Below the pieces are notes generated by a model, which did not search any database, had not been told where the DNA came from, and saw only the letters and a program-made list of their open reading frames with translations. A stretch of 36,932 nucleotides of DNA, taken from positions 1 to 36,932 of the forward strand of contig JBHLPH010000018.1 in assembly GCA_048939625.1 (NCBI GenBank), read 5' to 3'. Source of the stretch: Promethearchaeota archaeon. Its GTDB lineage: Archaea > Asgardarchaeota > Hermodarchaeia > Hermodarchaeales > Hermodarchaeaceae. The position numbers and the translations under genes are program-made. Below, one piece after another: positions 1 to 36,932 of the stretch. Position 1 is the stretch's first letter; each line of letters begins with the position of its first letter.

Positions 1-1821
1 GCCCCCTTACTGGGACCCGTTCCTGCAAATATGGAAGACCTAGTAGTGGATGCCTGCGATTGGCTCTGTCCACGACCCAAGGCGCGTGTTGTATACGATT
101 TGTCGCATGCCCCACGCCTTGGTGTTGATTCATGGGATACTCTTACTCTGTTTCCAGGATTTTACTATCAGTATCGTGACAACCTCGTGAACCGCCAATA
201 CACCTTTGACAAGCTCTATCCCTCGGCTTCTGGGAACTTTACCCTCGCCCGTCTTGGTCCTTATGATGTGCTCATCATTTGTGCACCTGATGCTGATTAC
301 ACTACCAGCGATCGTACTGCATTTAACAACTGGGTTAGTGGTGGTGGAAGCGCACTCATTATGGGTGAAAATCCGTTGAGCGGTGGCTTCCTCAACCCTG
401 ATCTTCGAATTAACTTCTTGTTGAATAACTTTGACATGGAAATGAATACAAGTCTTGGTGCTTCAGCGCTTGACATTGTGAGCGATTTTGATTTGCACCC
501 AACCACAGAATCGGTTGCAAATTTGAATTGGGAATACTATGGATACATCAATGTTACTGGGTTAGCTTATTCGATTGGGCGGATTGCGTCGAATATCATG
601 ATTTCTAGTCAAACCTTTGGACAGGGTCGCGTAATTCTTACCAGTGATATCAATTGGCCGGACTTCAATCATTACACACTTTCTTCGAATGCTTTCTTTG
701 CAGTGAATGCCATTAACTGGTTATCTGCAGCAACATCGAACATATTACTTTATGTTGATGAACCAATCAGCCCCAACTATTACCGGACGCCGGTTAGTCA
801 AGCACTCAATGATTTAGGGCTTTCATTTTACCTCACTTATACCGATGTTTATTTTAACCTCTCTTTACACACTGACACATGGAATCTAGTCATCATCGAT
901 AATCCATGGTGGAGTCTTGATTCATATTATGGGGAAATAGTGGACTACATAGAAGCAGGTGGACATTTTCTCATGTCCAGCTACTTAGTCGACAATAATC
1001 CCTCTGATCCACTCTGGCGACAACTGGGCTTCGAATTTGCCGCTGACGCACCGGATGGAGCAGATCTCTTCATCTGGGACAATAGTCATGACATTTTCAA
1101 TCAACCAATCATGTATGGAGCAGCTAACTTCACAAGCATTAACGATTATGGTGATGAAGGCGATCTGTTAACCGTCTTTTCTAATGCTTCAGCCCTTGCC
1201 GGATTCACCACCAGCCCAGCCCCAGGCAACGCATCAATCATCCTCCGCAATGACCTACAGACTCTCTACAACGGTTTTCTAATCGACGAATTCAGTGGAG
1301 ACATAGACGACTCTGCATATCCTGACAACTTGGAACTCTGGATTAACGAAATTGCCTTCATGATGCGACCCATCTGTGCTATCACTCCCGATGTACCCGT
1401 CAACGTCACGGAAGGACAAATCCTTACATTCCATGCAGAGGTGGCTAACCTTGGATTCTCTACCGCACTCATGGGTGAAATCACCGTGAATGTGCCTGTG
1501 GGTCTAGGGACCTTGATGGATCCTGCTACTCAACCCTTCAACATCGTTCCTGGTGATTTCACAACGCTGACCTGGCATGTCAATGTCACAGGCACAGGTA
1601 ATTACACCTTATCCTTTAGTACAACATATCATGGACTTCCCGGTACAACGTATACAGGTGTTCCAGCACAAGCCGACATCGAAGCGCTTTCTACACCACT
1701 TCCTCCACCAATACCACCATTACCTTGGTGGTGGTGGATTGTCGCACTTGTCGTAATCATCGTCATCGTCGTCATTATCTTTATCTACATGTTTCTGAAA
1801 CGACGTGGAGCTAGTAAATAA
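1..1821 (+). CDS. Membrane-anchored surface protein with GIFT/DUF4350-like (class I GATase-like fold) domains, Ig-like domain and C-terminal TM; 5'-truncated by window edge
   Basis: Frame is open from base 1. VVYDLSH...YDVLIICAP...GGGSALIMGE...INFLL and a second similar unit (LVIIDNP...YIEAGGHFLMS). Ends in Pro-rich linker, WWWW-TM, KRR tail. Confidence 0.7.
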   Translation, partial: APLLGPVPANMEDLVVDACDWLCPRPKARVVYDLSHAPRLGVDSWDTLTLFPGFYYQYRDNLVNRQYTFDKLYPSASGNFTLARLGPYDVLIICAPDADYTTSDRTAFNNWVSGGGSALIMGENPLSGGFLNPDLRINFLLNNFDMEMNTSLGASALDIVSDFDLHPTTESVANLNWEYYGYINVTGLAYSIGRIASNIMISSQTFGQGRVILTSDINWPDFNHYTLSSNAFFAVNAINWLSAATSNILLYVDEPISPNYYRTPVSQALNDLGLSFYLTYTDVYFNLSLHTDTWNLVIIDNPWWSLDSYYGEIVDYIEAGGHFLMSSYLVDNNPSDPLWRQLGFEFAADAPDGADLFIWDNSHDIFNQPIMYGAANFTSINDYGDEGDLLTVFSNASALAGFTTSPAPGNASIILRNDLQTLYNGFLIDEFSGDIDDSAYPDNLELWINEIAFMMRPICAITPDVPVNVTEGQILTFHAEVANLGFSTALMGEITVNVPVGLGTLMDPATQPFNIVPGDFTTLTWHVNVTGTGNYTLSFSTTYHGLPGTTYTGVPAQADIEALSTPLPPPIPPLPWWWWIVALVVIIVIVVIIFIYMFLKRRGASK

Positions 1822-1827
1822 TTTAAC

Positions 1828-1863
1828 GTGGAGGAAGCTTCCTCCACACCTTCCTATTTTTTT
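1828..1863 (+). terminator. Palindrome/hairpin plus T-tract, putative terminator
   Basis: Perfect 20-bp palindrome GTGGAGGAAGCTTCCTCCAC (1828-1847) just after the stop codon, then T7 at 1857-1863. Confidence 0.6.
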
Positions 1864-2075
1864 CAACAGCAGGATACCATAAAGATAGAGAAAGCAGTTT
1901 ACCAAAGTGTTATAGGTCATAATGAATAGCTTCGAAGACGAATCTGCTGTTTCTTACAAATGATGTGAAAGATGATTTACACCAAATCATTGAGTTTGCT
2001 CAAATGGGTGTTCTTGATTGCGTTTTTTGAATATTTAAATAGAAAATAGTGGTGAGTCCTTACGAGGTGTGACTT

Positions 2076-3416
2076 TTGGGACGTATGTTTTGGGTTTCGA
2101 CGGGATTAGTAATTTGTTTACTCCTTTCGTTAATGCTTATACCATTTCAACTCTCTCCGATGTGTGAGCAAAACTCTGAGGAGCCGCTATTGAGGGCTCA
2201 GATTGTGAGTGCTCAGGATTTTTCCTCACCCTGGAATTGGACCTATGGCACTGCAAATTATGATCGGGGCACCTCCGTAGTGGAGGTAAGTACTGGTGGC
2301 TTTGCCATTACCGGCTCGACTGGTGGTGGTGGTCCAAATGCTAATGATGTCTGGTTAATTCTGACTGATGACAACGGAAATGCTCAATCGAGCCATACTT
2401 ATGGCGGTGTATTCGATGATATTGGCTGGGATCTACTTGAGGTTAGTACTGGTGGCTTCGTCCTATCTGGAGAAACCGAAAGCTTTGGAGCGGGTGATTT
2501 TGATGCCTGGTTAATTCGTGTGGATGCAAGTGGTAATCATCTGTGGAACCACACCTTTGGGGGAACATATGACGAATGGGGCTGGTCAGTTATCGAAGTG
2601 AGCACCGGTGGGTTCGCGATATCCGGTCGGACAGCTAGTTTAGGCGCAGGATCTTCAGATGTTTGGCTGATTCGTACCGACGCGGATGGTAATGAATTAT
2701 GGAACAAAACCTACGGAGGCATTTATTCAGATGTAGGAAGAGAGTTGGTCGAAGTCAGTGGCGGCGGGTTTGCCATCATCGGATCAACACAAAGTTACGG
2801 GTCCGGTTCATCAGATGTTTGGCTGATTCGTACCGACGCGGATGGTAATGAATTGTGGAGTCGAACCTTTGGTGGCTTAACCTCAGATTCAGCACATGGA
2901 CTTGTTGAAGTGAGTACTGGTGGGTTTGCAATTGCGGGGCGAACCCAAAGCTTTGGCGCGGGAGCGACTGATCTTTGGCTAATTCGAACAAACGCTAATG
3001 GAAACCTGCTCTGGAATCAGACCTTTGGGGGCCTTAGCCCTGATGAAGGTCAATCTTTGGTTGAGATTAGCACGGGCGGGTTTGCTATTACCGGGTTTAC
3101 CGGTAGCTTGGGTGCAGGTGTTGAAGATCTGTGGCTGATTTTCACCGACACCAGTGGAACCCCATTGGTCAATTACACCTTTGGAGGTACCGAATTTGAC
3201 ATTGGAAATTGCATAATAGAGGTCAGTACTGGCGGTTTCCTCATCGTAGGCATAACTGAAAGTTTCGGTGCCGGAGTAACTGACAACTGGTTGATTCGAG
3301 TCACTGCACAACCACCCCCACCACCCATTCCTGGCTTCCCAGTTGAAGCAATCGTATTGGCATTACTTCTAACGCTTAGTCTAGGAGTGCTCGTTCGGCG
3401 TCACAGAAGGAAGTAG
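2076..3416 (+). CDS. Secreted seven-bladed beta-propeller repeat protein with PGF/Loki-CTERM-like sorting signal
   Basis: N-terminal hydrophobic signal; seven ~52-aa repeats (WxxTFGG...EVSTGGFAI.G.T.S.GAG..D.WLIRTD..GN); C-terminus PPPPPIPGFP-TM-RRHRRK; GAGGTG 6 nt before TTG. Confidence 0.85.
   Translation: MGRMFWVSTGLVICLLLSLMLIPFQLSPMCEQNSEEPLLRAQIVSAQDFSSPWNWTYGTANYDRGTSVVEVSTGGFAITGSTGGGGPNANDVWLILTDDNGNAQSSHTYGGVFDDIGWDLLEVSTGGFVLSGETESFGAGDFDAWLIRVDASGNHLWNHTFGGTYDEWGWSVIEVSTGGFAISGRTASLGAGSSDVWLIRTDADGNELWNKTYGGIYSDVGRELVEVSGGGFAIIGSTQSYGSGSSDVWLIRTDADGNELWSRTFGGLTSDSAHGLVEVSTGGFAIAGRTQSFGAGATDLWLIRTNANGNLLWNQTFGGLSPDEGQSLVEISTGGFAITGFTGSLGAGVEDLWLIFTDTSGTPLVNYTFGGTEFDIGNCIIEVSTGGFLIVGITESFGAGVTDNWLIRVTAQPPPPPIPGFPVEAIVLALLLTLSLGVLVRRHRRK
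2655..2854 (+). repeat. 44-bp identical direct repeat (2655-2698 and 2811-2854) between adjacent propeller blades
   Basis: TCAGATGTTTGGCTGATTCGTACCGACGCGGATGGTAATGAATT occurs twice, 156 nt apart. Confidence 0.9.
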
Positions 3417-3640
3417 CATCGCTTCCTTCTCTCCTCTTTTATTTAGTCGTCTTCCGCTATTTGGTAGTCTCATTGATTCTATTCCAATTGAAACGGGTTT
3501 ATCCGTCTTCATTCTCCCTAATTTGCCCAGAACCTACACAGTCAATATAAATCACCCCTCCCCACATCATGCATTCAAGGAGTGAAAATGAAAGCATTAA
3601 TTATTTGCCGATACAACCTCCAAAAGAGGGAAATCAGACT

Positions 3641-6205
3641 TTGCGAAAAGCAATCTGGATTAGGCTAGTCCTAATCGGAATCCTTCTAATCCAAATCCCT
3701 ATATTACAAATACCACTCGCCGGAACACCCCTTCACGAGAAGGAAACGTCCACACCTGCACTCCCGACACCCGATGTCCCCCTTGATACGCAAATCACTG
3801 TAGTTCTGAACAACACGCACGATAATCTCCTATTTAATGTACCAATCTCGGATCCCGGAATCTACATTTACACGATGATCATGTATGTTGATCGAGCGGA
3901 TCCAGGGATGGGTGTGGATCTTTATCTTCAGTTGTATGAGAGCGTGAATGAGTACGTGCCCCAAATAGATACATATCTTCCGAAGGATCGCGAATTTATT
4001 TCTCATCCATGGTGGACGTATTTTGCAGGTATGTCAAGTCCCTACTGGCAGGATTTTATGGTGGCCCAACCTGGGGCCGTCGTTATCGAATTTGACTTCA
4101 CCTGGTATACGCCATGGGATCAGGTATCGGTGAATTTCACGGTTAGTCAAGAATACTCCTTCGCTGATGCGACGTCTGCTCCTCTAGGGCAGGATACTAG
4201 TATTCGCTGGACGGAGGAGGATGCATGGAATGTAACGACATTCACTGTTCCCTCGAATGCCTTGTACAATATCTCCTTGTCTGGCAGCGTGCCCTACAGT
4301 ACTACTGCAGGCTGGCCTGGCGACCCCAGCTTCTCTATGTTTAATGTCATGGCGTTATTTGATCTCATCTATGGTTCACGCCTGAGTTATTCGGAATGGT
4401 TTCCAACTGTGAATATTCCAGTAGGACCGGCTGTCGGTGCTGCCACATGGACTGCAATGCAAACGGTTCCCCTTCCTGCAGGCGATTACTACTTAGTAGC
4501 TAGAAGCATGCCTTTCTTGTTCCTCAATGGCACCTACCTTGATCTGACGCTCCACGTGGAATCGGTCTCCACACTCGCTTTAGGCGCGGATGAATCACTT
4601 TCGTTATACTTTGACGCCGCAGATCCAGTAAATGATGCCTATGTTGCGGTTACCGTCCCTGCTAATTCTATGGTCGATTTCTACCTGAACAATCCTGAAG
4701 GCGGGAATTGGACTGTTGCCACCTATGATGCCTGGCATGGAATGTCCCTTCCCCCAACTTACGACTACTATGAGGACCCTAGCACCAACCTGACCCTTGA
4801 AACTCGGTACAACTACGGGGTTGCCTTGAAACAGCCTGTGACGATGATCAATCCAGGTTCAGGTCTCTTGGGCGAACAATACTTGGAGCCGTTCGTGTTC
4901 GTGGGAACTGAGGTTGCCTACATAGATGATGTTCCACAGCTAGCAACCTTTCCTGCCTTTGGTGGTCCTACATGTTTTTGGAACACTTTCTATATTATTG
5001 TGGAAGCCACACCAGGATTTGTTGGACCTCCTAGCGCGACCTTCAACATTAGCTTGAATCTGGATACAAGCCCCCTTCCCCAACTCACTACTACCAGTGT
5101 GATCGTGCCAATTAATCAGACCATTGCACCCTTTTACCACGGCTTCCTGTTGACCGTCGAAAGCGGTGTAACCTATGAAATCAGTGCCACACCAAGCTAT
5201 ACCTCAAACGGCGTGGTCATGTTACAAGGACTATCTGCTCAAGGTGAATTCTACAAGGACTGGGGTATAGGCTCATATTGGCCGCTCTTCAAAGCGGTCG
5301 GTATGGGAGGTATGATGGCTCCAGGTGTTCTCGCCACATACGGTGTGAACGACACGATATCTGTCCGCTTTACTGCCGTACGAAATACGACCATGCTCTT
5401 CGTTGTTCTTGGAACCCAACCAATGCTAGGTCCCAGTGACACAACCGAGCTCAATGTTCAAATGACTATAACCCAACCTACGGTCTATACAATAGGATCA
5501 GAATATACAGTAACCACCACGTCGACCGAATACGATTTCACCGCCTACAACGTCCCGGTCATCGCCGGTTACCGCTATCAAATCAGACTATCCATTGATC
5601 ATGGCAGCATCTTTGCCACAGGTATCTGCTTTGATGATGCTGGACACACCCCTTTTAGCACCACAGTCTATGACCAATGGATCAGCGTGTCCCATACCGC
5701 TCTAATGAGCTCCACTCGTATCTACACCGCCACACAAACTGGAACTGTCACCTTTGCCCTCATCCACCAAGGCAACACCCGCTTCTCTATCACTCTCATT
5801 GATGACACACCACCCGACGTTGCTATTCTTGAACCGGAGTGGGGCGCTTCCTTCGAACCCAGTGACATCATTATCAACTTTACCGTCAGCGACGAAGTTG
5901 GTCTCGCCTCCCTCGTTGTAGGCATCGATGGCAGCGAAGATAGCATCCCTATCGACAGCACCAGCTATACTTATTCCGCGACCACTGCTGGTCTCCACCA
6001 TATCTATATTGAAGCGGAGGATCTCCAAGGCAACATCGCCAGTGACAGCATCACTATCCTCATCCTCCCCGAACCCACATCCTGGACCCTTGGGCAAAAC
6101 GCCGCCTTCGGGCTCCTCTATCCCCTCCTCATCATTGGCGCTGCCGCCACCGGTGTAATTTGCTTCCTTCTCGGCTGGTTTATCAAAGGACGACGAAAAC
6201 CCTAA
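3641..6205 (+). CDS. Large beta-rich surface (glyco)protein with C-terminal Ig-like domain and TM anchor
   Basis: Probable TTG start at 3641 (ORF track 3569) gives a basic plus hydrophobic signal. Many NxS/T sequons; DDTPPDVAILEP...AEDLQGN Ig-like unit; TM plus KGRRKP tail. Confidence 0.7.
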   Translation: MRKAIWIRLVLIGILLIQIPILQIPLAGTPLHEKETSTPALPTPDVPLDTQITVVLNNTHDNLLFNVPISDPGIYIYTMIMYVDRADPGMGVDLYLQLYESVNEYVPQIDTYLPKDREFISHPWWTYFAGMSSPYWQDFMVAQPGAVVIEFDFTWYTPWDQVSVNFTVSQEYSFADATSAPLGQDTSIRWTEEDAWNVTTFTVPSNALYNISLSGSVPYSTTAGWPGDPSFSMFNVMALFDLIYGSRLSYSEWFPTVNIPVGPAVGAATWTAMQTVPLPAGDYYLVARSMPFLFLNGTYLDLTLHVESVSTLALGADESLSLYFDAADPVNDAYVAVTVPANSMVDFYLNNPEGGNWTVATYDAWHGMSLPPTYDYYEDPSTNLTLETRYNYGVALKQPVTMINPGSGLLGEQYLEPFVFVGTEVAYIDDVPQLATFPAFGGPTCFWNTFYIIVEATPGFVGPPSATFNISLNLDTSPLPQLTTTSVIVPINQTIAPFYHGFLLTVESGVTYEISATPSYTSNGVVMLQGLSAQGEFYKDWGIGSYWPLFKAVGMGGMMAPGVLATYGVNDTISVRFTAVRNTTMLFVVLGTQPMLGPSDTTELNVQMTITQPTVYTIGSEYTVTTTSTEYDFTAYNVPVIAGYRYQIRLSIDHGSIFATGICFDDAGHTPFSTTVYDQWISVSHTALMSSTRIYTATQTGTVTFALIHQGNTRFSITLIDDTPPDVAILEPEWGASFEPSDIIINFTVSDEVGLASLVVGIDGSEDSIPIDSTSYTYSATTAGLHHIYIEAEDLQGNIASDSITILILPEPTSWTLGQNAAFGLLYPLLIIGAAATGVICFLLGWFIKGRRKP

Positions 6206-6569
6206 CTGGCAAATCAATCCAGTGAACCCCATGCTGGACAGACCTCTGCCCAGCTCCCCCTTTTTCTTGAACATAACCCTAAGTGATGAGAGTATTTCTC
6301 GTGCTGGTTTTCCTCTCTTTCAAAGTAAGTCGTACTCTGTATCTTTAGGTCACCGATAGGGTAGTCTCATCTATTATTGCTAATTCTTGAATTTTCACTC
6401 CAAGGTGAGAACGAACTTTTCAGAGTGTTAGACGCTTCTATTTGGTATTTCGAAGACATAAATGCACTAGCACAGAAATGACAGTAAGATCTGTTTTACG
6501 TCACTATTTGATTATCTGAGATTCTCAAGATACAAAATTCTTGATGATTTTTTTAATTTCCTTAGGAGA

Positions 6570-7028
6570 TTACAATTCGCCGATATCTTCGTCCCAGAGA
6601 TGCGGATTAGCATCTATGAATGTGCGCATCATTTCTTTACACTCAGATAAATCCAAATCAACAACTTCCACACCGTGCGATTTCATGAAATCTGGAGCAC
6701 CGGCAAAGGTGGTAGATTCACCAACTATAACCCGTTTAATCTTGAATTGGATCACGGCTCCGGCACACAAGTAGCAGGGCATTAAGGTGGAGTAAAGTGT
6801 GGTTCCTGCATAACTACCAACACGACCGGCGTTTTGAAGGCAATCGATTTCTGCATGCAGGATGGGGTTATCTTTTTGGACTCGTTGATTGTGTCCTTCC
6901 CCAACAATCGTTCCATCCTTGACCAACACAGAGCCAATGGGAATGCCGCCTTCGCTGCGGCTTTTCTTCGCTTGTTCAATAGCTGCTTGCATGAAAGGAT
7001 CCATCATTTGATTCACCATTCTATTCAA
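6570..7028 (-). CDS. Zn-dependent nucleoside/cytosine deaminase (FCY1/TadA-like fold)
   Basis: HAE and PCYLC zinc motifs; EGGIPIGSVL; ends WDEDIGE like fungal-type cytosine deaminase. True start may be a few codons downstream. Confidence 0.9.
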   Translation of the reverse strand: MNRMVNQMMDPFMQAAIEQAKKSRSEGGIPIGSVLVKDGTIVGEGHNQRVQKDNPILHAEIDCLQNAGRVGSYAGTTLYSTLMPCYLCAGAVIQFKIKRVIVGESTTFAGAPDFMKSHGVEVVDLDLSECKEMMRTFIDANPHLWDEDIGEL

Positions 7029-7147
7029 TAATCATATAATTCAGAAGCTTGCCAAAAAACTATTTCACCTGATGTTCGACTGCTAGCTGACGGCCTTTCC
7101 CCTGCGAATTCTTGAGGGCAGTTCGCCTGCTTTGGATATCTGCGCTT

Positions 7148-7912
7148 TTAGTTTTGGCGAGGTTTTCCGATTGGACAAGCGTCGATACATATTGTGCATT
7201 CGATGTAGCTATTGGGCGTTGGGCGTCGAGTGAGTTTCTTTTCGATTTGACGGACATCAGTGGGAACATCTTGCGCATGTGGTTGTTCGGCTGCGTAAGT
7301 CAGGCATCGAGTAATCGTAATTTGATATGGGTCCAAAGCCTTTGTAGGACATGCTTTAATGCATTTTTCACAATCGCCACATAGGTCATCTGTGAATGGC
7401 TTATCTTTGTCAAGTTCAGCGTTTGTGAGCACAGCTATTAATCGGATTCGCGGCCCATAATGGGGAGTAACCAAGAGGGTGTTCTTTCCTTGACAACCTA
7501 GCCCGCATCTCACAGCGGCGGTTTTGAGAGGGATGGAAAGCGAAAAGTGGGCTTCATATCCCTGCTTCGTTAGGTAATCGACAATTGTCCAGGCCTTATT
7601 TTTCAAGATTTCATAATAAAATTGGTAGCGTTCCGAGGGCACGTTGGGTGTTTGCTTCTCGTGATTGAGGAGATAGGTTGAGTCGACTGCAGTATTGAGG
7701 GATTTGTCCCATGCATAGTATCCTAGCAACATGACAGATTTTACTGCGGGGAATGCTTCTTCAGGTGATAGTAAGTTTTGAACCGTATGGACCCATCCAT
7801 GGGGTAAGCCACGAAGCATATCTGGAGTGGCAATGCCTACAGTAACAAAGCCTGCGTCCAAGGCTAGTTTCTTCAGATCAGCTGTCAGAGTCAAGTTACA
7901 GAATCCTCCCAA
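7148..7912 (-). CDS. QueG/epoxyqueuosine reductase-like 4Fe-4S double-cluster protein
   Basis: LKTAAVRCGLG.QGKNTLLVTPHYGPRIRL; CGDCEKCIKACP; C...CTICIDACP. Confidence 0.8.
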   Translation of the reverse strand: MGGFCNLTLTADLKKLALDAGFVTVGIATPDMLRGLPHGWVHTVQNLLSPEEAFPAVKSVMLLGYYAWDKSLNTAVDSTYLLNHEKQTPNVPSERYQFYYEILKNKAWTIVDYLTKQGYEAHFSLSIPLKTAAVRCGLGCQGKNTLLVTPHYGPRIRLIAVLTNAELDKDKPFTDDLCGDCEKCIKACPTKALDPYQITITRCLTYAAEQPHAQDVPTDVRQIEKKLTRRPTPNSYIECTICIDACPIGKPRQN

Positions 7913-7978
7913 ATACAGTATAGAATATGTGTTGTATGGTAATATGTAATTTCTGTAAAAGGATTCTCAGTTCCTAAG

Positions 7979-8476
7979 CTAATCGAGGCGTTTTTCGTAA
8001 AAGTAGCTCTCTTTATGTGTTGCAACGAGTGTGTATTCGCAGGATTCATAGAGTGCTCGTGCAGCGCGATTTTGTTCAAGGACATGTAACGCGATGAGTG
8101 TAAGGTGTTCCTGAGCTGTCCATTCTTCCGTGGCTTTTAGCAACAATTTAGCGAGCCCTTTGTGTCGAAACTCAGGTTTGACGTGGAGATTATAGATCCA
8201 GGTTAAGGGTTGAGTAAATCGCCAAAAGGGTGCACGGTGATATAGCCAGATTAGGCCAGCAGGGTGTCTGTCCAGTGTTTCTCCAATAAAGACCATGTGG
8301 TTTGGGTCAGACATGTCGATGGGGTCGTTCGTGTCGAATTCTTGGTATTTTTGCAGAATTTCTTCCTCAGTGAGTGAATCAGCATTTGGGAGGGTGGTTT
8401 TGAATGATTCTAGCTGACAGTAATCGAAAAAGAGTTGATCGGAGGTTCGGTTCCAGGGTCGAATATGAAACGGCAA
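7979..8476 (-). CDS. GNAT family N-acetyltransferase
   Basis: LHVKPEFRHKGLAKLLL acetyl-CoA motif A; NRAARALYESCEY motif B. Confidence 0.9.
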   Translation of the reverse strand: MPFHIRPWNRTSDQLFFDYCQLESFKTTLPNADSLTEEEILQKYQEFDTNDPIDMSDPNHMVFIGETLDRHPAGLIWLYHRAPFWRFTQPLTWIYNLHVKPEFRHKGLAKLLLKATEEWTAQEHLTLIALHVLEQNRAARALYESCEYTLVATHKESYFYEKRLD

Positions 8477-8566
8477 GAAAAATCCCTTTGGTCAGAGGTT
8501 TTTTAGTGGGTGCGTGGACCTTTTCCATTTATAATTCAACTGTTAGGGGACTCCGGTGAACGAGCG

Positions 8567-9097
8567 ATGGATATTTGGTTAATCCTTGGGTTTAGTCTCA
8601 TCATCATTCTCCTTTGTGTTATTGTCGTTGGCACATCTGCAGTATGGCCCTCACTAATTGGAGCACCTTACGTGCCAACATCAAAGAGAACCGCACAAAA
8701 AATGCTTGAATTAGCTCAAGTTAGTGCAGACGATACTGTCGCGGATTTGGGTTCCGGTGATGGTCGAATCATCATGATGGCTGCGGAGCAGTTTGGAGCG
8801 AATGCTTTTGGGATTGAAGCAGATCCGCTCCGTGTGTTATGGTCGCGGGGTGTGATTCGCCATCGAGGTTTGAGAAAAAAGGTTGAGGTTATTTGGGGCA
8901 ACTTCTTTAACCAAGGTCTCGCGAAGGCGACGGTAGTGACCGTATATCAGGGACAAGAAATTAATAAACGACTTAAGGACAAGTTCTTGCTTGAACTAAA
9001 ACCGGGAACACGGGTGGTCTCGTATAGTTTTCCGTTCGATGGATGGACACCAGTAGAGACGCGAAAAAATCCTCATCTCTACCTGTATGTAATCTGA
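8567..9097 (+). CDS. Membrane-anchored class I SAM methyltransferase, FAM173/aKMT-like protein lysine methyltransferase
   Basis: N-terminal TM, GAPYVPT pre-MT motif, DLGSGDGRI motif I, ELKPGTRVVSYSFP; ATG 8567 follows GGTGA. Confidence 0.8.
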   Translation: MDIWLILGFSLIIILLCVIVVGTSAVWPSLIGAPYVPTSKRTAQKMLELAQVSADDTVADLGSGDGRIIMMAAEQFGANAFGIEADPLRVLWSRGVIRHRGLRKKVEVIWGNFFNQGLAKATVVTVYQGQEINKRLKDKFLLELKPGTRVVSYSFPFDGWTPVETRKNPHLYLYVI

Positions 9098-9128
9098 ATG
9101 TGGTAATTAGGTACGAGAAGAACTTTCT

Positions 9129-9326
9129 TTACTTCTTGGAGACCTTTCGGGCTTTGGGACGTCCATTGCCTTCTTTAAGTTCGAACGTTACGCTGTCACC
9201 TGGTGTGAGAGTAGCACCGTCTTCAACGTCATCACCATGAACGAAGACATCAGAGTCTCCGTTATCGCGTTCGATGAAGCCGTAATTGCGTTCGGTGTCA
9301 AACCATTTGATTTTTCCATTTTCCAT
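9129..9326 (-). CDS. cspA: Cold-shock domain protein
   Basis: GKIKWFD..RNYGFI (RNP1), DVFVH (RNP2), GRPKARKV; AAGGTGA RBS before ATG 9326. Confidence 0.95.
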   Translation of the reverse strand: MENGKIKWFDTERNYGFIERDNGDSDVFVHGDDVEDGATLTPGDSVTFELKEGNGRPKARKVSKK

Positions 9327-9456
9327 CGATATCACCTTGATTCGTATTCATGGTGTAAAGTAGCATACAGCCTTGAGTGCTAATTTTCGAAAAAATCGGA
9401 AACTAGATTCGAGGTGCTACTACGAGCTCGACGCGTAGACTGCTTATAGTCCTTTC
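9327..9456 (-). promoter_or_regulatory. Putative csp promoter (purine-rich BRE plus TATAAG) and ~95-nt structured 5' leader
   Basis: TATAAG at 9448-9443; interrupted stem-loop 9420-9360 (GUAGCA/UGCUAC, CCU/AGG, CUAGUUU/AAAUUAG). Confidence 0.5.
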
Positions 9457-9479
9457 TGTTGAGGAAAAAAAGGGAGTAT

Positions 9480-9965
9480 TTACAGTTTGTTGACAAGTGG
9501 ACGCAGTTTCGTGAACTGCGGATCTGTTTGAATGATATCGAGTAATTCACCAGAAAGGGCGTGGTGGAGAGCTTTTTGGAATTGAATGGTTGCTTCTTCG
9601 GTTTTCCCTAGCTCAATCAGGCTTAATGCGTAGTTGAGGAATACGGTGGGTGCAGCTTCATCGAGTTTTGTAGCCTTGGCATAGCATTTTTCAGCCTCTT
9701 CCCATCGCCCGAGTAAAATGTAAAGGTACCCGAGATTGTTCCAATGCCGAGGATTGTCGGGTTCAAGTTCAGCAATCCGTTGCGCGATTTGGAGCCCATT
9801 TTGGGGTTGCTGGTATTGCTGATAAATCGCGGTCAGAAAGGTGAGTAACTCGAGATTGTTTTTATCCTTCTCGAGAAGTTTCAAAATTTGTTGCTTCGCT
9901 CGTTCGGGGTTACCACCAGCAAGCGCAGCGATTGACCGCTGGAAAAGGTCGTTTTCGGCTCCCAA
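9480..9965 (-). CDS. Tetratricopeptide repeat protein
   Basis: LEPDNPRHWNNLGYLYILLGRWEEAEKCYAKA and adjacent TPR-like units; AGGTG 5 nt before TTG. Confidence 0.9.
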   Translation of the reverse strand: MGAENDLFQRSIAALAGGNPERAKQQILKLLEKDKNNLELLTFLTAIYQQYQQPQNGLQIAQRIAELEPDNPRHWNNLGYLYILLGRWEEAEKCYAKATKLDEAAPTVFLNYALSLIELGKTEEATIQFQKALHHALSGELLDIIQTDPQFTKLRPLVNKL

Positions 9966-10171
9966 GCCATCACCTAACCCCTAGAGTAAGATCACCATGA
10001 ATTTTAAGGACTGGGTATGGCTGAGTTTCTCTGAGGGTTTGTTAGTGAATTCGCAAAGAGTGGAGATTTGAATCGGCTTCTTTTTTAAAGCCAGATTGTG
10101 TCACATTCTAAGCCATTAATAGGCTTGAATTTCTAAGGAGGCGTATTGTGCAGTAACAGAAGGAATTACCG

Positions 10172-11029
10172 ATGGTACTTCGAAGTATCGCCCATGATGA
10201 TGCAGCAATCGAGTCTTACAAGGAGCAAATTAATCGTTACACGGAACAGCTCGAAGCTATTGGTTTTGGGTATCGCCTCTATCTCAAAGACGAGGACGTG
10301 GTGGGTCTAGCAATCCTTGGAAAAGAACCGCTACAGCTATTCAAACCTGTGGGAACGCCTCTCACTCGTCTAGTGGTTCTTGATTATAATCAACCGCTCG
10401 ATGTGCTCAAAGAGTTAGCAGATGAAGTATTGAGTCTAGCGAAGAAGCGCGAGGTGGGTTATGCTTATCTGAACATCTCAGTGGAACATCAAGATCTAAT
10501 TGCCCATTTACGGCGTATCGGGTTTGAAGAACTGGCCAACCGTTATGAGATGAGCCGCTCTCTCGATGAATCCTTTGAAGTTACGGATTTACTCCGATAT
10601 GAGCAAATTCAACGAAAAGATGTGAACAAATTCTTCGAGTGCATGAAAGAATTTATGAGCGGATCTCCAGACGATGTGCTGAATTTGGTGATGAAGAATT
10701 TCTCGAAGGTTCCGGAAGCAATACTGGATGCATGGTATGAGGGCGTCCAGGCGTATTTCGTCTACCATGAGAACGAACTGATTGGGATTTTAGACCTTGT
10801 TCCACCGGATAGCTATATTCAAAACATCGGAGTTTCGCCTGCACATCGTGGGAAAGGGTTTGGTAAAGAAATGCTGCGGTTTTGTTTGAAGCTGTTCAAG
10901 GAAGGAGGGGGCAAAGCAGCCGGGCTTGGTGTACACGTGAAGAACAAACGGGCGATTCATGTCTATGAACAACTGGGATTTTCTGTGGACAAACAGGTTC
11001 AGACACTCGTATGGTGGAAACCGAGTTAA
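10172..11029 (+). CDS. Tandem-domain GNAT acetyltransferase
   Basis: IGVSPAHRGKGFGKEML; NKRAIHVYEQLGF; degenerate N-terminal GNAT-like half ending LRRIGFEE. Confidence 0.88.
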   Translation: MVLRSIAHDDAAIESYKEQINRYTEQLEAIGFGYRLYLKDEDVVGLAILGKEPLQLFKPVGTPLTRLVVLDYNQPLDVLKELADEVLSLAKKREVGYAYLNISVEHQDLIAHLRRIGFEELANRYEMSRSLDESFEVTDLLRYEQIQRKDVNKFFECMKEFMSGSPDDVLNLVMKNFSKVPEAILDAWYEGVQAYFVYHENELIGILDLVPPDSYIQNIGVSPAHRGKGFGKEMLRFCLKLFKEGGGKAAGLGVHVKNKRAIHVYEQLGFSVDKQVQTLVWWKPS

Positions 11030-11157
11030 CCTGTTCCTACTAATAAACGTGTTAACATCATCAGGTTGAGACGTCACTTCGCTACAGGTCTCTGTCCCCT
11101 TTTATCTCGGTTTGAGTTGTCTTTTGGTACTTCATTGCTTCCGGACAGGTTTGTGCA

Positions 11158-12258
11158 ATGCCGCGTTGGATTCTCCATGTGGATATGGACGCCTTTTACG
11201 CCTCGGTGGAGCAGTACCGACTCCATCCCGAATTCATTGGGGAGCCCTTGTGTGTTGGTCCAGACCCGAAGAAAGGGCAGCGACGAGGCGTGGTCCGTGT
11301 GGCCTCATATGAAGCCCGCGCATATGGGATTCATGCCGGAATGCCAGTTACGAAAGCATACGATTTGTGTCCGGATGCGGTGTTTGTGTTTGGTCCATTT
11401 TCGAATTATGTGGAAGCCTCGGAGGAGATTATGGAGGTATTACAAGAATTTGCGGATGAGCGACGCATTCGGAAGGCAAGTATCGATGAGGCTTACCTAG
11501 AGGTAACTGAGCGAGTAAAACAGTATGCAGGACCCACGGAGCTTGCATTGGAAATCCAAAACGCTGTGCGAGAGGAAACCAAGCTGCCCTGCTCGATTGG
11601 GATTGGACCCAATATGGCTGTAGCCAAAATTGCTACTGATCAGAATAAACCTCTGGGAATTACGCTCGTTCCACAGGATCCTGCCTCTGTCGCGGAATTC
11701 TTGGCGCCTTTAGATGTGACAGCCGTTAATGGTATCGGACGCGTAACCGGAAATCGGTTGAAAAAATATGGAATCACTACGTTGGGGCAGATCCAGCAGA
11801 TGTCACTTCAAGCCCTCTTACCGATTTTTGGTAAAGGTGCAAAATGGCTCTCAGACCGGGCCTGGGGAATCGATAACCGAGGAATTGTGCGAACTGGTCC
11901 CTGGCGAAGGAAGTCAATGGGGAATGAACGGACCTTTCCGAAGGATCTAGATTCTCAGTCGATGGAGTTAGCGCGAGAAACCCTGGAGGGGTTATCGACG
12001 AAGATCTGTGAGCGGCTCCAGTCGAAATCTTATCATTTCCGCACTGTGACCGTAAAAATCCGGTATCGAGACTTCACAACGGTGCAACGGAGTCGAACCC
12101 TCCCAGTGAGTACCAATGACGCGGATACCTTATCGAGGATGGTGACTTCGTTATTTGAAGAACATCGTCTCCCAAATACTCCCTTACGGCTAGTAGGTGT
12201 ACGTGTTACAAATCTCACCAAGATGAATGGACAGGCCACTTTAGTCGACTATGTATAA
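11158..12258 (+). CDS. dinB: Y-family DNA polymerase IV
   Basis: HVDMDAFYASVE, ASYEARAYGI, SIDEAYL, VAKIA, GIG HhH, little finger TVKIRYRDF...RLVGV. Confidence 0.96.
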   Translation: MPRWILHVDMDAFYASVEQYRLHPEFIGEPLCVGPDPKKGQRRGVVRVASYEARAYGIHAGMPVTKAYDLCPDAVFVFGPFSNYVEASEEIMEVLQEFADERRIRKASIDEAYLEVTERVKQYAGPTELALEIQNAVREETKLPCSIGIGPNMAVAKIATDQNKPLGITLVPQDPASVAEFLAPLDVTAVNGIGRVTGNRLKKYGITTLGQIQQMSLQALLPIFGKGAKWLSDRAWGIDNRGIVRTGPWRRKSMGNERTFPKDLDSQSMELARETLEGLSTKICERLQSKSYHFRTVTVKIRYRDFTTVQRSRTLPVSTNDADTLSRMVTSLFEEHRLPNTPLRLVGVRVTNLTKMNGQATLVDYV

Positions 12259-12314
12259 GATCCTAGAAAGCAAACATTGATTCGTAGATCTCGTCTTAAG
12301 GTAGTCCGTGGTGT

Positions 12315-12602
12315 GTGTTCGTGTACTTCAAAGGCTTATCCACGCTCTTAGATGAACCTGGCGATTCGTTCCCCCGACGGTCGGAACTGAAGATTGTACG
12401 GGGTAAAACTCTAGCCAAAACTCCTACCTGGCATAAAGCCATTATTTTGGTTGAACTAGCGCAAGGACAGCAACTACGGTTAATTGGATGGAAGTTGAAT
12501 AAGGAGGGAGAATGGCGGATGCGCCAAAAGTTCAACATTTCTAAAGGTTATGCTTTAAACATCGCAGAAATCTGTGAAGCATATGCAAATGAATGGGAAT
12601 GA
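12315..12602 (+). CDS. Small hypothetical protein, possibly PC4-like ssDNA-binding fold
   Basis: 95-aa ORF filling the dinB-wrbA gap; beta-strands then helix: KAIILV...LRLIGWKLNKEGEWRMRQKFNIS-helix. Confidence 0.6.
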   Translation: MFVYFKGLSTLLDEPGDSFPRRSELKIVRGKTLAKTPTWHKAIILVELAQGQQLRLIGWKLNKEGEWRMRQKFNISKGYALNIAEICEAYANEWE

Positions 12603-12628
12603 AGTAAGCGTGTAAAAAGGTGACATGT

Positions 12629-13120
12629 ATGGTTTTGATTCTAATTGTGTATGATTCCAAAACGGGAAATACTGAGAAAATGGCGAAAATTGTAGAAACA
12701 GGTGCCAAGGATGTTGAAGGGGTTCAAGTTGTTATGAAACGGGCTGAAGATACGACCAACGAGGATCTACTGGCTGCTGACGGAATTATTGTAGGCTCTC
12801 CGGTTTATTATGGACTCATGTCGGCGCCTGTGAAACAGGTATTTGATACGTCCGTGAAGATACATGGGAAGCTTGATGGTAAAGTAGGAGGCGCTTTTGC
12901 ATCCAGTGGAGGCATTGCCACAGGGGCTGAGACGACCATCATATCAATTCTTGAGGCAATGTTAGTGCATGGAATGGTCGTGCAGGGTAGTGCCCGGGGT
13001 CCGATGCAGCATTACGGTGCTGCAGCTAAGGGTGCGCCAGATGAAAAGGAGATGAAAGCTTGCTACGAACTAGGAACTCGTGTAGCACAGCTAGTATTAC
13101 GTCTTCGAAAGCACTCGTGA
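12629..13120 (+). CDS. WrbA-like flavodoxin / NAD(P)H:quinone oxidoreductase
   Basis: YDSKTGNTEKMA FMN loop, GSPVYYG, GKVGGAFASSG, G.ETT, HYGA. Confidence 0.92.
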   Translation: MVLILIVYDSKTGNTEKMAKIVETGAKDVEGVQVVMKRAEDTTNEDLLAADGIIVGSPVYYGLMSAPVKQVFDTSVKIHGKLDGKVGGAFASSGGIATGAETTIISILEAMLVHGMVVQGSARGPMQHYGAAAKGAPDEKEMKACYELGTRVAQLVLRLRKHS

Positions 13121-13249
13121 GAGAGGCTATTCCAAATATCCGGAGCGACTTCTTCATTCCAAGGGTCACCTCCAAAGTCTTGTTTTTTTTGATTTTATCT
13201 TTCAATAAACTTCATATTTTCTGAATCAATCTATTAGTGTGGAGGGTTT

Positions 13250-13657
13250 TTGATGCGATTTCGTTCTCCCCAATGGGTAACCCTGGAAGAAGCTGTGTTT
13301 GAGGATCCTGGTGATGAGATTTCTGGTCTGGTAATCGGCAAATTATTTCGAAAAGCCCGGTTTGGTGAGATTCCAGTTTTTCTCCTGTTTGATGACGTAA
13401 ATAACCGGATTATTGTAATTCAAGCGTGGGCAAAGATGCTACAGGACTACTTACAAGGTGGTTCGGGTCGAACAGGCGTGCGGATGGGTGAGTATATCAC
13501 AATCACCTATCATGGTCGCCGGACCAAGAAGAAACCTCCTGGAACTTTCTATCATGTGTTTCGTCGAACCCGGAGCCATTATATTTCGAAGCAGTATGCA
13601 TACCCTGAAAAATCGAAACACGCAAAGAAAAAGAAGAAACTTCAAGCGGGTGAATAG
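13250..13657 (+). CDS. Basic hypothetical protein, probable OB-fold (virus/phage SSB-like pattern) with Lys-rich tail
   Basis: FEDPGDEISG...VRMGEYITITYHGRR...FYHVF pattern; KKKKK tail; GGAGG RBS. Confidence 0.55.
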   Translation: MMRFRSPQWVTLEEAVFEDPGDEISGLVIGKLFRKARFGEIPVFLLFDDVNNRIIVIQAWAKMLQDYLQGGSGRTGVRMGEYITITYHGRRTKKKPPGTFYHVFRRTRSHYISKQYAYPEKSKHAKKKKKLQAGE

Positions 13658-13659
13658 TT

Positions 13660-14493
13660 TTGGTAATGGTAGTAAAATGGGATGGGCGCACAGAGGAATT
13701 TGATTCAACCAAAATTGTACGCACTTTGACTCGTATGGGAGCTCCACAGACGGTTGCTGAGGAGATTGCTGATGATTTGGATGATCGAATTGAGGAGGGA
13801 ATGACCACCAAAGAAATCTATGATATAGCGGTTAGTGAGCTTGAAACCCATAGGGAAGTCGTTGAATTTCGCCGGGATTTACGTGATGGGCTGGCGCGGA
13901 TTGGGAGTGGGTTTATCTTCGAAGATTATGTTCGATTGCTCCTTGAAGAGTATGGGTACAAAGCCTCTGGGAATGTGGTCATCCAAGGGGCTTGTGTGGA
14001 TCACGAGGTTGACAGCATTGCTGAGCGTGGCGATGAGACTGTATACGTAGAGATAAAACATCATAGCGTACTGGAACGGTACACGCCCTTCGAAGTCACA
14101 TTATCGGCAAAAGCCAAATGGGATGATTTACAGGCCGGTTGTGATCAGGGATTAAACGATTGCACCTTTGATCGAGTCCTGATTGTTACAAATACGCGTC
14201 TAACAAAACATGCCCAACGGTATGCTGAATGTGTTGGGATTGAACATTTTGGGTGGAATACGCCACAGGGTCGGGGTATTGATTGGTTTATCGAAAATAA
14301 GAAACTATATCCAGTTACGATTTTACGAACCGTGACGGACGAGGAAAGAGATGTGTTGTATACTCACAAGATTTTGACGTTGAATCAGTTGGTCAACGCC
14401 GATCCAAAGACAGTAGGGCTCTCTGAAAACCGCGTGAAGGAATTAATTGAAGAAACACACCGTGTCTTTAGTTGTTGTCAGGCAGAATCGTGA
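13660..14493 (+). CDS. ATP-cone domain fused to Mrr-like PD-(D/E)XK nuclease
   Basis: VVKWDGRTEEFDSTKI...MTTKEIY ATP-cone; GFIFEDYV, HEVDSIA...VEIKHH, IVTNTRLT. Confidence 0.85.
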   Translation: MVMVVKWDGRTEEFDSTKIVRTLTRMGAPQTVAEEIADDLDDRIEEGMTTKEIYDIAVSELETHREVVEFRRDLRDGLARIGSGFIFEDYVRLLLEEYGYKASGNVVIQGACVDHEVDSIAERGDETVYVEIKHHSVLERYTPFEVTLSAKAKWDDLQAGCDQGLNDCTFDRVLIVTNTRLTKHAQRYAECVGIEHFGWNTPQGRGIDWFIENKKLYPVTILRTVTDEERDVLYTHKILTLNQLVNADPKTVGLSENRVKELIEETHRVFSCCQAES

Positions 14494-14566
14494 ATTATAT
14501 TTTTAGAAAACTCGAAAGTCTTTTCATTGAGTTTGGTAGGATAAGGCGGTAGTAACTGTTCCCGGA

Positions 14567-14956
14567 TTGGTGAAAACTATCATGGATACTATGGATACTG
14601 GAAAGCTTCTGACTAGGATTGGTGCAATCCTCGTAATCATAGCGGGGTTTGTCCAAATCGGTGAATACGCGTTCTACAATGTCATGGACCTTCTCAACTA
14701 TGGTCAACTTTACATCTATCCTCTAGCAACCCTGATTGCGGGTGTCATCGCTGTCGTCTTTGGGTTTATGGTGTTTTTGTTCTTCTTGCCTATGGTTGAT
14801 AAGAACCGAATCAACGCCGCAATTCTCATTCTCATCTTTAGTATAATAGGCGCAGTGTTTGCCTTTGAATGGGGAATCATCGGAGGTCCCGGTGCTGTTC
14901 TCTGTCTCGTTGGAGCCATTCTGTTCTTCATTGAACCTGAACAAGGAGGAGCTTAA
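14567..14956 (+). CDS. Small four-TM membrane protein
   Basis: Four hydrophobic segments; GIIGGPGAVLCLVGAIL. Confidence 0.75.
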   Translation: MVKTIMDTMDTGKLLTRIGAILVIIAGFVQIGEYAFYNVMDLLNYGQLYIYPLATLIAGVIAVVFGFMVFLFFLPMVDKNRINAAILILIFSIIGAVFAFEWGIIGGPGAVLCLVGAILFFIEPEQGGA

Positions 14957-14977
14957 GCTCCTTCCTCAACTTTTTTT
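14944..14977 (+). terminator. Hairpin over the stop codon plus T7
   Basis: AGGAGGAGC-TTAA-GCTCCTTCCT, then CAAC and T7. Confidence 0.6.
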
Positions 14978-15015
14978 AGCCACGAAGCTTGGCATGTATT
15001 TGAGGCTAATCGCCT

Positions 15016-16098
15016 GTGAATTATCATCTCATACTGACGCGTAAATGCAACCTAAATTGCCAATATTGCCACGGAGGAGAAGAGTCCGGGGCAAGCACGG
15101 AAATTGAGTACTCCTTGGATGATCTCGCCAAGTTTCTGAACAAGGATAATGATGTACAATTGATGTTTTACGGTGGCGAACCCACTCTTCGAATTCCCCT
15201 TATGATTGAGATCATGACCCGATTCCCTGAAGCCCGATATATGCTACAGACGAATGGAATACTGCTACATCACATCCCAGCAGAGTATCTAAATCGCTTT
15301 CAATCCATCCTTATTTCGATTGATGGAAGAAAAGCTGTGACGGATGGATATCGGTCACAAGGAGTCTATGATCAGGTCACAGAAAATGTCAGTTGGTTAT
15401 ATGAACAAGGCTATCAAGGGGATATTGTTGCCCGGATGGCAGTTTCGGAACAAAGTGACATTTACCGAGATGTGCGGCACCTCCTTGATTTGGAGTCACC
15501 GCGGTTTCACCACGTGCATTGGCAATTGAATGTGATCTGGGATGCAGAAGATAATTGGGTCGATTTTGACCGGTGGGTTCGTGACTCCTATTATCCTGGT
15601 ATTAGTCGATTAGTTGAAGACTGGCTAGCAAAGATGTACACAGGTAAAGTTGAAGGAATTGTGCCCTTTCTACCGATTATACATGATCTGCTAACCGGGA
15701 ATCGAAGTCGAATTAGATGTGGAGCCGGTAATGATACGTTTGCCATTCATGTGAATGGTTCCATTGGGATTTGTCCGATTTCACAGGATTATCCTTTTTC
15801 ACTCGTTGGGGATATCTGGAAAACTGAACCTGAGAGCCTCCGTGATATTATGAGTGTTGATGCGCCTTGTCCATCCTGTGACGAGTTTGGATTATGTGGA
15901 GGGCGGTGTTTGTTTGCTAACAAAGAACGGTTATGGGGTGAAGAGGGATTTCTGAAAGTGTGTGACACTGTGATCCATCTTCTGGGATGCCTAAGGGAAA
16001 TCGTTCCTGCGGTTCGTACATTAATTGCCCAAGGAAAAATTGCTTTGAGTGATTTTGCATACCCGGAATTCAATAATGGCTGCGAGATTATTCCTTAA
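15016..16098 (+). CDS. Radical SAM/SPASM protein, AF0577 (TIGR04084)-like family
   Basis: CNLNCQYC, FYGGEP, QTNG, CGAG...CP...CPSC-x5-CGGRC, C-terminal EIIP. Confidence 0.88.
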   Translation: MNYHLILTRKCNLNCQYCHGGEESGASTEIEYSLDDLAKFLNKDNDVQLMFYGGEPTLRIPLMIEIMTRFPEARYMLQTNGILLHHIPAEYLNRFQSILISIDGRKAVTDGYRSQGVYDQVTENVSWLYEQGYQGDIVARMAVSEQSDIYRDVRHLLDLESPRFHHVHWQLNVIWDAEDNWVDFDRWVRDSYYPGISRLVEDWLAKMYTGKVEGIVPFLPIIHDLLTGNRSRIRCGAGNDTFAIHVNGSIGICPISQDYPFSLVGDIWKTEPESLRDIMSVDAPCPSCDEFGLCGGRCLFANKERLWGEEGFLKVCDTVIHLLGCLREIVPAVRTLIAQGKIALSDFAYPEFNNGCEIIP

Positions 16099-16184
16099 TC
16101 TTGACACGAATTGATGAACTACGAAAATCCTTTTGGCGAACAGGCTCTTACAGATATCATTCATCGCCGTTCGAGGTACTGCCT

Positions 16185-17381
16185 ATGCCGATTGTGAAAA
16201 TTCCTCAGCACCGATTTGAAGAGCGATTAGCGAGTCTTCGTCAACGACTGGAAGAAGAAAAAATTGCACATTTTATTGTTTTTAATCCAACTCACATCTA
16301 TTATCTGACCGGGTTTGTCCATATTCCGACGGAACGCCCCTTTGCGCTGATTGTTCAAGAGTCAGACATTAGTTTCTTTGTTCCTGAATTAGAAAAGCAG
16401 CATGTCGAAGAAGAGGTGCCCAATGTGGCAAAGATTGGCACTTACTTTGATTATCCGGATGCAAAGCATCCAATGAAGCATTTTGCCACTTTCTTAACTA
16501 AAGACCTTAAGATTGCTGGCAAGTTAGGAGCCGAAGCGCCAGGGAGTTCGGGACGATGGGGCTATGAGGGACCCAAATTAGAGGAAGTCCTGGGATTTCC
16601 TGTGAAAGTCATGTCCAAGTTATTGACGAATATGCGGGTTACCAAAGATGAAGATGAGTTAGCCTGTATTCGGGAATCAGCGATGTGGGCAAATCTTGCT
16701 CACCAATTACTCCAAGATAAAACTCAACCAGGATTAAATGAAGTAGAAGTTTCAACGGCAGCATCTCTTGAGGCATCCATGGCAATGGGAAAGGCTTTGG
16801 GAATTGCGTATCGACCCTTTGCGATTGGAGGATTACCTGTCCGGGCAGGTTATCGTGGTCAGATTGGAACCTATTCGGCGATACCGCATGCGTTGACGCG
16901 GTTTACAGTTTTCAAGGCTGGGGATACGCTGGTGACCGGTGCTACATCGAACGTGGCAGGATATTATGCGGAACTGGAACGAACGATGTTTCTGGGAAAG
17001 CCCAACACCAAGCAACGAAAATTTTTTGATATTATGATGGAAGCGCAGCAAGCCGCTTTTGCTGCCTTTGCTCCAGGGAAGCCCTGTTCAGTCGTTGATA
17101 AGGCTACACGTACCGTGTTTAAGCAAAATGGAGTGATGAGTTTAGTGCAACACCATACCGGACATTCCATCGGATTGGAGGGCCATGAAAAACCATTTCT
17201 GGATCATGGAATGAAAACCATAATGGAACCAGGAATGGTCTTCACCGTTGAGCCAGGAATATATGATCGAACAGTAGGTGGGTTCCGTCATTCTGACACC
17301 ATATTCATTACAGAAGATGGGATGGAGCTAGTAACCTACTATCCTTGGGATATCGAGTATCTAACTATTGATATCCAATAA
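16185..17381 (+). CDS. M24 family Xaa-Pro peptidase / creatinase-like protein
   Basis: Creatinase N-domain (YLTGF...ERP); HHTGHSIGLEGHEKP, TVEPGIY, GFRHSDT; GAGGT RBS before ATG 16185. Confidence 0.9.
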   Translation: MPIVKIPQHRFEERLASLRQRLEEEKIAHFIVFNPTHIYYLTGFVHIPTERPFALIVQESDISFFVPELEKQHVEEEVPNVAKIGTYFDYPDAKHPMKHFATFLTKDLKIAGKLGAEAPGSSGRWGYEGPKLEEVLGFPVKVMSKLLTNMRVTKDEDELACIRESAMWANLAHQLLQDKTQPGLNEVEVSTAASLEASMAMGKALGIAYRPFAIGGLPVRAGYRGQIGTYSAIPHALTRFTVFKAGDTLVTGATSNVAGYYAELERTMFLGKPNTKQRKFFDIMMEAQQAAFAAFAPGKPCSVVDKATRTVFKQNGVMSLVQHHTGHSIGLEGHEKPFLDHGMKTIMEPGMVFTVEPGIYDRTVGGFRHSDTIFITEDGMELVTYYPWDIEYLTIDIQ

Positions 17382-17392
17382 GATTAGAATCG

Positions 17393-18160
17393 CTAGATGG
17401 TTTTGAGGGCTTCTTTCACGAGAGGAACATCACAGCAGCGGATGCACTCATAGCCTTCGTCAGCGAGGTGTTTAAGGAGTTTCGAGTATAAACGGCCCCC
17501 CTTCATGCGAAATGATTCCTGATGGAAGAGGAAGGAATAGTATTGTGTACGATGCACTTTGGCATCGTTGAGGTCTTTGAGGATGTATTTCCATGCCTCA
17601 TTTTCAGTGAGGTGAAGCCGACCGAAGAGGTCAGTGTCCATGATCCCGATAGGAATCTCGATTAATCCGTTTTCAAGACAATAGGGGTCCACTTGTTCCA
17701 CGGTTTCGCCACGATAGGAAGAGTCATAGATCACCAATTCTTGTTTGAAGAGTTCAAGAAGAGTGGAGGTTACCCAGAGATTATGACAACGTACCCCTTG
17801 AACTGGACCAATCAGGTCCGAAAAGAAGGCTTTCTGCATGTTGAAGAGGCCTTTGAATTGAGGGTGATCTTCATGAACGTAGTGGAGCTGGAGTTCGATG
17901 CCTTCACGCTGAATGGCTTTCAAGGTGTCTGCAATGGAATAGAGGTTGAAGAGGAAAGTGGGGATAAAGAAGGTGGAGCGGAAACCGAGTTCTGTTTCAA
18001 GCTGGACAATGTCACTGATGTTATTGTATAGATTGAGAGCGCCTTTTTCAGCAGCTTTTAGATCTTTTTCGGTGAAACGGTCACGTCGTGCACGGATGTG
18101 CTCAATGGGTTTGTGAACGGAATCTGCGTCGTGAGTGAGGACGATTTTCAAAGTTTTCAT
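17393..18160 (-). CDS. Polysaccharide deacetylase (CE4/NodB-like) family protein
   Basis: LTHDAD, RSTFF, ELQLH, GVRCHNL, YDSS, EIPIGIMD, LFH. Start likely ATG 18160 or TTG 18151. Confidence 0.8.
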   Translation of the reverse strand: MKTLKIVLTHDADSVHKPIEHIRARRDRFTEKDLKAAEKGALNLYNNISDIVQLETELGFRSTFFIPTFLFNLYSIADTLKAIQREGIELQLHYVHEDHPQFKGLFNMQKAFFSDLIGPVQGVRCHNLWVTSTLLELFKQELVIYDSSYRGETVEQVDPYCLENGLIEIPIGIMDTDLFGRLHLTENEAWKYILKDLNDAKVHRTQYYSFLFHQESFRMKGGRLYSKLLKHLADEGYECIRCCDVPLVKEALKTI

Positions 18161-18176
18161 CACCTTCGTACGAGTT

Positions 18177-20099
18177 TTATTTTTTGTAGCGTTTTTCGAC
18201 GATTCGGAGAAAGTCGTGTACCTTTGTGAAACAGGGAACTCCGAGTTCGATGAATTGTTGAAATCGATAGGGGTTAGTTGTAATGGCAATAGGTTTTATT
18301 TGAAGATTCGCTGCCGTGACGACGTCGGTTAGAGTATCACCAACAAGACAAGTGCTGATTGGTTTAGACTGTATTGCTTGGAGTGCTTGGAGAACTTGGT
18401 GGGTTCGTTGCATCCCGTGTTCGCGGCCCACGATGAAATCGATAGTGCCTTCGAGCCCAAGGCGGGTGATTGCGGTGCGAATATTGCGAGAGGTTTGTTT
18501 GGATATAATAGCAGTTTTTATTTTGTATTGGCGGATTGTGTGGAAGCCTTGTGCCATTGCCTTGTTCTTGGGGAGTTTTGCTATAGATTGTTCCTCATAG
18601 GTTTCAACAATATGGCTTATTTTCGCAAAATGGTCCGAATCCCGTTGTTGAGCACGGTAAAGATTAATCATAACAGAGGCTTCGTGGGGATCGATTAAGC
18701 CTTGCAGGAGAAGCATCTGTCGGACTTCTCTCCAATTCACCTTTAAATTGGCTAGGGTTCCGTCCAGATCAAAAATTAAAGCTCGGATTGGTTCGTGAAA
18801 CAAGCGCCGCTGAAGGTCATGGATGGTTTGATTATATTGGGTGCGAAGAATCTTCTTGGAGTGACCTGCTTGGGGTCGAAGCATGTTGAGGAATCTTGAA
18901 ATTATGCCGTACAGCAGCTCTGGTGGATCGCGGAGATGAATGTCAGTACGCTGATTCCGTCGAAAGGCGTACCAGAGCATCCGAAGCCACACTTGCGGAT
19001 TAGTGCGAAAATAGGCACTGAATCCCGGAAGAAGCCAAGAAAAACAACCCCGAGTTCCCATTTCATGGAAAATCGGATATTCTGGAGCTTCAGGGGAAGG
19101 TGTCCAAGTGTATTCTTGGCTATGTAGCAAGTATTGAGGAAAATCGAGGCCCCAGGCTGTGGCAAGTTCTAGGCTCCCCCAAAACTTCGGGTTCACCTCA
19201 ATCAAGTAAAATTCACCAGTCTCTTCATGTTTCCTGAATTCTACCATGAGCACGCCAGACCAATTCAGAGATGAAGTAATTTTCCGTCCCAAGTCAAAGA
19301 GAGTGGTGTCATGCTCGTGGCAGGCAACGAGGCTGGGACCTCCACTTGGTTTTGTTTCAACAACACGGCGGTGTGCATATTCAGCAAGTATATGTCCAGT
19401 TTGTGAGACAGAAAAGTAGCCAGCCCCAGAGCCAGGAATAAATTGCTGCGCAATCAAGGACCCGGTTCGAGATTTAATAATCCGCTCGAGGTCAGCAGCA
19501 TGAAAGATATATTGTGGTCGGGCAGCATCAGAGGTGCCCTTCACCACAAGGGGCAATCCGAGTTCTTTGAGTGTCTTTTTCCATGAACGTTTGTCGATCT
19601 TTTGGGTGGATGGATACTTAACCCCTGTTGTATGGCAGAGTTGCGCTAAAGTAGCTTTATCCGCAGCTTTCTTTATTGCAACATGATTGGGGACAAGAAG
19701 AAGCCCTTTCTTCCCCAGCGATTTGCGATGGTTTGATAATAGCATCGCATCGATAAACCCAACAGGCACCACAATTGGATCATATTGGTCCATCAGTTGC
19801 CGAATATGAGTAATGTAGGCTTTTTCGTTTTCATAGGGGTTGGCAATTTTATAGCGGCGATCGAGGTACCGTGAAAAAACTGGTGAACGCCATGCATGAA
19901 AGGCGCCAATTGTCAGGTATTTCATCTTTTTTAGAGAATGAATGATAGGGTAGGCCTTCCGTTGATTGGCGCAGACGATTAGGGCTGTGGTTTTTCCACG
20001 CTGGGCGCCCTCCGTTACTTCACCTCGTCGTCTGGAGGCTGTAGAAAAAAGATTTGCCAAGGAAGAGTGACCCAAACCAGAGGGCATGTCTATCAACAC
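18177..20099 (-). CDS. ATP-grasp carboxylate-amine ligase fused to C-terminal HAD-family hydrolase
   Basis: ADKATL, PLVVK, QQFIPG, SGGPS, MVEFR, YLIEVNPKFWGS; then IFDLDGTL and VGDTLTD. Start uncertain (20099, 20087 or ACG 20015). Confidence 0.85.
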   Translation of the reverse strand: MLIDMPSGLGHSSLANLFSTASRRRGEVTEGAQRGKTTALIVCANQRKAYPIIHSLKKMKYLTIGAFHAWRSPVFSRYLDRRYKIANPYENEKAYITHIRQLMDQYDPIVVPVGFIDAMLLSNHRKSLGKKGLLLVPNHVAIKKAADKATLAQLCHTTGVKYPSTQKIDKRSWKKTLKELGLPLVVKGTSDAARPQYIFHAADLERIIKSRTGSLIAQQFIPGSGAGYFSVSQTGHILAEYAHRRVVETKPSGGPSLVACHEHDTTLFDLGRKITSSLNWSGVLMVEFRKHEETGEFYLIEVNPKFWGSLELATAWGLDFPQYLLHSQEYTWTPSPEAPEYPIFHEMGTRGCFSWLLPGFSAYFRTNPQVWLRMLWYAFRRNQRTDIHLRDPPELLYGIISRFLNMLRPQAGHSKKILRTQYNQTIHDLQRRLFHEPIRALIFDLDGTLANLKVNWREVRQMLLLQGLIDPHEASVMINLYRAQQRDSDHFAKISHIVETYEEQSIAKLPKNKAMAQGFHTIRQYKIKTAIISKQTSRNIRTAITRLGLEGTIDFIVGREHGMQRTHQVLQALQAIQSKPISTCLVGDTLTDVVTAANLQIKPIAITTNPYRFQQFIELGVPCFTKVHDFLRIVEKRYKK

Positions 20100-20134
20100 T
20101 ATTTGTACTCGTTTTCAGGAGTTTTGACTGTTTC

Positions 20135-20695
20135 CTAGCGCGGTTTACAAATGAGTTCTTGGATGTAAAGATCAAAGAGATTGTTTGTATGAGCAGGCTG
20201 TATTATCATCGCAGCATCAAGACCAGACCCTGAACCACCACAAGCCACGATGGCTTGATCCATGGGAAGTAGTCCAGCATCCGCTGCCATAAGTGTGATT
20301 TCAACACTCACTTTTACCCCTTGACCCAGCATTTTGAGGGTATTTGCAATGATGATTGCTGGTCCGATAGTGTCGAATTTTTGGCGAATTCCGCGCTCGA
20401 TACCACTTAAAACGTGGCTGGCTGTGAGGATCTTCACACCAGCCTCTTCGAGGGTTTTTCCGTGTTCAGGGAGCAGTTGATTCTTGCCTGGTTCTCTGAA
20501 TCCACTCATATGTGTGACAACAATTAGGGTGAGGTCCTTTAGGATGGTGAGGGCTTTGACTGCTGACGCACCCGTCGTCGTGGGGAGGACTGCATGAGTA
20601 ATATTGAGCTCTTTGGCGCGCTTGCTGACTAGGCGGAGGGTTTCTTCTGTGTTGACTGGTCCCTTTTTTGCAAAATAGGTAACAGGGATTTTCAT
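20135..20695 (-). CDS. Pyruvate kinase C-terminal-like alpha/beta domain protein (MTH1675/DUF1867-like)
   Basis: YFAKKGPVNTEETL, TTTG.SA, VVTH, GQGVKVSVEITLMAADAG. Confidence 0.85.
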   Translation of the reverse strand: MKIPVTYFAKKGPVNTEETLRLVSKRAKELNITHAVLPTTTGASAVKALTILKDLTLIVVTHMSGFREPGKNQLLPEHGKTLEEAGVKILTASHVLSGIERGIRQKFDTIGPAIIIANTLKMLGQGVKVSVEITLMAADAGLLPMDQAIVACGGSGSGLDAAMIIQPAHTNNLFDLYIQELICKPR

Positions 20696-20785
20696 GTTGG
20701 TCTCAATCGTTTTTTCGGTTATTAGACTATGGGTAAACCTCTAGTTTTTTGGGTAAGGAATCTTAATTTCTGTGAGGTGCTTGGA

Positions 20786-21463
20786 ATGACTGAAATCCCC
20801 AATGACATTGAAGAAAGTGTGGTCAAACGTTTTGAAAAAGAAATGAAGAAGGCCGTACGTTTGGTCTTCTTTACACAGAAAATGGAATGCCCCTTTTGTG
20901 CACAGACGCATCAGTTACTTGAGGCGGTGGCTGGGCTTTCGGAAAAAATCAATTTAGAAGTTTATGATTTTGTAGAGGATAAAGCTAAGGCCGAGGACTT
21001 GAGGATTGATAAGATTCCTGGCTTGGCGATTTTGAGTGATCGGGATTTTGGACTTCGGATGTTTGGAATTCCTTCAGGTTATGAGTTCCAGACATTGATT
21101 GAAGGTATTATCATGGCGTCTACGGGTGATAGTGAATTATCACCCAAAGCAGAAGAAGCGCTCAAAAGAGCAGCAACGAAACCCGTAAAGATTCAGATTT
21201 TTGTTGTTCCCACTTGCCCTGTATGCCCAGTGCTTGGGGCGATGGCATTTCAATTTGCTGTGGCGATTACTAACATTTCAGTAGATATTATCGAAATAGC
21301 AGAGTTCCCGCATTTAGCAGTTAAATACAATGTGATTGGAACCCCCAAAGCAGCATTAAATGAAACGATACAATTTGAAGGACTAGTGCCACCAACCCAG
21401 TTTGTGACCTATATTCAACAAGCTGCACAAGGGTCACCAACAGGCATTCCTTCAACCATCTAG
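20786..21463 (+). CDS. pdo: Protein disulfide oxidoreductase (two thioredoxin units)
   Basis: CPFC and CPVC, KIP, GIPSGYEF, GTPK; GAGGTG RBS before ATG 20786. Confidence 0.92.
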   Translation: MTEIPNDIEESVVKRFEKEMKKAVRLVFFTQKMECPFCAQTHQLLEAVAGLSEKINLEVYDFVEDKAKAEDLRIDKIPGLAILSDRDFGLRMFGIPSGYEFQTLIEGIIMASTGDSELSPKAEEALKRAATKPVKIQIFVVPTCPVCPVLGAMAFQFAVAITNISVDIIEIAEFPHLAVKYNVIGTPKAALNETIQFEGLVPPTQFVTYIQQAAQGSPTGIPSTI

Positions 21464-21504
21464 CGGTCTTGGAAATCTGAATGGACTAAATGATGGTGAA
21501 TACT

Positions 21505-22503
21505 ATGGCAAACCAACAAGAGATGTATGATATTGTCATTATTGGTGGAGGTGTAACAGGTCTCGCCGCAGCAATGTATGCTGGTCGATTGAAACTCAAA
21601 ACGCTCCTAATCGGATACCCCCCAGGTGGCGTTATTGCCACCACTGATTGGATTGAAAACTATCCTGGGTTTATTTCACTATCTGGCAAGGAACTGGCTG
21701 ACAAGATTTTAGCTCATGCAAAGGAGTATGAGGTGGAACTGGTTTTTGATGAAGTGACCGAGGTGACGCGTCAAGAACGCTGTTTTCAAATCAGTGCTGC
21801 CTTTGATGAGTATAAAGCGAAGACCGTTCTGTTTGCAACTGGGTCACGGTACCGGAAACTTCAGATTCCAGGAGCAGATACCTTTGAAGGAAAGGGTGTG
21901 CAATTTTGTGGGTTATGTGATGGACCCATGTTTCAGGATAAAATGGTAGCCGTAGTGGGTGGAGGAGATAGCGCAGCGAAAGAAGCATTAATTGTTGCCC
22001 AATGGGCGAAGCACATTTATATCATCATTCGTGGAGACCGCCTCAAGGCAGAACCTGTGAATTTAGAACGGGTTAAGAAATCCGAGAAAATCACACTCAT
22101 CTTCAACACTAATGTCACAAGTATCGAGGGAAATCAACGCATCGAGAAGATTGTGTTGGACACCCCCTTTGAGGGAAGCAAGGAGTTAGCTGTACAAGGA
22201 GTGTTCATGGCAATCGGTAGTGTTCCAATTTCTCAGCTAGCACAGAAGTTGGGAGTGAAAACGAATGAACAAGGGGAAATTATCATCAACCGACAAACCG
22301 AAACAAATATTCCTGGACTCTTTGCCGCGGGAGATGTAACAGATACGCAGTTTAAGCAGGCGATAACCGGAGTGGCAGAAGGAGTTACCGCGGCGTATCA
22401 GGCGTACAAATATGTAGGTGGGGACTTTGTGTGCACTTGTGTCGATACTGACTACCTCGATTGTCCCCCTGCTGAAGAGGATTTACGACGCCAACCCGAT
22501 TGA
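21505..22503 (+). CDS. trxB: Low-Mr thioredoxin reductase with Cys-rich C-terminal extension
   Basis: GGGVTG, ENYPG, ATG, CGLCDG, GGGDSA, AAGD, KQAITG; tail FVCTCVDTDYLDCPP. Confidence 0.9.
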   Translation: MANQQEMYDIVIIGGGVTGLAAAMYAGRLKLKTLLIGYPPGGVIATTDWIENYPGFISLSGKELADKILAHAKEYEVELVFDEVTEVTRQERCFQISAAFDEYKAKTVLFATGSRYRKLQIPGADTFEGKGVQFCGLCDGPMFQDKMVAVVGGGDSAAKEALIVAQWAKHIYIIIRGDRLKAEPVNLERVKKSEKITLIFNTNVTSIEGNQRIEKIVLDTPFEGSKELAVQGVFMAIGSVPISQLAQKLGVKTNEQGEIIINRQTETNIPGLFAAGDVTDTQFKQAITGVAEGVTAAYQAYKYVGGDFVCTCVDTDYLDCPPAEEDLRRQPD

Positions 22504-22526
22504 ACGATCATAGATTATGTTCTACG

Positions 22527-23387
22527 CTAGTCAGGTATTGACTGCCAGAGGGCTGGATTCATTTTGACATAATGTTTCTTTTGTTCAGCGACTTTGAAGC
22601 CCTCGGTTTCGAAGATATGGCGAGCCGGGTCGTTGGCAACTGAAACACAGAGCCAGGCACGAAAGTGCCCTTGTTCAGCAAGATAACTTTTCACCCATTG
22701 CGTCATCATTCGACCATAGCCCTTATTTCGTAAATCCGGATGGACTCCAAGCATACCAATACTGGGTCCTTCTAAACTGATGACGCCTACAGTGTTAGCC
22801 TGGTCTTTAACGAGGATGACTTCCATTTGAGAAAGGGTGGATTGGAGTTGAGCTTGAGGAAGTTGACTGATGTTGTAAACATGCGCATGAAGAAGCCGGT
22901 CAGGGGTATTGCTCATCATTGTTTCCAGATTCTCCATGACTAATTGAGTTTCGTCCGGAGATGCACGAGTAAAGGATAAGTGGGTTTTTAGGGGTGTAAT
23001 GTCTTGGAGTGGTAGACCCATTTTGAGAGTTTCATCATAAACGGAAAAGTTAGCATTTTCGAGTGATTGAATCGTTTCTTGTTTGTCAGCACCAACAATG
23101 CAGCTAAGGTAGGTTGCCTGTTGATTAGTGGCGATGACTTCCGCTTCACTCAATAAGCGTGATACAGCAGCAGGTTCATGTCGGAAAAGATAGATTTGAA
23201 TAAAGGTTGTACTGGCGGGTTGGAGCATTTCCCGAGGTTCTTTTGCAGCGACAATGAGTCCTAAGACCGTTTGGTCCTGCACTAAAGCCCAATAGGGAAA
23301 CTTAGTTTCGTCAAAGATTGTTTTCAACCCGAGGAACTGGTCTGTATAAGGTGCCATTTCATTATCAGTGGACGCAATCAGCTGCAT
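22527..23387 (-). CDS. Tandem-domain GNAT acetyltransferase (paralog of 10172-11029)
   Basis: LGVHPDLRNKGYG; NDPARHIFETEGF; shared KEP...P..T N-terminal motif. Confidence 0.85.
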   Translation of the reverse strand: MQLIASTDNEMAPYTDQFLGLKTIFDETKFPYWALVQDQTVLGLIVAAKEPREMLQPASTTFIQIYLFRHEPAAVSRLLSEAEVIATNQQATYLSCIVGADKQETIQSLENANFSVYDETLKMGLPLQDITPLKTHLSFTRASPDETQLVMENLETMMSNTPDRLLHAHVYNISQLPQAQLQSTLSQMEVILVKDQANTVGVISLEGPSIGMLGVHPDLRNKGYGRMMTQWVKSYLAEQGHFRAWLCVSVANDPARHIFETEGFKVAEQKKHYVKMNPALWQSIPD

Positions 23388-23496
23388 GGCTATCACACCC
23401 TCATTAGTTGAATTTCTCCGGATAAACCACTTAAAGATGGCGTTGAATTAGTGGGTAGTTGAAAATTGTCGGGGGAATCGCAGATTCGACTTCACA

Positions 23497-25893
23497 TCAC
23501 TCTGAGGAGGATAGATCTTCAGCCAATGTGATAGGAATTGGGAGGTTACAAGAGGGGCATCGTCCATCTCGGGTTAACCGTACCGAAATCGTTTGAATAC
23601 CAAGTCGTTCAACGAGTAGGGCGCCACAATTATGGCAAATAGTATTGGCGCCTTGATGGCCTGGAACATTCCCTAAGTACACGTATTTGAGACCCGCTCG
23701 CGACGAGGCGGCCGCGGCAGCTTCGAGTTTCTTAATTGGGGTAGGAGGGAGATGAGACATTTTGTGATGGGGGTAAAATCGTAAGAGGTGCAAAGGGGTG
23801 TCTTCTCCCAGTTCCTGGACAATCCATTGGGCAAGGGTTTCGGCTTCTTCAGTATCATCGCCAACATCGGATACAAGGAGATTTGTGATTTCAATATGGA
23901 TTTTGGCTGCTTTCATGGCCTTGAGGGCATCAAAAATCGGATCAACCGCGTTAACATTACAATAGTTCTTGTAGAAGGCTGGATTTGCATTGCCCTTGAA
24001 ATCAACGGTGGCGGCATCAAGGTAAGGCGCGATAGTTTCAATCGCGTCCGTTGTCATATAGCCATTAGTGACGAAGGTATTGAATAGCCCGTGTTCTTGA
24101 GCTATCTTCGCAGTATCATACGCGTATTCGAAAAAGATTGTGGGCTCAGTATAGGTATAGGAAACCCCTGTACATCCTGTATCTAACGCATACTCCACGA
24201 GTTTTTCCGGAGATATATTCCGTCCCACAATTTCGCGTTCATGACTAATCTGCCAATTTTGACAGTTTCCAACTCCAATGAAATTAGCAATGTAAGAGTG
24301 TTCATCTTCCACTTCCATATTGTATACCGGTCCGCTGTATGGTTTTCGATCAATTGCTTTTACCGGTAAAAGCCAAAAGTCCTTATAGCTTCTAAAGGCA
24401 ACTGCTCTATCAGGATCAGGTTTCTTCCTGCTTCCACCAACCAACTCCCTGCCAAATGTGTTTGTATTTACTTTAACATAATATAGTGTAGATTGGTGGA
24501 CTAATCTTCCTTCAATTTTTTTCTTTTCAGGAGGTTCCCATTCATACCACCCCGGCAAATAGCCAAGCTTGAGAAGAAGAAAATAGACACCAACTGAGAG
24601 TTTTTTTGAAATAGTGTTTATTGCTATATTATTGCCTGTTTCTGTTCCGTCTCCTTTGATATACGCCTTTAGAAATGATAGTATAACATTCTTTGGTGAT
24701 TTGAATATCAGATTAGGTACTTTCTTGCTTTTCGCGCTAGTTCCACAAAGCTGTTTGAATAGCACGCCAAGGGAGCTTTTATTAACCTCAACAGCTATCG
24801 TGGTCCTTCTTATTCTTTTTATAGCAGTAACACCAAAAATTTTCTTTAGAAGGAGGACCGTTCTTTCGGCTAATGCCTCCTCCTCGTGCCCGTAACTGAA
24901 ACTCACCTGGAATGAGTTAGGGCGGTTTTTGTCTTTAGTAACCCATCCTTCTGCAACATAATATCCTAGAAGCTCAGCGAATTCTTCGTTCATGGAAATT
25001 CTTGCAGGTATCCAACCTTTCTCGCTTCGAAACTTCAGATTGCCTTCATTTTCTTTTACATCATTTGTATAATAGAATGTCTTCTCCGTTATTCCTTCTC
25101 GTTCTATTTTTTTCATCAGCTTTCTCAAATATGTGGGATGCATACCAACATGCTTCCCTATTTCTCGTGAACTCAGACCCATCTCCCGTAATTTCATAAT
25201 TTCCTTGAGCTTCTTTTCATCCGTTATTCGTGATTTCTTAATCTTAGTTTTACTTTTTCCGATTATGGGAGCAATCTCGATGATTTCTCCTATAGTTTCA
25301 TTCGAGATCATTTTTGGTACAATCAGTAAATCTCCAACTCGAATATCTTCGGCTTTCTTCGTTGTTATGGCGCCATTCCAAACATAGATTTCGTGTTCAG
25401 GCGTACATTCTAAAGGAGGAAGATAAGAACCATTGATTTCTATGAGTTCTCCCTCGTAATTGTGGCAAAAGACCTTGCGTATTTTTCTCTTCTTTCCAGT
25501 TGCGCTATTCGTATAAGCATTTTTTACAATTCTAATATTCTCATTGTGAGTTTTTTCGGAACTAGCAAACAAATCTTGAATCTTTTGGGGAATTCCATTG
25601 CTGATTATCGTTGTTTCTGGATGGAAACAGAATTGGCATCTGAAATTACAACCAACGGTTGCTACGGACATGACCATGGAACCGGGATGGAAATGCCAAA
25701 GGGGTTTCTTTTCAATAGGGTCCGGATTGGCCGAGCAGGCTTTCCCATAGACTAGTGAATAGAGGGTGCCTTTCTCATTTTTACGTACTTGGCAGTACCC
25801 TAATTTGCCTTCAGCGATGGTGCAACGTCGACTACAGAGGTAGCAGCCGACCTTCTTGTCTGCAAGTTTATTGTAGAGCATCGCTTCGTGCAT
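23497..25893 (-). CDS. amrS: AmmeMemoRadiSam system radical SAM enzyme, intein-containing (798 aa precursor, 343 aa spliced)
   Basis: CYLCSRRC...GYCQVR, DPIEKKPLWHFHPG, GCNFRCQF|CQNWQIS, YTYTEPT, TNGY, YLGNV, CxxC...R...CPxC; GAGGT RBS before ATG 25893. Confidence 0.92.
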   Translation of the reverse strand: MHEAMLYNKLADKKVGCYLCSRRCTIAEGKLGYCQVRKNEKGTLYSLVYGKACSANPDPIEKKPLWHFHPGSMVMSVATVGCNFRCQFCFHPETTIISNGIPQKIQDLFASSEKTHNENIRIVKNAYTNSATGKKRKIRKVFCHNYEGELIEINGSYLPPLECTPEHEIYVWNGAITTKKAEDIRVGDLLIVPKMISNETIGEIIEIAPIIGKSKTKIKKSRITDEKKLKEIMKLREMGLSSREIGKHVGMHPTYLRKLMKKIEREGITEKTFYYTNDVKENEGNLKFRSEKGWIPARISMNEEFAELLGYYVAEGWVTKDKNRPNSFQVSFSYGHEEEALAERTVLLLKKIFGVTAIKRIRRTTIAVEVNKSSLGVLFKQLCGTSAKSKKVPNLIFKSPKNVILSFLKAYIKGDGTETGNNIAINTISKKLSVGVYFLLLKLGYLPGWYEWEPPEKKKIEGRLVHQSTLYYVKVNTNTFGRELVGGSRKKPDPDRAVAFRSYKDFWLLPVKAIDRKPYSGPVYNMEVEDEHSYIANFIGVGNCQNWQISHEREIVGRNISPEKLVEYALDTGCTGVSYTYTEPTIFFEYAYDTAKIAQEHGLFNTFVTNGYMTTDAIETIAPYLDAATVDFKGNANPAFYKNYCNVNAVDPIFDALKAMKAAKIHIEITNLLVSDVGDDTEEAETLAQWIVQELGEDTPLHLLRFYPHHKMSHLPPTPIKKLEAAAAASSRAGLKYVYLGNVPGHQGANTICHNCGALLVERLGIQTISVRLTRDGRCPSCNLPIPITLAEDLSSSE
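24265..25629 (-). mobile_element. 455-aa intein with LAGLIDADG homing endonuclease and HTH insert
   Basis: Block A CFHPET, block B CTPEHEI, LLGYYVAEG and FLKAYIKGDG, block F VYNMEVEDEHSYIAN, terminal VGN followed by extein Cys; visibly more AT-rich than flanks. Confidence 0.95.
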
Positions 25894-26103
25894 ACTTTGT
25901 AACCTCAACTTTCCATCATCACAGGACAAGTCCCATAATGGTTCGTGGGAATAGGAAAGGGAAGGATTATGGGAAAACCATAGAGATAGTTGCAGCACCG
26001 ATTCAAAGCTTTTCCCATATCGCAATACCAGAAAATTTGGTTAAAACGCAAGAACAGCACCTTAATAAGATAGAATTGATTTCGGTATTTTTGGTGAACT
26101 AGG

Positions 26104-26376
26104 TTGAAACAGTCCTACGAACTTGGAAAGCTAACCGTTATCGATCATGAAAGCCAGACACTTACTGGTGCTTTCGGTCTAGAGGAAAATCAATTCGATG
26201 AAATCGTAAATACGGCACGTGAAGCTTGGAACTATGAGGATACGGTCTCTGAAAGCGTTGAATTTCTCGTTAAGAAACTGAAGAATTCCGAATTAGTCCT
26301 CGGTTTACTAATCCTAGGCCGCATCTGGGAAGAAAACAGCATCGAAGACGAAGAAGCAGCAGAATCAGAAGAGTAA
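26104..26376 (+). CDS. Small acidic hypothetical protein
   Basis: 90-aa helical ORF with acidic tail, GGTGA upstream, pyrimidine/T-rich tract downstream. Confidence 0.7.
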   Translation: MKQSYELGKLTVIDHESQTLTGAFGLEENQFDEIVNTAREAWNYEDTVSESVEFLVKKLKNSELVLGLLILGRIWEENSIEDEEAAESEE

Positions 26377-26511
26377 CTGTTGCCTGCTCTTTTTCTCCTT
26401 CAGCAGAAGATGGAGTAGTCCTAAAGGCTTGAAGAGGATTTAGAACTCTGATTTATCTATTTTAGAAGTTTAGATGACCAATGAAGCTGTATTTCGATTA
26501 CCAGGGGGTAA

Positions 26512-26925
26512 TCACATTTCTTTACCTCGATCAGTAACATTTGTGATAACCCAGTCCCCATCAATCTTCACTAAATGAAAGTAGGTATAATGAACGCCAA
26601 TGCACTGTCCCATGCTGAGCATCTGCCATTCTACCGTTGCTGATGAGATTAGATTATCTTTATCGATATCATTCTGTTTGATTCGTGTGATGAGATAAGT
26701 TACCGAAAAGTCTGGATTAGCTTTTTTTGCCTGCCGAATGCCATCGAACTGGTTGGCAAAAATGGCTTCGGTGTCAAAGATGTACAATTCATCATTCGAT
26801 CCGTAACTAAATCGTCGAGCGTCTGGATGCCAGACTGTTAAAAAGAGTTTCTCGTCGATTGTTTCCTGAGCTAAGAAGAATATTCGTAGCGTTTCACGGA
26901 TCTTTTCCTTTTCCCGTACAGACAT
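26512..26925 (-). CDS. NTF2-like (lumazine-binding-2/SnoaL-like) protein
   Basis: VWHPDAR and YFHLVKIDGDWVITN motifs. Confidence 0.8.
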   Translation of the reverse strand: MSVREKEKIRETLRIFFLAQETIDEKLFLTVWHPDARRFSYGSNDELYIFDTEAIFANQFDGIRQAKKANPDFSVTYLITRIKQNDIDKDNLISSATVEWQMLSMGQCIGVHYTYFHLVKIDGDWVITNVTDRGKEM

Positions 26926-27002
26926 TCCAGCACTTCCAATAATGTGAGTATGTTGTGTCAGAGGCTAATTCGGTATTATAAGAATGCGATAAGTTGAGTT
27001 TG

Positions 27003-27042
27003 AAAAAGGGAGAATCGAAGAGCAGAACAGTTCCTGCTCTTC
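27003..27042 (-). terminator. Hairpin plus T-tract after DJ-1 gene
   Basis: GAAGAGCAG/CTGCTCTTC 9-bp stem (27017-27042), then GATTCTCCC and T5 on the minus strand. Confidence 0.6.
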
Positions 27043-27049
27043 TATGATT

Positions 27050-28111
27050 TTACTCCGAGGGAATTGACCTTCGCTTCCAATAAACAAGTCCAGTAATGGC
27101 AGCGATGACCGCAATCACTCCAATAACTGCACCAAGAACTAAAGGCAGACTCGGAAAGACTGTTGCTACATTCCGAATGACTTCGAGTACATCATCAGTG
27201 TCTCTGACTTCCACATCGATTCGATACGGACCTCCAGTCAGTCCTGAAATAGCCCCTGTGTATGTATTACCTGAACCAACCAAGTTTAGCGTAGAAACAG
27301 GGGTAATTGGATTAGCCGTGGAATATACTTGAGCACGCACTGTATTAATCGCTGTGGAGTTGATACCAGGAAGCGTACTAGCTGGATCCGTGGTTATTAC
27401 GGATATGGTATAATCAGCCCCTGTTGGAGTAATGTTGACGCTCTCTGCATAGGATTGGTGGAGTGCAGCTTTGACTACCATAGCACATGCTTCATAGATT
27501 GGTGCCACGTCATATCCGCCGCCTGTTGGTCCGCCGCCTTGACTTCCTGTGATAATTCGATTATCATATACCAAGCGAACATTTTCTACGATGTTTGCAC
27601 CTGCAGTGAGCATTTCATCGTTACTCATCGAAAAAGAAGCAACTTTTGTTCCGGCACATATTGAACCTGCACTAGCAACAACTACGTTGCCAATGCAAAA
27701 TGTGGCAACAATTAATCCTTGGGCATGGGCGTTGGCAATGAGGTCACGAATTGTAAGACTAGCAATCAGAGAAGGCCAATTTCCGCCAGCCGGGATAAAC
27801 ACACAATCATATGTGCTAAGGGTATTTACATCGAAATTTTGGATAAGCATATCAGCAATGATCTCTCGAGGGGGTCGATTGTGACAAGCAGACACTGTTG
27901 TATCCAGTGCAAGGGCAATCGTTGTCGTTTGTACACCCCAGGCATCGAAGTAGTCTTGAGCTGTGAAGTAACTCCACCCAAACCCGTCTGAGACAATGAA
28001 TAGCACATGAACATCATTTATCGTCTGGCTAGATACCTGAAAAGGAGTAATCCCGACACAGCAGCTTAATGTTAACAGAGATAATAAGAAAACGATTTTG
28101 TAATTGATCAT
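27050..28111 (-). CDS. Secreted, C-terminally anchored DJ-1/PfpI-family protein
   Basis: Signal peptide; VLFIVSDGF, YDCVFIPAGG, VATFCIG, DNRIITG; beta-rich linker; TM plus WKRR. Start ATG 28111. Confidence 0.82.
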   Translation of the reverse strand: MINYKIVFLLSLLTLSCCVGITPFQVSSQTINDVHVLFIVSDGFGWSYFTAQDYFDAWGVQTTTIALALDTTVSACHNRPPREIIADMLIQNFDVNTLSTYDCVFIPAGGNWPSLIASLTIRDLIANAHAQGLIVATFCIGNVVVASAGSICAGTKVASFSMSNDEMLTAGANIVENVRLVYDNRIITGSQGGGPTGGGYDVAPIYEACAMVVKAALHQSYAESVNITPTGADYTISVITTDPASTLPGINSTAINTVRAQVYSTANPITPVSTLNLVGSGNTYTGAISGLTGGPYRIDVEVRDTDDVLEVIRNVATVFPSLPLVLGAVIGVIAVIAAITGLVYWKRRSIPSE

Positions 28112-28239
28112 ACCTCGAAACTCCTCATCTGAGTTCTTACAAAAGTTCACTTTGGAATGTATAATTTCATGGCAAACAACCAGTTCAGAAAATTTAGATT
28201 CAGTGTGATTTCAAATCGTATTTCCGAACAAACTGGTTC

Positions 28240-28530
28240 AGAAATAGAAAAAAGAATAGGGAGAGGGGCCTCGTCGCTTAACGGAGCCTCTCCCAAGATG
28301 CCATTCTAACCACCGACGAACTTGCCCTCTGTGTGAAAGAAGATGAGAGTGATACTGGATCTTGTGCGTTTTTTCCTGTATCACTCGTTTAATTGCTCTT
28401 GTGGGTTTCTCCCGACATCCATTTCGCAGGCATCTGCGAATATTCAAGTAAGTTCTTAGGCCTGCGAACAACAGCTAACCGGGATTTCCCCTGGCAGGGG
28501 ACGCGGGGATCCTGGTTGCTTTGTTTTTTG
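28240..28530. ncRNA. Candidate structured RNA / long 3' UTR with four stem-loops
   Basis: Stems at 28259-28294 (8 bp), 28347-28386 (9 bp), 28423-28468 (9 bp) and 28473-28520 (interrupted, nested TCCCCT/AGGGGA); T-tracts at both ends on opposite strands. Confidence 0.5.
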
Positions 28531-28534
28531 AGTC

Positions 28535-28648
28535 CTAAAGAACTCGCTCCCGTATATATGATTCAAATATGCGATTCTTGCGGTAATTTTCTTTCTCAAG
28601 GTTAATGTGAGGTTCATTGTGTTTCTCACCCTTGGATTTGGGTGTCAT
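28535..28648 (-). CDS. 37-aa small protein MTPKSKGEKHNEPHINLEKENYRKNRIFESYIRERVL
   Basis: Strong RBS GAGGTGAGGT immediately upstream of ATG 28648; this is the 3' part of the ORF-track 114-aa ORF. Confidence 0.55.
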   Translation of the reverse strand: MTPKSKGEKHNEPHINLEKENYRKNRIFESYIRERVL

Positions 28649-28688
28649 AGGTACCTCACCTCTTGGCGTGGAATCGATTTTCCGCTTC

Positions 28689-28830
28689 TGACACTCTGTA
28701 GGATTGCAGCTGAGTGTTCCAATGCTGATTTTATTTACGCTCAGTGTCATATTGATGTCACGCTGCGTCCCTAAGATGTCACACCGGTATATTAATATTA
28801 CTGTATGTGACAATATCATACGTGATAAAG
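28689..28830. promoter_or_regulatory. Divergent promoter region with phased TGTCA boxes (candidate operator)
   Basis: TGTCA at 28745, 28756, 28777 (degenerate CGTCC at 28766); inverse TGACA at 28689 and 28808; TGTCACA/TGTGACA flank TATTAATA. Confidence 0.55.
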
Positions 28831-28870
28831 CCTTACAAAAGCAAACTAATACAGATTGGATTGATTCATA

Positions 28871-29593
28871 ATGGACCACAATAAGGAAACTGAGAAGCCC
28901 TCACCACCCAGACCACCAGCCCCACCCACACCGCCGAAGCCCCCAAAACCTGAGGACTATGAAGATTTTATAACCGCACGACCGGAACCTATTCTTTTCT
29001 TAACCGAAGAACAGGAAGAGGTAGCAAAAGAGCATGGCGATATTATCAAAGCCATGATAGGAAAGAATCTCACGGCCAAAGAAGTTCATGCCTTGTATTT
29101 CAACCCAAACAAGGAAACTTATGATAAAACCATCAAGACTGTCTACCGGCACCTTGAAGTCCTCGAAAAGGCAGGTCTAGTCATCGAATGCGGCCACCGA
29201 AAACCCCATGACAGCCGGTTAACCGAGAAGCTATTTTGCCGATCAGCGAATATCTTCGTCCTTGGTGAAGGTCAGACCAAAAAAGAGTGGTGGAAAGAAG
29301 AGAAGGGAGAGAAAATCATTCAACGCATAAGCGTGCTTCTCCCTGAACTCCTCAGCTCGAAACTGAAGGACCAAACGGAGTTCAAGGCGTTAATGGAGCA
29401 GTTTCTCGAACAGCATGATAGCATTACTATGGAATTGTGGCGAAAAGCCCCCGAGAACGAGGGGATTTTTGAAATCTTCCGTGAAGCAAATCTCTGGGAA
29501 ATCAAATATCTCTCAGATTTGGTTTCAACCATTGGGTTAATCCTTCGCAATCCAGAACTCTGTGAGGGATTCAAAAAGGTCCTCAACAAGTAG
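28871..29593 (+). CDS. Winged-HTH (ArsR-like) transcriptional regulator with Pro-rich N-terminus
   Basis: LTAKEVH...TIKTVYRHLEVLEKAGLVIECG...TEKLFCRSA. Confidence 0.8.
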   Translation: MDHNKETEKPSPPRPPAPPTPPKPPKPEDYEDFITARPEPILFLTEEQEEVAKEHGDIIKAMIGKNLTAKEVHALYFNPNKETYDKTIKTVYRHLEVLEKAGLVIECGHRKPHDSRLTEKLFCRSANIFVLGEGQTKKEWWKEEKGEKIIQRISVLLPELLSSKLKDQTEFKALMEQFLEQHDSITMELWRKAPENEGIFEIFREANLWEIKYLSDLVSTIGLILRNPELCEGFKKVLNK

Positions 29594-29679
29594 GTAGCCT
29601 TTTCTGTGCTTAAGGAAAATCGAAGATATCTACCATTACTTAGAATGTGAAGGCGTCTAAGAACCCCGTAGTACATCCT

Positions 29680-31386
29680 TTATTCTGGAGTTCTTGGAGG
29701 TCGCCGAAGATACCAATATGCAGCGATAATGACAATTACAACGATAACAGTAGCTCCGAAGATTAGACCTGCGAGGGGCGGGTTTATTGGAAGAATACTG
29801 ATTTGAAACGAATCTGAGTTTAAGCCGGGAAGCCGAGTTTCTCGGTTCGCAGCATCTCTTGCAACAAAATAGTATAGTAGAGAGGGACTCGAAATATCAT
29901 TTGAAGGGATTGTGAATTGAAAGGTGGAGTTATCGATTCTTTCCATAATCTTTGATGTCCATATTGACGTGGCAGAATTGCGATATAAGAGATCAACTTC
30001 TGCAGCATAATCATCATCAGTAACGGACACCGTAAGTGTGAGAGGAGTGCTTTGGTACCATGATTGGATTGGGACATGCGAGACGAGGGGATTTTCCACA
30101 TCTTGTTTGGCAAAGTAAATGTCTTGATCTTCACCTCGACCATCAGTCCAGACGATATGAACTCGTCCTTGTGGACCAGTTCGCATAGTGAAGTAATCCC
30201 CGGGTCGCCAATAGTAGAGCGAAGTACCTTCTGAAGTTACCCGTACGTTTGGGGCAAAGGTAACCGCAGAATCATTTGAATAACTATAGTAGATGTTCCA
30301 TTCATCGTGCTGCGCATCTAACCAAGCTACGTGAATGTTATTTTCTTCATCGATGGTCATTTCAACCATGCGCTGCATTCTGGTAGTTACGGTATTAACA
30401 CGAACAGGAGGTTCCCAGAAGAATCCACCATCAGTCGATTTTGTTACATAGATATCTTTGTCTGTTGACGTTCCTGCAGAGTATGCTACATAGACGTTCC
30501 CGAGAGTATCTGTGTCGACTACATGGATTATGGCTGTTTCATCGTAGATGAGAGGAGTGACAATAATTTGTGGGGTCCAAGTAGTTCCGCCATCATCGGA
30601 TCTTGTAATCCATATTCGATCACCAGGAGGTCCGGACAGAGAATACCAGCCACCCGTGGCTACGTAGAGTGTGCCGTTGTGCGATGAGGCGATGTAGGGA
30701 ATGTAGGGCTGGAAGGGGGAGGTTGTTGGAATGAAGGTTTGCCCTCCATCGGTGGATTTCGTGAAGCGTAGTTGGTTGACTGTAGCGTATTCATCCCAAA
30801 CGATGTAAAGGTTGCCATTTGGATCCACACAAGCAGTGTCTTTGTCATCCATTCCAGGGGTGTCACTGGCTTCGACTGTGGGTTGCCATGTTTCCCCACC
30901 ATCAATGGTTTTAGCGACTCCGATGCCACTATCATCGTTTGAAACAAAATCCATGAAAACAAAGTAGGTGTTGTCTTGATTATCAGATACTAGCCAAGGG
31001 TCGGATTGTCTTCGTCCAGGTTCTGTTGGACTCATAAGAATATTGGACGAGAAGGTTTGCCCCGAGTCGGTAGAATAAGCAAAGCCCACACGATGCCCAG
31101 GACCTGCGTGTTCCGGGGCTTCTTTCCATCCCACTAGAACTCGTCCTGTACTTAGGACGGCTAATGTTGGTTCTACTTGTTGAGGGAAAGGTGATGTCCC
31201 ATCTATGACATTGACATTTCGCCCAAATCGAATATCAGCAGGATCTACAGGAATTTGATGAAAAATTGCTGAATGTCCTGTTGTTGTTATTCTGGATATT
31301 CTACCAAACACCGATCCAGGAAGGAGTACAAATTGTGTTCCAACAAGGAGTGTAAGAATGATGATAATTGTGGTCTTTGTTCGCAC
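29680..31386 (-). CDS. Asp-box (BNR)/sialidase-fold beta-propeller surface protein with Ig-like domain and C-terminal TM
   Basis: Six Asp-boxes (STDSGQTF, TIDGGETW, STDGGQTF, SDDGGTTW, STDGGFFW, SNDSAVTF); signal after GTG 31386 (ORF track 31437); TM plus RR tail. Confidence 0.85.
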   Translation of the reverse strand: MRTKTTIIIILTLLVGTQFVLLPGSVFGRISRITTTGHSAIFHQIPVDPADIRFGRNVNVIDGTSPFPQQVEPTLAVLSTGRVLVGWKEAPEHAGPGHRVGFAYSTDSGQTFSSNILMSPTEPGRRQSDPWLVSDNQDNTYFVFMDFVSNDDSGIGVAKTIDGGETWQPTVEASDTPGMDDKDTACVDPNGNLYIVWDEYATVNQLRFTKSTDGGQTFIPTTSPFQPYIPYIASSHNGTLYVATGGWYSLSGPPGDRIWITRSDDGGTTWTPQIIVTPLIYDETAIIHVVDTDTLGNVYVAYSAGTSTDKDIYVTKSTDGGFFWEPPVRVNTVTTRMQRMVEMTIDEENNIHVAWLDAQHDEWNIYYSYSNDSAVTFAPNVRVTSEGTSLYYWRPGDYFTMRTGPQGRVHIVWTDGRGEDQDIYFAKQDVENPLVSHVPIQSWYQSTPLTLTVSVTDDDYAAEVDLLYRNSATSIWTSKIMERIDNSTFQFTIPSNDISSPSLLYYFVARDAANRETRLPGLNSDSFQISILPINPPLAGLIFGATVIVVIVIIAAYWYLRRPPRTPE

Positions 31387-31465
31387 GACAGAGACCCCGT
31401 GGACGCTTGTGACTGGTTGTACTAAAGCGTTTACCAATCCTGCAAAGAACCTATGGAATTAGAAG

Positions 31466-32077
31466 TTAAGTTGGGCTATGGACGAGGCTTGGGGTATGTT
31501 CCGTTGACCCAAGTTGATGGCGTTGCATGGCAGAACATAGGGCACTAAAAACGAGATTGACATTTTTTCCTGTTTTAGCAGAACACAGAATATAGTTTGC
31601 AATTTGGTGCCGAGTGCAAAATGCCTGAATGGATTTCTCAGAGATTACTTGCCTTAAATCGGTTTTATTTCCTACAAGGACGATGGCATAATCTCCCTGA
31701 GTTGTATTCCAAGATGAGATGAACTCAAGCCAGTTCCCAGCAACTTCGAGAGACGTGGGTTCTGTGACATCAAAAATCAAAGCAACTCCTGATGCGCCTT
31801 GACAAAAACGAGGCATGAGACAGCGGAACCGTTCGTGTCCACTGAGATCCCATATGCTTAGGTTGATTGGACCTTCTTCGCCGTGACAGATTTTTTGAGC
31901 AAAGTTAACTCCGATGGTAGGTGCAACCTCAGAAAATCCTTCGAAGATTAGGCTGTTGACCAGAGTGGTTTTTCCAACATTATTGGCTCCTGCGACGAGC
32001 ACTTTTGCGAGAGAGGTTCTTGCAGTTACCATGGTTGTGTTCATTGCATTCGTTGCAACGACCCTTATAGACTCCAC
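31466..32077 (-). CDS. Ras-superfamily, Rab-like small GTPase
   Basis: G1 GANNVGKTT, G2 PTIGVNF, G3 WDLSGHERF, G4 NKTD, G5 CSAK. Start may be a downstream ATG. Confidence 0.92.
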   Translation of the reverse strand: MESIRVVATNAMNTTMVTARTSLAKVLVAGANNVGKTTLVNSLIFEGFSEVAPTIGVNFAQKICHGEEGPINLSIWDLSGHERFRCLMPRFCQGASGVALIFDVTEPTSLEVAGNWLEFISSWNTTQGDYAIVLVGNKTDLRQVISEKSIQAFCTRHQIANYILCSAKTGKNVNLVFSALCSAMQRHQLGSTEHTPSLVHSPT

Positions 32078-32093
32078 ACCAAATTATAGCGAG

Positions 32094-33305
32094 TTAACTC
32101 GAGTTAATTCGCCGTTTCCGAATGAAATAGACGCTAACAATTGCCACAGGAACAGCAATACCGAGAGAGATGATAATCCCTAGTCCCAACGAATTTGAAT
32201 CGATGGGAGTGAACTCTTCAATGGCTCGGGTGACATAGTTGACCAATTCGAATACGTCAATCTCACCTTCAAAATCGGAGGCTGTTTGCACGATGACCAA
32301 GTCGTATTCGGGGTGAATGATAATCCATTGACTATACAAGCCTCTTGCTTCAAAGGTGCCAAAGGCAAGCTGTTTCCACCACTGATACCCATACCCCGTT
32401 CCGGACCATGGCATTGCCGCGGAGCGCTGGGATTCATCAACCCAATCCGATGGAATTATTTGAGTTCCATCCCATTGCCCATCGTTAAGGTAGAGAAGCC
32501 CAAATTTCGCCATGTCCCGAGGGCAAAGGTGGAGTTCACTTCCACCAAAGTTTAGTCCGTTCCGGTCTCGGGTCCAAAATACATTCGAAATCCCTAATGG
32601 ACCGAAGAGATGTTCAAAAGCAAAATCAATGGGAACCTGACCACTGGTTTCACGGATTATTCCAGCAAGAAGATGGGATGCCCCAGTATTGTACACCCAA
32701 GTGGTTCCTGGCTCAGCGGCCATGGGTCGATCTAACATAAACTGAATGCAGTTGGTACTGTAAATCATTTGAACGAGGTCGTTACGTCCATCAGTGTAAG
32801 GGTAGGTCCATTCATCCCATTCAATCCCGGCTCGCATATTGAGGAGATTTTCTATGGTCATACGTTCTTTTCTATCATCCAGATTGGCAATCGTCCAATC
32901 AGAATAAATCTCCACTACTGGTGTATCCACACTCGGAATCAAGCCTTGTTCGATGGCAATACCAATTAACGCTGAAGTGAAGCTTTTGGTTACTGAATGG
33001 AGAATGTGATAATCATCAATATCGTAGGACCCAGGATAGTCTTCATAGACGATGTAACCATGTCTAACAATTAGATAGGAGTCTAATGGCAGGTTATTGA
33101 CCTGTGTAAAATAGTGTAGCTCTTGTAGAACTGTTGAACTCATTCCCTGTAATTCTGGTGGCGAGACATGCCAGTCATCGGTAGGCCAATAATCGGGTGT
33201 TAAGGAAGCTTGGCTCATGCCACTAGCCGGAGGTATCATTCCGAGAGTTGATAGCAATATGGGAAGAAGAAGGATAAACCACCAACGGCGATTCATGGAT
33301 ATCAT
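32094..33305 (-). CDS. Membrane-anchored serine hydrolase (beta-lactamase/6-aminohexanoate-dimer hydrolase-like)
   Basis: Signal peptide, YWPTDDW, SVTK (SxxK), YNT, RDMAKFG, YGYQWW, C-terminal TM plus RKRR. Confidence 0.9.
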   Translation of the reverse strand: MISMNRRWWFILLLPILLSTLGMIPPASGMSQASLTPDYWPTDDWHVSPPELQGMSSTVLQELHYFTQVNNLPLDSYLIVRHGYIVYEDYPGSYDIDDYHILHSVTKSFTSALIGIAIEQGLIPSVDTPVVEIYSDWTIANLDDRKERMTIENLLNMRAGIEWDEWTYPYTDGRNDLVQMIYSTNCIQFMLDRPMAAEPGTTWVYNTGASHLLAGIIRETSGQVPIDFAFEHLFGPLGISNVFWTRDRNGLNFGGSELHLCPRDMAKFGLLYLNDGQWDGTQIIPSDWVDESQRSAAMPWSGTGYGYQWWKQLAFGTFEARGLYSQWIIIHPEYDLVIVQTASDFEGEIDVFELVNYVTRAIEEFTPIDSNSLGLGIIISLGIAVPVAIVSVYFIRKRRINSS

Positions 33306-33388
33306 TTCCGGAGATGAGCCTCCAATAGATTTTCAGAAGTGGTTCGTCCTTAAATGCTTCAAGTAACCGGCAGAAAGGAAAACCAGAA

Positions 33389-34072
33389 TCACCGTGTGCG
33401 TTGTCCGATGTATTCGATTATCCATTCTTTTCGTGGTTTCTTATAGCGGAGATCTGATTCGAGCCCTTCAATACAGTGGAGGGGATTCAATTTAGGAAAT
33501 AGTTCCAAAACCTCTTCCTTTGAAAAGAAGTGGTAATGCAGTTTGTATCGAGGTATGTAGTAGGTATTTGGTTCAACCAAAGATGTCTCTCGTTTATCCC
33601 GAATATAGTATCCATACTCTTCTGGTGAAAAGACCCGAAGATACAAACACCCAAGTTTAGTCAAACCATCAATAATTCTCTGTGCCAGCTCCTCGATTTC
33701 TGATTTCAAAAAGAATTGTAACACCTTTGAGGCGATAATCAATGAATATCGTCTCTGCGGAATTTCAAACGTACGAATATCTGTCTGATGAACGACGATC
33801 GAGAGATGCTCTGCTTTAGCTCGTTCCTGACATTTTTTCACCGATGACTTGGACACATCAACACACTCAACCTCAAAACCCATCTTAGCAAAAAACAAAG
33901 CATTCCGTCCATTGCCTATACCCAAATCTAACACTGTACCTTTTGGGAAAACCGATTGATATTCCATAAGCCGCCAATCCGGCTCAAGCCCCCATTTGCC
34001 AACAACCTCTTGGTATGCCTGGTCCCAGCGTGTAAATTCCGACGACACGGGAAACAACCTCATATTACCCAA
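33389..34072 (-). CDS. Class I SAM-dependent methyltransferase (TehB-like)
   Basis: VLDLGIGNGRNALFFAKMGFEVECVDVS. Confidence 0.88.
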   Translation of the reverse strand: MGNMRLFPVSSEFTRWDQAYQEVVGKWGLEPDWRLMEYQSVFPKGTVLDLGIGNGRNALFFAKMGFEVECVDVSKSSVKKCQERAKAEHLSIVVHQTDIRTFEIPQRRYSLIIASKVLQFFLKSEIEELAQRIIDGLTKLGCLYLRVFSPEEYGYYIRDKRETSLVEPNTYYIPRYKLHYHFFSKEEVLELFPKLNPLHCIEGLESDLRYKKPRKEWIIEYIGQRTR

Positions 34073-34483
34073 GGCTAGGCGCCTTCAAAAATGCCTACGA
34101 AATCACCCACGATGAAAATCAGAACTCTGATCAATTCTTAGTGACCCAATTAATGAAAACGATTGGTAAGAAGAATTGGATAACGGAAGTTAATTTCATT
34201 TGGCTTTGAACAAGTAAACGATGTTTTCGCGAATTGGGTTTCAGATTTTGTAGCTTGCAGAGACCTTTGAAATAGTTGGTTGCAAAGGTGCTTAATTTTC
34301 TCAGCATCTGAAGCCTTTTGAATGAACGACGAGGAAGAAATTTTATAGGAGTTAGTTTGGTGCCTTGTATATTCGATTTTCGAAGGTGTTGATACGTCAG
34401 GACCGCCGACCAAATCGGGTGACAAAACCACAACACGAAATGGTGAAAGCGAGGAAAAGCATCAGCTCGACGAAGAAGAAACA

Positions 34484-36316
34484 GTGAAACATCGCGATTC
34501 TTGGTATGTGCGATTCCGAACTAGCTTCAGTCACCAGTTACGGAAACGAAAATTAGATGTTAGTACAAAACGTTTGATTCGTTTGAACATATTGGGTATT
34601 ATAATCGGTTTGGTTGCAGGGTTAGGAGCGGTTGGCTTTCGTTATCTAATTGAAATCATGATCTTTTTATTTGATATTGTGGGCCAAATCGGCCTCTTTG
34701 TTGGTACGCTCTGGCTTCCGATTGGATTGGCTATAATGCCGATACTCGGTGGATTGATAGTCGGGTTTCTTACAACAAAATTTGCACCTGAAGCCGAAGG
34801 ACATGGCGTCCCAGAAATTATGACTGCAATTGCGCTCAATCAGGGCAAAATCCGTCCGCGAGTCCCACTTATCAAAGCAATTGCCTCTGGATTTACCATT
34901 GGGTCTGGGGGAAGTGCTGGTGCGGAAGGCCCCATTGGGCAAATTGGTGCTGGTGTCGGATCAAGCATTGGTCAAGTATTGAACCTGAGTGAACCGGAAT
35001 TACGTGTATTGACTGTTTGTGGGGTTTCCGCAGGTATTGCAGCAATCTTTAATGCCCCCATTGGTGGCGCACTATTCGGTTTGGAGGTGGTGTTGATTGG
35101 TATCGAAGCCATTGCCGTCATTCCAGTGTTGTTATCGACAGTTGTCGGTACCTCAGTGGCGTCATGGTTTTTCGGGCTTGATCCCTGGTTTACTGTCCCT
35201 CAATATTTTGTTCCCTATAGCTGGGAGTTGCTGCTCTTCATAGTCCTTGGATTACTATTAGGATTATTTAGCATCATTTGGGTGAAATTTCTCTATTCAA
35301 CAGAAATATTCTTTCAACGAATCCGAATTCCCCGAATGCTCAAACCAGCATTGGGTGGCCTCGTTGTGGGATTGATTATCATGTGGTTTCCACAAGTAGC
35401 CAGAGTAGGTTACGAATGGATAGAATACGCCGCGTTGGGATTTCTGGCACTAGGACCATTAGTCCTATTAATGGTGATGAAGCTCTTTAGTACTTCAGGA
35501 ACCATTGGCGCGGGGGGATCCGGCGGTGTATTTGCTCCCTCGCTGTACATGGGCGCCATGGGAGGAGGCGCCATTGGCACCATCTTTTACATCATGAACC
35601 CGGGAATGGTGACCGTACCCATGGCCTTTGCAGTAGTAGGAATGGGCGCACTATTTGCTGGTGCAGCACGCGCTCCCTTGACATGCATTATCATGATAGC
35701 AGAAATGACACGGGATTACCTGCTCTTAGTCCCATTGATGGCCGCGTGTGCCACAAGCTATTTCATCAATCTCTTGTTCTCGCGTAATTCCATCTACACC
35801 GAAAAATTAGCAGCAAAGGGTGTTCGTCTGAAACATCAACTGATCGCTGACATCATTGACACCATCAGCGTTGATCAAATTATGCGCACACACGACATCA
35901 TCGTCGCCCGTCCCCATATGTATGCCTTCCAAATCATGGAACTCGCTGACCAAACCCATCACAGCACCCTCCCCGTTGTCGAGGGTGATCAATTGATTGG
36001 ACTCGTCACCTTCCGCCGCGCATATAAAAGCCTACGCGACGATTTGCCACCTGAAGAAACCACCGTAGCTCGTCTAATGGTTTCTGCTCCTACCGTCTAC
36101 CCTGACGACTCTGCCCATACAGCACTTGACAGGATGATTGAATCCGGAGAGAGTATCGTCTGCGTCGTCGATCGGATGGATCCGCACCGATTTCTTGGAA
36201 TAATCTCTCACGGTGACATTCTCCAAGCCCACAACGTCGAATGGATTCAACGACAAACCCTCGGACCCGAACAACCCCAACTGCTTCCCGCGAAACCCAA
36301 CGAACCAGGACACTAA
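34484..36316 (+). CDS. ClC-family chloride channel/transporter with CBS pair
   Basis: GHGVPE, GAEGP, FNAPIGG, GGVFAP, EMT.DY, SIYT; two CBS domains. Frame is open upstream to 34349. Confidence 0.95.
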   Translation: MKHRDSWYVRFRTSFSHQLRKRKLDVSTKRLIRLNILGIIIGLVAGLGAVGFRYLIEIMIFLFDIVGQIGLFVGTLWLPIGLAIMPILGGLIVGFLTTKFAPEAEGHGVPEIMTAIALNQGKIRPRVPLIKAIASGFTIGSGGSAGAEGPIGQIGAGVGSSIGQVLNLSEPELRVLTVCGVSAGIAAIFNAPIGGALFGLEVVLIGIEAIAVIPVLLSTVVGTSVASWFFGLDPWFTVPQYFVPYSWELLLFIVLGLLLGLFSIIWVKFLYSTEIFFQRIRIPRMLKPALGGLVVGLIIMWFPQVARVGYEWIEYAALGFLALGPLVLLMVMKLFSTSGTIGAGGSGGVFAPSLYMGAMGGGAIGTIFYIMNPGMVTVPMAFAVVGMGALFAGAARAPLTCIIMIAEMTRDYLLLVPLMAACATSYFINLLFSRNSIYTEKLAAKGVRLKHQLIADIIDTISVDQIMRTHDIIVARPHMYAFQIMELADQTHHSTLPVVEGDQLIGLVTFRRAYKSLRDDLPPEETTVARLMVSAPTVYPDDSAHTALDRMIESGESIVCVVDRMDPHRFLGIISHGDILQAHNVEWIQRQTLGPEQPQLLPAKPNEPGH

Positions 36317-36564
36317 CCTGCATTCAGGAACGATTGCCTGCTTTCTTCTCAATCATTATCCATATACGGATTTCCAAAGAAACGTACTAAAAAAGCGTCA
36401 TCACAGTGTGGAACAGCCTTGAAGTCGAATTTGACCTTCTACTTGCTAGCGTTATCAGAAATGCTCTATTTAATGTATAGTAAATGAAAGAAAAAGTGGT
36501 GGTCGTATACCCTGAGGACAATATCGCTCCAGAACCAGCGCTTATGGTTCCTTTCGAAACCAGC

Positions 36565-36932
<368 letters not shown>

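Follow-up and report, generated by a model that had tools for sequence, protein, structure and literature searches.

A probable genus-restricted small-protein gene with a divergent Phr-like regulator and a long hairpin-rich 3' tail in an Asgard archaeon

What is encoded between the DJ-1 gene and the wHTH gene? The gap extends from position 28151 to position 28870 of the window (the whole 36,932-nucleotide stretch of DNA analysed here) and is ~760 bp long when the DJ-1 gene is taken to start at ATG 28111. The initial annotation had described the gap as organised, and each feature that it listed was found in its place. It had proposed a ~500-nt dual-function transcript, comprising a 37-residue peptide and a structured RNA, under the control of the adjacent regulator. 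The comparisons described below favour another reading, which we consider probable: the gap contains a genus-restricted small-protein gene with a local Phr-like regulator and a long structured 3' UTR, and is not a riboregulator.

The minus-strand unit, consisting of a TATA block, a Shine-Dalgarno (SD) sequence and a 37-codon ORF, is retained in 12 of the 14 genomes of the genus. A 13th genome has a partial copy, cut off at the end of a contig. The unit is also present on four independent metagenome contigs. All these sequences are close kin within one genus, and the counts of loci therefore overstate their independence. The conservation across the genus places the unit beyond chance. Only one copy of the stretch exists in the 2.3-Mb assembly, where the other matches are just 15-35 nt long with E-values of at least 0.005, and the motifs of the stretch are unique in the genome. 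A MITE or other dispersed repeat, an origin against which the initial annotation had cautioned, is thus ruled out. Searching 28050-28950 with the Rfam covariance models, those of C/D and H/ACA sRNAs included, gave zero matches at the gathering score, in agreement with the initial annotation, in which SRP, RNase P, riboswitches and the like had not been recognised. At permissive thresholds the best matches in this interval had E-values of ~1-8 and scores of 11-19 bits, compared to cut-offs of 39-428. A tRNA search of the stretch found none.

The most likely extent of the gene is 71 codons plus the stop (28535..28750, minus strand), the frame being open from a conserved ATG at 28750. The 37-codon ORF (28535..28648, minus strand, with the stop at 28537-28535) forms its conserved C-terminal module and likely a short proteoform. 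The initial annotation had missed the upstream extension of this ORF to ATG 28750. A 114-codon ORF starting at GTG 28879 and its 94-codon version starting at ATG 28819 were rejected on account of stops that interrupt the frame upstream of 28750 in relatives and, at several loci, directly precede the ATG.

It is conceivable, although we think it unlikely, that only the 37-codon ORF is translated and that the 100 nt from 28750 to 28648 are a true 5' UTR, in which the open frame and the codon periodicity are leftovers or coincidence. The C-terminal part is indeed conserved far better than the N-terminal part. Furthermore, the SD core GAGGTGAGG is invariant at 16/16 loci with its third codon positions included, the codon between the SD and the internal ATG varies freely, as in a spacer, and one gene caller gave a product of 39 residues, the others mostly giving 70-72 residues. 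However, the frame upstream of the 37-codon ORF is open to ATG 28750 at all 16 loci, while shuffling gives a chance of ~0.13 per lineage, and the sole indel in this part is 3 nt long. Codons 6-29 have a third-position excess (p = 0.0007), and such periodicity is absent from the tail, which served as a negative control. In the upstream 34 codons pS exceeds pN in 27 of the 28 pairs, and residues of the N-terminal part are recognisably conserved within the distant subgroup. ATG 28750 is situated 38 nt past the TATA box, as is the start codon of an esterase gene behind a homologous promoter in a relative. The initial annotation had also seen here a leader closed by TGACACT/AGTGTCA (28689-28695 and 28743-28749). 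The inverted repeat is present, but its 7-nt stem is not kept in relatives, RNAalifold detected no conserved structure in the region, and the region bears a coding signature. Instead of a 5' UTR with conserved structure, this "leader" is probably coding sequence, and the first 34 codons appear to evolve fast, yet as codons.

The 37-codon ORF itself evolves as a coding sequence. Its length is 36-37 codons in the 12 genomes and 39 codons in the metagenome variant P0004, and its stop and SD are kept at all loci, with the internal start being GTG in one genome. Pairwise dN/dS is mostly 0.1-0.5 and exceeds 0.75 in four of 66 pairs, so that the peptide postulated in the initial annotation is real by comparison. 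Taken together, the frame, start, stop, purifying selection and periodicity indicate that the small ORF is protein-coding.

The internal SD, AGAGGTGAGGTA (28652..28663, minus strand), is the strong ribosome-binding site noted in the initial annotation, and its invariant core substantiates that description. It has 8 nt between GGTG and ATG 28648, a spacing that fits the genome-wide enrichment of GGTG 5-10 nt before start codons. The GAGGTGA motif alone proves nothing, as it is not enriched in the genome (270 sites, compared to 243 expected). The 3' end of the 16S rRNA, sought for its anti-SD, is absent from the assembly. The distance from the TATA box to the internal ATG is 135 or 138 nt in 12/12 genomes. 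The long form alone leaves the invariant SD unexplained, and the short form alone leaves the open upstream frame unexplained. Both are reconciled by a dual start, in which ATG 28750 would open the 71-codon frame and the conserved in-frame SD and ATG (28662 / 28648) can also yield the 37-residue form. Because this invariant pair offers what would be a second entry for ribosomes, the cell probably makes both the 71- and the 37-residue forms, with a common conserved C-terminal amphipathic helix. An AF2 model of the small protein is mostly of low confidence and has one C-terminal helix, which spans residues 51-70 in the 71-residue form. The small protein was found in seven clusters among 1.8 billion representatives, and its family in 20 clusters among 5.8 billion proteins, all annotated as "hypothetical". 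Comparison of the peptide with Pfam, NCBIfam and the ESM Atlas identified no family.

The TATA-like box placed near 28790 in the initial annotation, TATTAATA (28797-28790, minus strand), is near-palindromic and is part of an 18-nt block, GTAATATTAATATACCGG (28784..28801, minus strand). The block is identical at every module-bearing locus and unique in the genome; a related block, GTAATACTAATA, is found beside distant wHTH homologues. The block is probably common to both divergent genes as their promoter, which is consistent with the divergence of the minus-strand unit from the wHTH gene proposed in the initial annotation. The near-palindromic TATA block would then serve two divergent transcripts. 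Assuming the usual archaeal distance between a TATA box and the transcript start, we infer that the minus-strand transcript starts near 28765, ~15 nt before ATG 28750. A crude genome-wide scan of TATA-to-ATG distances gave no usable peak.

A candidate operator array surrounds the TATA box (28743..28814, minus strand). It consists of TTGTCAC on the upstream side of the box and, on its downstream side, four GAC(A/G) units at 28780, 28769, 28759 and 28748. The units are spaced by 11, 10 and 11 nt, and the last of them contains ATG 28750, which would thus lie within an operator half-site. Twelve genomes have GTGACAT and ATGACA without any change, and the promoters of distant homologues have ATGACAT/ATGTCAT palindromes at the same place. 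The same layout of TATA box plus GACAT is associated with homologous regulators in the sister genus and beyond, where the promoters drive a SnoaL-like gene or an esterase. The array of GACA units is probably an operator.

The wHTH regulator gene (28871..29593, plus strand) encodes 240 amino acids and has orthologues in 14/14 genomes of the genus. The protein has a Pro-rich N-terminus, a winged helix and long C-terminal helices. Its Pfam matches to HTH_20 and HTH_5 are both below the cut-off; more distant homologues carry PF12840/PF01022. A phmmer comparison with PH1932 of Pyrococcus horikoshii (1ULY) gave an E-value of 0.005. The AF2 model (pLDDT 87) has its best fold matches to 1ULY/2CWE, with an E-value of 1.5e-8 and a probability of 1.00 over 210 columns, followed by PadR and the heat-shock regulator Phr of P. 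furiosus (2P4W). On the predicted fold, the protein is an ArsR/SmtB-type regulator of the PH1932/Phr subgroup, sharing with PH1932 (1ULY/2CWE) and Phr (2P4W) an ArsR-like winged helix and long C-terminal helices. In contrast to these proteins, with which it is only ~20% identical, it has a Pro-rich N-terminal extension and, judging by a motif that is unique genome-wide, apparently a single target in the genome.

The regulator probably controls the adjacent small-protein gene. Phr is a negative regulator that binds a palindrome (PMC10746257), and the candidate operator resembles its sites in having repeated or (near-)palindromic half-sites over the core promoter (PMC10746257), although the motif is of the GACA type and is not the Phr motif. 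The wHTH protein would bind the GACA units, which surround the TATA box and the start site at intervals of one helical turn. If it works as Phr does, the small gene would be kept repressed, probably along with the regulator's own gene, until a signal lifts the repression. A predicted complex of the wHTH protein and the small protein scored 0.27, relative to a mark of 0.32, which speaks neither for nor against an interaction.

Past the stop codon the minus strand has four stem-loops, all present where the initial annotation had placed them. H1 (28469..28526) is stable in the window and in several lineages, with differing stem sequences, while it is lost in some lineages and has decayed throughout one subgroup. 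H2 (TTCGCAGGC / GCCTGCGAA, 28423..28468) is a 9/9 bp repeat situated at a constant ~70 nt past the stop, most of its pairs being unchanged in 10-11 of 13 aligned loci. H3 (GAGTGAT... / ...ATCACTC, 28347..28386) has 13-nt arms. The base of its stem is at a constant position in 7/16 loci, with variable inner parts; at the remaining loci it is deleted or replaced, and one genome lacks it altogether. The terminal hairpin (GGGAGAGG / CCTCTCCC, 28248..28294 with its T6) has an 8/8 bp stem at 28294-28259 and a T6 run at 28253-28248. This hairpin and U-tract had likewise been noted in the initial annotation and recur at 11 loci as a purine-arm/pyrimidine-arm hairpin followed by a run of T4-T8, with an MFE of -15 to -24 kcal/mol. 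By comparison with the same place in relatives, the hairpin with its oligo-T run is a candidate terminator, and it is probably the 3' end of the transcript.

As a set, the four stem-loops are not conserved: single hairpins are present in some lineages and missing from others, the tail length varies from ~170 to 520 nt, and even close relatives cannot be aligned over its middle part. Within 28310-28396 the five closest genomes are ~25% identical, which is the random level. Two distant members have a hairpin and a T-run directly 3' of the stop. tblastn of the tail found matches in all frames in close relatives only, which is a sign of nucleotide similarity and not of conserved ORFs on either strand. 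The possibility that the tail is a decayed copy of neighbouring genes was also rejected, the best E-value of ~0.2 being noise.

Metatranscriptome contigs of relatives, from two studies, cover the ORF and 127-218 nt of the tail; one corresponds to the interval from ~28753 to 218 nt past 28513. They all leave out the promoter and the wHTH gene, both of which DNA contigs cross. These contigs are assembled and strandless, and RNA libraries can contain DNA. The RNA runs held small shares of the stretch, and the parts that they leave uncovered carry no meaning. The transcript is probably ~500 nt long and extends to the hairpin and T-run, as the initial annotation had supposed.

This evidence bears on the proposal of a dual-function transcript, a messenger whose multi-hairpin tail, or a fragment processed from it, also acts as a regulatory RNA; this now appears decidedly unlikely. 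In its favour, a tail of ~170-520 nt is found in all lineages, H2 and the base of H3 are at a constant distance from the stop in several of them, and the stem of the terminal hairpin changes on both sides. The RNA contigs of relatives reach into the tail, and small-protein-coding sRNAs with long UTRs are found in Methanosarcina mazei (PMC11456600; bioRxiv 10.1101/2025.10.28.685009). The tail also folds better than dinucleotide shuffles, another expectation of the initial annotation, with z = -2.95 for the minus strand of 28230-28540 and negative sense-strand z-scores in 10/10 loci (mean ~-2.3). Covariation was found only in part: apart from the two-sided changes in the terminal stem, the RNAalifold consensus retains H2 alone, with one compensatory pair. 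The random identity within 28310-28396, the patchiness of H1 and H3, the hairpin and T-run right past the stop in two distant members, the lack of an Rfam match and the absence of the tail motifs from the rest of the genome all speak against the proposal. With no conservation of the four hairpins together, relatives lend the dual function no support other than the general tendency of the tail to fold, and the alignments indicate a rate of change too high for the tail to be considered a functional RNA in its own right. Nevertheless, that a compact genome retains a tail which folds better than shuffles hints at something beyond a passive UTR. We give a slight chance to a bifunctional unit in which one mRNA yields nested 71- and 37-residue proteoforms from two conserved starts, the tail is processed to a 3'-UTR-derived regulatory RNA, and a single-target Phr-like repressor switches the whole. 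To our knowledge, no small-protein-coding regulatory RNA of this kind has been described in Asgard archaea.

In the preferred reading of a small-protein gene with a structured 3' UTR, the ~290 nt past the stop would be that UTR. The most likely role of its hairpins is RNA stabilisation, with transcription ending at the hairpin and oligo-T of 28294-28248. Termination there would insulate the next gene, which has promoter-like elements of its own.

Alternatively, the gap might be an attenuator-like leader, in which translation of the small ORF sets the balance between read-through and termination for the downstream DJ-1/PfpI or SnoaL-like gene. The SnoaL-like gene is directly under this promoter in the sister genus and lies within ~100 nt past the tail in four genomes of the present genus; a TTCGC(A/G)G repeat in the five closest genomes allows two mutually exclusive pairings with CTGCGAA. 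This alternative pairing is, however, limited to one subgroup, and the downstream gene differs among genomes. Purifying selection acts on the peptide, which sets it apart from typical leader peptides, and the hairpins begin 10-70 nt past the stop, beyond the reach of a ribosome stalled in the ORF. Moreover, the downstream gene has its own AT-rich box in the window and in two relatives, and TTCTGAAC palindromes precede it in the window and at five other loci. We know of no ribosome-mediated attenuation established in archaea. A leader-peptide transcription attenuator was thus rejected on account of the selected peptide, the one-subgroup pairing and the variable downstream gene, and we regard this function as very improbable. 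A sense/antisense pair, with a plus-strand RNA ending at H1 and T6 (28520-28535) opposite the 3' end of the small ORF, is extremely improbable, because although H1 is followed on the plus strand by TTTGTTTTTT, this strand, too, is more stably folded than shuffles (z = -2.09 for 28230-28540), and antisense/small-protein RNA pairs exist in M. mazei (bioRxiv 10.1101/2025.10.28.685009), the T-run is specific to this genome, with mixed bases in relatives, and the antisense z-scores are weaker than the sense ones in 7/10 loci.

The closest known systems are the small-protein-coding sRNAs (spRNAs) and small proteins of Methanosarcina mazei and Haloferax volcanii (PMC11456600, PMC10117724, bioRxiv 10.1101/2025.10.28.685009). 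The unit shares with them a short archaeal transcript (here ~500 nt) having an ORF of at most ~70 codons and long untranslated parts, and a protein that is lineage-restricted and belongs to no known family. There is no sequence relation between them, and the present unit, whose translation is predicted, differs in its conserved in-frame second start with an SD of its own, its unusually long hairpin-rich 3' UTR and its dedicated divergent regulator. Bacterial dual-function sRNAs, such as SgrS/SgrT and RNAIII/delta-haemolysin, also combine a small ORF and structured non-coding parts in one transcript. Those RNAs have conserved base-pairing regions, whereas in the present unit the non-coding tail shows the lowest conservation of all parts.

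The locus shows neither a new class of RNA nor a new mechanism. Archaeal annotations are badly deficient in small proteins, and we are not aware of experimental work on those of Asgard archaea. The present case is unusually well backed by comparative data, with a lineage-restricted family, a dedicated regulator, a recognisable candidate operator and a nested second start. It is also a testable example of an archaeal promoter-operator cassette that switches targets: its target in relatives is an esterase or a SnoaL-like gene, ahead of which a new small gene, now driven by the cassette, appears to have been inserted here.

Two genes bound the gap: DJ-1/PfpI on the minus strand (27050-28111/28150) and the wHTH gene on the plus strand (28871-29593). 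The contig, part of an 88%-complete, 2.3-Mb archaeal metagenome-assembled genome, also carries an archaeal 23S rRNA fragment and a Ras-family GTPase. All the sequence features listed by the initial annotation are in place: on the minus strand a TATA-like box TATTAATA (28797-28790), a Shine-Dalgarno (SD) sequence AGAGGTGAGGTA (28663-28652), a 37-codon ORF (28648-28538, stop 28537-28535), four stem-loops (28526-28469, 28468-28423, 28386-28347 and 28294-28259) and a T6 tract (28253-28248), together with a 7-nt inverted repeat (28689-28695/28743-28749). In agreement with that annotation, Rfam and ARAGORN searches found no known RNA class in the gap and, as a test for a MITE or other repeat, the stretch proved to be single-copy in the genome. 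Judged from its sequence, the locus appears to hold a new small-protein gene that is restricted to one genus, has a second start nested within it and is followed by a long 3' UTR rich in hairpins; a dedicated regulator of ArsR/PH1932-like type accompanies it. In kind it resembles archaeal small-protein genes or spRNAs. The observation made in that annotation is confirmed and its interpretation partly supported: the gap is an organised, conserved unit with a real small gene, but neither the leader stem nor the four-hairpin tail is conserved as such.

The class of the source organism comprises 19 genomes in two genera. When the stretch was compared by BLAST with 40 relatives, matches were confined to its own genus: four genomes matched 28409-28814 at 78-82%, and a further six matched 28535-28814 at 68-76%. 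A profile search recovered the expected conserved peptide as a single copy in 12 of the 14 genus genomes and, truncated by the end of a contig, in a 13th; in another genome a contig end cuts the wHTH gene itself. The profile had no match in the four sister-genus genomes. Four additional copies of the module occur on unrelated metagenome contigs. The small-protein family is tiny: collections of 1.8 billion representatives and 5.8 billion proteins contain 7 and 20 clusters of it, respectively, every one labelled "hypothetical".

The 37-codon ORF is coding and conserved, but it is probably not the whole gene. Its length is 36-37 codons, with start and stop kept in 12/12 genomes, and pairwise dN/dS is mostly 0.1-0.5, exceeding 0.75 in 4 of 66 pairs. 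The frame upstream remains open for 34-35 further codons to a conserved ATG at 28750 in 16/16 loci, whereas the chance of this, estimated from shuffled sequence of the same composition, is about 0.13 per lineage. Several loci have stop codons shortly upstream of this ATG, in one case as the adjacent codon. Only two distances, 135 and 138 nt, separate the TATA block from the internal ATG, so that the sole indel is one codon. In codons 6-29 of the upstream part substitutions favour third positions (0.59 versus 0.40 and 0.40; permutation p = 0.0007), and for 27 of 28 pairs pS is higher than pN; a control run of the periodicity test on the tail's first 132 nt gave no signal. Inside the distant subgroup the N-terminal part shows recognisable conservation at the protein level, and gene callers mostly annotate 70-72 residues in the relatives. 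In the AF2 model of the long form the sole confidently predicted element is a helix at residues 51-70.

The very strong ribosome-binding site ascribed to the 37-codon ORF is borne out. Its core, GAGGTGAGG, is invariant in 16/16 loci, including the third positions of its Gly and Glu codons, whereas the codon right after it has nine different forms and conserved residues elsewhere in the protein do vary synonymously. The internal SD is not a by-product of coding. GGTG shows strong enrichment 5-10 nt ahead of start codons in this genome, with a peak at 6-7 nt, and the spacer at the internal start is 8 nt. GAGGTGA sites number 270 against 243 expected, so that the motif would say little by itself. 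The simplest reading that covers both the open-frame and the SD signals is a gene of 71 codons that has a conserved internal start; the two starts would give a long form and a 37-residue form with a common C-terminal module. Only about 13% of long ORFs in the genome have GGTG 5-10 nt upstream of the first ATG, so that most of its genes seem to lack an SD; the 3' end of 16S rRNA was sought in the assembly and is absent.

Upstream of the gene lies an 18-nt block, GTAATATTAATATACCGG (28801-28784), which occurs once in the genome and shows no difference among the loci that carry the module. TTGTCAC precedes it, and GAC(A/G) units follow at 28780, 28769, 28759 and 28748, at intervals of 11, 10 and 11 nt; neither GTGACAT nor ATGACA varies in 12 genomes. 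The TGACACT/AGTGTCA pairing proposed to close a leader is not conserved as a stem: RNAalifold on the twelve sequences that link TATA block and internal ATG gave -1.9 kcal/mol and no meaningful helix. TGACACT comprises the fourth GACA unit of the putative operator and codons two and three of the gene.

In the sister genus, GGTAATACTAATATA and an ATGACAT-N3-ATGTCAT palindrome lie directly ahead of a SnoaL-like gene, beside a homologous regulator. More distant homologues have a similar block ahead of an esterase, whose ATG is 38 nt after the TATA; ATG 28750 is 37 nt after it. In relatives the cassette drives a SnoaL-like gene or an esterase, so the small gene and its tail appear to separate a promoter-operator cassette of older origin from the genes served there. 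The same TATA-plus-GACAT cassette is seen beside homologous regulators, with these different genes, in the sister-genus locus L033 (2250-2400) and in loci L044 and L046. An upstream ORF of 22 codons, opened by the ATGACAT half-site, stands ahead of the SnoaL-like gene in L033, which hints at a possible origin of the small gene from a leader of this kind.

The AF2 model of the wHTH regulator is confident (pLDDT 87) and its best fold match is PH1932 (1ULY/2CWE; E 1.5e-8, 210 columns), followed by PadR and then Phr. Phr is a heat-shock repressor that binds a palindrome and represses its targets (PMC10746257). By analogy with Phr, the regulator may repress the small gene. Each genus genome has a paralogue of about 30% identity; here it lies on another contig (C3:36666-37289), directly downstream of a large methyltransferase-like gene and with no small ORF beside it.

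Folding of the tail surpasses that of dinucleotide shuffles on both strands (z = -2.95 for minus, -2.09 for plus). The sense-strand z is negative in 10/10 tails tested (mean about -2.3) and below the antisense value in seven. Identity is high in the promoter (0.86-0.89) and in the C-terminal coding part, where it is 0.94-1.0 among the five closest genomes. The second hairpin (H2) and the terminator are moderately conserved (for H2, 0.79-0.91 among close genomes and about 0.4 overall), and 28310-28396 falls to the random level of about 0.25 even among close relatives. Tail length varies from about 170 to about 520 nt. Of the four hairpins, the terminal one, with a purine arm, a pyrimidine arm and a T-run, is the most constant tail element; 11 loci keep it, and its stem has changed on either side. 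The first (H1) is stable in some lineages despite different stem sequences but decayed throughout one subgroup, and the third (H3) is missing from one genome. Where present, H2 in 11/16 loci and the base of H3 in 7/16 are at a constant distance from the stop; two distant members have a hairpin and T-run immediately after it. The consensus fold retains H2 alone, with one compensatory pair. Neither a conserved ORF nor a trace of a decayed neighbouring gene was found in the tail.

This pattern fits a long 3' UTR under selection to be folded and to end transcription, and does not look like that of an RNA with a defined conserved architecture. A dual-function transcript, in which the peptide is joined to a regulatory RNA tail, could draw on the fact that a tail of several hundred nt keeps folding well in a compact genome, but we consider it improbable. 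An attenuator for the gene downstream of the tail is unlikely because the peptide is conserved, the downstream gene differs among genomes and, where the spacer was read, that gene has promoter-like elements of its own. A sense/antisense RNA pair relies on a plus-strand T-run after H1 (28520-28537), resembling a convergent terminator, that is found in this genome alone and is absent in relatives.

Contigs of relatives occur in two metatranscriptome runs, each from a different study. A 241-nt RNA contig covers 28648-28535 with two differences and continues for 127 nt into a diverged tail; a 459-nt one runs from about 28753 to 28513 and 218 nt further. The promoter and the wHTH gene are crossed by DNA contigs and by no RNA contig. 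These RNA data are weak but agree with a transcribed small gene; neither ends nor strand nor level can be read from contigs, and DNA may be present in RNA libraries.

In some genus genomes the DJ-1/PfpI gene lies between the tail and a SnoaL-like (Lumazine_bd_2) gene; others lack it and have the SnoaL-like gene directly after the tail (compared in loci L009, L010, L013 and L014). The gene (27050-28150) encodes a signal-like N-terminus and a C-terminal membrane helix. Ahead of it, TTCTGAAC/GTTCGGAA-type inverted repeats (28178-28246) adjoin an AT-rich box GAAATTATAC at about 28150 and look like the operator of another regulator. They recur in five other aligned loci (L010, L011, L012, L015 and L018), four of which carry the DJ-1 gene, L010 being without it. 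Elsewhere in the window, a radical SAM gene (23497-26025) is interrupted by an intein with a LAGLIDADG domain.
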